Shown: piece after piece, positions 1-42,338 of the stretch
Layout of the letters: every line of letters begins with the position of its first letter
How positions within the stretch are numbered: position 1 is the stretch's first letter
Assembly (NCBI GenBank): GCA_000991245.1
Contig: LBRD01000001.1
Location: forward strand, 135,467 to 177,804
Source of the DNA: Parcubacteria group bacterium GW2011_GWC1_36_108
Lineage (GTDB): Bacteria; Patescibacteriota; Minisyncoccia; Moranbacterales; GWC2-37-73
DNA: 42,338 nucleotides
Direction of reading: 5' to 3'
Position numbers and translations under genes: made by a program
Notes under the pieces: model-generated
The model's input: the letters and a program-made list of their open reading frames with translations, nothing else
What the model was told of the DNA's origin: nothing
Database searches by the model: none

Positions 1-573
1 TTGCATTTCCTGATAACGACCTTCTGGACGTTTTACCAATATTGAAATTATTTCAGGAAATTTTTCTTTTACGTCTCGAATCTGTTCAATGCGATCATCC
101 AGAAAAAATATCTCTTCATTCTTCTCCAGATTATCTTCTGCAATTATTTTACTTATAATTTCAGATTTAAGGTTTTCAGTAACAACAATATTATCCAAAT
201 ATTTACCTATCATAGAACCATCAATTTTTTTATGTTGAAATTCCAAATCGCCATAGGAAACAACATATATATTTTTGGATCCGAGTATATTTGCAAAGTC
301 TACAACGTCCACGAATACATATTTAGAAATATCTAAGACAAATTCATTAATTGCTTCCGTTAATTTGTTTACATCAAAATCCATAACCCTGCCTATGCGC
401 TCTGCCTGCAACCACGGGTTAAATGTTTTAATAGCTCTTTGATCTTTTGGATCAGCATAATATTTTTGAAAAATTTCTTTTGAAACGCCATTTAAATCAA
501 AAAGTGCCTCCAAATCTTCTCTGAATTTTTTCGTGTTAAAAATAACGTCATCAAAATCAATAAATATTTTCAT
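1..573 (-). CDS. HAD-superfamily hydrolase, partial (C-terminus runs off the left window edge)
   Basis: My own translation from the ATG at 573-571 gives MKIFIDFDDVIFNTKKFREDLEALFD... and stays open to position 1. The N-terminal FDFDDV fits HAD motif I (DxDxV/T). It is absent from the ORF track because no stop lies in the window. Confidence 0.55.
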   Translation of the reverse strand, partial: MKIFIDFDDVIFNTKKFREDLEALFDLNGVSKEIFQKYYADPKDQRAIKTFNPWLQAERIGRVMDFDVNKLTEAINEFVLDISKYVFVDVVDFANILGSKNIYVVSYGDLEFQHKKIDGSMIGKYLDNIVVTENLKSEIISKIIAEDNLEKNEEIFFLDDRIEQIRDVKEKFPEIISILVKRPEGRYQEMQ

Positions 574-619
574 ACATTAGTTAAAAAGTTTTTAAGGTTT
601 GTAAGGTTCATAAAGTAAT

Positions 620-1150
620 TCAGGATACACTTTTTAATATTTCCATTGCTATCCAGCCGTACAGTAAACCAAGAATAATTCCCGCCAAAATATCCGAGGG
701 ATAATGCATTCCACTGTGCAAACGTGAAAATGCCATAACCAAAACAAAGATAACGGACAGGAAAAGTAACGAAGGGTAAAAAGCAATGACAACAAAAAGC
801 ATCGCAACGGTGCTTGCCATATGACTTGATGGAAATGAGGAGTCGCTAAATTTTTTTCCAATTGATTTTATCAGATCCGGATATGCAACATATGGGCGTT
901 TCCTTTTAGGAACAAAATACAAAAGCAGGTGCTTCATAATTCCCTCCGTAATACCAAAATGTAAAATTGTAACAATTCCGACAGCCACAAGAAAAGAATT
1001 TATTATTTCCGGATGTTTAATTATTGCAATTATTATAATTGCGACCCAAAAAATTGCAAGAAATCTTATGGAATTAACCAGCGCCAAAAAATCATCGAAA
1101 TTTTTTGAGCCAATCCTGTTAAAATATTGTACGATTTTTATTTCAAACAT
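620..1150 (-). CDS. PAP2-family phosphatase (undecaprenyl-diphosphatase/BcrC-like membrane protein)
   Basis: 176 aa and multi-TM. It carries the three PAP2 motifs: KRKRP (KxxxxxxRP), PSSH and SRLHSGMHYPSD (SRxxxxxHxxxD). Confidence 0.8.
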   Translation of the reverse strand: MFEIKIVQYFNRIGSKNFDDFLALVNSIRFLAIFWVAIIIIAIIKHPEIINSFLVAVGIVTILHFGITEGIMKHLLLYFVPKRKRPYVAYPDLIKSIGKKFSDSSFPSSHMASTVAMLFVVIAFYPSLLFLSVIFVLVMAFSRLHSGMHYPSDILAGIILGLLYGWIAMEILKSVS

Positions 1151-1154
1151 AATT

Positions 1155-2621
1155 TTAAATCACATTTACAATTATCATCCCGACAAGAGCGATCGCCATC
1201 ACTATTACAGCCAACCATCCAAATATTTTTACCCAAAATGGATTTGTCTCATTTCCCATTATCCGCTTATCGCCTCCAATTTTCATTATGATAGCAAGAA
1301 GAGGCAAAGCAATGATTCCATTTAAAAATGCTGACCAATACAAAGCAGAGATGGGATTAATGCCCAAGAAATTCATCGCGAGGCCAACAAAAATAGAAAT
1401 GATAATAACCAAGTAGAAACCTCTGGCCTTGGAAAATTTTTCTTCCAAACCACTGTTCCAACTCATAAGCTCGCTAAGCGCATACGCTCCACTTCCTGCC
1501 AAGATTGGAACTGCCAACAATCCCGTGCCAATGATGCCAATTGCAAAAAGCAAGAAAGCATAATCTCCCGCCAGCGGACGAAGCGCTAGTGCTGCATCTT
1601 GCGCTGAATCAATGTTGGTTATGCCATTTGCAAAAAGAACATTTGCTGTTGTAAGAACAATAAAGAAAAAAACAATATTAGCCAAAATCATTCCAAAATT
1701 AACATCATTGCGCATATTGGAAACTCTTGAATGAACAAATTTTTTCTTGTATCCATTATGATTCATTTTTCCATCTTCGACTTCTTCTGAGGCTTGCCAG
1801 AAAAAAAGATACGGGGTAATAGTGGTTCCAAAAACTGCAATCATAGCAAAAATATATTCTTTAGAAAAAGATATTTGCGGTATGAAGGAATTTTTAAAAA
1901 TAATCGACCAATTTGGATGCGTCATAAAACCTGCAACGATGTACGCAAAAACAGAAAGCGTCAGCCATTTCAAAACTTTCACATAGGTGTGATATTTCAC
2001 AAAAACTTCCAGCAATATTATCACGGCAGCAAAAAATATTGCACCTACAGCATAATTGATATTTGTTACCATTTCGAGAGATGCTGCCATTGCACCAAGA
2101 TCAGCTCCAATGTTCACAACATTCGCAATCATCAAAAGAAGCACTGCGGACATAACCGTTCTTCTTCTAAAATATTTTTTAAGCACTGCAGCCAAACCCT
2201 TGTTTGTAACAATACCAATTCGCGCGCAAGTTTCCTGAATGGCCAACATCATCGGCAAAAGCCAGGCAGCCATCCACAAAATGCTCAGACCGAATTTTGC
2301 ACCAACCGCACTATACGTTCCAATTCCACCTGGATCATCATCAGATGCCCCTGTAATTAATCCCGGGCCCAAGGCTCGCACGAATAAATAAGCTTTTTTA
2401 ATCGGTGTTCCAATAAGTATTTTTGCAACTGCAACTTCCGGAGCTGCAATTCGAAGCGTTCCATCAATTGCTTTTACTGCTTCAACCTCGCCCCAAATAA
2501 TCAATTTTTTCGCCAAAACCAAAGGAATGCCAAGCTCTCTTCGAAATTCAGAAAGAGTCAACATTTTTTCTGGCAAATTCTGCTGAGAAATTTTTTCTGC
2601 TTCTTTTTTTATTTCATCCAC
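1155..2621 (-). CDS. NRAMP-family divalent metal transporter with an N-terminal soluble extension of about 70 aa
   Basis: 488 aa. It has the LGPGLITGASDDDPGGIGTYS signature region of the Nramp/MntH superfamily and about 11 hydrophobic segments. The N-terminus resembles an excisionase-type HTH. Confidence 0.8.
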   Translation of the reverse strand: MDEIKKEAEKISQQNLPEKMLTLSEFRRELGIPLVLAKKLIIWGEVEAVKAIDGTLRIAAPEVAVAKILIGTPIKKAYLFVRALGPGLITGASDDDPGGIGTYSAVGAKFGLSILWMAAWLLPMMLAIQETCARIGIVTNKGLAAVLKKYFRRRTVMSAVLLLMIANVVNIGADLGAMAASLEMVTNINYAVGAIFFAAVIILLEVFVKYHTYVKVLKWLTLSVFAYIVAGFMTHPNWSIIFKNSFIPQISFSKEYIFAMIAVFGTTITPYLFFWQASEEVEDGKMNHNGYKKKFVHSRVSNMRNDVNFGMILANIVFFFIVLTTANVLFANGITNIDSAQDAALALRPLAGDYAFLLFAIGIIGTGLLAVPILAGSGAYALSELMSWNSGLEEKFSKARGFYLVIIISIFVGLAMNFLGINPISALYWSAFLNGIIALPLLAIIMKIGGDKRIMGNETNPFWVKIFGWLAVIVMAIALVGMIIVNVI

Positions 2622-2650
2622 AATTGTTTAAATTTTTTATATTTTAAAGA

Positions 2651-3679
2651 CTAAATAATTTCTTTAATTATACTTTCATATTCGCCAAGCTCCAAAATCA
2701 TCATAAGCACTTTAGCCAACTTGTCACTATCATGACGAATGAAAGCACGTTTACTTGCCAAAATATCACTAGGACTGAAACTAATTTTTTTGCTATTCAA
2801 AATATCACTACGCAAAACTCGATACGTTCTCTTTGAGCGCAAATTGATATCAAATGGAATTAATAATTCTTTTTGACTCTCATATCGCTTAATCAAGTTG
2901 GCGGTTGGTTTCTTGGAATTATATGTAACAAAATCAACTCTTTTTCTTCCTAAATAATAATTTATCGAATCAACATATTCATCCAGAGAGAATGTTTCCG
3001 TGTGGCCGTGCTTATTAACCAAATTACAATTATACACAACAGTTGCTTTTGATTTGCAAATTGCCTGAGATATTCCCTTTACCAATAAATTGGGTATGAT
3101 ACTACAATAATGATTCCCTGGACCAATAACGATTAAATCTGCTTCCAAAATACTTTTAATTGCTTTTTTATTTGCCTGGGCTGTTGGCATTAAGAAATTT
3201 TTCTCAATGCCGATTGTTTCAATCTTGTGATTATGATTAATTTCATTTTCACCCTTAAGCAATTTTCCATTTTTTAATTCCATAAACAAATTAGTATCCT
3301 GATTTGTAACAGGAATAACTTGCCCTTTCACATTTAAAATCTTTATCGCTTCCTCAACCCCCTTACTAAAATTTCCACTTGTTTTTTCCAGAGCAGACAA
3401 AAATAAATTTCCAAAACTATGTCCTTTGAGTCCACCTTCTTCAAAGCGATAATTCATCAATTCTCGAAGTGCCTCGGATGAATCACTAAGCGCCACCAAA
3501 CATTGCCTAACATCCCCTGGAGGAAGAACTCCCAATTCATCTCGCAACACTCCGGTTGAACCACCATCATCTGCCATTGAAACAATCGCCGAAATATCCA
3601 CTGGATATTTTTTCAGTCCACTAAGCAACATAAAGCTTCCTGTGCCTCCACCAATTGTAACAACCTTTTTTCTTTGCAT
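2651..3679 (-). CDS. yvcK: YvcK/CofD-like (UPF0052, gluconeogenesis-factor family) protein
   Basis: 342 aa. The N-terminal VVTIGGGTGSFMLLSGLK glycine loop and the downstream DDGGSTG motif are typical of the YvcK/CofD family. Confidence 0.75.
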   Translation of the reverse strand: MQRKKVVTIGGGTGSFMLLSGLKKYPVDISAIVSMADDGGSTGVLRDELGVLPPGDVRQCLVALSDSSEALRELMNYRFEEGGLKGHSFGNLFLSALEKTSGNFSKGVEEAIKILNVKGQVIPVTNQDTNLFMELKNGKLLKGENEINHNHKIETIGIEKNFLMPTAQANKKAIKSILEADLIVIGPGNHYCSIIPNLLVKGISQAICKSKATVVYNCNLVNKHGHTETFSLDEYVDSINYYLGRKRVDFVTYNSKKPTANLIKRYESQKELLIPFDINLRSKRTYRVLRSDILNSKKISFSPSDILASKRAFIRHDSDKLAKVLMMILELGEYESIIKEII

Positions 3680-3687
3680 AAATCTAT

Positions 3688-4368
3688 TTAAATAAATCTA
3701 CCTATTTCTGTTTTAACTTTTTCCAGATCAGCAGGATTGCCAATTGGAAACCAATCAATTGTCTTTTCAACTTTCACTTGATAATCTTTAGTCATCAACG
3801 CCAAAGTTTGCGGCAAACCATATTCCCCATTTCCAATAGAAACTAATGGATAATCAAAAAAATTTTTGTTTAATTTATAAAGACCAATATTGGCTAATGC
3901 CGGACCAGCCATTTTGGGTTTCTCTATAATTTTCAAAAGATTTTTATTTTCATCTGATAATATAATCCCAAATTTATTTGGATTATTAACCTCAAACCCT
4001 AACACAGCCAAATCATTTTTCATACAATTTTCAATATCACCCTTCACATACAAATCATCACCCATCATAACCAAAAAATCATCCACTACTAAATCTTTAA
4101 CTAAATGTACCGCACCGCCCGTTCCATTCAACTGCTCCTGTACAACATAAGAAATTTTTTTACCAGCATACGAATCTCCAAAATATTGCTGGATTTGATT
4201 TCCCAAATATCCAATGACAAAAATAACCTCCTTAATTTCAGCAGGAAGTGCTTCCAACTTATAAGCAAGGATTGGTTTACCGTTTATTTCCAACATTGGC
4301 TTGGGAACGTCATCAGTAAGTTCGTTCATTCTTGTTCCGCGACCAGCAGCTAATATTACTATTTGCAT
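3688..4368 (-). CDS. Sugar-phosphate nucleotidyltransferase (NTP_transferase family)
   Basis: 226 aa. It has the N-terminal ILAAGRGTRM...PKPML signature of glucose/mannose-1-phosphate nucleotidyltransferases. Confidence 0.75.
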   Translation of the reverse strand: MQIVILAAGRGTRMNELTDDVPKPMLEINGKPILAYKLEALPAEIKEVIFVIGYLGNQIQQYFGDSYAGKKISYVVQEQLNGTGGAVHLVKDLVVDDFLVMMGDDLYVKGDIENCMKNDLAVLGFEVNNPNKFGIILSDENKNLLKIIEKPKMAGPALANIGLYKLNKNFFDYPLVSIGNGEYGLPQTLALMTKDYQVKVEKTIDWFPIGNPADLEKVKTEIGRFI

Positions 4369-4416
4369 TTTTATTTTTACTTAAAAATATACAACTGGGT
4401 ATGAGTGAGAATACTT

Positions 4417-6954
4417 TTAAATCACAACAATATTAATCAATTTTCCCGGAACAAAGATAATTTTCTTTATTTCTTTTCCATCAGTAAAAACCTTAACCTT
4501 ATCACTTTCAAGTGCTGTTTCTTTCGCTTCATCTTCAGTGACATCATTCGCCACCATCAAACGTTCACGCACTTTTCCATTCACTTGCACAACCATTTCA
4601 ATTTCTTCATCCTGCAAATATTTTTCATCAACCTTAGGCCAGTCCTGCAAGAAGATGGATTCTTTATGTCCAATTTTTTCCCAAAGTTCTTCAGTGATAT
4701 GCGGAGCAAACGAACTCAAAAGGGTTAGAAGTGTTTCATAATGTGATACTGAAATAGATGGTTCTTTTTCCATTGCATTAACCAGAATCATCATCGCAGA
4801 TATGGCCGTGTTAAATCTAAAATTTTCAATATCCTCAGTAACCTTTTTAATCGTTTTGTGAAGAAGTGAAGTTATTTTTTTATCACTTGCTATATTATCA
4901 ATTGTCGTTTTTTCTTGTAAATTCCAAACCTTATCCAAAAATCTTCGCACGCCACTTACCCCAGAGGTACTCCAGGCAATACTTTGAGTGAATGGTCCCA
5001 TAAACATTTCATACAAGCGCATCGCATCAGCGCCAAATTCACCAATAATTTCATCAGGATTAACAACATTATTCCAACGCTTACTCATTTTTCTTCCATC
5101 TTCAGCCATGATAAGTCCTACGTGTAATAATTTTTTAAACGGTTCAATTGTTGAAACCACTCCAATGTCGTATAAAAACTTATGCCAAAAACGTGCATAC
5201 AGGAGATGACGCGTAGCGTGTTCAGCACCACCAACATACAAATCAACTGGCATCCACTCTTTCTCAAGTTCTTTATTAACTAATTCCTTATCATTTTTTG
5301 GATCAATATATCGCAAATAATACCAAGAAGATCCTCCCCATTGTGGCATAGTATTTGTTTCCCTTTTCCCTGGTCCTCCACATTTTGGACAAATAGTATT
5401 CACCCAATCAGTGATTGCTGCAAGCGGACTTTCTCCTGTACCAGTCGGTTCATAATTTTCAACGTCAGGAAGCATCACTGGCAATTGCTGCTCAGGAACT
5501 GCAACAGCTCCACATTTTTCACAATGAACAATTGGGATTGGCTCCCCCCAATAACGCTGACGAGAATACACCCAATCGCGCATTTTATAATTAACTTTTC
5601 TTTTTCCAATTTTTTCTTTTTCCAACCAATCAGCCATTTTTTCCCGCGCCTGTTTGGAAGTTAATATAGAGTAACTGCCTGAATTTATCAGTATACCATC
5701 AACAGTATATGCCCTTTTAGAAATTATTTGACTAGCCAAAATAGATCTAATGCATTCATCATTCGTATCGTTCAAAATCTGCGCCTTTAACATTTCAATT
5801 CCCTCATATGTCTGTCCGTCAGGTTTACCAAGCAAGGGTTTTCTATTCCGGCCATATTCAGGAATAATTGTATATTTTATTTGAAGCTCTTTTTTATTTG
5901 CGAATTCAAAATCCCTTTCATCATGCGCCGGCACTGCCATTACTGCACCTGTGCCATATCCACCAATAACATAATCAGCCACAAAAAGCGGGACAGCCTC
6001 ATTAGTAAAAGGATTTATAACATTAATCCCCTCTAATTTTTTGCCAGTTTTTTCTTTTTGCAATTCAGTTCTTTCAAGATTTGTTTTTTTGTTTGCATCA
6101 GCAACGTATTGTGCAACCTCTGCATAATTTGAAATTTTGTCTTTGAGTTTTTCAATAATTGGATGCTCTGGAGCAACCACAGCATAGGTAATTCCAAAAG
6201 CAGTATCAATTCTGGTAGTATAAACTTCAATTTTTTCATCACTATCCTTAATTTTCATTTCAAATTGAACACCTTCACTTCTTCCAATCCAATTCTTTTG
6301 CTGATCAACAATCATATCTTCCCAATCCAATTCTGAACTATCCAAATCGTACAATAATCTATCAGCATAATCTGTCATTTTTAAAACCCATTGTCTCATC
6401 GGTTTTTGCTCAACTTCACTGCCACAACGTTCACATTTTCCATCCTCCAAATCCTCATTGGAAAGTCCGGTCTTGCAACTTGGACACCAATTGATCGGTG
6501 CATTTGATTCATAGGCCAACCCTTTTTCAAAAAGTTTCAAAAATATCCATTGCGTCCATTTATAATATTGAGGATCAGTTGTGTTAATTTCTCTATCCCA
6601 ATCATAAGTAAAACCAAACATCTCTAATTGTTTCTTATAATTCGCAATACTTTTAGCTGTAAAAATATTAGGATTGGTTTTATTTTTTATAGCATAATTT
6701 TCTGCTGGCAAACCAAAAGCATCCCACCCCATTGGATGAAGCACACTATATCCATTAAGCATCTTAAACCGACTCACAACATCAGTTGCGATATATCCTT
6801 TCGGATGACCCACATGCAACCCCACACCAGATGGATACGGAAACATATCCAGAGCATAGAATTTTTTCTCGCGAGAATAATTTTTATAAGTTCCATTATC
6901 CTCCCAATATTTTTGCCATTTTTTTTCAATGTCGCTTGGTATATATTTTTCCAT
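4417..6954 (-). CDS. leuS: Leucyl-tRNA synthetase
   Basis: 845 aa with class I motifs: HVGHPKGY (HIGH-like) and KMSKRWNN (KMSKS). Overall LeuS architecture. Confidence 0.97.
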   Translation of the reverse strand: MEKYIPSDIEKKWQKYWEDNGTYKNYSREKKFYALDMFPYPSGVGLHVGHPKGYIATDVVSRFKMLNGYSVLHPMGWDAFGLPAENYAIKNKTNPNIFTAKSIANYKKQLEMFGFTYDWDREINTTDPQYYKWTQWIFLKLFEKGLAYESNAPINWCPSCKTGLSNEDLEDGKCERCGSEVEQKPMRQWVLKMTDYADRLLYDLDSSELDWEDMIVDQQKNWIGRSEGVQFEMKIKDSDEKIEVYTTRIDTAFGITYAVVAPEHPIIEKLKDKISNYAEVAQYVADANKKTNLERTELQKEKTGKKLEGINVINPFTNEAVPLFVADYVIGGYGTGAVMAVPAHDERDFEFANKKELQIKYTIIPEYGRNRKPLLGKPDGQTYEGIEMLKAQILNDTNDECIRSILASQIISKRAYTVDGILINSGSYSILTSKQAREKMADWLEKEKIGKRKVNYKMRDWVYSRQRYWGEPIPIVHCEKCGAVAVPEQQLPVMLPDVENYEPTGTGESPLAAITDWVNTICPKCGGPGKRETNTMPQWGGSSWYYLRYIDPKNDKELVNKELEKEWMPVDLYVGGAEHATRHLLYARFWHKFLYDIGVVSTIEPFKKLLHVGLIMAEDGRKMSKRWNNVVNPDEIIGEFGADAMRLYEMFMGPFTQSIAWSTSGVSGVRRFLDKVWNLQEKTTIDNIASDKKITSLLHKTIKKVTEDIENFRFNTAISAMMILVNAMEKEPSISVSHYETLLTLLSSFAPHITEELWEKIGHKESIFLQDWPKVDEKYLQDEEIEMVVQVNGKVRERLMVANDVTEDEAKETALESDKVKVFTDGKEIKKIIFVPGKLINIVVI

Positions 6955-7001
6955 AGGTCTACAAACTTACAAAATTATACAAAAATACAAAACAAAAAAG
7001 A

Positions 7002-7100
7002 GTAATCGTATTGTTTATTTTTACACTTAAAACAAGTCTCCTTGGTGTTATGTCAAAAGTTGCAATTGTTTTTCTGTGAAAAAATAAACAATACAATTAC
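7002..7100. repeat. Copy 1 of a long-hairpin element with conserved core (second copy at 23654-23748)
   Basis: The arms at 7002-7026 and 7076-7100 are complementary (about 22 of 25). They enclose a 49-nt core, ttaaaacaagtctccttggtgttatgtcaaaagttgcaattgtttttct. The element lies between a folD terminator-like hairpin and the leuS -10 box. Confidence 0.8.
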
Positions 7101-7187
7101 GACAATCCATTTTTTTAGAAGAAAGACAAAAAAACAACCCTTATTAAGTTGTTTTTATAATATCATACAATATACGCAAGATCAATA

Positions 7188-8030
7188 CTATTTTTCCTTT
7201 TGTTGAGCCTCAAAGGCTAAAAAAGTGTTTTCTAAAAGACAAGCAATCGTGAGTGGTCCAACCCCACCTGGAACAGGCGTGATGAAACCAGAAAGAGCTT
7301 CTGTTGAAGCAAAATCAACATCTCCCAAAACACTGTCGCCCACTTTTTCAATACCACCATCAACAATAATAGAGCCATCTTTAAACATTTGACCCCCAAG
7401 AAGCCCTGGCGAGCCCACAGCGCTTACCACGATATCTGCACCCTTAATTTCCCCGAGTTTCGAAGGTATATTTTCAGTCAAAACATACCCTGAAGCTATA
7501 TTTTGACGCTCAAGCATCGCGCTCATTATTTGCCCAAATTCAGCTGAATTTGAAATTACGATACCAGTTTTTCCATTTAATTTTTCACCAGCACTTTCAA
7601 TTAAATGCATGATTGCACGGGGAAAAACTGGTAAAATACCAGTTTCACCTTTCAAGAAAAGTTCAGTGTTTGTCGGATGAAATCCATCAACATCTTTTTT
7701 AGGATCAATACTTGATATGATTTTTTGCGTATCAAAATTTTTCGGCAAAGGAAGTTGCACGATTATACCATTAACACTGTCATCAGCATTAAGTTTTTCA
7801 ATTTGAGATAAAATATTTTCCTGAGAAACATTTTCAGAAAAATCATAGCGAACAAAATTCATGCCAATTTCCTTGGCCTTTTTTTCTTTAAGATTTACAT
7901 ACAACTGCGATGCCTCATCCTTGCCCACCAAGATGACAGCCAATTCTGGTTTTTGAGCACACATTAAAATATCGTTTTTCAAACGATTTAATATTTTTTC
8001 CGCCACCGGTTTTCCGTAAAGTAATTCCAT
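7188..8030 (-). CDS. folD: Bifunctional methylenetetrahydrofolate dehydrogenase/cyclohydrolase
   Basis: 280 aa. The start MELLYGKPVAEKI, the NAD(P) fold GKTGIVISNS and PVPGGVGPLTIA are canonical FolD features. Confidence 0.95.
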   Translation of the reverse strand: MELLYGKPVAEKILNRLKNDILMCAQKPELAVILVGKDEASQLYVNLKEKKAKEIGMNFVRYDFSENVSQENILSQIEKLNADDSVNGIIVQLPLPKNFDTQKIISSIDPKKDVDGFHPTNTELFLKGETGILPVFPRAIMHLIESAGEKLNGKTGIVISNSAEFGQIMSAMLERQNIASGYVLTENIPSKLGEIKGADIVVSAVGSPGLLGGQMFKDGSIIVDGGIEKVGDSVLGDVDFASTEALSGFITPVPGGVGPLTIACLLENTFLAFEAQQKEK

Positions 8031-8066
8031 TCCTCAAAGATAAAAGAGTTAAAAAAAAAGACTCTT

Positions 8067-9296
8067 TTATTTATACCTCAAAGCATCCAATGGGTCAATC
8101 TTGCTAGCACGACGTGCTGGAACAAGTCCAGTGAAGAATCCGACAATCCCGGAAAAGGCCAGAATTGCGAGAATAAACCAAGTAGGACTATAAAAAAGAC
8201 TCACTGATTGTCCACCAAATCTCACTGCTACCATATTAATGATGACGTTGAATCCTTGTCCTCCAAGCCAGCCAATTGCAACTCCGGCGCAACCACCCAA
8301 GAATCCCATAATTGCAGATTCCATAAAAAACATAACGGAAATACCCATATCGGAAGCTCCGATCGACTTCATAATTCCAATTTCTTCCGTTCTTTCAAGC
8401 AGTGTGATTGTCATTGTATTAAACATACCAATAGCAGAAACAACCAAAGCAATAATTCCAAAAAGCATCAGGATTATCTGCACGACTTTAAAAATTTGGT
8501 TTGCTTGATCAACAGTGTCAGAAAGAGATGAAACCAAAAGGCCATATTCCAAAATTGCATCTCGAATAATACCCATTTCCCCATTTGATTTTGTCTTAAC
8601 TTTAACCTGTCCATATTTATCAATTTTCAAATCATTAAGAGATGCTTTGTTGACGTATACAACGTTGTCCTCGCCTTCAATAACTCCAATAATTTTGTAT
8701 CGTATTTCACTGTCAACTTTTTCAAAATCACTTTGCGATTGAGCATCAGAAGTGTTGCCCGCGTCATCAACAGTGGCAGCAGCTCTTGGCACAAAAAACG
8801 AAAATGTCATATCCTTTCCAAGCATTTCATCAACAGTTTTACCAAAAACTTGTCCAACTGCGCTGCTTATAACAATGCCGTTTTGATTATCATCGCTAAG
8901 CAGCACACCCTTGCTTGGTTTGTATCCACCCAATTTCAAAAACGAAGGCTTGGAACCGATAGTAACCAAGTCAGCAGAAAGATCATCCAGATGTCCTTGT
9001 GTGGTAATTTGAAAGGCGGGACTCACATCTTCAACCCCTGGCATAGCTTCGATTTTTTTGATCATTTCATTATCCAAAGAAACAATTCCTGATTTTGCCT
9101 CAGAAATATCCAAAGTCAAAAGAGAATCCGATGTTGTGATTCTTTCCAGCAAAGTCTTTTGAAGTCCATAACCCAAAGAAACCAAAAACAAAATAGCACC
9201 AATACCAATACTCATACCCAAAACAGTCAAAAGCGTTCGAGAAGTTCTCGCTTTAAACATTCTGGTTGATAATTTGAACAAATCTATAAATCTCAT
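8067..9296 (-). CDS. ABC transporter permease, MacB/FtsX-like
   Basis: 409 aa. It has an N-terminal TM, a large extracytoplasmic domain, and a C-terminal FtsX-type 3-TM bundle ending in PARRASKIDPLDALRY. Confidence 0.85.
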   Translation of the reverse strand: MRFIDLFKLSTRMFKARTSRTLLTVLGMSIGIGAILFLVSLGYGLQKTLLERITTSDSLLTLDISEAKSGIVSLDNEMIKKIEAMPGVEDVSPAFQITTQGHLDDLSADLVTIGSKPSFLKLGGYKPSKGVLLSDDNQNGIVISSAVGQVFGKTVDEMLGKDMTFSFFVPRAAATVDDAGNTSDAQSQSDFEKVDSEIRYKIIGVIEGEDNVVYVNKASLNDLKIDKYGQVKVKTKSNGEMGIIRDAILEYGLLVSSLSDTVDQANQIFKVVQIILMLFGIIALVVSAIGMFNTMTITLLERTEEIGIMKSIGASDMGISVMFFMESAIMGFLGGCAGVAIGWLGGQGFNVIINMVAVRFGGQSVSLFYSPTWFILAILAFSGIVGFFTGLVPARRASKIDPLDALRYK

Positions 9297-9349
9297 ATTT
9301 TATTTTTTTGTAATTTCCTACTTTTGTAAATTTTTGTATGTTTGCAAGC

Positions 9350-10660
9350 TTACGCTGAATATTTTAATAACATTATAAGTTCCACCTCACGAACAACCTT
9401 TTCAGCGCTGCCTTTGTATAATCCTGCGCCACCTAGCTTCTTTGATGTATCAAGTCGTTGCTGAAGCCCAAATCTATCAATCCTGTTTTCCACTCGCAAT
9501 TTTATAAATGACCTGAATCGAAGCGTTATTTCATCATCAAGTTTCAAATGATACAAGTCTGCCAAATAATCTGAAAATGTAATGATATTTGTTTCTTGAT
9601 CGCTGTTTAAAATTTCAGCTTGCGACAAGATTTTTTTCGTGCGATCAGTAAACGACATTGCTCTTATTTTGTTCCAGCCAGCACCACCTTTGTCAAAATC
9701 CAAATCCAATTTTTCTGAAAGTCCCGTGCTATCAATATTTTTAAACAAAAATTCTTTCAACAAATTTTCAGCAGCACCAACCTGCTCCTCATTGAGTTCC
9801 GAAATAATATGCGTAAGCAATTGCTTTGCTTTAAAGGGAATGAGCAAAACTCCAACCTGTTGCAATGACAAATTTTTAAATGTGCGCATCAAAAGTTTAA
9901 GCTCGCTAGAAATTTCATCTGGCGTCGCAGCAACATCTTTGATCAACGCTTCCTTAGGACGCTTGTCGTGATTTACTTCCTCACTAACTTTCTTTCCGTC
10001 CTTCATATGAATGATGCGATCGGCATAAATAAGGTGCTCCGGATTATGAGTAACCATAATCAACGTTTTCTTGTCAATTTCATTGATTTCTTTAAAAATA
10101 TCCAGCACATTTTGCGCAGATTCACTGTCCAAATTCCCCACGGGTTCATCAGCCAAAATAATCTCTGGATTGTTTACCAAGGCTCGAGCGATAGAAACAC
10201 GTTGTTTTTGACCACCAGAAAGTTGTGCCGGAAATTTATCGGCCTGCTCGGAAATGCTAAAACGTCTCAAAAGTTCCATTGCTTTTTCGCGCCTTTCTTT
10301 CAGATTTTCACCACGAAAAACTTTAGGCAAACAAACATTGTCCAAAACAGTCAGCGTTTCAATAAGATAAAAGGCTTGAAAAACCATTCCTACTCGTGTC
10401 TGATGAAACTCCACCGTTTCCCGCTTTGTCATTTGTGCAAGATTTTTTCCCTGCACAATCACATCGCCATACGTCGGAGCCTGAAGTCCTGAAATTCCAT
10501 ACAATAAAGTCGACTTCCCACAACCAGAAGGTCCATAAATAATAATATATTCTTCAGGATAAATTTCCACACTAACACCATCCAACGAACGAACTTCGTT
10601 GGACTTTCCTTTGTTATATATAACCCTGAGCTGGTCAACCTTTATACATGGCTCGATCAT
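9350..10660 (-). CDS. ABC transporter ATP-binding protein (MacB/LolD-like) with a C-terminal extension of about 200 aa and unknown function
   Basis: 436 aa with Walker A GPSGCGKST, signature LSGGQKQR and Walker B ILADEP. Residues from about 235 to 436 have no motif I recognise. Confidence 0.9.
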   Translation of the reverse strand: MIEPCIKVDQLRVIYNKGKSNEVRSLDGVSVEIYPEEYIIIYGPSGCGKSTLLYGISGLQAPTYGDVIVQGKNLAQMTKRETVEFHQTRVGMVFQAFYLIETLTVLDNVCLPKVFRGENLKERREKAMELLRRFSISEQADKFPAQLSGGQKQRVSIARALVNNPEIILADEPVGNLDSESAQNVLDIFKEINEIDKKTLIMVTHNPEHLIYADRIIHMKDGKKVSEEVNHDKRPKEALIKDVAATPDEISSELKLLMRTFKNLSLQQVGVLLIPFKAKQLLTHIISELNEEQVGAAENLLKEFLFKNIDSTGLSEKLDLDFDKGGAGWNKIRAMSFTDRTKKILSQAEILNSDQETNIITFSDYLADLYHLKLDDEITLRFRSFIKLRVENRIDRFGLQQRLDTSKKLGGAGLYKGSAEKVVREVELIMLLKYSA

Positions 10661-10668
10661 TTTTCTTG

Positions 10669-10711
10669 CCCCGTGAAATTATTTTGTACTCAAAATACTA
10701 TTTCACTGGGG
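10669..10711 (-). promoter_or_regulatory. Stable hairpin in the 5' leader of the ABC-transporter operon
   Basis: ccccgtgaaat (10669-10679) pairs with atttcactgggg (10700-10711), an 11-bp stem with one bulge. It ends 9 nt upstream of the ATPase start, and no U-run follows it on the minus strand. Confidence 0.35.
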
Positions 10712-10822
10712 TTATTTTATTTTTATGTTTCTTTTAAATCCACAAAACAGCTTGCACAATTTCAGCGCATCTAATTAATATAATATTAACATAAAAAACC
10801 AAAACAGTACACAAATTGTTCA

Positions 10823-10858
10823 CAAAAAAAACGAACTACTGTGGATAAGTAGTTCGTT
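10823..10858 (-). terminator. Rho-independent terminator after the ArsR-family gene
   Basis: The stem pairs acgaactact with agtagttcgt (10 bp) around a 7-nt loop. A run of U follows on the minus strand (A-run 10824-10830 on plus). Confidence 0.7.
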
Positions 10859-10885
10859 TAATTTGAAATACGAAAAAATCAGATA

Positions 10886-11197
10886 TTACACATTCATAAG
10901 CTTCAAAAACATTTGATTGTATTCCTTGATTTTCTTTGCATTGACGCTATAGTGTCTGAATGTTCCCTCTCTTTTTTCCACCAAAAGATCAACACTTTTC
11001 AACTTAGAAATATGATGGGATGTTAGATTCTGAGGAAGTTTTAATTTACTATGAATATCAGTTACATTCAAAGAACCTTTCTCAAGCAACACCAAAATTC
11101 TCAACCTGTTTTCATCAGACACAATTTTTAAAAACTTGTTAACTTCCAAAAACTGCTTATCTGGCTGCTTACCAATTTTTTTCACTGCTTTTTTCAT
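10886..11197 (-). CDS. ArsR/SmtB-family metalloregulator-like transcription factor
   Basis: 103 aa with a winged-HTH pattern: DENRLRILVLLEKGSLNVTDIHSKLKLPQNLTSHHISKLKSVDLLVEKREGTFRHYSV. Confidence 0.85.
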   Translation of the reverse strand: MKKAVKKIGKQPDKQFLEVNKFLKIVSDENRLRILVLLEKGSLNVTDIHSKLKLPQNLTSHHISKLKSVDLLVEKREGTFRHYSVNAKKIKEYNQMFLKLMNV

Positions 11198-11221
11198 ACT
11201 TTTTTATTAACCGACCCTGTC

Positions 11222-11311
11222 AATTCGCTCCTACCAATTAAAAGGTAGTAAAATTGCCAAAATGGCTTTTTAAATTAATTCGTTCCTACCAATTAAAAGG
11301 TAGTAAAATTG
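11222..11311. promoter_or_regulatory. Two 35-bp direct repeats, each containing the palindrome CTACC-N8-GGTAG. Candidate operators upstream of the ArsR-family gene.
   Basis: 11222-11256 (aattcgctcctaccaattaaaaggtagtaaaattg) and 11277-11311 are identical except for one base. The repeat period is 55 bp, located 25-115 bp upstream of the arsR-like start. Confidence 0.5.
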
Positions 11312-11424
11312 TTAAAATACCTGCTTTTAATAATTATTTTTGTTAATTAGAGGCACTTCTATCACTTATACGCAACATCAATTGAAAATATTTCATAATT
11401 TAATATATTCAATGCCCATTGTTA

Positions 11425-12609
11425 TTATTTACGAAGAAGTTCCATTAGTCTATGATAGAACCTCAGGTTATGCACCGAGGCAAGCTTTAAAAAAAATGGT
11501 TCATCAGTCCTAAGCAAGTGATTAAGATAGGCTTTAGTGAAGTTTTTACAAGCATAACAATCACACTGCGAATCTATAGGGGTAAAATCCTCTTTAAATT
11601 GTTCGTTATTAATGTTTATCGTTTCATAAAAAGAATTACCCTCCATAGCATTTGATATTTGATATTTGACATTTGACATTTCGCGCCAGCGAAACAATCG
11701 CCCATGTCTTCCTTCGCGCGTAGGAATCACACAATCAAACATATCCATCCCAGCTTCCACTGCAGCCGCCAATTCTTCTGGTTTACCCAAGCCCATCAAA
11801 TAGCGAGGCTTATCAACTGGCAGAAATGGAACCACCCACTTTAAAATATCATAGAGGTGTTTTCTGGGCTCTCCTACTGCAACACCTCCAATGGCATATC
11901 CATCCCAGCCTGAAACTGGCCCACCTAGAGCGGAAAAATCAATACTCATCAATTGGTGCACACTCTCCTTTCTCAAGTCTTCATATATACTTCCCTGCAC
12001 AATACAAAATAAAAGCGGTCTACCTTTTACATATTTTTCCGAATTTTCAGCCACCTTCTTGTGAAAATGTTTAAAGCAACGAGCTGCCCACCTTGTTGTA
12101 AGCTCCAAAGATTTTTTTGCATCCTTGTGAGAACACGGAAAGGGTGGGCATTCATCCAGCACCATAATCATATCACTACCGAGATTAAGTTGAATGTCAA
12201 TGGATTTTTCCGGCGACATAAAATGCTTGCTGCCATTGATTGGATCAATAAAATTAACGCCTTTTTCAGCAAGAGAAACCCCGCTTGATCCATATTTTTC
12301 CTTGGCGCGCGCACCCAAAGAAAAAACTTGATATCCTCCCGAGTCTGTCAAAATAGGACCATTCCAATTCATAAATTTATGAAGTCCTCCAGCCTTAGCA
12401 ATGAGTTCATCTCCTGGCCTAAGCCAGAGATGATATGTATTGCCAAGCACAATCTGCGCCCCAACAGCAATCAAATCCTCAGGTGAAACATTTTTTACCG
12501 CACCCTTGGTTGCAATCGGCATAAAAAACGGCGTTTCAATAACTCCGCTCTTAGTGTGCAGTTTTCCAATGCGCTTATTATTTTTTTGTAACAATAATTC
12601 AAACATCAT
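11425..12609 (-). CDS. tgt: Queuine tRNA-ribosyltransferase
   Basis: 394 aa with FMPIATKGAVK, LGNTYHL, DSGGYQ and the zinc site CDCYACKN...H. Confidence 0.95.
   Translation of the reverse strand: MMFELLLQKNNKRIGKLHTKSGVIETPFFMPIATKGAVKNVSPEDLIAVGAQIVLGNTYHLWLRPGDELIAKAGGLHKFMNWNGPILTDSGGYQVFSLGARAKEKYGSSGVSLAEKGVNFIDPINGSKHFMSPEKSIDIQLNLGSDMIMVLDECPPFPCSHKDAKKSLELTTRWAARCFKHFHKKVAENSEKYVKGRPLLFCIVQGSIYEDLRKESVHQLMSIDFSALGGPVSGWDGYAIGGVAVGEPRKHLYDILKWVVPFLPVDKPRYLMGLGKPEELAAAVEAGMDMFDCVIPTREGRHGRLFRWREMSNVKYQISNAMEGNSFYETININNEQFKEDFTPIDSQCDCYACKNFTKAYLNHLLRTDEPFFLKLASVHNLRFYHRLMELLRK
11650..11681. repeat. Heptamer tandem array inside tgt
   Basis: atttgat atttgat atttgac atttgac attt. On the minus strand it encodes MSNVKYQISNA. 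Confidence 0.85.
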
Positions 12610-12660
12610 ATCACTCTATCAAAAAAAAGAAGGGATGTAAAGACATATCTTCTCTTTTTT

Positions 12661-12688
12661 GTTGTATTTTGTATGTTGTATGTTGTAT
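12661..12688. repeat. Heptamer tandem array, intergenic
   Basis: gttgtat tttgtat gttgtat gttgtat, lying between the stop of the 636-aa gene and the tgt start. Confidence 0.85.
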
Positions 12689-12689
12689 T

Positions 12690-14600
12690 TTATTTAATCA
12701 CTTTACCATTCATAAATCCTACAGTTTTGTCTTCCGGCAATATTGTACTTTTCATATTATTCTTAAGCATTATTTCCTGTTCAACAAAGTCATCTTTCGC
12801 AGTAAAAACAGATTCTTTAAGCAAATCCAGTGCATTGCCAATTTGACTAGCCTGAGGTGTCACGCCAATTTGAAAAGCAACTTCTCGTGGCAAACCAAGA
12901 ACTCCAGCTCCTGCCAAGATTTTTCCAGCCTCCCAGACAAGCTGATTGGTTCTAGCATTATATGAAATTTTTTCATTTGGAGGAAAAACTTGATCCACCC
13001 AGCGCACGCCAGATGGCAAAGCAGAAACAACTTTAGCCTCGGAAATATCATTAGAAACGTTGATAATTTGCCAATGAATCGTGAACGTAGTTTCTTTTCC
13101 GGTTTCAAGTGGAATTGGTCCGGAATTTTTTATTTTAGCATCAGAATAATATCCATTGGTCTCAAAAATTACTTTTGAAGCAACCTTCAATTCAAGCTTA
13201 TTGCTTCCAATAATTTTATTTGAATCTATAGGTGTCGGAATATCAGGACTATCAATTTTCGCAAGCGAAGAAATGACAAAGTTTTTATCCAATTTATTTT
13301 CAACTGGAATAATCGCCTTTACTGGAATTGTAAAACGCACCACTCCCTTGGCTTTTGGATTAATATTTGCCAATTCAGGCACGTCAGAAGCTTTCCAGAT
13401 TATAAGATTTTTTGCACTGTCATATGATCCTTTTTCTACGCTTATTTTGGAAAAATCCAGCGCACTTCCTTTTATTTCTGCAGTCACAATTGCATCTCGC
13501 AAACCAGTATCGCCAGTGTTTTGATATGTTACTACATATTTAAGAAGTTCTCCCGCCACAACAACACTGCCACTTTTCCCATCCAATGTTTGCACCAAAG
13601 ATAAAACCGGAGAAACAATACGAGTTGTTAATTCTTGTTTGTTATACACAATGAATTCATTTTCATTGCCCATATGCCCAAGTGAAACAGTGATACCCTT
13701 TGCTTCATTAGCACTTCCTTTAATTTTTCCTTGAATGGTTATTTTTCCTCCCTGATCTGGCTCCAAATTTCCGACATACCAATAAGAATTTTTTTCTGAT
13801 GATGCTGGCTGAGAACTTCCCATCTCAAAACCCTGGGGAAATGTAACGCGAATTTGCACATCGCCAATTCTTCTCACATCAAGATTCTTATAATCAATAA
13901 CATATTCTAAGCCATCTCCATCAACTGCCTGCTGAGGTGCAGCGACACCCAAGAATACTGGCGCCGCAGTAATATTTACCCCTATTTGATTGCTCATTGA
14001 AAGTTCAACAGTGCCATTTGACGGAACAAAATGAATCTCGCCGCGCAAATAAACTGGAAAATCTTTAGGTGCGTAAAAAATTCCTTTCAATTCAACTTGA
14101 CCACTAATATTTGGTTTGATGTCTCCAATAAATATTTTGCTAGCAGAAGGACTCACATATTTCAAATTAAGATTATCAGTCGGTTGAAAATTTTCAGGAT
14201 AGCTAAGCTCTATTTCAGCATTCTTAAGCGTAGCGCGATTATTATTGGTGTAGTGAATGATATATTTAGTTATCTGAGTACTATCCGTTTCCGTCGGACC
14301 CTCGAAAGAAATGCTCACGCGATCTTGATGAAAGGCATTCTTGGTCCACCAACGATAAAAAAAGGCACCTCCAATTATAAGCAGAATCAATGCAAAAATA
14401 GACACTCCTATCCAGAGTTTCTTTTTTTGCGAAGGAGAAAAACCTTTTTGCGGCTGGTTCCATTGCTGTTCCTGTTCAAAAGGACTCAAGCGCTGACCAA
14501 CACTTGCTTTTGGATCATAACCACTTTGCTCATGATTCCTATTGACCAAATCCTCAGAATTTGGATTATACAATTCCCTATTAAGATCATTAAGCGGCAT
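12690..14600 (-). CDS. Membrane-anchored surface protein with repeated DUF11/CARDB-like beta-sandwich modules
   Basis: 636 aa with one N-terminal TM (LWIGVSIFALILLIIGGAFFY). Repeated segments of the type LKYVVTYQNTGDTGLRDAIVTAEIKG, LEYVIDYKNLD...VQIRVTFP and ITKYIIHYTNNN...AEIELSYP are present. Confidence 0.65.
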   Translation of the reverse strand: MPLNDLNRELYNPNSEDLVNRNHEQSGYDPKASVGQRLSPFEQEQQWNQPQKGFSPSQKKKLWIGVSIFALILLIIGGAFFYRWWTKNAFHQDRVSISFEGPTETDSTQITKYIIHYTNNNRATLKNAEIELSYPENFQPTDNLNLKYVSPSASKIFIGDIKPNISGQVELKGIFYAPKDFPVYLRGEIHFVPSNGTVELSMSNQIGVNITAAPVFLGVAAPQQAVDGDGLEYVIDYKNLDVRRIGDVQIRVTFPQGFEMGSSQPASSEKNSYWYVGNLEPDQGGKITIQGKIKGSANEAKGITVSLGHMGNENEFIVYNKQELTTRIVSPVLSLVQTLDGKSGSVVVAGELLKYVVTYQNTGDTGLRDAIVTAEIKGSALDFSKISVEKGSYDSAKNLIIWKASDVPELANINPKAKGVVRFTIPVKAIIPVENKLDKNFVISSLAKIDSPDIPTPIDSNKIIGSNKLELKVASKVIFETNGYYSDAKIKNSGPIPLETGKETTFTIHWQIINVSNDISEAKVVSALPSGVRWVDQVFPPNEKISYNARTNQLVWEAGKILAGAGVLGLPREVAFQIGVTPQASQIGNALDLLKESVFTAKDDFVEQEIMLKNNMKSTILPEDKTVGFMNGKVIK

Positions 14601-14778
14601 ACTTTTGTTTCTATATTAATTTTTGAGATTATTATAATTATACTATAAAAAACACTTTTCTCAAAAATTTTTATTTTTAAGATACAAAAATCAAAATACA
14701 AACACCAAACTGGCTCGGTTTTGAATTTTGAGATTTAAGTTTTGTTTGATTATTGTATCTTGTATCTTGGTTATTGTC

Positions 14779-15498
14779 TTACAGTGTCCATCTTAAAAAA
14801 TCATCAACAACCAAACGCACACCGTCGCAATCATCTTGCGTAGCCTTAATTTTGGTTAAAGATTTAATTTTATTTTTCAAAAATAATCTGAGCATTTTTA
14901 TGGTGTTTGTACGCACAGACAAAACACAGCTGTCACTGCCATTGCTGCAATGCTGGCATATTGCGCCGCCTTGCTGAGAACTGAAACAAAGAAAATCTTG
15001 CGCTAATTTTTTTCCACAAGAAACACAGTTGTCAACTTCAATAGTATACCCCAGCGCATCCAAAAGCTTCACAATAAACCCCAGTCTTATTATGATATGT
15101 TTTTCTATGTTTTCCTTTGATGAACATTCATTAACTGCTTCCAAATATTCCTTAAGCAATAAAAAAACTTTTTTGTCAGGACTTTCAAAATCAACCAGTT
15201 TCTCAAAAATATTGAGTCCAGCAAAAGTTTCCAAAAGTGCATCGCAATCTCGCTTAAGTGAGATAAAATTGTTTTCAATAATCGAACCGGTTATTTTTCC
15301 AAGTCCACGCGTTCTAACAATTGTAATGTCCGCCAAAGTAATGTTTTCAAGTGATGCCGCTAGCTTGGCATGCGATTTGCGCACACCCTTGGCAAGTGAA
15401 CGAACTTTTCCGCCTTCAAGAGTATAGATTGTATAAATCCTATCAGTTTCACCCACATTCCTCTTATTCAAGATAATCCCAGTGTATTTATATTCCAT
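14779..15498 (-). CDS. recO: DNA repair protein RecO
   Basis: 239 aa. It has an N-terminal OB-fold pattern (GIILNKRNVGETDRIYTIYTLEGGKVRSLAKGVRKS) and a C-terminal zinc motif (CVSCGKK...CQHC). Confidence 0.85.
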   Translation of the reverse strand: MEYKYTGIILNKRNVGETDRIYTIYTLEGGKVRSLAKGVRKSHAKLAASLENITLADITIVRTRGLGKITGSIIENNFISLKRDCDALLETFAGLNIFEKLVDFESPDKKVFLLLKEYLEAVNECSSKENIEKHIIIRLGFIVKLLDALGYTIEVDNCVSCGKKLAQDFLCFSSQQGGAICQHCSNGSDSCVLSVRTNTIKMLRLFLKNKIKSLTKIKATQDDCDGVRLVVDDFLRWTL

Positions 15499-15520
15499 TG
15501 CTTAATTATAGGGTTTTTTA

Positions 15521-15562
15521 GGAAAATAAAAAGGTCACACAAAGCAATTGCCCCGTGTGACC
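15521..15562 (-). terminator. Rho-independent terminator after the 102-aa ORF
   Basis: ggtcacac (15533-15540) pairs with gtgtgacc (15555-15562). UUUUUAUUUU follows on the minus strand. Confidence 0.6.
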
Positions 15563-15576
15563 CAAGATTAATTCCC

Positions 15577-15885
15577 TTATACCGGAAAAATTAAATAGAA
15601 CGCGTACAAGGAAACAGCTGTTGCCACAGACATAACAAGAGTGATAATCATAATTTCTTTTCCCATAAGCCAAGAATTTGGTACGGGGGAGAAATTATTT
15701 TCCTGATCATCTTCTTCTTTTACCTCTTCTGTAACAATAGATTTTGCAAAAAGGTCAAATTCGCATTTCTCGTCCCCTGGTTGAATTGAATATGGCGTAT
15801 ACTGTGAGCTTTCCACAATTAACTCCTTTCTCCTGATTTCCTCAGGATTGGTTTGGAAAAAAATATTTACCACTAACAAAATCAC
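15577..15885 (-). CDS. Hypothetical small protein with a C-terminal transmembrane anchor
   Basis: 102-aa ORF directly downstream of ileS. It has an acidic middle region, a C-terminal TM (IMIITLVMSVATAVSLYAFYLIF) and its own terminator. No family recognised. Confidence 0.4.
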   Translation of the reverse strand: MILLVVNIFFQTNPEEIRRKELIVESSQYTPYSIQPGDEKCEFDLFAKSIVTEEVKEEDDQENNFSPVPNSWLMGKEIMIITLVMSVATAVSLYAFYLIFPV

Positions 15886-15918
15886 TATAAAAAGAACCTA
15901 CTATGTAAAGAAATTATA

Positions 15919-18876
15919 TCATCTTTTAATAGAAATTACTAGCACTTTTTCATCCAATTTAAGCTCTTTAGCCAAATCAGCATCTTGGCAAAATCCTTCA
16001 GTAATGGCATCAGCAAGGGTTTCTTTGGCAATTAAGGCATTAAATTTCTCAAGTTCTTCCGATTTTCCATTATAGCACACTTTGATGCGATTGTCAACAT
16101 CATAGCCTGCTTCTTTACGCATCTCTTGGATGTGCCGAACTATTTCTCGCGCCACTCCCTCTTGAGCCAATTCTTCAGTTATCTCAACATCCAAAATAAT
16201 ATTATCCTGCTGATTTTCATCAACAAGAATTTCTTTCACATTAAGTTCTTCCTTAATTATTTCTGCAAGTTCATCAAGAATAACTTCCTTGATTGTCACT
16301 TTTGCAAGCGGTTGACGAACTTTAATTTTAGCTTGAGAGCGAAGTTGCAAACCTTGAGTCACAATCTCACGAACACTGTGCATTTGATCATTCAAAAGCT
16401 CATCGACGTGATGATAATCTCCCGTCGGCAAATCAGCCAAATGCACAGACTCCTTGCCAGCCTGCCCGCCGGAGCTTTGCGAAGGCTGGGTCAGATTTTT
16501 ATAAATTTCTTCAGCGATAAAAGGTGAAAACGGTGCCATCATTTTAGCCAGTGTCACAAGCACGTGATGAAGCGTTGCATATGCTTCATTTTTGTCGCCA
16601 TCATTTTCTGATTTCCAAAAACGCTTGCGCGATCTTCGAACATACCAGTTTGACATATCATCAATAAATTTTGGAAATGCTCGAGCAGCTCGATGCAATT
16701 CATAATTTTCCATTCCACTGTGAACTGCTATCACCAAGGTGTTAAGTTCAGAAAGAATCCATCGATCCAACAAATTTGTTGCGGTTGAATGCTGAAATTG
16801 ATCATTATGTTCCCACTTATCAATATTAGCGTACAGCACAAAAAAGGAATACGAATTCCAAAGCATTCGCATCATTCCTCGCACAATTTCCGCCACATCT
16901 TTTTCAGAAAAATTCAAGTTTTGCGCAGCCACTACTGGCGAGCTCATTAGATAAAATCTGATCGAATCCGCACCATATTTATCAAGCATGAGTTGTGGAT
17001 CAGGATAATTTGAAAAACGTTTACTCATTTTCTTTCCATCCTCTGCCAAAACTGTTCCGTTCACAATTACATTTTTAAACGCTGGTGCTTTTTTAACTGC
17101 ACTGGCAATAATATGCAAATAATAAAACCAGGCACGTGTTTGATCTACGCCCTCCGCAATAAAATCAGCTGGAAAATTATTTTCAAATTGCTCAGCATTT
17201 TCAAAAGGATAATGCTGTTGAGCATACGGCATTGAGCCAGAATCAAACCAAGTATCCAACACGTCTGGGATGCGATGCATATCCTGCCCGCAAGCATCAC
17301 ATTTAAGCACAATTTTATCAACAATATGTTTATGCAAATCTGTTATTTTTTCACCGCTAGCAGCTTCCAGTTCCATTACACTGCCAAAAACTTTTTGTTC
17401 GCCACATTCGCATTTCCAAATTGGTATTACAGAAGCCCAAAAACGCTGACGCGAAATTGACCAATCACGCGCACCTTCAAGCCATTTTCCAAAGCGCCCC
17501 TCTTTTATGTGCTGCGGAGACCACTTGATTTCCTTAGCCAAATCAAGTGCATCTGATTTTATATCAGCAACTTTAACAAACCAAGAACTAGTTGCATAAT
17601 TCATCAGTGGAGTGTCACATCTCCAACAATGAGGATAACTATGTTCGTATTTTTCTTTTGCAAAAAGAGTTCCATTTTTGGCTAAAAATTTAATAATTTC
17701 CACATCAGTCGCAGTTCTATCATCGGTTGGTTTTATATGCATTCCAGCAAATTCTCCCGCCTCTTTTTTTATAATTCCATCCATTCCCACATGTTGAACA
17801 AATGGCAAATTCTTTTCTTTACCCAAATTCAAATCATCTTCACCGAATGCTGGAGCAATATGAACAACACCAGTTCCATCCTCAGCACCCACAAAATCGC
17901 CGCCTACAACTTTCCAACCATTTTCAAAATTTTCAATATCAGATTTTGCATAATAGTCAAAAACTGGTTTATATTTCTTACCAATAAGCTGCGAACCTAA
18001 AACTTCGCGTACAATTTCAATTTTTTTATCCTTAAACAAATCACTCGCTCTATCTTTGGCTACAATAAAAATTTCTTCTGAAAATGTTCCATCCTTTTCC
18101 AAATTTGTTGCCTGCCTGTCCGGTAGGCAGGTTTCTACATATACATAATTCATCTCTGGATTAACCGCTAGAGCAACATTCCCAATCAGTGTCCATGGTG
18201 TTGTCGTCCAGGCCAAAATAGAAGTTCCAGGTTCATCAACAAGTTCAAACTTTGCAATAACAGACAAATCTTTAACATCAATATAACCCTCACTAACTTC
18301 TTGTTGAGAAAGAGTAGTTTCGCAGCGTGGACAAACATGCATTGAGCGATAGCCTTCATAAATAAGACCCTTATTCCAAAGTTCTTTAAAAACCCACCAT
18401 ACTGATTCCATATATGGCAAATCCATCGTCTTATATGCATTATCCATATCAGCCCAACGTCCCAAACGATTAATAACAACTTTCCAAACATCTACATATT
18501 CCAAAACTTTGCTACGACAAAGTTCGTTAAATTTTTCCACGCCTAATTTTTCAATTTCACTTTTAGCTTTTGAGCCTAATTCTTTTTCAACGATATTTTC
18601 AATTGGAAGTCCATGACAATCCCACCCCCATTTTCTTTCCACGTAAAAACCACGCATCGTCCAATAGCGCGGCACCACATCTTTCATTGTTGAAGCAACC
18701 AAGTGCCCGTAATGAGGTGTACCTGTTGCAAAAGGTGGTCCATCATAAAAAGTGTATTTCTGCGAGTCCTTACGAATTTCCAAAGATTTTTCAAATATTT
18801 TCTCCTGAGCCCAAAATTTTAAAATTTCTTCTTCCATCTTCGGGAACGATTGTTTTGGATCAACTTTCTTAAACAT
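15919..18876 (-). CDS. ileS: Isoleucyl-tRNA synthetase (type 2-like, no C-terminal zinc-finger tail seen)
   Basis: 985 aa with the HIGH region PHYGHLV, KMSKRFSNY (KMSKS) and an editing-domain WTTTPWT motif. Confidence 0.97.
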   Translation of the reverse strand: MFKKVDPKQSFPKMEEEILKFWAQEKIFEKSLEIRKDSQKYTFYDGPPFATGTPHYGHLVASTMKDVVPRYWTMRGFYVERKWGWDCHGLPIENIVEKELGSKAKSEIEKLGVEKFNELCRSKVLEYVDVWKVVINRLGRWADMDNAYKTMDLPYMESVWWVFKELWNKGLIYEGYRSMHVCPRCETTLSQQEVSEGYIDVKDLSVIAKFELVDEPGTSILAWTTTPWTLIGNVALAVNPEMNYVYVETCLPDRQATNLEKDGTFSEEIFIVAKDRASDLFKDKKIEIVREVLGSQLIGKKYKPVFDYYAKSDIENFENGWKVVGGDFVGAEDGTGVVHIAPAFGEDDLNLGKEKNLPFVQHVGMDGIIKKEAGEFAGMHIKPTDDRTATDVEIIKFLAKNGTLFAKEKYEHSYPHCWRCDTPLMNYATSSWFVKVADIKSDALDLAKEIKWSPQHIKEGRFGKWLEGARDWSISRQRFWASVIPIWKCECGEQKVFGSVMELEAASGEKITDLHKHIVDKIVLKCDACGQDMHRIPDVLDTWFDSGSMPYAQQHYPFENAEQFENNFPADFIAEGVDQTRAWFYYLHIIASAVKKAPAFKNVIVNGTVLAEDGKKMSKRFSNYPDPQLMLDKYGADSIRFYLMSSPVVAAQNLNFSEKDVAEIVRGMMRMLWNSYSFFVLYANIDKWEHNDQFQHSTATNLLDRWILSELNTLVIAVHSGMENYELHRAARAFPKFIDDMSNWYVRRSRKRFWKSENDGDKNEAYATLHHVLVTLAKMMAPFSPFIAEEIYKNLTQPSQSSGGQAGKESVHLADLPTGDYHHVDELLNDQMHSVREIVTQGLQLRSQAKIKVRQPLAKVTIKEVILDELAEIIKEELNVKEILVDENQQDNIILDVEITEELAQEGVAREIVRHIQEMRKEAGYDVDNRIKVCYNGKSEELEKFNALIAKETLADAITEGFCQDADLAKELKLDEKVLVISIKR
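18111..18131. repeat. 21-nt GC-rich palindromic mini-element inside ileS
   Basis: cctgcctgtccggtaggcagg forms a 6-bp CCTGCC/GGCAGG stem with a 9-nt loop. It is identical to 33170-33190 in uvrC, and the identity extends to 24 nt with the following ttt. Confidence 0.9.
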
Positions 18877-18920
18877 ATTATTTTATAATAAAATTATAGA
18901 ATTAATTTAGCGAGAATATC

Positions 18921-19200
18921 TTTAAAAAACAAAAATCCCCATGCAAATAAATGCATAAGGACGAAAATATTTCGTGGTACCACCTTATTTCAGCTTTTCA
19001 GCTTTTCAGCTTTTCAGCTTTTCAGGAAAATGCATTTCCTAAGAAGCTAAGCAGCTAACGCCTAATAAGCTCTTATTACGGCTATAACGGGCTTACCCGA
19101 CGAATTCTACTTTCCCAAAGGATTTCTTTTCGCAGCTTGCCCAGTGAAATTTACAAGGTAATTATTTCACTAGGGCGACGAGGTGATAACCTCCCCATTG
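18921..19200 (-). promoter_or_regulatory. T-box riboswitch leader of ileS (the 5' boundary is approximate)
   Basis: Read on the minus strand. The T-box sequence AAUAAGGUGGUACCACGAAA lies at 18970-18989. The antiterminator is AAGG / UGGUACC bulge / ACGAAA-UAU-UUUCGU / CCUU. The competing terminator is CCUUAUGCA-UUUAUUU-UGCAUGGGG plus a U-run (18921-18960). An F-box CCGUUA (19085-19090) and an AGUA box are also present. Confidence 0.88.
18991..19022. repeat. Octamer tandem array (cagctttt x4) inside the T-box leader
   Basis: Four exact cagctttt units plus a partial fifth. On the minus strand this reads (AAGCUGAA)n and sits immediately 5' of the T-box sequence. Confidence 0.9.
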
Positions 19201-19222
19201 CTTTTGTATTCTTATACTATGC

Positions 19223-20386
19223 CTATTTTAAACTTTTGTAAATCTCTAATGTTTCACGGGCTGTTTTATCCCAATCAAATTTCTTGGCCTGCTCCAATCC
19301 TTTTGCGATATAACTTGCTCGCAAATTTTCATCCGTTGCAAATTTTCCAATAGCTTCAGCCAACTCAGCAGTATCAAGAGGATTTATAAAATATGCAGCT
19401 TCGCCGGCAATTTCAGGAAGAGAAGAAACATTGGCCAAAATCGCAGGTGTTTTGGTAGCAAACGCCTCAAGCACGGTCATTCCAAAACCTTCATACAAAG
19501 ATGGCATCACGAAAAATTCAGCGTTGCGGAAAAGTGGTACAAGTTCATCTCCAATAACATAGCCAGTAAACACAACATCCTTTGTTAAAATTAAATCTTT
19601 GATAATTTGTAAATATTCTTGCGAAAGCCAACCTCGCTTTCCAGCAAGTACTAACTGATATTCAAACTTACCAGCATTTTTTTGTTTTTGCTCAGTTTTA
19701 AATTTAGCGAATGCCTCCAACAATCTTGTAATATTTTTAGATGGCTCCAGTGTTCCCAAAAAAAGAATGTATTTTTTTGTAATATCATATTTTCCCAAAA
19801 CTTTTGCTACTGATATTTCTGATTCTTCAAAAAAACGTTGGTCAAGACCACTATACACAACTTGTGTTTTTTCTACTGGCACACCGATGAATTTTTCAAC
19901 ATCATTTTTTATTGAAGATGAAACAGCTATAATCTTATCTGCCTTGCTACCCATCAAGCGAGCTATAGTTTTGTTGCGAGTTCTTTTAACAGCTGATAAA
20001 TATTGCGGAATGCTATACATCGACATATCATGAAAAGTTACCACTGTTTTCCCATTGTACCCCATAGGGATACGATTAAGAGCAGAAGTAGAATGAAGCA
20101 CATCAAGTCTTTCTTTTTGCAGCGTTGCTGTTCCCAAAATTTCACTGTAAGCTCCCGGAAGATATTTTTTATAATCAGAATAGGGATAAAATTTTATTTT
20201 CACATTCGGCTGCGCAAATTTTTTGACATCTTTTTCGCGAACACGAAAATCAAAGAAAATAACATATTCATTTTCTTTGTCCATTTTAAGCAGATGACGA
20301 ATCAGCTGATAAGTATAATGTCCTACGCCTATAGCATCTCCTTTTTCAGGGTTCAAAATCGAACGAGCGTCAATTCCAATTTTCAT
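19223..20386 (-). CDS. Glycosyltransferase family 4 (GT-B fold)
   Basis: The ATG at 20386 gives the start MKIGIDARSIL. The ORF track extends to a GTG at 20401. The EX7E-type motif EGFGMTVLEAFA is present. Confidence 0.85.
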   Translation of the reverse strand: MKIGIDARSILNPEKGDAIGVGHYTYQLIRHLLKMDKENEYVIFFDFRVREKDVKKFAQPNVKIKFYPYSDYKKYLPGAYSEILGTATLQKERLDVLHSTSALNRIPMGYNGKTVVTFHDMSMYSIPQYLSAVKRTRNKTIARLMGSKADKIIAVSSSIKNDVEKFIGVPVEKTQVVYSGLDQRFFEESEISVAKVLGKYDITKKYILFLGTLEPSKNITRLLEAFAKFKTEQKQKNAGKFEYQLVLAGKRGWLSQEYLQIIKDLILTKDVVFTGYVIGDELVPLFRNAEFFVMPSLYEGFGMTVLEAFATKTPAILANVSSLPEIAGEAAYFINPLDTAELAEAIGKFATDENLRASYIAKGLEQAKKFDWDKTARETLEIYKSLK

Positions 20387-20499
20387 ATGGTTGTAACTCA
20401 CAACCTACAACAATCAACTTGCAACATGCTGCCTAGCAATAACTCAGCACGTATCAGAATTTTTGTTATTAGTTGTCAGTAGTTAGTTATCTGTTATTT

Positions 20500-22146
20500 T
20501 CACATTTTTTCGGGTGCATCCACCCCTATAAGATCCAGGGTTTCAGCTAACACTATTCTAACAGCATTTATCAGAGAAAGTCTAGCGATTGTTAACTCTT
20601 TATTATTTTCATCAATCACTTTACAAGCATCATAAAAACTGTGAAATTTATCAGCTAATTTCATCGCATATTGCGGAAACTTGTGAGCCTCATAGCTTTG
20701 TGAAATTTCTTGAATCAATTCTGGAAATTTGTTTAGTTCCCTAACCAAACTCAATTCCTTTTCATGAGTCAATAACCCACAACTAACAACTAACGACTTA
20801 CTACGGTCAAAATTCAAATTTTTTGTTTTTTCTGTTGTTTGTTGTGAGTTGTTAGTTGTTTGTGACTTTGCAAGAATTCCGGCAATTCGCGCGTGCGCAT
20901 ATTGCACATAAAAAACAGGATTTTTAGCGCTACGCTCTTTCGCTAACCCTAAATCAAAATTCATATGAGTGTCCGGCGAATACATCAAAAAGAAAAATCT
21001 TGTCACGTCGTGCCCAATTTCATCAATCAAATCATCTAGGTTAATAACATTTCCTGCGCGCTTGCTCATACGCGCTTCTTTGCCATCCTTCACAAGCCTA
21101 ACCATTTGAGAAATAATAATCCTAAAATCCCCAGCAAACCCAAGGGCTGATGCAACTGCTTTAAGTCGTGACACATAACCGTGATGATCAGCGCCAAGAC
21201 CCATAATTAATCGCGAATATCCTCTTTCAATCTTATTAAGCATATACCCGCAATCGCCTGCCATATAAGCATTTTTACCGTCTTTCTTGATCAAAACTCT
21301 GTCTTTATCATCTCCAAAGTCAGTTGTCCTGAGCCACAGCGCATCTTCAGATTCATAAGTTAAACCTTTTTCCTTGAGCAATGAAATGGCACGCTGGTCA
21401 TATCCATCATCACTCAATTTTTGCTCGCTCATCCACACATTAAAAGTTATCTGCATTTTTTCTTGTGTGGTTTTTTTAATGATATTTTCCAAAACATCAT
21501 TAGCTGCAATTTTTCCAACTTCACGAACATCTTTTAACGCTGCATATTTTTTATTAAGTTCATCAATATATTCTCCAGTGTATGCAGCTTCTTCATCTTT
21601 TAAAACACTATGCCCCAATTTTTCAACTTGGCCACCAGCATCATTTACATAATATTCATTTGTCACATCAAACCCCGCTTTTTTCAGCACTCGCGAAAGA
21701 CTGTCGCCATAAAACCCACCACGACCATTTCCCAAATGCAAAGGTCCGGTTGGATTAGCAGAAATAAATTCATTATTTATTTTAATGTTTTTGTCGATTT
21801 CAGAATTTCCAAATTTTTCTTTTTCAACGTTTATTTTTTCAACAATTTCTTGCAAATATTTTTTAGAAAGATAAAAGTTAATATACCCCGGAGCAGCCAC
21901 TTCTATCTTTTCAAATTGTTGTAAGTTGTAAGTCGTAAGTTGTAAGTTAACAATTTCAGCGATTTCCATCGGATTTTTCCCAACTTTTTTTGCTAAAATC
22001 ATAGCAATATTTGTTGTATAATCGCCAAATTGCTCGCTTTTCGGATATTCAACAATGATTTCAGACATCTCAAAATCAGACCAATCATTAGCTTTTTTTG
22101 CTTCATTTAAAGCACTTTCTATTAATTTTTGAATTTCGTTTTTCAT
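20500..22146 (-). CDS. argS: Arginyl-tRNA synthetase
   Basis: Motifs SANPTGPLHLGNGRG (HIGH region) and MSKRAGNV. I prefer the start at M13 of the track ORF (MKNEIQKLIES). The upstream extension to 22182 overlaps a terminator hairpin. Confidence 0.93.
   Translation of the reverse strand: MKNEIQKLIESALNEAKKANDWSDFEMSEIIVEYPKSEQFGDYTTNIAMILAKKVGKNPMEIAEIVNLQLTTYNLQQFEKIEVAAPGYINFYLSKKYLQEIVEKINVEKEKFGNSEIDKNIKINNEFISANPTGPLHLGNGRGGFYGDSLSRVLKKAGFDVTNEYYVNDAGGQVEKLGHSVLKDEEAAYTGEYIDELNKKYAALKDVREVGKIAANDVLENIIKKTTQEKMQITFNVWMSEQKLSDDGYDQRAISLLKEKGLTYESEDALWLRTTDFGDDKDRVLIKKDGKNAYMAGDCGYMLNKIERGYSRLIMGLGADHHGYVSRLKAVASALGFAGDFRIIISQMVRLVKDGKEARMSKRAGNVINLDDLIDEIGHDVTRFFFLMYSPDTHMNFDLGLAKERSAKNPVFYVQYAHARIAGILAKSQTTNNSQQTTEKTKNLNFDRSKSLVVSCGLLTHEKELSLVRELNKFPELIQEISQSYEAHKFPQYAMKLADKFHSFYDACKVIDENNKELTIARLSLINAVRIVLAETLDLIGVDAPEKM
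20779..20859. repeat. 13-bp perfect inverted repeat within the argS coding sequence
   Basis: acaactaacaact (20779-20791) and agttgttagttgt (20847-20859) are separated by 55 nt. The region encodes the low-complexity peptide QTTNNSQQTTEKTKNLNFDRSKSLVVSC. Confidence 0.85.
21919..21946. repeat. Heptamer tandem array inside argS, flanked by an 8-bp inverted repeat
   Basis: ttgtaag ttgtaag tcgtaag ttgtaag. The flanks are aaattgtt (21913-21920) and aacaattt (21949-21956). Confidence 0.9.
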
Positions 22147-22184
22147 ACCTTTATTATACCCCCATAAAATAGATTTGAGCAATA

Positions 22185-22210
22185 GAAAAACCCGCTTTTG
22201 CGGGATTTTT
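22185..22210 (-). terminator. Bidirectional-looking terminator after rsmI
   Basis: aaaaa-cccgc-tttt-gcggg-attttt. Confidence 0.6.
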
Positions 22211-22233
22211 CAAATATTATAGTAATCACTTCT

Positions 22234-22905
22234 TTAATACACGACAATCACAAATTCCCCTTTTATTTTTGAAGGATTTTTTGAAAAATATTCGAGAACT
22301 TCCTCAATACTGCCACGTACCACCTCTTCAAACATTTTCGTCAATTCTCGCCCAAGGATAACCTTCTTTTCGGGTGCAAATTCCAAAAGTAGTGTCAGAT
22401 TCTTGATCACGCGATGTGGCGATTCGTAATAAATGACGGGAATTTCGGAAGCTTCTACTTTTTTAAAATATGTCTCCCGTCCTTTCTTGTGTGGAGGAAA
22501 ACCCAAAAATGTAAACTGCTGCATATCAATACCAGCCACACTAATAATTGAAGCCAGGGCTGAAGCACCAGGAATTGGCAAGACGACAATACTGTTGGCA
22601 ATCGCCTCCGCCACCAAAATATTCCCGGGATCGGAAACGCCTGGGGTGCCCGCATCAGTTACCACAGCGACATTTTTGCCAGCCAGAATTTCATCAATAA
22701 TTTTCTTAATTTTATCGTCTTTTGTATGTTGATGATATACAATCGCTTGTGTCTCTATGCTATAATGATTAAGCAATTTTCGAGTAACTCTAGTATCTTC
22801 ACACGCCACCATATCAACCTCTTTCAAAACACGCAGTGCGCGAAGAGTGATGTCCTCAAGATTACCAATTGGAGTAGCAACTATAAATAAAATTCCTGCT
22901 TTCAT
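22234..22905 (-). CDS. rsmI: 16S rRNA (cytidine1402-2'-O)-methyltransferase
   Basis: The canonical start MKAGILFIVATPIGNLEDITLRALRVLKEV is at M40 of the track ORF (ATG 22905). It belongs to the tetrapyrrole-methylase-fold family. Confidence 0.85.
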   Translation of the reverse strand: MKAGILFIVATPIGNLEDITLRALRVLKEVDMVACEDTRVTRKLLNHYSIETQAIVYHQHTKDDKIKKIIDEILAGKNVAVVTDAGTPGVSDPGNILVAEAIANSIVVLPIPGASALASIISVAGIDMQQFTFLGFPPHKKGRETYFKKVEASEIPVIYYESPHRVIKNLTLLLEFAPEKKVILGRELTKMFEEVVRGSIEEVLEYFSKNPSKIKGEFVIVVY

Positions 22906-23169
22906 AAGATTTAAATCTTTTTTATTGATTATTGAAGAACAAATTTTTTTGAGAAGTTTCTGTTTGAGAATCCATATTTTCTCTGAATTTTTTTGTTTCT
23001 TGCGCGGGACTCGCGTGACCACAAAAAATTTTAGTTATCCTTCAAAATCTATGATTTTGTCCGGATAACATATACCCGGAGGGTGAAGCTAGAAAATATG
23101 AGATTCGAGTTTAACTTCGAATAAAAATTTTGTTCTTCAATAATCAAGACTATTCTTAAAAACACTAAT

Positions 23170-23628
23170 ATGATTTTAACAACTCACGCCCTTGTCGGAG
23201 CTGCCATTGGGAAATATATTCATAATCCCATAGCTTTAACGGCTATCTTAATTCCCCTTCATTATACTCTGGATATTTTTCGCCATGGGGAATATTTAAA
23301 TAAAAATTCGACTTTCAAAAACACAACCTGGAAAGTACTACTTGATCTTTTTATTGGGGGTACAATTATTCTTTTTGCAATTTATGCTAAAAATATATCC
23401 CCCTCAATTTCCAGCTCAATAATAATAGGTGCAATTATCTCAATGTTTCCTGATTTGTTAACAGTACTCTATTGGAAACTTAATTTCAAATTTTTAGAAA
23501 AAATATACAAATTTCATCAATGGGTTCATAAATTTCCACATGATTCAAAAGAAAGACAATGGACATTTAGAAATGCTAGGAATGATATTATTTTCTCAAT
23601 ATTGGCAATTTTCTTATTATTTCTATAA
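23170..23628 (+). CDS. Hypothetical 4-TM membrane protein, possibly a DUF457/YdjM-like metal-dependent membrane hydrolase
   Basis: 152 aa with His-containing motifs (TTHALVG, HYTLDIFRHGEY, FPDLL, HQWVHKFPHD). No clear RBS. The family assignment is weak. Confidence 0.45.
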   Translation: MILTTHALVGAAIGKYIHNPIALTAILIPLHYTLDIFRHGEYLNKNSTFKNTTWKVLLDLFIGGTIILFAIYAKNISPSISSSIIIGAIISMFPDLLTVLYWKLNFKFLEKIYKFHQWVHKFPHDSKERQWTFRNARNDIIFSILAIFLLFL

Positions 23629-23653
23629 CCCTTCTGCTAAATAAAAATTTTGA

Positions 23654-23748
23654 GGATACTTTTTTGTTTTTGCACTTAAAACAAGTCTCATTAGTGTTAC
23701 TGTCAAAAAGTTGCAATTGTTTTTCTGTGCAAAAACAAAAACGTATCC
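23654..23748. repeat. Copy 2 of the long-hairpin element with conserved core
   Basis: The arms at 23654-23675 and 23727-23748 are complementary but differ in sequence from the copy 1 arms. The core at 23676-23726 matches the copy 1 core except for 2 substitutions and 2 single-base insertions. Confidence 0.8.
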
Positions 23749-23773
23749 GAATAAATTTTTCGCATTAGCAATG

Positions 23774-26566
23774 TTACAAGTATTTCGCAGTCCAACTCTT
23801 CTTATCTTTTTTTAATTGATCTGGCGTACCAGCAAAAGTAAGATAACCACCAAGGTCGCCACCATCCGGTCCAAGCTCAATCACCCAATCAGCATCGCGC
23901 ACCACATCAAGATTGTGTTCAACCACAATCACAGTATTTCCTTTATCAACCAATGCATTAAGAACACTCAACAATTTTCTAATGTCATCAAAATGAAGTC
24001 CTGCGGTTGGTTCATCCAAAATATACAAAGTACTGCCAGTTGATTTTCGCGCAAGCTCAGTGGCAAGCTTAATACGTTGAGCTTCTCCACCAGAAAGATT
24101 TGTTGCACTTTGACCAAGTTTCAAATATCCAAGTCCAACATCTTCCATAGTTTTAAGTTTTTCAGCAATAAGCGGATGCCTTGCAAAAAATCGCAGTGCT
24201 AAACGCACATCCATATCCAAAATCTGCGCCACGTTAAAACCTTTGTATTCTATTTCAAGAGTTTTTTTGCTAAATCTTGTTCCTCCACAAGCTTCACATT
24301 TCACATACATATCAGGCAAAAGATGCATTTCTATTTTCTTTGAACCTTCACCTTGGCACACTTCGCAGCGCCCACCTTTCATATTAAAACTAAAGCGACT
24401 AGCAGTATAATTTCTGTTCTTTGCCTCCTCCACGCCAGCAAACAAATCGCGAATATGTGAAAACACTCCGGTATAAGTTGCTGCATTTGAGCGCGGGGTG
24501 CGTCCGATTGGATTTTGATTAATACTGATAACCTTTTTAATATGCTCAAATCCTTTGATTTTTTTGTGCTTGCCAGGAAGATCTCGTGTGTTATAAAAAT
24601 GTCGCGATAATGCTTTGGCTAAAATATTTTTTACCAAAGTTGATTTTCCACTGCCTGAAACTCCACAAATAACCACAAATTTTTCCAATGGAATACTGAT
24701 ATCAACTTTTTTCAAATTGTTTTCTTCTGCCCCGAGAATTTCAATGAACTTACCATTTCCACTTCGGTTTTTTTTCTTTTCTGAAACTTTTTTCTTTTTA
24801 GATATATATTGTGCGGTAAGATTTTTAGATTTAATAAGTTGATTATAATCTCCTTCAAAAACTACGATCCCACCTTCTTCTCCTGCCCCCGGACCCATAT
24901 CAACAATCCAGTCAGCAGCTTTAATAATGCTTTCATCGTGCTCAACCACAATCAGGGAATTGCCAACATTTTGCAGGGCTTTAATAGTATTAATAAGTTT
25001 TTCCGTGTCTCGAGAATGAAGTCCAATGGAAGGTTCATCTAAAACATACACAATCCCCATCAATTGAGAATTTAACTGTGCGGCCAAACGAATACGCTGA
25101 GCCTCGCCACCAGAAATTGTTTGTGCAGATCGTCCCAAATTTAAATATTCCAACCCAACATTTTCAAGAGCACTAAGACGCTGCAAAATTTCTCGCACAA
25201 TCGGTTTACCTATACTTTTTTCCTGTGTTGTTTGAACCCAATTTTCAACATCCTCAAAAAATTCTCGCAGATGGGTTATACTCATTGAAACCATCACGTC
25301 TATTGTTTTTCCTTGAACTTCCACTGCCAAAAATTCTTTCTTAAGACGCTTGCCATCGCAAGATGGACAAGTATGCGCAGTCATATATTTTTCAATTTCA
25401 CTGCGCACATAATCAGATTTTGTTTCTTGATATTTTTTTTCTAATGCCGGAATTACGCCTTCAAATCCATCATTACCATAAAGCACAATTTTCAAATTTT
25501 GCTCGGATAATTTTTTGACCGGCACGTTCATTGAAAATTTATATTTTTTTGCAACATCTTTAAGTGTCAAAAGTTGCACACTTTGTCCGCTTATTTTTCC
25601 ACCAGATTTGCTCCAAGGTTGAATTGCACCCTCCATCAAAGAAAGATTTTTATTTGGGATAATAAGTTCTTCATTTACTTTTAAAGTGTAACCTAAACCG
25701 GAGCACAAATCGCATGCTCCTTCTGGACTATTAAAAGAAAAATGTCTTGGTGTCACTTCTTTTATTTTTACCCCGCACTTGGAACAAAAGAAATCTTGAT
25801 TATAGTTACGTTCTTCAATATTATCAAACAAGATCTTCACTGAATTGCCACCATTTTTCATTGCTGTTTCAATAGAATCCAACATTCTTTCCACATCAGG
25901 TTTTTTCTTATCAAGTACAATTCTATCAATAACCATCTCAATATCAGTTTCAATTTCACGTTCACTGAGCATCATAGCTTCCGCCACAGTAAACATTTTT
26001 CCATTGAAACGCACGCGAGCATAGCCCATTTGTGCAATATGTTTTAGCAATTCTTTTCCAACAGCAATATCTTTCGGCTTTGCCAAAATAGCAATTTGCG
26101 TGTGATGAGAAAATGTTAAAATTTCATCCAAAATTTCCTGATTACTTCTTTTTTGCATTGATGTCCCACACTCCGGACAATGCAAAACTCCAATTTTTGC
26201 ATACATAATGCGCAAATAATCATACACCTCAGTCAATGTTCCCACTGTTGAACGAGGTGAACGTGAAATACTTTTTTGATCGATTGAAATCGGAGGAGAA
26301 AGATTTTCAATTTTATCCACATCAGGCTTCACTGATGGATCCAAAAAATTTCGCGCATATGAAGAAAGACCTTCCATATATCGACGGTTTCCTTCGGCAT
26401 AAATAGTATCAAAAGCCAAGGATGATTTCCCAGAACCCGAAAGACCCGTGATTACCACGAACTTATCCCGTGGGATATTAACATCAATGTTTTTCAGGTT
26501 ATTGACTCGCGCACCCTTAATAATAATCTCATTTGTCTGTTTCGAGTTTTCTTTTTTAGAAGCCAT
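23774..26566 (-). CDS. uvrA: Excinuclease ABC subunit A paralogue (the more divergent copy)
   Basis: 930 aa with two ABC modules ([23 protein letters not shown]), LSGGEAQR twice, and zinc modules CPECG...CSKCG and CEVC...CEAC. Confidence 0.93.
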
Positions 26567-26658
26567 AATATATAGAAGAGTTATGAATTGTGAATTGAAA
26601 ATTGTCTAGAGAATGATATCAGAAAAATAGCCAGATGTAAAGCCTAGACCAAAAACAA

Positions 26659-26697
26659 GAAAAACAGACCTACCAGCTGCAGAGGTCTGTTTTTTTA
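26659..26697 (-). terminator. Bidirectional terminator after copA
   Basis: acagacct (26664-26671) pairs with aggtctgt (26683-26690), flanked by an A-run and a T-run. Confidence 0.7.
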
Positions 26698-26716
26698 TTT
26701 AAGTTTGATATTATTT

Positions 26717-29428
26717 TTATTCCATCAAAGAACTGAATTTTGCAAACTCATAAAATCCAAAAGTAAACACGGCCATCATAACGATTGGCGCAACCAAAGA
26801 AACATAATTTCTTTTGCCAGGTTTGAATAATTTTAGCAGCAGTGAATTACTTACCACTGAAATCGAACTCAAAGCCATCGCAAGTCCTGCTAGTTCTGGT
26901 TTCAAAATAAGTCCGAATGCAAAGAACACACGAGCGGCAATCGGAATACCAATCGCGTTGTAAAACAAAGCAAAGAACATATTTTGTTTAATCTTACTCA
27001 TAGTTTCCTTGGAAAGTTGAAACGAGATAACAACGTCATTTAAGTCACTCTTCATGATTACAATGTCTCCCGCTTCCATAGCCACATCAGTTCCTGATCC
27101 CATGGCAATTCCAACATTTGCCTGAGCAAGTGCTGGGGCATCATTAACACCATCTCCAACCATAGCCACTTTTTTACCAGTAGCTTGAAGTTTTTTGACT
27201 TCATTGGCTTTATCTTCTGGCAAAACTTCTGCCAAAATATTGGTAATTCCAACTTGCAGACCAATCGCTTTTGCTGTGCGAGCGTTGTCTCCAGTAATCA
27301 TCCAGACATCAATTCCCATCTTCTTCAATTTTTCAACAGCTTCTCGCGATGTTTCTTTGACAGTGTCAGCAACTGCAATGATTCCAACTATTCCCTCCTT
27401 GGTTGCCAAAATCATCGCGGTTTTGCCTTGCTCTTCAAGGCGTGCCATTTTTCGTTCGATTTTTTTAACATCCAAGTTTAAAGTTTCAATCATCAACTTA
27501 CGCGTTCCAATGAAATAAGTTGTTCCACTTACATCTCCCTGCACACCGCGACCGGTTATCGAGTTGAAATTTTGAACTTCCTCCAAATCAATATTTTCTT
27601 CCTCAGCATAATTACAGATCGCTTCCGCCAAAGGATGCTCGGAAAGTTTTTCCAAACTGGCAGACACAGCTAAAACTTCATCTTCATCTAGATTTCCCAA
27701 AGCCAAAATATCGGTAACTTCCGGCTTTCCATGTGTCAGCGTTCCAGTCTTGTCAAAAATGACAGCGGAAATATTTGAGGCGGCTTCAAGAGCTTCACCG
27801 CCTTTCACTAAAATTCCATACTCGGCGCCTTTGCCAGTTCCCACCATGAGTGAGGTTGGTGTGGCCAAACCGAGCGCGCACGGGCAAGCAATCACAATCA
27901 CCGAGGTGAAGGCCATCAAAGAAAACGCCAATGTTGCACCCAGCGCGAAGTACCAAATTAAAAATGTCAGGATTGCAATTCCAATTACAGCTGGCACAAA
28001 CCAGGCTGAGATGTTATCCGCGAAACTTTGAATCGGAGCTTTTGAGCCTTGTGCTTCTTCAATCAAGCGAATGATTTGGGCCAGCGTCGTTTCTGATCCG
28101 ACACGAGTAGCCTCAAATTCAAAACTTCCAGTTTTGTTGATTGTTCCTCCAACGACAATGTCGCCCACGTTTTTTTCAGCCGGGATGCTTTCTCCTGTAA
28201 TCATGGATTCATCCACTGCCGAAGATCCTTTCGTTATTTTTCCGTCCACCGGAACTTTTTCTCCAGGACGAACAATAATAATATCGCCGTGAATCGCATC
28301 ATCAATTGAAATATCAACTGTTTGACCATCGCGGATCACGCGAGCTGTCTTTGCTTGAAGTCCCATCAACTTCTTGATCGCATCAGAAGTCTTTCCTTTT
28401 GTCCTAATTTCTAACCACTTACCCAAAATTACAAATGTAATAAGATATGCCGCAGTCTCAAAATATAGATCAGGAATTTTCATGCCAGCTCTTCCAATCA
28501 AAGAGTTGTTAGCAATAACATACGTCACATAGTTATATAAACTATAGAAAAACGCAGTTGAAGTTCCGATTGCAATCAAACTGTCCATATTAAATGTTTT
28601 CATCTTAAGTGATGACCACATTCCCTTATAGAATCCGGCTCCAATAATAAATTGAACTGGAATTGTCAAAAGCAATGAAAACACACCTATGTATGGAGCA
28701 AAGGCTTTTTCCCCAGGAAGCCACTTGAAGAAATCAAATCCCATAAAATATAACATCGGGAAACTCAAGATAAAACTGAAAATGAATTTAGTGAAAAGCG
28801 TTGAACTTTCTTTCTCGCGTTTACGAGTTTCATATTCCGTATCTTTTGCATCAACTTGTTCTCCTTTGTAACCAACTTTGGCGATAGCATCCGTAAGAGT
28901 TTTCACGCTCGAAACATTTTCATCAAAAAGAATGGAAGCCTTCTCGGCTGAAAAATTTACCGTTGCCTGCTTAACTCCTGGAGTTTTTTTAAGTTGTCTT
29001 TCAATAATATTGGCGCACGAACTACAATGCATACCAAAAAGTGACAAACTTACACGCTTGCTTGAATCTCCCACCTTAGTAGCTGCATTTGCCACTATAT
29101 TGTCGTCTGATACAATGACAGCCTTTTTCAATTCTCGAACGTCACTGGCGACATCTAACATTACTTTTTTTAATTCCCGCAGATCATTTGATTTGGCTTC
29201 AATATTTTCTTCGTCTGTTATCACTGCTACATAACCAGCTTTCTTAATTGCGTCCAAGATTTCTTGTTTGGTACTTTTCTCATCATCAATAATCAATTCC
29301 GCAATACCAGTTTTTGCATTAATCGTAATTTCACTAATACCAACAAGCTCCCCAAGTTCCTCCTTAACAATCATCTCGCATGACTCGCAATGCATGCCAG
29401 TAATTTGCAATCTTATTTGCTTTTTCAT
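26717..29428 (-). CDS. copA: Copper-translocating P1B-type ATPase with two N-terminal HMA domains
   Basis: 903 aa with GMHCESCE and GMHCSSCA (CxxC), the TGES loop ITGESIP, a CPC transmembrane motif ([11 protein letters not shown]), DKTGTLT and GDGVNDAP. Confidence 0.95.
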
Positions 29429-29449
29429 ATTAAAATTAAATTAATTGTA

Positions 29450-29656
29450 TTAAATTTTTGTAACTGTATGCCCTGCCATTTTCACAGCCTCGCCAATTTC
29501 ATCAAGCCCAATTTCACGACTAGCTTGAATCGCAGCTTCTCCATCTTCTTTAATGTCAACACTTTCCACCCCTGCTATTTTTTCGATTTTCATGGTTGCC
29601 AATTTAACGCACGATTCACAATGAAAACCATTTACTTTAAATTTAATTTCGTTCAT
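29450..29656 (-). CDS. copZ: Copper chaperone, HMA domain
   Basis: 68 aa. It has GFHCESC, and the size and pattern fit a ferredoxin-like fold. Confidence 0.85.
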   Translation of the reverse strand: MNEIKFKVNGFHCESCVKLATMKIEKIAGVESVDIKEDGEAAIQASREIGLDEIGEAVKMAGHTVTKI

Positions 29657-29709
29657 ATTATTATATCAATTTATTTATAGATTTACATTATTACAATTAG
29701 GAATAAAAA

Positions 29710-31557
29710 TTATTCAACGGTTATAGTTCCCCGTGGCACACCCATTGCACAGGTAATCTGATACACACCTTTTTTAGAAGGAGTAAACACCATTTCAATT
29801 TTTTTACCAGCTATAAGTTGAAAGACATCATCACTAAGCCCCGGCAGAGCGACTGTACTCATACAGCCTTGACCATTTTCTTTTACGTCCACTGCAAATT
29901 TGACTGGCTGACCGACTTTGACCGTAAAGGTATTGGGCTGCATATCATCATTAAGAGTATAGGAAGTTTTTATCACTTGCTCATCTACTTTTGCAGTGTC
30001 GGATACTGGTGCAATTTCAACCTTTCCTTCAGCAGGAACAACAGGCTTTCCCCCTCCACCACAGCCTCCACAACCTCCTCCAGTCGATCCAGACCCCCCA
30101 GAGCCACAAGTTCCCGCTGCCGCAGAAGCCACCCCTTGAGTCGTTGTGATGTTTGCAGCGTCAACCGAGCTATTCCCTGCCTGTCCCGCAGACGAGTCAT
30201 CCACCACCGTAAACGCTCCAGTGTACATTCCCATAGAACATGAAAATGGAATCTTACCCGTTTCTTTTGGTGTAAATTCAATAACGTTTTCACCTGCTTT
30301 TAAAGTTTTTTGAATTTTCAAACTTGAAACCACAAGACTGCTGGCACAAGAATATGGAGCCTGAGCGTCAATAACCCATTTGACTGGGACACCTTTTTTA
30401 ATCGTGAATTTGTTCGGAGAATATCCACTAGCAATTTCCTTCATCCTTACAACCTGCACGCCGTTTTCCATCGTCACATTAGGATCGCTAACTTGTTTGT
30501 TATTTGTTGTTTGTTGTCTATTGTTTGTTAATATTTGTAGACCAGTTAAATTATAACCATTGGCAATATTAAACATCGCCAAGAATACCACGAGAATTCC
30601 AGCAAATTTGAAAAATCTTCGTGCAAAAATTCCGCGCACCACACTGGCCAAACCACCTACGCCCAAAAGTCCCGGCGCCGTTCCCAGGGCAAAAATTCCC
30701 ATAATCAATGCGCCCTGCGTGAAGCTTCCACTACTCACAGCATAAAGTTGCATCGCTTGCGTGAAACCGCAGGGAAGAAAGAATGTCAGCCCTCCCATAA
30801 TGAATGAATTTTTATGACTATATTCTTTGGTATGATTTTTTATGCCCAAGGCATTGCTAATACTTTTCGGTAAAGTTATTCCACCATTTTCCAAACGGGG
30901 AAAAATTCCGATCAACTTAAGTCCGAGCGACAACATCACAATTCCCACCGCAATCGTCAAAATTCCCAAAGTCACCCCTGACAATTGAAATGAAGATCCA
31001 ATCAAGCCGAGCATTCCACCCAACAAGGCGTAAATCACAATCCTGCCAGCATTGAAAAATAAATGTGGACGAAACTTTTGCGCGGCAGTAGCCTCAGGAT
31101 GTTTCTCGGAATGACGAGCAGAAATTCCCAAAATCAAACCTCCAACCAATGCCATACAAGTTGAAATCCCAGCTGTAATTCCCACCAAAAAAACCACACC
31201 CAAGCTCGATGGATTTGATGCGGAACTTACTCCAATGTCAGCTAGTCCTAAATTTTTTGCAATCAAATAAATACCAAACAGAAACAAAAAAGCGATCCCC
31301 AAATCTTTATATTCATTTATATTCCGACTGAACAACGGTTTTTTTTCTCTCACTCCAACTGTATAACCAGCTTCCCTGATGGCTTTTTCTATTTCCACCA
31401 TACTAGGTTTTTGAGATTCGTAATAAATATCAGCTGTTCCCTTCTTACAATTGACGTCTATTTTTTTGATCTTACTAATTTCAGACAGTTTGTTCTCAAC
31501 AAGAATTTCACAAGACTTGCAATGCATTCCAACAATTGGAACTGTTATTTTTTGCAT
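29710..31557 (-). CDS. Fusion protein: HMA domain, a DsbD_2/TauE-like 6-TM domain, and two cupredoxin_1-like domains
   Basis: 615 aa. GMHCKSCE is at the N-terminus. The membrane core carries STCM and FFLPCGFT motifs. Two C-terminal modules end in FSCSMGMYTG and ITCAMGVPRG. A Gly/Cys linker, TCGSGGSGSTGGGCGGCGGGG, lies between them. Confidence 0.8.
   Translation of the reverse strand: MQKITVPIVGMHCKSCEILVENKLSEISKIKKIDVNCKKGTADIYYESQKPSMVEIEKAIREAGYTVGVREKKPLFSRNINEYKDLGIAFLFLFGIYLIAKNLGLADIGVSSASNPSSLGVVFLVGITAGISTCMALVGGLILGISARHSEKHPEATAAQKFRPHLFFNAGRIVIYALLGGMLGLIGSSFQLSGVTLGILTIAVGIVMLSLGLKLIGIFPRLENGGITLPKSISNALGIKNHTKEYSHKNSFIMGGLTFFLPCGFTQAMQLYAVSSGSFTQGALIMGIFALGTAPGLLGVGGLASVVRGIFARRFFKFAGILVVFLAMFNIANGYNLTGLQILTNNRQQTTNNKQVSDPNVTMENGVQVVRMKEIASGYSPNKFTIKKGVPVKWVIDAQAPYSCASSLVVSSLKIQKTLKAGENVIEFTPKETGKIPFSCSMGMYTGAFTVVDDSSAGQAGNSSVDAANITTTQGVASAAAGTCGSGGSGSTGGGCGGCGGGGKPVVPAEGKVEIAPVSDTAKVDEQVIKTSYTLNDDMQPNTFTVKVGQPVKFAVDVKENGQGCMSTVALPGLSDDVFQLIAGKKIEMVFTPSKKGVYQITCAMGVPRGTITVE
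30493..30541. repeat. Degenerate heptamer array (ttgtttg-type, about 7 units) inside the fusion-protein gene
   Basis: ttgtttg ttatttg ttgtttg ttgtcta ttgtttg ttaatat ttgtaga. It encodes LQILTNNRQQTTNNKQ. Confidence 0.75.
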
Positions 31558-31631
31558 ATTATATAAGTGTTTATTTTTTTAAGTATACCAAAAACCACCC
31601 TTATTTCAAAAGGGCAAACAAGAAAAAAGAT

Positions 31632-32036
31632 TTATTCCTTCAGAAAAACTGAAGAAATAATATCCGGCTTCGGTGGCGAAGCAGAAGATAATTCTATTAA
31701 TTTATATTGAAAAATATAATTTGGATCAATAACAGTTTCAGTGCCAAGAGAAGAAAATTTAATATTCTGATTGAAAGTAGAAGCTTGGATTGCTGAAGCA
31801 CCACCCTGCTTGTTTTCACAGCAAGGTTTTAATGCATTATTATCCGTAGTTTCATCTTGATGTATAATGACATTTACAGTGTTTACTGAATGCATTGTTT
31901 GATTCAATGTAATATTATTATCCATTGAATTCATTTCAGCCGAAGCAACCATTCCATCAGAAAAACCACCCACAATTACAAGAATTGCAGCAAGTAGAAA
32001 GCTTGGCAAAATTTTTCGTGATATTTTTTTTATCAT
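31632..32036 (-). CDS. Hypothetical secreted or membrane-anchored small protein, first gene of the copper cluster
   Basis: The likely start is M8 (MIKKISRKILPSFLLAAILVIVGG), which forms a signal anchor. It contains KPCCENKQGG. No family recognised. Confidence 0.5.
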   Translation of the reverse strand: MIKKISRKILPSFLLAAILVIVGGFSDGMVASAEMNSMDNNITLNQTMHSVNTVNVIIHQDETTDNNALKPCCENKQGGASAIQASTFNQNIKFSSLGTETVIDPNYIFQYKLIELSSASPPKPDIISSVFLKE

Positions 32037-32147
32037 ATTTTCATTCCCATTGCACAAAACTGAGTTCGCCTATCTTCCCGAATCTCAGTCTTGATTTGTA
32101 ATTATTCATACGCAACACTTCAAACTGTCTTTCAATTAATTTCACAA

Positions 32148-32177
32148 TTGACAATTCATCAGTCTAGCTGTATAAAT
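32148..32177 (+). promoter_or_regulatory. Near-consensus sigma-70 promoter for the 124-aa plus-strand ORF
   Basis: TTGACA (32148-32153), a 17-nt spacer, then TATAAAT (32171-32177). Confidence 0.6.
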
Positions 32178-32239
32178 ATATTTCAACAGTTACTTCACAA
32201 AAAACCGCCAAAAGGCGCAAATATGAAAGGAGAACACCC

Positions 32240-32614
32240 GTGAAAACATTACTTATCAACGAAACTGAAAACCCCGAGGAACTTAACATGATGCTTGGTT
32301 TTGACCTTGGTCTGAGAGAATACCAAGTTAGGGCCATTTTTCCATCGCTCGAATATGCATTAATGGTTCTCAAAAAAAGTCCTGGGGAATTCAAATTTAT
32401 CGTAATTGAGCCTCACAAAGAAATGCTCATAAAAAAATTCGCTATGATTAACACCCTGTCTAAAAATTTTCCAGGCATTCCAATCCTAATTATAGGCGAA
32501 TCACGATTTACACGTAGTAACTTACTAAATAATAAGCTAAACAACTTACACCACTTTGAAACACTGGAAGGTGCAGCACGCTTCATTGCAATACATCCAA
32601 ATTCAAAAGAATAA
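32240..32614 (+). CDS. Hypothetical 124-aa protein with a (beta-alpha)5 receiver-like pattern lacking the phospho-acceptor Asp
   Basis: It has a GTG start 5 nt after the RBS AAAGGAGAA (32226-32234), its own promoter and its own terminator. The alternating hydrophobic-strand/helix pattern is LLINETE, VRAIF, FIVIEPH, ILIIGES. Confidence 0.6.
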   Translation: MKTLLINETENPEELNMMLGFDLGLREYQVRAIFPSLEYALMVLKKSPGEFKFIVIEPHKEMLIKKFAMINTLSKNFPGIPILIIGESRFTRSNLLNNKLNNLHHFETLEGAARFIAIHPNSKE

Positions 32615-32642
32615 TCTTAAATGATACCGAATTACATACAAA

Positions 32643-32676
32643 AGAGACAGCCATAGTTGGTTGCCTCTTTTTTCTT
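32643..32676 (+). terminator. Terminator after the 124-aa ORF
   Basis: agagacagcca / tggttgcctct form an 11-bp stem with one mismatch and one G-U pair, followed by TTTTTT. Confidence 0.55.
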
Positions 32677-32769
32677 TTCAACAATAACAAAACAAATTTT
32701 ACCATATGAAGTAGAATGGTAAAGATGATATTTTCTCAATCCTTCTATATGTAGTTGTGTAGTAGGATT

Positions 32770-34074
32770 TTATTTTAAAGAGTTTTTGCTGCGTAATTTT
32801 CGGTGATAAGAGATTGCAAAACGGTGAGCTTCATCCATAATGAATTTCACGAGATTGTCATCTTGAAGTACATTCACAATTAGTGAATTGGCATTTATTT
32901 GTAGATTAGTATTATATCTAATATCAAGTTTTTTGCGTGTCGGACCTTTTGCTACACCAACAATCCCAACCACTAATCCCAGCTCTTCGTGCAGCAATTT
33001 CTCTGCCATATTAACGTGTCCCTGTCCGCCATCTAGTAAAATCAAATCTGGCATCGCCCAATCATTATTAAATCTTCGCGACAAAACTTCTTTCATCATC
33101 GCCACATCATTACTACCATTTACTGTTTTAATTTTAAACTTACGATATTGAGATTTGTTAGCTTGCCCACCTGCCTGTCCGGTAGGCAGGTTTTCAAAAA
33201 CTACCATTGAGCCAACAGCGTGATCGCCTGAAATATTGGAGATATCATAAGCCTCTATACGGGCAGGCTTTAGCTTATTAGGCGTTAGCTTTTTAGAAAA
33301 TTCAACAGGCTCAAAATCTCTTGTCATCAACGCGACGTCGCGAATATGCTGCAGGGCAAAAATTTTGTTTCGCAAAACTGCCGCTTTTTCAAATTCATTT
33401 TTTTTGGCAAAAGTTTGCATCTCTTTTTCCATTCTTGAAATCAAACTTCTTTTCTTGCCCTGTAAAATCATTTCTATTCCGCGGATATTTTTTTTATAAT
33501 CAACCTTAGAAATAGCATCACTGTACGGTCCAGGACAAAGACCGATTTGAAAATCCAAACATCCCTTTTCAGTTTTTTGTTTACCCGCATGAAAAGGAAA
33601 AATCCTGCGAATAATTTTAAGTGCAATCTGCATCTGTTGCTTGCTCGTATATGGACCGTAAATAGCTTTTAGCTTATAACTTTTAGCTTCTAGCTTTTCA
33701 AGATCAATATCGGTTTTCCTAAAAATCAAAAATTTTGGAAATTCTTCTTTAGTTACAACAAAATAAGAAAATGATTTATCATCCTTTTCCAAGGTATTAT
33801 ATTTCGGCTGATGTTTTTTAATTAGATTGCTTTCCAAAATCAAAGCCTCCAGCACTGAATCAGTTTGCTCAAAATCAATGTCAGCCACTTGAACCACCAT
33901 CAAACCAATCCACTCACTTCTGCCTACCACAATATCCCCTCGAAAATACGATCCCACGCGGCTTTTAAGATTAGTCGCCTTACCAATATACAAAATCTTG
34001 CCATTTTGATCACGGAAAAAATACACCCCCGGCGTTATAGGCAATTCTTTAATTTTATCGCTTATTATTGACAT
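32770..34074 (-). CDS. uvrC: Excinuclease ABC subunit C (short form, 434 aa)
   Basis: It has an N-terminal GIY-YIG (PGVYFFRDQNGKILYIGKATNLKSR), a UVR-like helix, and a central endonuclease region (IEAYDISNISG...YRKFKIK). Confidence 0.93.
   Translation of the reverse strand: MSIISDKIKELPITPGVYFFRDQNGKILYIGKATNLKSRVGSYFRGDIVVGRSEWIGLMVVQVADIDFEQTDSVLEALILESNLIKKHQPKYNTLEKDDKSFSYFVVTKEEFPKFLIFRKTDIDLEKLEAKSYKLKAIYGPYTSKQQMQIALKIIRRIFPFHAGKQKTEKGCLDFQIGLCPGPYSDAISKVDYKKNIRGIEMILQGKKRSLISRMEKEMQTFAKKNEFEKAAVLRNKIFALQHIRDVALMTRDFEPVEFSKKLTPNKLKPARIEAYDISNISGDHAVGSMVVFENLPTGQAGGQANKSQYRKFKIKTVNGSNDVAMMKEVLSRRFNNDWAMPDLILLDGGQGHVNMAEKLLHEELGLVVGIVGVAKGPTRKKLDIRYNTNLQINANSLIVNVLQDDNLVKFIMDEAHRFAISYHRKLRSKNSLK
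33170..33190. repeat. 21-nt GC-rich palindromic mini-element inside uvrC
   Basis: cctgcctgtccggtaggcagg, identical to 18111-18131. Here it encodes LPTGQAG, a different frame from ileS. Confidence 0.9.
33664..33698. repeat. Degenerate heptamer array (agctttt-type, 5 units) inside uvrC
   Basis: agctttt agcttat aactttt agcttct agctttt. It encodes EKLEAKSYKLKA. Confidence 0.8.
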
Positions 34075-34097
34075 TTTATTAAAATAAGACTATAAAT
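34068..34097 (+). promoter_or_regulatory. Near-consensus sigma-70 promoter for the 99-aa plus-strand ORF, overlapping the uvrC start codon
   Basis: TTGACA (34068-34073), a 17-nt spacer, then TATAAAT (34091-34097). Confidence 0.6.
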
Positions 34098-34163
34098 GAA
34101 AACTGTAGTAACTTGACATTAACATAACAATAAACGCCAAAAAAGGCAAAAAGGAGAATCTCC

Positions 34164-34463
34164 ATGAAATACAAGCTGACACAACAAACAGTGATATGCC
34201 TTGACGAAATATTGGAAAGTATTAAGATGCGCACTATTAGCGCGAAACAGCGTGAATGGCTAAAAGAAAAAATCAAGGAAATAAAAGAAGGTCAGTTTTC
34301 AGTTGCAGACTACGAACAGAAATTGAATAAGATATTAACATCAATGCATAGACAGGTAGAAATTAGCTATTCTCATAATTCAAACCACTGTGAAACTTTT
34401 GCTTTTCTTCACATGAAATTGCTGCACATTTTTGAAAATCGTTTTTTTATAGAAAAAAAATAA
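34164..34463 (+). CDS. Hypothetical 99-aa, mostly helical protein
   Basis: The ATG lies 5 nt after the RBS AAGGAGAA. The gene has its own promoter and a strong terminator. No family recognised. Confidence 0.55.
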   Translation: MKYKLTQQTVICLDEILESIKMRTISAKQREWLKEKIKEIKEGQFSVADYEQKLNKILTSMHRQVEISYSHNSNHCETFAFLHMKLLHIFENRFFIEKK

Positions 34464-34482
34464 CAAATAAAATTTATTACAA

Positions 34483-34538
34483 AGGGCGGAAGTTTATTTG
34501 GCTAAATCGTCAAAGAAAACTTCCGCCCTCTTTTTTTA
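34483..34538 (+). terminator. Strong terminator after the 99-aa ORF
   Basis: agggcggaagtt (34483-34494) pairs with aacttccgccct (34518-34529), followed by a T7 run. Confidence 0.75.
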
Positions 34539-34610
34539 TCTATTTCCAAAAAAACCAAACTTCATACGACCGCTTGTGCTTTGGTCTTTTTTACTTTATG
34601 AACTTTATAA

Positions 34611-37541
34611 CTAAGTTATACTCTTCGGCTTCAAAACCTGCCGCAGATATTTGGCGGTGTAACTTTCTTTGTAATATTTGATAACTTCTTCTGGTGGACC
34701 CGTTACGACAATTTTTCCACCGCCATCGCCACCTTCAGGTCCCATATCAATAATCCAATCTGCCGTTTTAATCACGTCCATATTGTGTTCAATAACAACC
34801 ACGGTATTTCCTGCATCAACAAGACGATTGAGCACGGTTAAAAGTTTTTTAATATCATCAAAATGAAGACCGGTGGTTGGTTCATCTAAAATATACAAAG
34901 TGTCTCCTGTTGCGCGACGAGAAAGTTCCGAGGCAAGTTTTATTCTTTGCGCTTCGCCTCCAGAAAGGGTGGTTGCGCTTTGTCCAAGTTCAATGTACCC
35001 CAAGCCAACTTCTTCGAGGACTTTTAACGGTTCATAAATTTTTGAAAGTGCACCAAAAAATTCCACACCTTCTGAAACTGTCATCGCTAGCACTTCAGAA
35101 ATATTCTTGCCTTTATATTTAACTTGTAAAGTCTCACTATTATATCTTTTGCCACTACAAACATCGCACGGCAAATAAACGTCAGGCATAAATTGCATTT
35201 CGATTTTAAGATATCCTTCACCACTGCAATTGTCGCAACGTCCGCCAGCCACATTGAATGAAAATCTACCCGGACCATATCCTCTAAGCTTAGCATCTTT
35301 TGTCTGCGCAAACAGTTCGCGAATATGAGTGAAAAGACCAGTGTAAGTGGCAGGATTTGAGCGCGGCGTACGACCAATCGGAGATTGATCAATCATAATA
35401 ACTTTATTGATATTTTCGATTCCAATAATTTCATTATGTTTCGCAGGCACATCAAGTGCACGATGCAATTTGTTGGCCAATGCCTTGTACAAAGTTTCTT
35501 CTACCAATGTTGATTTTCCACTGCCAGAAACTCCAGTAACACAAGTAAAAACCTTAAGTGGAAATTCCACTGTCACATTTTTAAGATTATGTTCACTTGC
35601 TCCACGCACCGTGATGCTTCTTTTTCTTTTCATTTGCCTTCTAAATTTTGGAATTTCAATTTCAAGCTCGTGGCGTAAATATTTTCCCGTCAATGATTTT
35701 GGATTATTAATAACATCTTGGGGCAATCCTTGTGCCACAATCTCGCCACCATGCTTTCCAGCTCCTGGTCCAATATCCACCAACCAATCAGCAGAGCGCA
35801 TCATTTCCTCGTCATGTTCAATCACAATCAAGGTATTACCTATTTGTTGTAGTTGTCTTAATGTTTCAATAAGTTTCGCATTATCACGAGCATGTAGTCC
35901 AATAGAAGGCTCATCTAAGATATATAAAACTCCAACCAATTGTGATCCAATTTGAGATGCTAAACGTATTCTCTGCGATTCTCCACCAGACAAAGAATAT
36001 GCTGCTCGACCAAGAGTCAGATAATCCAAACCAACATTATTCAAGAAAACTAAGCGCGCAACAATTTCTTTTAAAATTCTACCAGCAATCAATTCCTCTC
36101 TGGTAGTTATTTTTAAATTTTTGAAAAATTCTATACATTGCCAAATACTAAGCGCTGAAATTTCATAAATATTTTTACCCCCAACACTAACAAGCAAGAC
36201 ATCACTTTTATATCTTGTTCCCTTGCAAGTCGAACAAGGTTTTTGCGACATATATTTTTCAATGTCAGTGCGCACTGCATCAGAAGTTGTCGTGCGATAT
36301 CTTTCCTGTAACCACGCCACCACACCCTTCCAACGCACATTATAATGACCGCTGCCACTTTTGAAGTGATATTTAACTTTTATCAAATCCTCATCCTCAG
36401 TTCCATACAACAAAATATCAATTTTATCTTTTGATAAATCCCGAAGTCTTTTATTATCTGGAATACTGTAATATTGCGCAACAGCCTTAAGTACTGTTCC
36501 TTGATAGTTATTAGGTTTAAAACTCCAAGGCATAATAGCTCCTTCACCGATAGTTTTGTTTAGATCTGGCATAACACGCGCAGGATCAATTTCTTTTTTC
36601 ATACCCAATCCTTCGCAACCTTCACAAGCGCCATAGGGGGAATTAAAAGAAAAAAGACGCGGCTCCATTTCAGGAAATTCAATATCATGAATAGGACAAG
36701 ATAAATTCTGATTAAAAATCTGCTCTACTGCACATATATCATCAACTTTTTTATTTTTTGAAATTTTAGATTTTAATCCTAATTCCTCATTCCTAATTCC
36801 TAATTTCTGTCCTATGCATTTTACCTTCACAATCCCGTGCGAAAGTCTGAGTGCTTTTTCAACTCCTTCAAAAATTCTACTGAGATTTTCTTCATTAACA
36901 GCAATATTGTCAACAATAATATCAATGCTGTGTTTATTATATCTCCCTAATTTTATATCTTTAAAGTTTTCTAATCTTTCCAATTTTCCATCCACAATTG
37001 CCTCTGAATAACCACGTTTCCACATATCATCCAACATAGATAAGTATTCACCTTTTCTTTCGCGTACAATTGGCGAAGAAATTTCAATTATTTGCGATTT
37101 GCTTTTTCCACCCATGTCCAAAATTCTGTCCACAATTTCATCAGTGGAAAGTTTTGAAATTTCTCGTCCGCAAATACTACAATGAGGTATCCCGACTTTA
37201 GCAAAAAGAAGTCTTAAATAATCATGAATCTCAGTGACTGTCCCAACAGTTGATCGCGGATTATGAGAAGTCGATTTTTGATCTATAGAAATAGCTGGCG
37301 AAAGTCCCTGGATATAATCAACATCAGGTTTATCCATTTGCCCTAAAAATTGTCTGGCATAACTTGATAAACTTTCCAGATATCGTCTTTGTCCTTCAGC
37401 AAAAATAGTATCGAATGCCAAAGTTGATTTTCCGCTCCCTGAAAGACCTGTAAAAACAATGAATTTGTTCCTAGGCAATTCCAGATCAATATTTTTTAGG
37501 TTATGCTCACGCGCACCCTTGATGATTATTTTATCTTCCAT
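34611..37541 (-). CDS. uvrA: Excinuclease ABC subunit A (the canonical-looking copy)
   Basis: The start at M51 of the track ORF (MEDKIIIKGAREHNLKNI) gives 976 aa. AEGQRRYLESLSSYARQFLGQMDKPDVDYIQGLSPAISIDQKS is close to the classical UvrA pattern. Two ABC modules and the zinc motifs are present. Confidence 0.95.
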   Translation of the reverse strand: MEDKIIIKGAREHNLKNIDLELPRNKFIVFTGLSGSGKSTLAFDTIFAEGQRRYLESLSSYARQFLGQMDKPDVDYIQGLSPAISIDQKSTSHNPRSTVGTVTEIHDYLRLLFAKVGIPHCSICGREISKLSTDEIVDRILDMGGKSKSQIIEISSPIVRERKGEYLSMLDDMWKRGYSEAIVDGKLERLENFKDIKLGRYNKHSIDIIVDNIAVNEENLSRIFEGVEKALRLSHGIVKVKCIGQKLGIRNEELGLKSKISKNKKVDDICAVEQIFNQNLSCPIHDIEFPEMEPRLFSFNSPYGACEGCEGLGMKKEIDPARVMPDLNKTIGEGAIMPWSFKPNNYQGTVLKAVAQYYSIPDNKRLRDLSKDKIDILLYGTEDEDLIKVKYHFKSGSGHYNVRWKGVVAWLQERYRTTTSDAVRTDIEKYMSQKPCSTCKGTRYKSDVLLVSVGGKNIYEISALSIWQCIEFFKNLKITTREELIAGRILKEIVARLVFLNNVGLDYLTLGRAAYSLSGGESQRIRLASQIGSQLVGVLYILDEPSIGLHARDNAKLIETLRQLQQIGNTLIVIEHDEEMMRSADWLVDIGPGAGKHGGEIVAQGLPQDVINNPKSLTGKYLRHELEIEIPKFRRQMKRKRSITVRGASEHNLKNVTVEFPLKVFTCVTGVSGSGKSTLVEETLYKALANKLHRALDVPAKHNEIIGIENINKVIMIDQSPIGRTPRSNPATYTGLFTHIRELFAQTKDAKLRGYGPGRFSFNVAGGRCDNCSGEGYLKIEMQFMPDVYLPCDVCSGKRYNSETLQVKYKGKNISEVLAMTVSEGVEFFGALSKIYEPLKVLEEVGLGYIELGQSATTLSGGEAQRIKLASELSRRATGDTLYILDEPTTGLHFDDIKKLLTVLNRLVDAGNTVVVIEHNMDVIKTADWIIDMGPEGGDGGGKIVVTGPPEEVIKYYKESYTAKYLRQVLKPKSIT
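36776..36810. repeat. Degenerate heptamer array (attccta-type, 5 units) inside uvrA2
   Basis: aatccta attcctc attccta attccta atttctg. It encodes QKLGIRNEELGL. Confidence 0.8.
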
Positions 37542-37622
37542 AAATTTTATTAGAAATGCAAAAACCTTCCCCTTTTGAGGTACTAAAATTACTACGCTAA
37601 ACCATTCTATTACTTTCCATAC

Positions 37623-37651
37623 ACTATACGACAAAGCTTCAAATTTATCAA
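37623..37651 (-). promoter_or_regulatory. Candidate sigma-70 promoter of uvrA2
   Basis: The minus strand reads TTGATA (37651-37646), a 17-nt spacer, then TATAGT (37628-37623), about 80 nt upstream of the ATG at 37541. Confidence 0.5.
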
Positions 37652-37654
37652 TAC

Positions 37655-37839
37655 AAAAAGCAAGGGCATGAAATTTACACCGTTGTGACATGCGTAGGTA
37701 AAATACAAGCGATGAGCGTTAAAAAATTTTGAAACGTAGCGCCCGCCAGTAGGCGTAGGCGCGCAGTGTAAATTTTAGCGAAGAGTGAAGTATTTGCCCC
37801 AGCAATGAGCAAGGTGTAAATTTTATGCCCTTGCTTTTT
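37655..37839. repeat. 27-bp inverted repeats (26 of 27 match) bracketing 131 bp with an internal GC-rich hairpin. Either MITE-like or a structured element.
   Basis: The left arm aaaaagcaagggcatgaaatttacacc (37655-37681) faces the right arm ggtgtaaattttatgcccttgcttttt (37813-37839). A third partial copy, agtgtaaatttta, is at 37765-37777. An internal hairpin gcgcc-cgcc-agta-ggcg-ta-ggcgc lies at about 37740-37764. Confidence 0.7.
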
Positions 37840-37845
37840 CCTAAC

Positions 37846-37877
37846 GAAAAAGAGGAGCCATTAGCTCCTCTTTTTTT
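37846..37877 (-). terminator. Bidirectional terminator after the DsbA-like gene
   Basis: aaaaa-agaggagc-catta-gctcctct-tttttt. Confidence 0.7.
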
Positions 37878-37894
37878 AAACAGTAGAATAAACT

Positions 37895-39001
37895 CTAATT
37901 CGCTGGTGTTGCGCAAGATGCAGCAGATGCAGCCCCTCCTGCTGCAGCAGCCTCATCATCAAATCCAGCTGCAGGAGATGTGGCAGATAATTTTGCCTGA
38001 CATTCCTTTGGTTGAGTTGTAAATCCTGAACAAATAGCTTTCAAAACGCTTGCGCTATCGCGACCAGATGAAACAGTTGTTCCATTAATCACAAGTGTTG
38101 GAGAACCTTGCACTCCAAATTTCACAGTTTCTTCCTTGTTCAATCCCATCGCTTTTTCTGTTGGATTAAATTCCTTGTTGGTATCAGCAACACAAGTTGC
38201 GACACTAGCAGCATTAACCCCTGCAGTTTTCATACAAGCAGCCGCCGTACCTTTGCTGTCTTTCCAAAAACATTTTAGATAATTGTTCAACTTAGTTGGC
38301 TGTGTTTTTCCAATGCAATATTGATTAACATTTTCAGTAACTTCTTTTTGTCCGTGCAAAGTATAATCAACAAATTTTACATTGAATTTTATTTTTGCTC
38401 CAAGCGCTTCAACTGCTGGTAAAACACCTCTTTCCATTTGAAGTCCATATGGGCAATAACTCATCACAAACAAGTCAACAACTGGCACATCGGTTTTGTT
38501 TTCAGCTTCTGTTTTTTCAGGAGCTTGCGCTTGAGCATTTGGATCAGCTGGTTTTTGATCCAAATCGATAACGCCTTGTGCTTGGATAAGCTTTTTCCCA
38601 TCACGAGTTACAAAAATTGGAATTTCCTGCTTATCTACAGTAACTGTAATTTTATATAAATCCCCCTCTTTATTAATATCTTTAATCCCAGTCTTTGCTG
38701 TTGCTGGTACATTTTCACTCAAAAATTTCTCCACCTTAGTTTTCACAGCCTCTGGACCAAGATCTATCTTTTCTCGATATTGCTTGTATCCGTAGCTTCC
38801 CGCAATCAAAAGCAATAAAATAACAACAGCAGCTATAATACCTTTGTTTTTGCAATTAATTTTACATGGACCATTTCCACAACATCTTTTTTTCATTTTT
38901 TCAACAAAAGAAACTTTTTTTCCTGCCTCCCCGGCAGATAAATCAACTTTTGTTTCTGACGCTTCCAATATTTTGTCTTCTACTTTGTTTTCATTTTCCA
39001 T
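37895..39001 (-). CDS. Membrane-anchored thioredoxin-fold (DsbA-like) protein with a single-Cys CPYG site
   Basis: The ATG at 39001 gives MENENK. There is a Cys-rich cytoplasmic stretch (KKRCCGNGPCKINCKNKG), one TM, then FVMSYCPYGLQ ... GVQGSPTLVINGTTV, which is typical of a DsbA/thioredoxin fold. Confidence 0.7.
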   Translation of the reverse strand: MENENKVEDKILEASETKVDLSAGEAGKKVSFVEKMKKRCCGNGPCKINCKNKGIIAAVVILLLLIAGSYGYKQYREKIDLGPEAVKTKVEKFLSENVPATAKTGIKDINKEGDLYKITVTVDKQEIPIFVTRDGKKLIQAQGVIDLDQKPADPNAQAQAPEKTEAENKTDVPVVDLFVMSYCPYGLQMERGVLPAVEALGAKIKFNVKFVDYTLHGQKEVTENVNQYCIGKTQPTKLNNYLKCFWKDSKGTAAACMKTAGVNAASVATCVADTNKEFNPTEKAMGLNKEETVKFGVQGSPTLVINGTTVSSGRDSASVLKAICSGFTTQPKECQAKLSATSPAAGFDDEAAAAGGAASAASCATPAN

Positions 39002-39158
39002 AAAATACAACTAATTAATGCTTAAAATTATTTAGATATTTAACACTTAACCCATTTTACAGGGCTATTCGAAATAACACAAGGCAATAAAAAAAGACCC
39101 CTTACTATTTCTATAGCTCGAGGTCGCTTTTTTGTTGAGCACTGAACAACGGTTGCCT

Positions 39159-39593
39159 CTACATTGAAACATCCTCGTTTAGAAGCGCTACTGGATGAAT
39201 CTCGCACATACTGACGTCCAACCATAATAGACTGGCATGATATCGTCCATTTATTTCCCGAATTAACTGCCGCACATGAAGACTCTTGTCATATGCTTCA
39301 AAAATAGGGTCCAAGAAAACCAGACTATTCCATTCCGCACGAATACATGCAGGGTTCTCCAGCAGAAAATCGAGAATATTACCATGAACAGCTTGGATCG
39401 AGCGCAATGGATACAATTCAAGCAATTTTCTGCCAAGAATTCCTCCGCACCTTCTTTGTTCTTTAAAAAGGAATGGTTTTATCATGGCTGGATTCCAGAC
39501 CAAAATACCACCTTCAACATGCTCTTTAAGCGTCATACCTCCAGGAACAAACGGAACACCAGCGCAATTTATTGCATTCTTATTCTCAGTCAT
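39159..39593 (-). CDS. Hypothetical 144-aa protein (orphan, relatively G+C-rich)
   Basis: The ATG at 39593 is preceded by the strong RBS GAGGAGGAGGA. The track ORF extends further, to 39677. No motif recognised. Confidence 0.55.
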   Translation of the reverse strand: MTENKNAINCAGVPFVPGGMTLKEHVEGGILVWNPAMIKPFLFKEQRRCGGILGRKLLELYPLRSIQAVHGNILDFLLENPACIRAEWNSLVFLDPIFEAYDKSLHVRQLIREINGRYHASLLWLDVSMCEIHPVALLNEDVSM

Positions 39594-39711
39594 GTCCTCC
39601 TCCTCTCGGTTAGATGCTTCCTGTTTATATAAAACTGCCTTTATTTTTAAATAACACAAGTCAATGTAATATATCAATTATAAGCTATTTGTCAAAGATT
39701 TAAAATAAAAA

Positions 39712-41670
39712 TTATTTCAGCTGCAATTTCCGCAAAGTTGAAATCTCATCGCGGATAAGGGCGGCTTTTTCAAATTCCATTGAACGGGCGGCATTTTTCA
39801 TCTCTTTCTCTTTTTGTTTAATATACCCAGCGATGTCTTCCAATGATTCCAGACGAGAAAAATCAAGCGGTATTTCAGGATTTATTTCGTGATCCACGAT
39901 TGATTTAATATTTTTTTCAATTGTTTTAGGAGTAATGTGATGTTTTTTATTATATTCTGCTTGAATTTTTCTACGTCTATTTGTTTCATCAATCGCCCGC
40001 TTCATTGAACCAGTAATGTTGTCTGCATACAGAATAACACGGCCATTAATATTTCTGGCAGCTCGTCCAATTGTTTGAATAAGCGAGGTTTCACTCCGCA
40101 AAAAGCCTTCCTTATCAGCATCCAAAATTGCTACCGAAGAAACTTCGGGAAGATCCAAACCTTCGCGCAAAAGATTAACCCCCACCAACACATCAAAATC
40201 TCCTTTACGAAGTCCTTGCAAAATAAGCACGCGATCCAATGTATCCACATCTGAATGCAAATATTCGCAGCGCACACCATGTTCTTTCAAAAATTCCGAA
40301 AGGTCTTCTGCCATCTTTTTTGTAAGTGCAGTAATAAGCACTCGCTCTTTTTTTGCGACAACTTTTTCAATTTCAGCCAGCACATCTTTCACTTGACCCT
40401 TAGCTGATTTAATAATAATTTCCGGATCAAGCAATCCAGTTGGTCGAATTATCTGCTGCGCCACACTACTTGAATGCTCTTTCTCATAAGCTGCTGGCGT
40501 GGCTGTGGTAAAAATCATTTGATTAATACGCTCTTCAAATTCAGGAAATTTAAGCGGCCTGTTATCATATGCACTTGGCAAACGAAAACCATTTTCAATA
40601 AGTGCGTTTTTTCGAGAACGATCACCAGCATACATTGCATTTAATTGAGGAATTGTCACATGCGATTCATCAATGATCATCAAAAAATCTTTTGGGAAAT
40701 AATCCACCAAAGTATACGGCGGCTCTCCAGCCTCGCGCTCAGTCAAATAGCGCGAATAATTTTCAATTCCATTGCAATATCCAACTTCGCGCATCATCTC
40801 CAAATCTTGTTTGGTACGCCTTTCAATTCTTTCGGCCTCCAATAATTTATTATTATCTCTAAAATATTTCACGCGCTCTTTAGCCTCCCTTTCAATTTCA
40901 CCTAGCGCTTCTTTCATTACAGGTTCCGGTACCACAAAATGTTTAGCTGGATATATCAGGGTTTTTTCAAGCTCACCCAATTTTTCTCCTGTCAAAAAAT
41001 CATATTCATAAATACGAGCAACCTTGCCTTCTTTCAATTCAATGCGCGTGACAATTTCTCGACTCGGCGTCATCACCTCAATCGTGTCACCTGTCACTCT
41101 AAATTTTCCACGCGCCAAAACATCGCTGCGATGATATTGCATATCAATCATTCCTTTCATCAACTCCTCACGATTTTGTTTTGCACCGACAATAACCTCA
41201 GCTGTTCCTTCACGATAATAATCCGGTGAACCTAATCCATAAATACATGAAACTGACGCCACGATGATTACATCTCGTCTCGACAAAAGTCCGCTAGTGG
41301 CAGCGTGACGCAAGCGATCAATCTCTTCATTTATTTGCACTTCTTTTTCAATATAAGTATCAGACGAAGAAATATAAGCCTCTGGTTGATAATAGTCGTA
41401 ATATGAAACAAAATATTCCACTGCATTTTTTGGAAAAAAGGTTCGAAACTCTTGCACTAATTGCGCCGCCAAAGTTTTATTCGGCGCAATCACCAAGGTC
41501 GGCTTCTGCACATGCTCAATCACATTCGCCATCGTAAAAGTTTTTCCAGAACCTGTTACCCCCATCAATGTTTGAAATTTTTCCCTATGTTCCAAGCCAT
41601 AGATAAGAGCCTCAATCGCACTTGGTTGATCACCTGCAGGCGTAAATTTTTTATCCAGTTCAAATTTCAT
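39712..41670 (-). CDS. uvrB: Excinuclease ABC subunit B
   Basis: 652 aa with Walker A GVTGSGKT, DESH, helicase motifs, and a C-terminal UVR domain (MEFEKAALIRDEISTLRK). Confidence 0.97.
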   Translation of the reverse strand: MKFELDKKFTPAGDQPSAIEALIYGLEHREKFQTLMGVTGSGKTFTMANVIEHVQKPTLVIAPNKTLAAQLVQEFRTFFPKNAVEYFVSYYDYYQPEAYISSSDTYIEKEVQINEEIDRLRHAATSGLLSRRDVIIVASVSCIYGLGSPDYYREGTAEVIVGAKQNREELMKGMIDMQYHRSDVLARGKFRVTGDTIEVMTPSREIVTRIELKEGKVARIYEYDFLTGEKLGELEKTLIYPAKHFVVPEPVMKEALGEIEREAKERVKYFRDNNKLLEAERIERRTKQDLEMMREVGYCNGIENYSRYLTEREAGEPPYTLVDYFPKDFLMIIDESHVTIPQLNAMYAGDRSRKNALIENGFRLPSAYDNRPLKFPEFEERINQMIFTTATPAAYEKEHSSSVAQQIIRPTGLLDPEIIIKSAKGQVKDVLAEIEKVVAKKERVLITALTKKMAEDLSEFLKEHGVRCEYLHSDVDTLDRVLILQGLRKGDFDVLVGVNLLREGLDLPEVSSVAILDADKEGFLRSETSLIQTIGRAARNINGRVILYADNITGSMKRAIDETNRRRKIQAEYNKKHHITPKTIEKNIKSIVDHEINPEIPLDFSRLESLEDIAGYIKQKEKEMKNAARSMEFEKAALIRDEISTLRKLQLK

Positions 41671-41678
41671 AGTAATTA

Positions 41679-41707
41679 ATATTACAACTGAAAACTAAAA
41701 ATGTCCA
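41679..41707 (-). promoter_or_regulatory. Candidate uvrB promoter (very short leader)
   Basis: The minus strand reads TGGACA (41707-41702), a 17-nt spacer, then TAATAT (41684-41679). The -10 box ends 8 nt before the ATG. Confidence 0.4.
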
Positions 41708-41718
41708 CTGAAATCAGT

Positions 41719-41748
41719 TTGACAATGATTCATATAAATTGATAAAAT
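41719..41748 (+). promoter_or_regulatory. Strong sigma-70-type promoter driving the plus-strand G+C-rich unit
   Basis: TTGACA (41719-41724), an 18-nt spacer, then TAAAAT (41743-41748) with an upstream TG (41740-41741), i.e. an extended -10. Confidence 0.55.
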
Positions 41749-41754
41749 AAAAAT

Positions 41755-42236
41755 ACAAAGTTGTTATCTTGCAAAGGAGAAAATAACCATGGAGTGGCCA
41801 ATAGTGTAATTACTCTATTTTATTTCTCAAAAGTCGCTTATCTCATCAAAGGAGGTGCAATATGAAAGAAAGAGGGTTCCAAGACAGAGACCCAACAGAA
41901 GCACGACCCAATGGCGATGGTTAAATTACGAGCTGATTTCCGAGTTGTTATCACTCAAAGGAGGAAACCACTATGCTCAGTGTGCAAATCGTAGCAATCG
42001 CGTAGAACATCGAGCGAGGCAGCTGGAGCCGAGGAGACTGCCAACCAGATTTTATCCATAGCATGGAGGATTGACAGAACCAGCAAATTCATAAGAGGAT
42101 TGCAACACAAGGACATAGCAATATCGGGCGAAACAAGAAGTCGCGAGTATCTGCCTCAACGAAGGCACAGTGCAAAAAACGCGCGCGACAAAAAACTCTG
42201 CCCACTTAAGGCGCTTTCCATTGCGAAAGCGCCTTT
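41755..42236 (+). ncRNA. Candidate novel non-coding or multi-mini-ORF RNA of about 480 nt. Class unknown.
   Basis: It is bounded by the promoter above and an 11-bp GC-rich hairpin at 42208-42235. It is visibly more G+C-rich than its surroundings and has no credible long ORF. It contains three ttatc-N-caaaggag modules, two cat-gaggattg-ca modules and at least 8 GGA motifs. Confidence 0.4.
42208..42235 (+). terminator. Strong hairpin closing the G+C-rich unit (no clean U-run)
   Basis: aaggcgctttc-cattgc-gaaagcgcctt. No T-run follows immediately on plus. On minus, a T-run begins only about 12 nt later. Confidence 0.45.
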
Positions 42237-42338
42237 ACTCAGTATAATCTAATCCACATATGAGCTTGAAACTGGCTTTTTCGTAAAAAGTCCTATTTGC
42301 TCAAATTATTAAACATTTCTTTCTTTTTCTTTTGCATT

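Follow-up and report, generated by a model that had tools for sequence, protein, structure and literature searches.

The window analysed here, a stretch of 42,338 nt from Parcubacteria group bacterium GW2011_GWC1_36_108, a member of the Moranbacterales, contains two intergenic hairpins with a common core. Copy 1 is located at 7002-7100, between the stop of folD (7188) and the start of leuS (6954). Copy 2 is located at 23654-23748 in the identical orientation, 25 nt past the stop of uvrA (23774), and faces the end of a plus-strand ORF of 152 aa (23170-23628). The genes leuS (4417-6954), folD (7188-8030) and uvrA (23774-26566) are all encoded on the minus strand. These gene calls match those of an earlier note on this DNA, and the positions and placement that it had given for the two hairpins hold. 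The core that it had described was found at 7027-7075 in copy 1 (49 nt) and at 23676-23726 in copy 2 (51 nt), with three substitutions and two single-base indels between them. In the window, each half of this core has exactly two occurrences, where shuffled sequences predict 0.00.

Both copies fold into hairpins of about 95 nt, as had been proposed, with z = -4.7 to -6.1 on either strand and 0 of 200 shuffles as stable. This extent was too short: a near-invariant GA lies outside each side of the hairpin, and the units run from about 6994 to 7108 and from about 23646 to 23756. The full unit of copy 1 (6994-7108, plus strand) consists of a base motif, a long irregular stem and the 49-nt apex, and matches our covariance model at 6998-7104 with 102.7 bits. 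Its 5' arm (7002-7026) carries the stem segments P1 GTAATCGTA and P2 TTGTTTATTTTT, an unpaired A and CAC, and folds onto the inverted 3' arm (7076-7100) with a single C.A mismatch at 7007/7095. In the core, P3 pairs AAAACAA (7029-7035) with TTGTTTT (7066-7072) below an apical CUU/AAG stem. The 5' GA of a basal tandem G.A block stands at 7000-7001 and its partner GA at 7101-7102. Copy 2 (full unit 23646-23756, plus strand, 107.9 bits) is built alike, with a 5' arm reading GGATAC T6 G T5 GCAC at 23654-23675, the inverted 3' arm at 23727-23748, and the basal GA at 23652-23653 facing GA at 23749-23750. The 7-pair extension of the helix by P3 is real and covaries elsewhere, for instance as AGAAATGA/TCATTTCT in the related locus L024. 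The arms had been described as different between the copies, each complementary to its own partner. The pairing stands, but the arms are not unrelated, as they follow a common plan of a variable 6-9 bp, T5-N-T5/6 and (G/T)CAC.

Copy 1 sits between the leuS start and a terminator-like hairpin that follows folD on the minus strand (7130-7156, AAAAACAAC-N9-GTTGTTTTT and a T run). This hairpin lies outside the repeat and is kept in the window and in loci L023, L024, L026 and L031. A promoter-like TTGATC-N17-TATTAT (minus strand, 7157-7185) is found directly after the folD stop, followed by the hairpin and its T run, and both the box and the hairpin are kept in four related genomes. Together they could form a leader or attenuator of leuS and not only a terminator of folD.

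Other repeated or palindromic sequences were observed in the window. A tandem 55-nt repeat, each unit with the palindrome CTACC-N8-GGTAG, lies at 11222-11331 upstream of an ArsR-type HTH gene (10886-11197), is kept at L023 3213-3325, and is probably a pair of operator sites. At 37655-37839, between two genes of the minus strand, a 185-bp segment has 27-nt inverted repeats at its ends (AAAAAGCAAGGGCATGAAATTTACACC, 96% complementarity); a clean terminator follows it at about 37848-37878, and the segment is possibly a MITE of another family. A 25-nt inverted repeat, also 96% complementary (22925-22949 / 23123-23147), extends from the rsmI start region to upstream of the 152-aa ORF. Two UvrA-like paralogues stand 11 kb apart (23774-26566 and 34611-37691), and most long direct repeats of the window are UvrA-like ABC-ATPase segments.

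A dispersed repeat with a compensated stem

The hairpin had been presented as occurring twice, and read depth shows instead a dispersed repeat. In the run holding this genome, with contigs mapped on copy 1, the depth is about 2900 over the core and 135 in the single-copy flanks, a ratio that gives about 20 copies per genome of about 1 Mb. Contigs of this run break inside the repeat, and contigs ending in this way could explain assembly breaks in bins of CPR bacteria. To look for further copies of the core, we scanned a two-block pattern once over species-representative genomes and once over metagenomes. This gave 11 more distinct copies, all from Parcubacteria/Moranibacteriota assemblies or groundwater metagenomes. 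A covariance model, R1, added L024, L031 and L049, whose cores diverge from the pattern and had escaped it, and the total came to 15 full copies from at least 6 genomes or metagenome bins. A weak model match at L023 3087-3188 was rejected as unrelated sequence upstream of operator repeats. On viral contigs, the combined pattern gave 0 matches and two half-core patterns gave 13 loci, none of them fitting the model. The closest FolD relatives (83-67% identical) also come from Moranbacteria bins. At the gathering threshold, Rfam 15 has 0 matches in the window and thus no family for either hairpin; ranked by E-value around copy 1, the best matches were miRNA-like hairpin models, far below threshold. 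The literature searched yielded no publication in which structured RNAs or hairpin repeats are described for Moranbacteria/Parcubacteria. In the three small metatranscriptome runs (SOLiD) available for the sampling site, nothing of the organism mapped to 19.5 kb.

The same plan was observed in every copy on the strand displayed here, the plus strand of the window, for a unit of about 110-112 nt. At the base, a P0 of 2-5 bp covaries between U-A and C-G. Between P0 and P1 lies a 2x2 GA/GA block, near-invariant on both sides in 14 copies. P1 is variable (6-9 bp, consensus GAATAC/GTATTC), with a bulged base of the 3' arm above it. P2 pairs T5-N-T6 with A5-N'-A5 around a bulged C, and N/N' is found as A-U, C-G, G-C and U-A. 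Above P2 come CAC/GUG, a small internal loop, P3 and an apex of about 30 nt, whose short CUU/AAG stem becomes CUC/GAG or CCU/AGG in other copies. Two single-base bulges of the 3' arm, a C and a T, are conserved. Most copies have a second GA/GA block beyond P0, so that the flanks read 5' RAGYGA ... GARCGAT 3', that is, two tandem G.A blocks with 2 base pairs between them, and the unit extends about 8 nt beyond the hairpin. In L001, Watson-Crick pairs take the place of both G.A blocks, and in L017 that of the outer one, which shows that the bases of these blocks face each other in a helix.

The arms of the added copies remain complementary. In an alignment of 14 copies that was fitted to the structure of the model, 98% of 458 stem cells are paired and two-sided changes are present in 20 of 33 pairs; an independent MAFFT/RNAalifold run gave two-sided changes in 10/31 pairs. 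None of 500 shuffles reached any of five covariation measures, and pairing fell to about 50% when the partner was slid along. The core is the best conserved part (0.92; 0.90-0.92 identity for the apex) and P1 (0.74) and the flanks the least; for the core, the search pattern required parts of the sequence to be invariant. Between positional orthologues, which differ by 21-27%, the stems carry compensatory changes while the apex is almost unchanged. The combination of a stem held by compensatory change with a conserved apex indicates a structure-dependent RNA or DNA element, as the earlier note had anticipated. Altogether, both hairpins are a real, selected structure and belong to a dispersed repeat.

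The two strands of the unit are not equivalent. The G.A blocks exist on the displayed strand only, and of the bulged single bases, 25 belong to the 3' arm and 2 to the 5' arm. G.U (or G.T) pairs on the displayed strand outnumber those on the other by 7 to 2 in this family and by 7 to 2 in a second one described below. RNA folding was more stable for the displayed strand in 12/13 copies, whereas energies calculated for DNA were similar for both strands and do not separate them. Together with the GNRA loops of the second family, the G.A blocks, G.U pairs and bulges mark the plus strand of the window as the folded one.

A second family, and gain and loss at orthologous spacers

Searching with the base motif and complementary arms, we detected four distinct elements of a second family (family 2), at L009 4779-4886, L012 9661-9766, L048 13559-13667 and L050 11001-11109; the window holds none. 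All four are antisense to their neighbours. Their flanks and stem plan are those of the first family (family 1), and their apex, of 62 nt, is different: at a three-way junction, it divides into a covarying stem, closed by the GNRA loop GACA or GAGA, and an invariant 11-bp hairpin. Rfam found only tRNAs on these loci. A further relative or third form of the scaffold is located at L012 11877-12054. As the two families are alike in ends and stem and unlike in apex, the scaffold is common and the apex modular. The earlier description of the repeat as the opposite of a MITE is thus true within family 1, whose stem varies most at its outer end and which lacks a target-site duplication, and fails across the superfamily, where one interior is exchanged for another between common ends.

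The genes around folD-leuS keep their order, and the content of the spacer varies among genomes. Family 1 is present there in the window, in L024 (GW2011_GWD2_38_11) and in L031; the spacer is empty in L023 (89 bp) and L033; and in L050 it holds a family-2 element. L026 and L028 have only remnants of the arms, around a different palindromic insert of about 180-190 bp. In L026, this insert (10946-11121, also in L028) takes the place of the family-1 core, and its inner arms are CCAGAATTTCT / AGAAATTCTGG and CTAAAATTTTCC / GGAAAATTTTAG. The spacer between leuS and an NTP-transferase gene is empty in the window (48 nt), whereas L049 has a family-1 copy there and L048 a family-2 element. L005 and L008, both downstream of a YgjP-like gene, are positional orthologues of each other. 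For the uvrA site of a relative in run X6, the comparison is one of length only, 153 nt vs 175 nt between the two genes. We found no target-site duplication or flanking direct repeat in 14-19 copies. A T-rich direct repeat around the whole folD-leuS insert, TTGTTTTT, was rejected as a duplication, being of low complexity and able to explain equally a deletion in L023.

Copies within a genome also resemble each other. L024 has three double changes in P3 and is nearer its paralogue L005 (0.90) than its positional orthologues, and the internal loop reads UCC in all five GWD2_38_11 copies and UCU in most other genomes. These likenesses suggest that family 1 copies undergo concerted evolution or turnover.

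Some copies are interrupted. In one copy of this genome, an inserted GC-rich palindrome separates the core from the 3' arm, and in L002 the 3' arm is lost and another GC-rich hairpin is in its place. A mini-palindrome near-identical to the first of these inserts, CCTGCCTGTCCGGTAGGCAGGTTT, occurs in two identical GC-rich copies in the window (18111-18134 and 33170-33193), within two long ORFs of the minus strand (15919-18876 and 32770-34074). Such mini-palindromes give the impression of a second mobile family, RPE-like and able to sit in frame.

Orientation and possible roles of the repeat

The genes next to the repeat are unrelated housekeeping genes (folD/leuS, uvrA, metG/tatD, ygjP, mraZ, rsgA, prmC, ybeY and others), and in 12/14 copies the flanking genes are opposite to the displayed strand. 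This strand has a negative GC skew in 13/14 copies, the skew of the window being about -0.2, and with orthologous sites counted once, 11 of 12 sites have the same polarity. L001 adjoins two head-on genes, and its orientation matches the regional skew and not those genes. As for transcription signals, scans for promoter and terminator consensus at both copies of the window gave nothing above shuffles, and no conserved promoter or terminator was found inside or beside the unit across copies. The TTGACA that had been pointed out on the minus strand of the core is not conserved (TTGAAA, TTTAAA and TTAACA are seen in other copies), and a sigma-70 promoter at this place was therefore rejected. The AAGGAGA of the same strand becomes AATGAGA, AAAGAGA or AGGGAGA, and with this variation and immediate stops in several copies, a small ORF starting at a GTG after this SD-like motif was also discarded. 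A riboswitch or gene-specific leader was rejected as the neighbours are unrelated housekeeping genes mostly on the opposite strand. An intrinsic (Rho-independent) terminator was rejected because the scan detected none at either copy and the stems reach 25-30 bp and are rich in A/T; on the displayed strand, a U tract follows the hairpin in only about 6-7 of 19 copies. The repeat is not a gene-specific regulator, a canonical terminator, a classical MITE or a strict REP.

The reading to which we tentatively lean, with somewhat less than even confidence, is that both hairpins belong to an undescribed interspersed structured repeat of Moranbacteria/Parcubacteria, similar to REP, REPIN or ERIC elements, whose active form would be the folded displayed strand. 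The unit would function in folded, single-stranded form and be recognised by a protein encoded in trans, the common base serving as a handle and the apex giving specificity to each family. Spreading might occur as in REP/REPIN-type systems, with single-stranded DNA handled by a strand-specific enzyme, and copies would persist mainly in the orientation that rarely exposes the active strand, a survivor bias. For the neighbouring genes, the repeat would be at most a passive intergenic hairpin. A polarity that follows the replichore, and a unit that carries no promoter along, speak for such a life cycle at the DNA level, while the conservation of the apex in place, the GNRA loops and the G.U pairs favour RNA. 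The REP-like reading is weakened since no transposase or partner protein was found, target-site duplications and a GTAG/CGTC tag are lacking, both strands have similar folding energies as DNA, and the polarity is the reverse of that of IS200/IS605. It is further weakened by orthologues whose apex is far better conserved than stems and flanks, which resembles purifying selection on a functional RNA and not selfish DNA, and by the GNRA tetraloops, the three-way junction and the 1.5-4.5% of G.U pairs, which are typical of RNA.

These last features lead to another reading, which we consider possible but doubtful: the copies would be multi-copy small structured RNAs made from the displayed strand, with ends paired through the G.A blocks as a protein-binding, nuclease-resistant handle, a conserved apex that binds a target or a protein, and family 2 as a paralogous RNA on the same handle. 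It accounts well for loops conserved over covarying stems, positional orthologues included, for the tandem G.A blocks, for the GACA and GAGA loops, on a covarying stem, at the three-way junction of family 2, for the excess of G.U pairs (14 vs 4 in both families together) and stabler RNA fold on the displayed strand, and for the fact that a streamlined genome of 1 Mb keeps about 20 copies. It does not account for a unit with which no conserved promoter or terminator travels, nor for single copies that are dispensable as judged from presence or absence at orthologous spacers; the near-uniform antisense, C-rich orientation is unexpected for independent sRNA genes, Rfam has no match, and family 1 has few G.U pairs (1.5%). 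Since 12/14 copies can be co-transcribed with their neighbours only as the reverse complement, and some copies, within 0-17 nt of a stop codon or 8-17 nt of a start codon, must be part of mRNAs, the repeat might otherwise be a cis element of the gene-sense (minus) strand. As a hairpin between cistrons or in a 3'-UTR, it would cause termination, insulate or stabilise the transcripts, or serve as a cleavage site for RNase III. The reverse complement is indeed also a strong hairpin, with a U-rich stretch after copy 1. We find this quite improbable, as the strand-specific features are on the other strand, a conserved U tract after the hairpin is lacking and the consensus scan gave no terminator; in addition, a separate conserved terminator-like hairpin precedes the repeat at folD-leuS, element-free relatives keep the gene order, and a simple hairpin has no need of a 50-nt conserved apex. 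Finally, size, inverted arms, intergenic scatter and presence or absence at orthologous sites would fit a classical cut-and-paste MITE moved by a DDE transposase, the hairpin being a by-product of terminal inverted repeats. The missing target-site duplications, an outer stem that is the most variable part and the strong orientation bias contradict it, and the compensatory changes, the asymmetric conserved bulges and the G.A blocks would be left unexplained, making this origin very improbable.

CPR bacteria have highly streamlined genomes of about 1 Mb, and to our knowledge almost no non-coding elements have been described in them. The family 1 apex is near-frozen even between genomes that share no more than 72-82% identity in FolD. 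With about 20 or more occupied spacers, a compensated stem, this near-frozen apex and a scaffold common to family 2, the repeat is unlikely to be inert. A broader proposal, which we regard as unlikely though worth stating, is that the elements are modular CPR-specific RNAs or ssDNAs with a G.A-clamped handle for one protein and exchangeable apices (at least two families), in dozens of replichore-oriented copies per 1-Mb genome, and would represent a new RNP or nucleic-acid-guided system and not junk. The covariance model R1 and the family-2 pattern provide a searchable model, with which a partner protein could be sought by co-occurrence and the origin of strand polarity in folded elements addressed.

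Comparison with known repeats and folded substrates

A REP is defined as an imperfect palindrome of 20-40 nt preceded by a GTAG (or CGTC) tag (PMC8266576, PMC3733652). Its enzymes read the bulges and mismatches of folded ssDNA in a strand-specific manner, and REPIN hairpins evolve by compensatory change (PMC8266576, PMC3116915). Like REP/REPIN elements, which are associated with RAYT/TnpA_REP Y1 enzymes, the Moranbacteria repeat consists of short interspersed intergenic hairpins without target-site duplication, with strand-specific irregularities, compensatory change and long vertical persistence (PMC8266576, PMC3116915). Its stem irregularities are conserved and strand-specific, as seen from the bulge counts, the C and T bulges and the G.A blocks. 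Unlike REPs, it forms one hairpin of about 110 nt and not a 20-40-nt REP or REP doublet, has about 20 copies and not hundreds, and has its structured strand on the leading-strand template. Neither strand has a GTAG or CGTC tag beside the stem, the flanks being RAGYGA / GARCGAT, and a strict REP was rejected for the absence of this tag and the size of the unit. Within a family, the apex and not the ends is best conserved, unlike in REP/REPIN (0.90-0.92 for the family 1 apex vs 0.74 for the outer stem), and between families 1 and 2 the ends and stem are alike and the interior differs. PF01797 (RAYT/Y1) was absent from the genes listed for L023-L050, about 0.8 Mb of scattered loci read. The polarity is opposite to that of IS200/IS605, where the active strand is on the lagging-strand template.

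ERIC/IRU, Correia (NEMIS) and Bacillus bcr1-type elements are imperfect palindromes of 100-160 nt, intergenic, often transcribed and present in tens of copies, like the Moranbacteria repeat. They also share with it whole-length conservation, compensatory substitutions and presence or absence between relatives, and their function is largely unknown or consists of effects on mRNA processing. Compared by description, they are not known to be related to it in sequence, and they differ in phylum, in having TA or similar duplications and in their conserved termini, and from these descriptions we know of none with a tandem G.A base, a modular apex between families or such a strand polarity. If the repeat is only REP- or ERIC-like, it would still be the first such family characterised in this radiation, of modest general interest.

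An integron attC site (RYYYAAC / GTTRRRY boxes, array, IntI) was rejected, as there is no AAC/GTT at the stem base and the copies are isolated between core genes. Unlike attC, the repeat has no R''/R' (AAC/GTT) boxes, cassette array or integrase context, its neighbours being housekeeping genes, and its conserved 50-nt apex has no attC counterpart. Like attC sites, IS200/IS605 ends, relaxase oriT and parvoviral hairpins, however, it conserves structure and not the sequence of the stem, and as in attC and other folded ssDNA substrates, extrahelical bases and mismatch bubbles mark the active strand and the orientation relative to replication matters.

Follow-up and report, generated by a model that had tools for sequence, protein, structure and literature searches.

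Results

A hairpin shared by ileS and uvrC

The window analysed here, a stretch of 42,338 nucleotides from the Parcubacteria group bacterium GW2011_GWC1_36_108, a small bacterium of groundwater, contains the essential genes ileS and uvrC, and within each of them lies the same 21-nt GC-rich hairpin, hereafter E (CCTGCCTGTCCGGTAGGCAGG; CCTGCCTACCGGACAGGCAGG on the gene-sense strand of ileS), which adds exactly seven amino acids (Table 1). A preliminary description of this DNA had reported two identical copies at these positions, with the identity extending to 24 nt because ttt follows both, and exact matching bears this out. The window holds exactly these two copies, both on the plus strand; no third match appeared in it when up to three mismatches were allowed, and 100 shuffles gave an expectation of 0. 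The base preceding E is g at ileS and a at uvrC.

E is an imperfect palindrome laid out as a 7-nt arm, a 7-nt loop and a 7-nt arm, i.e. 3 × 7 nt. Its stem has 7 bp (CCTGCCT/AGGCAGG) with a possible extra G.T pair, and its loop is 7 or 5 nt, which corrects the 6-bp stem and 9-nt loop given earlier; at uvrC the flanking a and t lengthen the stem to 8 bp. As DNA it folds with an energy of -6.5 kcal/mol, as RNA with -10.6 to -11.7 kcal/mol. The termini read CCTG... and ...CAGG, the centre is CCGG, the tetranucleotide GTAG occupies positions 13-16 at the junction of loop and stem, and five of the six reading frames are open. With 71% GC against about 36% for the window, E is as strongly GC-rich in an AT-rich genome as first described. 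Hairpins of high GC content are not generally abundant in the window (6 observed, 1-4 in shuffles), and an Rfam scan of it returned nothing. As RNA, the loop GUCCGGU has U33, CCG and G37 as in the anticodon arm of tRNA-Arg(CCG), which prompted the idea that E imitates or descends from that arm; no tRNA-Arg(CCG) gene for comparison was found in the window or the loci, and the idea was dropped.

Table 1. Copies of E in the window, their host genes and a possible further copy
Feature	Position	Strand	Remarks
E, copy 1	18111..18131	+	exact match to the 21-mer; read (T)CLPDRQA inside IleS
ileS, isoleucyl-tRNA synthetase	15919..18876	-	ORF, 985 aa; host of copy 1
E, copy 2	33170..33190	+	exact match to the same 21-mer; read (N)LPTGQAG inside UvrC
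uvrC	32770..34074	-	ORF, 434 aa; GIY-YIG, UVR, UvrC_M and RNase H-like domains; host of copy 2
Possible decayed E	30174..30194	+	16/21 match; in the frame of LPTGQAG, reads SSAGQAG

The last entry of Table 1 sits in the variable linker of an HMA/DsbD_2/cupredoxin protein, and the homologue in L121 has a 5-aa gap in that linker. By sequence comparison it is a possible, not an established, decayed copy of E.

E is an insertion in both genes

Opposite the uvrC copy there is an exact 7-residue gap in PDB 3c65 and in 117 of 120 homologues. The nearest empty site (L124) reads TTT GAG AA^T GGT, the filled and empty sites differ by exactly 21 nt, and no target duplication is seen on comparing them. 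In the AlphaFold model (AF2), the insert is a low-confidence surface loop at a beta-hairpin turn (residues 295-303), with pLDDT below 50 at residues 299-302. In ileS, the copy falls within a lineage-specific loop, 16 residues long, in the CP1/editing region (compared with PDB 8c8u), which the relative L089 lacks, and three IleS orthologues have E at three different sites. The preliminary description had taken both segments for insertions of exactly seven codons that leave a clean frame on removal and are expected in surface loops, and these comparisons agree with it; homologous residues in orthologues, the case that it had set against insertion, are not what uvrC presents. It was also right that the two genes read E in different frames, giving ET[CLPDRQA]TN in IleS and FEN[LPTGQAG]GQANK in UvrC.

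E is carried by 3 of the 120 UvrC homologues (P0001, P0014 and P0028), at the same nucleotide and 21/21 identical, while identity at the third codon positions flanking it is only 39-63%. They are not sister sequences: of the 78 sequences in the clade of their most recent common ancestor, 75 lack E. E has landed repeatedly at one uvrC nucleotide, in three non-sister lineages. Copies identical at 21/21 with diverged flanks also occupy orthologous sites in the pairs L030/L212 and L112/L120. In UvrC homologues, E and peptides derived from heptamer repeats (QNTIYNIQNT-like) are found at the same kinds of insertion hot spots; these genes also contain further families of in-frame repeats, 24-30 nt long and not multiples of 7.

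Population and distribution

Both copies recur in at least five independent assemblies of one Moranbacteria-like population, on contigs 99.7-100% identical to the window that all have E at both sites (NCBI GCA_000991495.1 and GCA_003507495.1; ENA ERZ27254731, ERZ27254733 and ERZ909590; JGI 3300025011, 3300025309 and 3300025000). In the sequence collection, 43 blocks contain the exact IleS protein and 37 contain UvrA. Every strain of the population carries both copies; the empty allele of the uvrC site had 0 matches in metagenomes, and no filled/empty polymorphism at strain level was found for the copies of the window. By the evidence of these independent contigs the two copies are not a mis-assembly, which had been raised as a concern.

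A count beyond the window, proposed in the preliminary description, found the exact 21-mer in at least 120 stretches of the genome scan and at least 120 of the metagenome scan. E is not confined to this genome. The carriers belong to at least six phyla (Bacteroidota, many CPR lineages, Nitrospirota, Ignavibacteriota, Chloroflexota, Elusimicrobia and Proteobacteria) with genomes of 30-70% GC, and they include six cultured Bacteroidota isolates; among the cultured carriers are Arenibacter sp. P308M17, Flagellimonas flava KQD4_2 and Terrimonas sp. R1. E is further present in 15 viral stretches. A phage contig of 28.8 kb has at least six copies, several of them nested, and one phage site recurs in three metagenomes. 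The flanks are unrelated among the 131 + 123 + 20 copies compared. Different phyla repeatedly yield sub-variants in which the stem has undergone a compensatory change (T7-A15 to C-G), and probable decayed copies also occur. A tandem E query had no BLAST match in the PLSDB plasmids or INPHARED phages. Literature searches with the 21-mer, either half of it, the sequence as RNA or the peptides LPTGQAG, PTGQAG and PAYRTGR found nothing relevant, and keywords gave only general REP literature. The same 21 bases stand in hundreds of places in unrelated phyla and viruses, and E therefore looks like a small, far-travelled mobile element.

Coding context and reading frame

About 40% of the copies are intragenic, i.e. 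within ORFs of at least 150 codons (50/131 in genomes, 53/123 in metagenomes). The hosts are bona fide enzymes, including IleRS, a class II aaRS, PheRS, GatB, SHMT, FtsW and UvrD; E also occurs in intergenic junk, in other repeats, in phage structural genes and in any kind of gene. The frame giving LPTGQAG accounts for 34 of the 50 and 36 of the 53 ORF copies, and the opposite orientation for only 6 and 7, respectively. This dominance across all copies indicates that selection at the peptide level shapes which copies survive, and the bias argues for translation of E; we regard translation followed by filtering through selection as likely. The preliminary description had placed the conservation at the level of DNA and not of peptide. 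The identity is indeed at the DNA level, but given the prevalence of one frame overall the second half of that statement needs refinement.

Two further explanations can be weighed at this point. First, E could be an adaptor, a spike-in or an assembler 21-mer (k = 21) that has been misjoined, since its length is a common minimum k-mer, it is palindromic and it turns up in many unrelated assemblies. This is effectively refuted: assemblies made with IDBA, SPAdes, MEGAHIT and long-read (Flye-type) methods agree on the sites, as do isolate genomes and numerous independent samples, the shared phage site comes from three metagenomes, the palindrome is not perfect, and the biases in reading frame and in the preceding base replicate in two collections; artefacts escape selection, so the frame bias speaks against one. 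Second, E could be a functional cis-element selected by the host and not selfish, for example a hairpin that binds protein or RNA, an element that stabilises mRNA or causes pausing, or a methylation or recognition site at its central CCGG. Complete identity at orthologous sites with diverged flanks, stem variants that preserve the hairpin and the fixation of both window copies would suit such a role; its sporadic occurrence in close orthologues (three UvrC; three sites in three IleS), its indifference to the kind of gene or junk, repeat or phage sequence that it enters, and its nested, tandem and probable decayed copies, which are hallmarks of a proliferating element, make this highly improbable.

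Insertion sites, nesting and repeats

The base immediately 5' of E is a purine in 95% of the genome copies (92 G and 30 A of 128) and 94% of the metagenome copies (87 G and 29 A of 123), while positions -2 to -10 are near background. No direct repeat is present at the junctions of 93 of 128 copies, and most of the remaining copies have a repeat of 1 nt. E is an insertion 3' of a purine, without flanking homology or target-site duplication (TSD). Non-coding copies have no orientation bias with respect to local GC skew (36:35).

E inserts into itself: 17 of 267 copies lie inside E-like loops against 26 of 5340 random positions, about 13 times chance. Of these nested copies, 15 have the same orientation as the outer E, all with insertion points at positions 8-16 of it, and 2 are inverted. 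The 5 tandems are all direct (head-to-tail), and inverted neighbours number only 2 among 267 copies. With perfect stems of at least 6 bp, 16% of copies are found in hairpin loops against 5% of non-coding controls (odds ratio about 3); a looser test (MFE structure, stem of at least 5 bp) gave no enrichment, 12% against 12%. Only the perfect stems gave enrichment, and the structural preference is therefore real but modest. E also sits phase-exactly between the units of heptamer repeats in 9 of 270 cases against 2 of 2700 controls (45 times), and no such signal appears at lags of 5, 6, 8 or 9.

The heptamer association suggests another origin, in which a widespread polymerase or reverse transcriptase works from a short template and adds copies of it, in a 7-nt register, at nicks or 3' ends. 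Such templated addition would make both the heptanucleotide tandem repeats and the 7+7+7 structure of E, and the invariance of E, identical across phyla, would reflect a conserved template instead of descent from copy to copy. The phase-exact placement confined to the 7-nt lag, the 3 × 7 nt layout, the direct tandems and the use of the same kinds of UvrC hot spots by heptamer-derived peptides are in its favour. We nevertheless consider it unlikely, as neither an enzyme nor a template of this kind was seen, discrete compensatory stem variants fit descent with selection on the hairpin at least as well, the other in-frame repeat families do not follow the 7-nt register, and E could simply enter repeats because these form slipped single-stranded structures.

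Search for a mobilising enzyme

No transposase or other candidate enzyme, and no RAYT, was found in the window with 10 kb on either side, in 120 genome loci (8 kb each for RAYT) or in the E-rich phage contig (20 kb of it for the transposase search). All-against-all BLASTP of the 120 E loci revealed no enriched neighbour family. By eye, the ORFs in 20 kb of the phage contig resemble terminase, portal, primase-helicase, lysozyme-like and tail proteins, without a transposase-like ORF. A few copies adjoin small four-helix-bundle (23S IVS-like) genes, and a few adjoin probable DUF559-type genes (assigned by eye); both are too rare to argue from.

Discussion

That E is a mobile insertion element is, in our view, very probable. 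The fuller reading, on balance a probable one, is that E is a minimal non-autonomous mobile hairpin whose copies are translated and then sifted by selection. We propose the following course: E would reach new sites by copying, each time as exactly 21 nt and without duplication of the target site. Integration may favour transiently single-stranded or structured DNA, i.e. the loops of E itself, other hairpin tips and slipped heptamer repeats. Because 21 nt make seven codons and five of six frames are open, insertions in surface loops would be tolerated and translated, and selection would then retain mainly the flexible LPTGQAG reading. In the window, two such insertions are fixed in ileS and uvrC of this Moranbacteria-like CPR bacterium as seven-residue loops without evident function of their own.

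Whether integration is indeed strand-specific and targeted to single-stranded DNA or structure is evenly poised in our judgement; if it is, it would call for a trans-acting, structure-recognising enzyme working on single-stranded DNA. The most plausible type is predicted to be an HUH/Y1 nuclease-ligase, as in IS200/IS605 or REP-RAYT, although mobilisation of E by such an enzyme is doubtful. The target of E is only a purine at -1, and lagging-strand-targeting HUH transposition predicts an orientation bias along the GC skew, which the non-coding copies lack. Moreover, identity of the 21-mer across phyla is hard to square with host-specific systems of the REP/RAYT type; it requires an enzyme that is strongly conserved and has spread horizontally, or else a different mechanism. 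If E is such a mobile hairpin, its unchanged presence in CPR, Bacteroidota, Nitrospirota and viruses implies a very promiscuous horizontal vector or a conserved, unrecognised insertion machinery. A broader and more tentative idea is that E, the heptamer repeats and other tiny hairpins at shared hot spots constitute an undescribed class of ultra-short, sequence-invariant mobile DNA that crosses phyla through widely distributed machinery and continually seeds seven-residue loops into essential proteins; that machinery might be a templated insertion in a 7-nt register instead of a known transposase.

If our reading of E as a mobile hairpin is true, E is among the smallest mobile elements known. 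As a defined 21-mer with cultured carriers, it is a testable handle on how REP-like hairpins and in-frame palindromes move, and it illustrates how essential proteins, aminoacyl-tRNA synthetases and UvrC among them, can acquire short loops. E and its relatives also inflate and fragment protein alignments of CPR bacteria and can be mistaken for lineage-specific protein features.

Comparison with known systems

E behaves like the Rickettsia palindromic elements (RPEs) and the intragenic REPs and is a member of neither. RPEs (Ogata/Claverie; cited in PMC3733652) are about 100-150 bp long, are found only in Rickettsia and add 30-50 residues. The RPE-like behaviour noted in the preliminary description is evident: both are palindromic, enter functional and often essential protein genes in frame, supply extra surface segments, and are conserved as DNA with different frames read. 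E is set apart from the RPE-1 to RPE-8 families of Rickettsia by its size (21 nt, seven residues) and its Moranbacteria-like CPR host, and it further differs in being identical across phyla and phages, in nesting within itself and in having one dominant frame.

E might alternatively be an ordinary REP or REPIN, moved by a RAYT elsewhere in each genome, with the ORF copies being known intragenic REPs. REPs are defined by GTAG or CGTC at one terminus (PMC3733652), and REPs inside DNA-repair and tRNA-synthetase genes, a parallel to uvrC and ileS, have already been reported (Di Nocera et al. 2013, PMC3733652). The earlier remark that no equivalent is described for this kind of genome is limited by that report, and also by the spread of E itself through many phyla and phages, some of its host genomes having 60-70% GC. 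E resembles these 20-40-nt GC-rich imperfect palindromes in its GTAG, in the missing TSD, in being partly intragenic and in a population structured around a master sequence. We judge this identity very unlikely: the GTAG is internal and neither terminus has GTAG or CGTC, the inverted doublets (REPIN/BIME) common among REPs are lacking, about 40% of E copies are intragenic whereas REPs are mainly extragenic, no RAYT, whose gene is typically flanked by the repeats, was found in any locus examined, and REP families are specific to a species or genus whereas E is not.

With IS200/IS605 and their hairpin-only derivatives, the PATEs, E shares hairpin ends, precise gain and the absence of target duplication, and possibly strand-specific integration into single-stranded DNA, a likeness to the inferred integration of E only. 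IS200/IS605 elements have two different subterminal hairpins, guide tetranucleotides, a target of 4-5 nt and a replication-strand bias. E has one hairpin, needs only its purine and is free of skew bias in non-coding copies, and a 21-nt element cannot hold both the guide sequences and two subterminal hairpins. MITEs consist of terminal inverted repeats around an internal segment (50-500 bp) and make a TSD, while E is a single hairpin without one.

Cyanobacterial STRRs are tandem 7-nt repeats scattered in genomes; to our knowledge they are not hairpins and have no known link to a 21-nt palindrome. Their likeness to E, which inserts phase-exactly in 7-nt arrays and is itself three times 7 nt, is a statistical association only. 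Heptamer repeats are also discussed in PMC4692102.

The mobile GC clusters, double-hairpin elements and 'byp' inserts of fungal mitochondria are likewise very short GC-rich palindromes that have spread in genomes and are tolerated in coding genes. They are 30-55 nt long, organellar and restricted to particular lineages, and ribosomes bypass some of them. E, by contrast, is found in bacteria and viruses, and the bias in its frame argues for translation.

The element and its two copies in the window

The element, CCTGCCTGTCCGGTAGGCAGG on the forward strand, is a 21-mer of 71% GC in a window of about 36% GC, and it lies in two genes, ileS and uvrC, which read it in different frames, as the preliminary description had claimed. 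The palindrome of that description stands, its 6-bp stem does not: the stem is 7 bp long (CCTGCCT/AGGCAGG) and encloses a 7-nt loop with CCGG at its centre, a hairpin slightly stronger than described, with folding energies of -6.5 (top strand) and -6.1 kcal/mol (bottom strand) as DNA and -10.6 to -11.7 kcal/mol as RNA. A search across the window for a third match with up to three mismatches found none, and none is expected by chance.

Features of the window (window coordinates)
Feature	Position	Strand	Description
ileS	15919-18876	-	ORF, 985 aa; element read as ET-CLPDRQA-TN
Second GC-rich ileS segment	16448-16468	-	encodes QPSQSSGGQA(GK)
Element in ileS	18111-18131	+	exact 21-mer
UvrA-like gene	23774-26566		930 aa
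Possible decayed copy	30174-30194		16/21 match; read as SSAGQAG
uvrC	32770-34074	-	ORF, 434 aa; element read as FEN-LPTGQAG-GQANK
Element in uvrC	33170-33190	+	exact 21-mer
UvrA-like gene	34611-37691		1026 aa
GC-rich inverted repeat	42208-42235		perfect 9 bp, AAGGCGCTT-N10-AAGCGCCTT

Both copies are real and fixed in the population, because contigs 99.7-100% identical to the window from NCBI (GCA_000991495.1, GCA_003507495.1), ENA (ERZ27254731, ERZ27254733, ERZ909590) and JGI (3300025011, 3300025309, 3300025000) all carry the element at both sites, which disposes of mis-assembly. The exact window IleS protein occurs in 43 blocks of the assembly collection and the exact UvrA in 37; metagenomes yielded no empty allele of the uvrC site.

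The best UvrC homologues bear the name Moranbacteria, the nearest being 78% identical, and the host is, by its sequence, a Moranbacteria-like CPR bacterium. Genes in the window include uvrA, uvrB, uvrC, a second UvrA-like gene, RecO, IleRS, ArgRS and a copper ATPase; neither the window nor the 10 kb on either side contains a transposase. The two UvrA-like genes neighbour uvrB and uvrC, an arrangement also seen in the related contig L124. By Pfam, UvrC comprises GIY-YIG, UVR, UvrC_M and RNase H-like domains and lacks the C-terminal helix-hairpin-helix domain; since its CPR homologues lack this domain too, its absence looks like a lineage feature, not a truncation. The inverted repeat near the window end could act as a terminator or represent another kind of hairpin repeat.

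Clean in-frame insertion at recurrent sites

Alignment of UvrC with the solved fragment 3c65 leaves an exact 7-residue gap (VVFEN[LPTGQAG]GQANK vs VVFL-------DGKPAK), and the seven residues are missing from 117/120 aligned homologues. The nearest empty site (homologue P0002, locus L124) reads TTT GAG AAT GGT, and filled sites read GAR AA[C CTG CCT ACC GGA CAG GCA GG]T GGN; thus, exactly 21 nt were added after AA and before T and the target was not duplicated, in agreement with the earlier claim of exactly seven removable codons. In the AlphaFold model of UvrC (mean pLDDT 82), the insert falls in the turn that follows strand 285-294 and leads into the next one, with pLDDT <50 at residues 299-302, at a loop as had been anticipated. 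In ileS, the copy falls within a lineage-specific loop of 16 residues in the CP1/editing region; neither PDB 8c8u nor the related locus L089 has this loop. Both peptide segments are insertions, as first proposed. In L089, ileS carries the element at another site, read as PAYRTGR and empty in the window, and ileS of the Saccharibacteria locus L048 carries it at a third. L089 (CAZMNQ010000045.1), labelled 'uncultured Bdellovibrionales', is syntenic with the window ileS region at 70-79% identity, and is probably a mis-binned or mislabelled CPR contig. The second GC-rich ileS segment encodes a 10-residue insertion, QPSQSSGGQA, which L089 lacks (T----------GGESV); it shares GQAG with the element, although only about 12/21 positions match, and it may derive from a copy that has decayed strongly, or belong to a separate repeat family.

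LPTGQAG occurs among the 120 UvrC homologues only in the window protein, P0014 and P0028, at one shared nucleotide position. The element is 21/21 identical among the three genes, the 60-nt flanks are 67-83% identical, equal to the gene-wide 73-77%, and identity at third codon positions in the flanks is only 39-63%. Nor do the three group as sisters: each of them has nearer relatives that lack the element, and their common clade comprises 78 sequences, 75 of them without it. The economical reading is that at least three independent insertions entered one permissive UvrC turn. Orthologous genes of different genomes also share element sites in L112/L120, L030/L212 and L131/L137/L139, with flanks only about 75-85% identical around a 21/21 element, one being a histidine-kinase-like ORF (by eye).

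The same UvrC turn hosts, in other homologues, an unrelated palindromic family, SAKGGSAFGGE-like (CCGCCAAAGGCGGATCCGCCTTTGGCGG-type palindrome). Moranbacteria UvrC ranges from 416 to 651 aa in the 120-homologue alignment; the cause is numerous short in-frame inserts, concentrated at a few hot spots. The recurring families are AAESALGGRL, SAKGGSAFGGE, ILKQVQDD-like, GSDLSTSLRYAQDD-like, QNTIYNIQNT-like, NANLRI-type and WPASTRG, and there are element-like inserts as well (LPAGRHG, TLPTGRQ). The ILKQVQDD and GSDLSTSLRYAQDD inserts are GTCATCCTGA...TCAGGATC-type hairpins, and the QNTIYNIQNT-like ones are 7-nt tandem repeats. These families look like translated DNA repeats, and the element, itself unusually uniform, thus belongs to a wider population of tiny repeats that have colonised CPR genes.

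Distribution across phyla and phages

The preliminary description knew of no described equivalent for a genome of this kind; the element is not confined to such genomes, and the same 21-mer occurs in many phyla and in phage contigs. An exact scan of one genome per GTDB species returned at least 120 stretches. By a rough hand count from record titles, the matches listed include about 75 from Bacteroidota (among them the isolates Arenibacter sp. P308M17, Flagellimonas flava, Terrimonas sp. R1, Psychroserpens sp. AS72, Pleomorphovibrio marinus and Labilibacter sediminis), about 25 from many classes of CPR/Patescibacteria, 6-7 Nitrospirota, 3 Ignavibacteriota, about 6 Proteobacteria, and one MAG each from Dehalococcoidia and Elusimicrobia. 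A metagenome scan likewise gave at least 120 stretches. The GC of element loci spans 30% to 70%; thus, a GC-rich island in an AT-rich genome describes the window correctly but is no general property. The flanks are unrelated between copies, so the repeated unit spans only about 21 nt.

In the viral collection, 20 copies occur on 15 stretches, and one phage site is identical in three metagenomes. A 28.8-kb phage contig of about 58% GC (IMGVR_UViG_3300038551_000082; L127, L129, L135) holds at least six exact copies plus variants, several of them nested; the proteins involved are lysozyme-like, its neighbour and a primase-helicase, and every copy is read there as LPTGQAG. No match was found in PLSDB plasmids or in genomes of cultured phages, and none of the papers searched contains the 21-mer or its peptides.

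Two variants recur as bystanders among the retrieved loci, CCTGCCTGTCCGGCAGGCAGG at four and CCTGCCCGTCCGGCAGGCGGG at three, the latter with a compensatory T-A to C-G stem change. Both span different phyla, and the element thus stands as the most frequent master sequence in a small family of hairpins.

Insertion context and nesting

Genome and metagenome copies formed two independent samples, and six regularities recur in both: the reading frame of coding copies, the flanking bases, self-nesting, hairpin context, heptamer repeats and sequence variants. The data show exact 21-nt gain without target-site duplication (TSD), a purine at -1, recurrence, orientation-keeping self-nesting in loops, a tie to structured or repetitive DNA, and selection for one frame. 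The base 5' of the element is G or A in 95% (genomes) and 94% (metagenomes) of copies, A is rare at the 3' side, and no TSD was found at the junctions of either sample.

An element lies inside another element-like sequence in 17/267 copies (26/5340 random positions), 15 in the orientation of the outer copy and 2 inverse; in the 15, the insertion point is always at central positions 8-16. Five further copies form direct head-to-tail tandems. Such nesting, the sporadic occurrence among orthologues and probable decayed copies, possibly including that in the table, make a host function unlikely. In the Paceibacterota MAG locus L076 (1-1460), about 60-nt direct repeats, each with one element, flank a 128-aa protein that by eye looks like a four-helix-bundle (23S rRNA intervening-sequence) protein; a third element lies 370 nt beyond. 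Small DUF559-endonuclease-like proteins (by eye) adjoin the element in L063 and L098.

Of the non-coding copies, 16% are enclosed as a loop by an unrelated perfect stem of 6 bp or more, compared with 5% of non-coding positions drawn at random; under a looser criterion they do not differ from controls, so the preference is modest. The element also lies phase-exact between heptanucleotide tandem-repeat units in 9/270 copies, against 2/2700 controls (L017, L023, L061, L072, L151, L199, L208, L247, L250). The units (TTCTGGG, GATTGCG, TTTGTGG, TTCTGTG and others) end in G, and no repeat signal appears at lags 5, 6, 8 or 9. The element is itself 7+7+7 nt long; templated addition in a 7-nt register, a rather unlikely reading, would explain both this heptamer link and the element's invariance.

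Probable selection on the translated peptide

Among the matches listed, about 40% of copies lie in ORFs of 150 codons or more (50/131 in genomes, 53/123 in metagenomes). Pfam identifies the host proteins as ordinary enzymes, among them IleRS, class II aaRS, PheRS, GatB, SHMT, FtsW and UvrD. Among these listed coding copies, 34/50 and 36/53, respectively, are in the LPTGQAG orientation and phase, 7 and 9 in the PAYRTGR phase, 3 and 1 in the CLPDRQA phase, and only 6 and 7 in the opposite orientation. Among non-coding copies, orientation is unbiased with respect to GC skew (36:35) and only weakly biased with respect to neighbouring genes (28:15). Selection acting on the peptide is therefore the best explanation of the coding bias, and it implies that the element is translated.

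Proposed mechanism and relation to known systems

We propose that the element would be copied in trans by an enzyme recognising the hairpin on one strand, and that the same enzyme would join it into DNA that is transiently single-stranded. The closest chemistry known is that of HUH/Y1 enzymes (IS200/IS605, REP-RAYT); however, the element has no defined 4-5-nt target and no GC-skew orientation bias, 21 nt are too short for two subterminal hairpins plus guide sequences, its identity spans phyla, unlike REP families, and none of the retrieved sequences contains a candidate gene.

REP/REPIN sequences differ in their terminal GTAG or CGTC, inverted doublets and species specificity, all missing here, as are the TIRs and TSD of MITEs. 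Fungal mitochondrial GC clusters are a functional analogue. The element behaves as do the REPs that have been reported inside repair and tRNA-synthetase genes (PMC3733652). The likeness to Rickettsia palindromic elements drawn in the preliminary description holds in that the element works like them, in frame inside functional genes, though it differs in size and taxon; the earlier interpretation of the insertions is thus supported. This 21-nt, 7-codon hairpin shows clear signs of having inserted repeatedly and of selection acting on its translation; it is identical across many phyla and phage contigs and considerably more remarkable than the window alone had suggested. We place it among the in-frame palindromic mini-repeats.

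Follow-up and report, generated by a model that had tools for sequence, protein, structure and literature searches.

The window analysed here, i.e., a stretch of 42,338 nt from an uncultured groundwater bacterium of the Moranbacteria type within the candidate phyla radiation (CPR), holds near its right-hand edge a unit of about 485 nt, which makes up a 0.5-kb stretch between the genes uvrB and rpsF. On the left of the unit, uvrB is read from the minus strand and its promoter (TGGACA-17-TAATAT, 41679-41707) lies back to back with that of the unit. The -10 element of this promoter ends only 8 nt before the ATG of uvrB, so that uvrB would be leaderless or nearly so. This promoter is also the last block conserved with the sister species Ca. 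Moraniibacteriota UBA12142 (88% nucleotide identity), where the uvrB side (41630-41708) shows 85% identity and the similarity ends at 41708. On the right, the window closes on the end of an insertion sequence (IS; 42241-42338) lying outside the unit, about 1.38 kb long, encoding a 409-aa rve transposase on the minus strand and present in some strains only; its target duplication is TTACTC (42235-42240), it is inserted 5 nt from the unit, and the strains bearing it persist. In the IS-free alleles, the promoter of rpsF (TTGCCA-17-TATACT) directly follows the hairpin that ends the unit and leads into the operon rpsF-ssb-rpsR(-efp), the hairpin being located some 165 nt upstream of the rpsF ATG on the same strand. 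The leader of rpsF, a gene with a promoter of its own, is 106 nt long and 98% conserved in the sister species, where the unit is missing. The first-pass annotation correctly saw the divergent uvrB promoter on one flank and missed the neighbour on the other, the window edge being the IS and the true neighbour the rpsF operon. Elsewhere in the window, two more islets on the plus strand, namely ORFan genes of 124 and 99 aa, are also species-specific, and a neighbouring 172-aa protein falls into 3 clusters only among 5.8 billion proteins and hence offers no further relatives to compare.

The promoter of the unit, TTGACA-18-TG-n-TAAAAT, spans 41719-41748 on the plus strand (TTGACA 41719-41724, TG 41740-41741, TAAAAT 41743-41748). 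With 11 of the 12 consensus positions and an extended -10, it is the top promoter-like site on the plus strand of the 42-kb window and bears out the near-consensus, extended -10 promoter originally described as divergent from uvrB; judged from its position, transcription would start near 41755. In the sister species, too, a divergent promoter lies equally far from the conserved uvrB block, so that the promoter of the unit may simply be inherited. At the other end, on the same strand, the 11-bp hairpin initially noticed at 42208-42235 is indeed present and perfect, with the arms AAGGCGCTTTC (42208-42218) and GAAAGCGCCTT (42225-42235) 100% complementary around the loop CATTGC, 6 G-C pairs out of 11 and the tail TACTC (hairpin and tail, 42208-42240). 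Its occurrence exceeds chance: perfect hairpins of 11 bp or longer number 3 in the 42 kb, where shuffles predict 0.1. The 3' tail amounts to only TTTACTC and a consensus terminator scan made no call there, whereas runs of at least 5 T follow the other two perfect hairpins of the window as well as the terminator-like hairpins of related loci. The hairpin is likely the terminator of the unit, and probably a leaky one. Taken together, these signals support what was first proposed, i.e., a self-contained stretch running from promoter to hairpin, carrying repeated Shine-Dalgarno (SD)/start modules and coding for no protein. No MITE or terminal inverted repeats were seen at the borders of the unit, and the idea of a DnaA box or an origin was rejected, with one TTATCCATA only and no global strand switch.

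The three modules follow each other on the plus strand. Module 1 (41759-41809) comprises the box AGTTGTTATC (41759-41768), the SD AAAGGAG (41773-41779) and an ATG at 41789 opening the 6-codon mini-ORF MEWPIV, which ends at 41809; module 2 (41835-41924) comprises a GCTTATC box, the extended SD AAAGGAGGTG (41848-41857) and an ATG at 41862 opening the 20-codon mini-ORF MKERGFQDRDPTEARPNGDG; module 3 (41943-42005), a paralogue of module 1, comprises the same box AGTTGTTATC, the SD AAAGGAGG (41957-41964) and an ATG at 41973 opening the 10-codon mini-ORF MLSVQIVAIA. All three mini-ORFs lie where they had been annotated and, stop codons included, total 114 nt of the unit. Each module is complementary over 7-10 nt to the canonical 3' tail of 16S rRNA, with the ATG 6-9 nt downstream; the SD of module 2 reaches 10 nt, a figure that refers to the canonical tail, which may not be that of the host. 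Further SD-like purine motifs, with no start codon at SD distance, occur within 42019-42108, namely GGAGCCGAGGAG in a GGCAG/CTGCC loop (42019-42045), CATGGAGGATTGACA (from 42062) and CATAAGAGGATTGCA (from 42090). All SD-like motifs of the unit are on the plus strand and none on the minus strand. The unit has 3 copies of the arrangement AAGGAG-N4-11-ATG, for which dinucleotide shuffles give an expectation of 0.054 (3 copies being reached in 0 of 5000 shuffles), and CAAAGGAGG has 2 copies in the 42 kb, both within the unit.

Paralogy is firmest between modules 1 and 3, which share a 33-nt direct repeat (41759-41791 and 41943-41975; 79% identical, each copy ending in ATG) and, over some 56 nt, a gapped similarity whose score of 47 exceeds the null maximum of 30. 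For the middle module (41835-41864) the similarity is borderline only, its score being attained by 6-15 of 300 shuffles, and the spacing of the modules is irregular (75 and 109 nt). Of the threefold repetition claimed at first, the SD and ATG hold for all three modules and the strong similarity for modules 1 and 3. Between these two, the identical positions fall mainly in the box, the SD and the ATG, while the spacers and the sequence past the ATG have diverged, including frame-breaking indels of 2, 1 and 1 nt just after the ATG that leave the peptides unrelated. Since the initiation signals are kept and what follows is not, the modules look selected, and their sequence points to past selection on initiation signals rather than on peptides. 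About 90% of the host genes have no SD (33-35 of 38 gene starts without any), which makes three extended SDs inside 200 nt conspicuous; the few host genes that do have an SD carry one of the AAAGGAG type, as in the unit, so that host ribosomes are presumably able to read such sites. An origin of the minus strand from a 16S fragment was considered and rejected, the similarity being confined to the complement of the anti-SD.

The unit is non-coding and is neither a gene nor a recent pseudogene. An open frame of about 80 codons after a TAG had been reported at 42006-42250; it does exist, as some 85 codons at 41998-42252 following the TAG at 41995-41997 and in a frame differing from that of the MLSV mini-ORF, and its length is within chance for a T-poor sequence (p 0.07-0.18 versus shuffles). 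Three-base periodicity stands at shuffle level (chi2 of 3.6 for 41998-42252, 2.9 for 41862-42252 and 4.8 for the whole unit) compared with 255-nt windows of real genes, for which the median is 20.6 and the 5th percentile 9.8. Likewise, the codon score of the best frame lies between -0.02 and -0.28, where in-frame host codons average +0.37 (5th percentile +0.13), and its frames differ by at most 0.44, a contrast that is about 1.0 even in the window's ORFan genes. Alternative code 4 opens no frame. The six-frame search of the unit against 5.8 billion proteins returned no homologue at E<=1, Pfam and PHROGs gave no match to it, and back-translated pattern scans of genome and viral contigs, with confirmation by tblastn, found no homologue. 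Against 1.84 billion representatives, the 84-aa open frame had two matches only, both rejected as artefacts, i.e., tandem-repeat proteins aligned over 6-8 weak stretches. A JGI gene call spans exactly 41862-42252 with a listed product of only 20 residues, which is consistent with a call crossing the frame change. With periodicity, host codon signal and six-frame homologues all absent, the earlier statement that no credible long ORF exists is upheld.

Known RNA families were likewise not encountered. Rfam 15 (RNase P, tmRNA, 6S, SRP, CsrB/Rsm, riboswitches, leaders and large ncRNAs) gave 0 matches at gathering score anywhere in the window and, with the cut-off relaxed to E<=10 on 41600-42338, three chance-level hits only (mir-153, rox2 and ctRNA_p42d; 15-19 bits versus thresholds of 50-55), and ARAGORN found no tRNA or tmRNA; the first-pass annotation had called the unit a candidate novel RNA, and even at E<=10 no family contradicts it. 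A type III toxin-antitoxin RNA (ToxI-like) was rejected, the modules being 75 and 109 nt apart and partly similar only, with no toxin gene adjacent, as was a leader-peptide attenuator, there being no ORF beyond chance length between module 3 and the hairpin, and rpsF having its own promoter past the hairpin. Global folding gave no signal on either strand (z = -0.67 for the whole unit) and the 120-nt windows over 41760-42120 have z >= 0, such that the RNA is predicted to be unstructured apart from its 3' end. The sole significantly structured part, by sliding z-score, is the last ~115 nt, with a G+C-rich branched domain at 42126-42203 (plus strand; outer stem GGGCG/UGCCC, stem GUCGC/GCGAC and two inner hairpins; z = -3.4), which 0 of 200 shuffles fold as well. 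Upstream, an A+T-rich palindrome, AATAGTGTAATTACTCTATT, with TTTATTTCTC following it (together 41800-41829, plus strand), spans the stop of mini-ORF 1 and may form a weak, attenuator-like hairpin, and the UUUCUC after it could pair with the first SD, in a fold that is not significant (z = -0.95). In the predicted ensemble, the accessibility of the SDs is unremarkable (unpaired probability 0.44-0.58 versus a mean of 0.47), and the GGA/SD-like motifs scatter from 0.16 to 0.85 around that overall mean with no preference for loops.

Regarding composition, G+C reaches 48.4% in 41900-42236 versus 36.8% in the window and 21-41% in other intergenic regions, and 32.6% in 41719-41899; the G+C richness first ascribed to the entire unit applies to the former part and not to the latter. 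Non-coding DNA of 48% G+C within an A+T-rich genome argues against old junk. GGA occurs 11 times on the plus strand, in line with the at least 8 motifs counted initially, and this is no excess, i.e., 22/kb versus about 20/kb on the coding strand of host genes, the enrichment being limited to motifs of the GGAG/GGAGG type.

The distribution of the unit is narrow. It is 100% identical in 21 same-species contigs, which as such offer no covariation or selection signal, and it is absent at the syntenic site of the sister species, which co-occurs in the same samples, as well as in 8 further sister-species contigs. In its place the sister holds two unrelated genes, namely an M23 peptidase gene and a 348-aa gene, for which tblastx detected no similarity to the unit; the uvrB-rpsF interval is a hot-spot of replacement. 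At the DNA level, searches relied on exact patterns or on blastn, which limits their sensitivity: among phages and plasmids blastn found nothing similar, the module pattern had 46 matches in species-representative genomes, all single, in unrelated taxa and with no likeness past the pattern, and three patterns scanned in viral contigs brought up nothing resembling the unit. For the three-SD architecture in metagenomes, among the at least 118 matches listed, one is an identical copy and none other resembles the unit, those inspected among the matches listed being tandem repeats. Judging from these collections, the unit appears restricted to one species. Its absence from the sole close relative and elsewhere leaves the candidate novel RNA without comparative support; conservation of the modules in relatives, on which the annotation had staked it, was not seen, albeit in the weaker sense that this relative lacks the unit altogether. 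A conserved housekeeping or lineage-wide ncRNA was rejected, the syntenic site of the sister being devoid of it and the pattern scans empty.

Of the four readings offered by the first-pass annotation, namely a protein sponge, an anti-SD or ribosome-engaging RNA, a micro-peptide transcript and a decayed gene, the ribosome-engaging one fits the anatomy best. The unit is tentatively read, with less than even confidence, as a species-specific, unstructured, purine-rich transcript engaging 30S subunits via its SD/start modules. The strong sigma-70-type promoter, back to back with that of uvrB, would start transcription; the first ~370 nt of the RNA would be purine-rich and essentially unstructured, bearing the three Gram-positive-style initiation modules plus several shorter SD-like motifs, and the RNA would terminate in the G+C-rich branched domain and the 11-bp hairpin. 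If active at all, the unit would recruit 30S subunits or initiating ribosomes at the modules, the outcome being that the mini-ORFs of 6, 20 and 10 codons are translated in a start-and-stop manner and that ribosomes are loaded or titrated; its action would depend neither on a folded RNA nor on a long protein or specific peptides. Counting against this reading are the absence from the co-occurring sister, the lack of anything similar in the collections searched, SDs no more accessible than their surroundings and the poor U-tract of the terminator.

The main competitor is that the unit is non-functional DNA, recently acquired or left over, whose signals worked in a donor or ancestor and are useless now. 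The two unrelated genes at the site in the sister, the lack of homologues in the collections searched, a composition foreign to the host, the tolerance of an IS 5 nt away, the 124-aa and 99-aa ORFan islets likewise confined to the species and a promoter possibly just inherited all make this a substantial, if still doubtful, possibility. Yet foreign DNA picked up at random would in all likelihood encode protein, and no periodicity is found here; neutral high-G+C non-coding DNA should decay in an A+T-rich genome; and the promoter, three SD+ATG modules and hairpin are intact, with the order and strand that an expression unit should have. Alternatively, such signals could make up an upstream leader and second promoter of rpsF-ssb-rpsR-efp, ribosome loading tuning the read-through of a leaky terminator. 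The hairpin placed directly before the rpsF promoter in IS-free alleles, ~165 nt from the ATG on the same strand, its TTTACTC tail where host terminators have runs of at least 5 T, and the Bacteroidia precedent of bS6/bS18/bS21 and the extended SD of rpsU (PMC7797042, PMC9976891), this host being SD-poor as well, would suit such a role, which is nonetheless improbable, as rpsF keeps its own promoter and leader, 98% conserved, in a sister devoid of the unit and as strains with a 1.4-kb IS in between persist. The polycistronic micro-peptide mRNA, for which the 6-, 20- and 10-residue peptides would be the functional products, is just as unlikely. Every mini-ORF does have a strong SD at 6-9 nt, and the 20-codon one has a host-like codon score (+0.22, not significant at such length), but the paralogous modules 1 and 3 encode unrelated peptides with frame-breaking indels after the ATG, there are no homologues and no adjacent modification or export genes, and the mini-ORFs occupy 114 nt of ~485.

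Readings centred on a bound protein, a former gene or a fold fare less well. For a CsrB/RsmZ-like sponge of a CsrA-type GGA-binding protein speak the 11 GGA on the plus strand, one of them within ACAAGGACA, which is close to the CsrA SELEX consensus. With a GGA density equal to that of the host coding strand, motifs not predicted in hairpin loops and no CsrB/Rsm model match at E<=10, this proposal is very unlikely; tblastn with two CsrA sequences found no csrA match in ~70 kb of host and sister DNA, too small a share of a genome of ~1 Mb to bear on the whole. In its favour, csrA has been reported among the highly expressed genes of ultra-small groundwater prokaryotes (PMC9938205). Equally little credence goes to a decayed protein-coding gene, running from the ATG of module 2 through one frameshift and one TAG to a product of ~130 aa: frame 0 has one stop in 128 codons and the JGI call covers exactly 41862-42252, against which stand the missing 3-base periodicity, codon scores lower than in 95% of real genes together with a small frame contrast, an open length within chance (p 0.03-0.18), no six-frame homologue at E<=1 and empty Pfam and PHROGs searches. 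A large structured RNA, whether a divergent known class or a new ribozyme-like class, is the least probable and is largely refuted; a G+C-rich 3' island in an A+T-rich genome and a significantly folding 3' domain speak for it, whereas Rfam and ARAGORN came out empty, the whole unit folds at z = -0.67 and the windows over 41760-42120 have z >= 0.

The ribosome-engaging reading can be narrowed to a decoy or sensor RNA for ribosomes with a free anti-SD, whose capture at the extended SD+ATG modules would, via the leaky hairpin, link their abundance to rpsF-ssb-rpsR transcription; so narrowed, it is a long shot. The anti-SD of Bacteroidia is hidden by three proteins, bS6, bS18 and bS21, and feedback on rpsU makes use of an extended SD (PMC7797042, PMC9976891). 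Were the narrowed version true, the unit would be a stand-alone RNA counterpart of this feedback loop, adjoining genes for ribosomal proteins that hide the anti-SD in another SD-poor lineage, and a first hint of anti-SD gating outside Bacteroidia. More generally, if expressed and bound by 30S subunits, it would be a rare bacterial RNA made of decoy initiation sites in a mostly SD-free CPR organism, making SD use in CPR bacteria an experimentally approachable question. The value of the analysis also lies in ruling out the known-RNA, pseudogene and CsrB-like readings and in correcting the context, i.e., the IS end, the rpsF operon and the replacement hot-spot.

Compared with known systems, the unit resembles CsrB/RsmY/RsmZ in being a stand-alone, promoter-to-terminator non-coding RNA with repeated purine-rich GGA motifs and apparent internal duplication; unlike them, it repeats a full initiation module (7-10-nt SD and ATG) rather than a hairpin-loop GGA, at irregular spacing, without GGA excess or Rfam match. 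A second parallel is STAB-SD, the 5' stabiliser element of Bacillus thuringiensis cry3A. Similarly, the ribosome protects the hbs mRNA of B. subtilis from RNase J1 (PMC5737220). Here as there, an extended SD of the (G/C)AAAGGAGG type near the 5' end would keep a 30S subunit or ribosome bound to the RNA, the first SD of the unit lying ~18-25 nt from the putative start; those elements, however, protect a long downstream coding sequence, whereas the unit has three modules and no long ORF before the hairpin. The erm/cat/tet leaders, which are leader-peptide attenuators of translation or transcription, share tandem short ORFs, each with its own strong SD, and a hairpin, here weak, that covers the stop of mini-ORF 1 and has a U-rich tract behind it, and an anti-SD-like UUUCUC may pair with the first SD; they differ in that the unit contains no regulated gene, its hairpins are weak and statistically unsupported, and conservation is lacking. 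The bar minigenes of phage lambda, two codons long, belong to a phage context and act through peptidyl-tRNA drop-off. They are alike as SD-led ORFs of a few codons acting by being translated and not via their peptide, and unlike in that the phage/viral searches and PHROGs show no sign of phage origin for the unit.

The last comparison concerns rpsU of Flavobacteriia, whose extended SD can be used only by ribosomes in which bS21/bS18/bS6 leave the anti-SD exposed (PMC7797042, PMC9976891). There, the SD precedes a genuine ribosomal-protein gene and is conserved class-wide, whereas the unit precedes the rpsF promoter, codes for nothing and is missing in the sister. CPR ribosomes are not known to sequester their anti-SD. 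What the two have in common are conspicuous extended SDs in a mostly SD-free organism, near ribosomal-protein genes, namely those of bS6 and bS18.

The unit considered here, a promoter-to-hairpin stretch on the + strand (41719-42240) with a predicted transcript of about 485 nt, occurs in two alleles, namely that of the window, which bears an insertion sequence (IS), and an IS-free one; contigs with exactly identical UvrB identify the host as an uncultured groundwater bacterium. Present in some strains only, the IS is about 1.38 kb long and encodes a single transposase (409 aa, rve family); it sits 5 nt past the hairpin that closes the unit, so that window positions 42241-42338 are one end of the IS; in the same-species locus L003, it occupies 8054-9430. 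Its ends are imperfect inverted repeats that include ATGAGCTTGAAA, and the insertion has duplicated 6 bp of target, TTACTC. Because of this polymorphism, many assemblies break at the IS and end 570-711 nt upstream of uvrB. Where the IS is missing, a promoter (TTGCCA-17-TATACT) comes straight after the hairpin and leads, through some 125 nt of leader, into rpsF-ssb-rpsR-efp, read in the same direction as the unit. The unit is thus flanked by two divergent operons, those of uvrB and rpsF.

Among species-representative genomes, the nearest relative is Candidatus Moraniibacteriota UBA12142, with 88% DNA identity over uvrB and its neighbours. Similarity to this sister species ends at 41708, where the uvrB promoter block finishes, and restarts only in the rpsF leader; the site of the unit is taken up by a cassette of 2.66 kb that encodes an M23 peptidase and a protein of 348/362 aa, an arrangement kept in 8/8 further sister-species contigs examined, some from the same samples, and without similarity to the unit. 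Since an unrelated cassette replaces the unit there, the unit is restricted to one species and its locus is a hot-spot of replacement. At the very start of uvrB, about 110 nt are inserted in the sister-species locus L091 (3791-4008), duplicating the 5' end of uvrB with its promoter block; the two copies are 82-85% identical to window 41603-41708. The rpsF 5' leader, just past the window end (9396-9291 of the IS-free locus L001), is 98% identical over 106 nt to L091 1132-1027, above the 85% of the rpsF coding DNA; it ends in an attenuator-like hairpin, CCACTAAAAGCAAGG...CTTGTTTGGTGG, with a run of seven T behind it, gives no Rfam match at E<=10 and is a candidate ribosomal-protein (S6/S18) autoregulatory leader.

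The promoter, hairpin and modules described in the first-pass annotation are all present. The promoter (TTGACA at 41719-41724, an 18-nt spacer with TG, and TAAAAT at 41743-41748) matches 11/12 positions plus an extended -10, and is the top promoter-like site on the + strand in a scan of the whole window. Some 486 nt downstream comes the perfect 11-bp hairpin (42208-42235, + strand), followed by a poor U-tract; perfect hairpins of this size number three in 42 kb, against 0.1 expected by chance. In the IS-bearing allele, TTGCGA from the hairpin loop and 3' arm and TATAAT from the first IS bases make up a further promoter-like site (42221-42248; 10/12, 16-nt spacer), directed into the IS and antisense to the transposase.

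Between promoter and hairpin, the motif AAGGAG-N4-11-ATG occurs three times, against 0.054 in dinucleotide shuffles, of which 0/5000 contained three. In each of the three modules (41759-41809, 41835-41924 and 41943-42005) the ATG sits 6-9 nt past a Shine-Dalgarno (SD) sequence and opens a mini-ORF, of 6, 20 and 10 codons, as annotated earlier; 7, 10 and 8 nt are complementary to the canonical 16S 3' tail, which may not be that of the host. Modules 1 and 3 are paralogous, the 33-nt segments 41759-41791 and 41943-41975 being 79% identical and both ending in ATG, with a gapped similarity spanning about 56 nt (score 47 vs a shuffle maximum of 30). The TTATC box, CAAAGGAGG and the ATG also occur in module 2 (41835-41864), whose alignment score is only borderline; within the window, CAAAGGAGG is confined to the modules. 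Identity between modules 1 and 3 is clustered in the box AGTTGTTATC, the SD and the ATG, and gives way after the ATG to 2-, 1- and 1-nt indels and unrelated peptides, so that any selection on the copies would have acted on the initiation signals and not on the peptides.

These modules stand out against a mostly SD-less background. About 33-35 of the 38 gene starts inspected (window and L001 1-10000) have no SD, their upstream regions being A+T-rich and free of GGAG, and promoter-like sites are frequently 0-50 nt from the start codon, the -10 of uvrB ending 8 nt before its ATG. Such distances suggest leaderless or short-leader mRNAs, and the host seems reliant on leaderless or SD-independent initiation. 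Exceptions with an AAAGGAG-type SD are a conserved gene downstream of uvrB and two + strand ORFan genes of 124 aa (32140-32614) and 99 aa (34100-34463), which lie on the strand opposite to their neighbours and whose 5' UTRs each contain a small GCC-A4-6-GGC hairpin. The sister species has a counterpart of neither: an unrelated 109-aa gene stands at the place of the latter, and no homologue of the former occurs in the sister loci examined. Both, like the unit, are species-specific islets of small size set between conserved core genes. Elsewhere, GAACCTTAYRAAC / AACTTTATAAAC repeats directly upstream of lexA-like, rodZ-like and efp genes (L001 900-937, 4495-4529 and 7609-7645), and of uvrB in a more distant relative (L011 5870-5960), may be bound by one and the same regulator, perhaps of the SOS type.

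The G+C richness first ascribed to the whole unit holds for 41900-42236 (48.4%, vs 36.8% for the window and 21-41% for other intergenic regions) and not for the rest. A and T make up 33% and 19% of this part, and the predicted RNA would be purine-rich (58-59% purines) and single-stranded. Folding is significant only in the 3' ~115 nt (z = -3.4), as a branched G+C-rich domain plus the hairpin; with 120-nt windows across 41760-42120 folding no better than shuffles and whole-unit z-scores of -0.67 (+ strand) and -1.3 (- strand), a globally folded RNA was rejected, and a large structured RNA is the least probable reading of all. A known RNA family was likewise discarded, Rfam giving no match at gathering score or at E<=10, and searches for tRNA and tmRNA found none in the unit.

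Nor does the unit look like a gene or a recent pseudogene. The long open frame reported earlier exists but truly spans 41998-42252; its length is within expectation for T-poor sequence. Three-base periodicity is absent, its chi2 being 3.6, whereas real-gene windows have 20.6 as their median and 9.8 at the 5th percentile. No frame has host-like codon usage, the between-frame contrast being small against about 1 for the ORFan genes of the window. Searched against 5.8 billion proteins, none of the six frames had a homologue at E<=1; no match came from Pfam, from PHROGs or from collections of phages and plasmids, nor from pattern and back-translation scans of genome, viral and, among the matches listed, metagenome contigs. 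From an exhaustive HMMER search with the 84-aa frame came two hits only, both long tandem-repeat proteins; they are regarded as artefacts, as each match rests on 6-8 weak stretches. An old JGI 'gene' (41862-42252, + strand; L003 9419-9809) begins at the module-2 ATG, stops where the open frame does and has a listed product of only 20 residues; it probably stems from a frameshift-tolerant gene caller, the coding tests being against a gene. A decayed gene is accordingly very improbable.

What remains is a real, well-delimited, non-coding orphan. Our tentative preference is for a species-specific stand-alone non-coding transcript acting, if at all, through 30S subunits or initiating ribosomes; engaged at the SD/start modules, these would start and stop on the mini-ORFs, with ribosome loading or titration as the outcome. 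The sequence features and the exclusions given so far are shown directly; we infer transcription, the transcript ends, ribosome binding and any role. Almost as likely, the unit is functionless DNA, recently acquired or left over in the hot-spot, although high G+C without periodicity in an A+T-rich genome argues against old junk as well as against a random foreign-gene fragment. An upstream leader or second promoter of the rpsF operon, reached through a leaky hairpin, is improbable, rpsF having its own promoter and conserved leader, the unit being missing from the sister species and IS-bearing strains being viable. Functional micro-peptides are equally doubtful, the peptides of the paralogous modules 1 and 3 being unrelated. 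A CsrA sponge, proposed for multiple GGA sites, is as remote as a decayed gene: GGA itself is in no excess over the host coding strand, and it is GGAG, GGAGG and AAGGAG that are enriched, about ten-fold and on the + strand only. The description behind the label 'candidate novel RNA' is confirmed and the label defensible, while four specific readings, namely a known family, a pseudogene, a CsrB-like sponge and functional peptides, are now unlikely.

Compared with known systems, the unit resembles CsrB/RsmZ in being modular, repeat-built and closed by a likely terminator, but differs in lacking GGA enrichment, loop presentation and a model match. Its SDs are similar to those of the STAB-SD/hbs 5' stabiliser (PMC5737220), but nothing long follows to be protected; tandem SD-led mini-ORFs are shared with erm- and cat-type leaders, but no regulated gene comes after. 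In the rpsU feedback loop of Flavobacteriia (PMC7797042, PMC9976891), extended SDs likewise occur in an SD-poor organism, and those of the unit adjoin bS6/bS18 genes; a link by this analogy would be highly speculative. At most, the unit adds a new, single-species member to small regulatory or mini-ORF transcripts, taken as one broad class.
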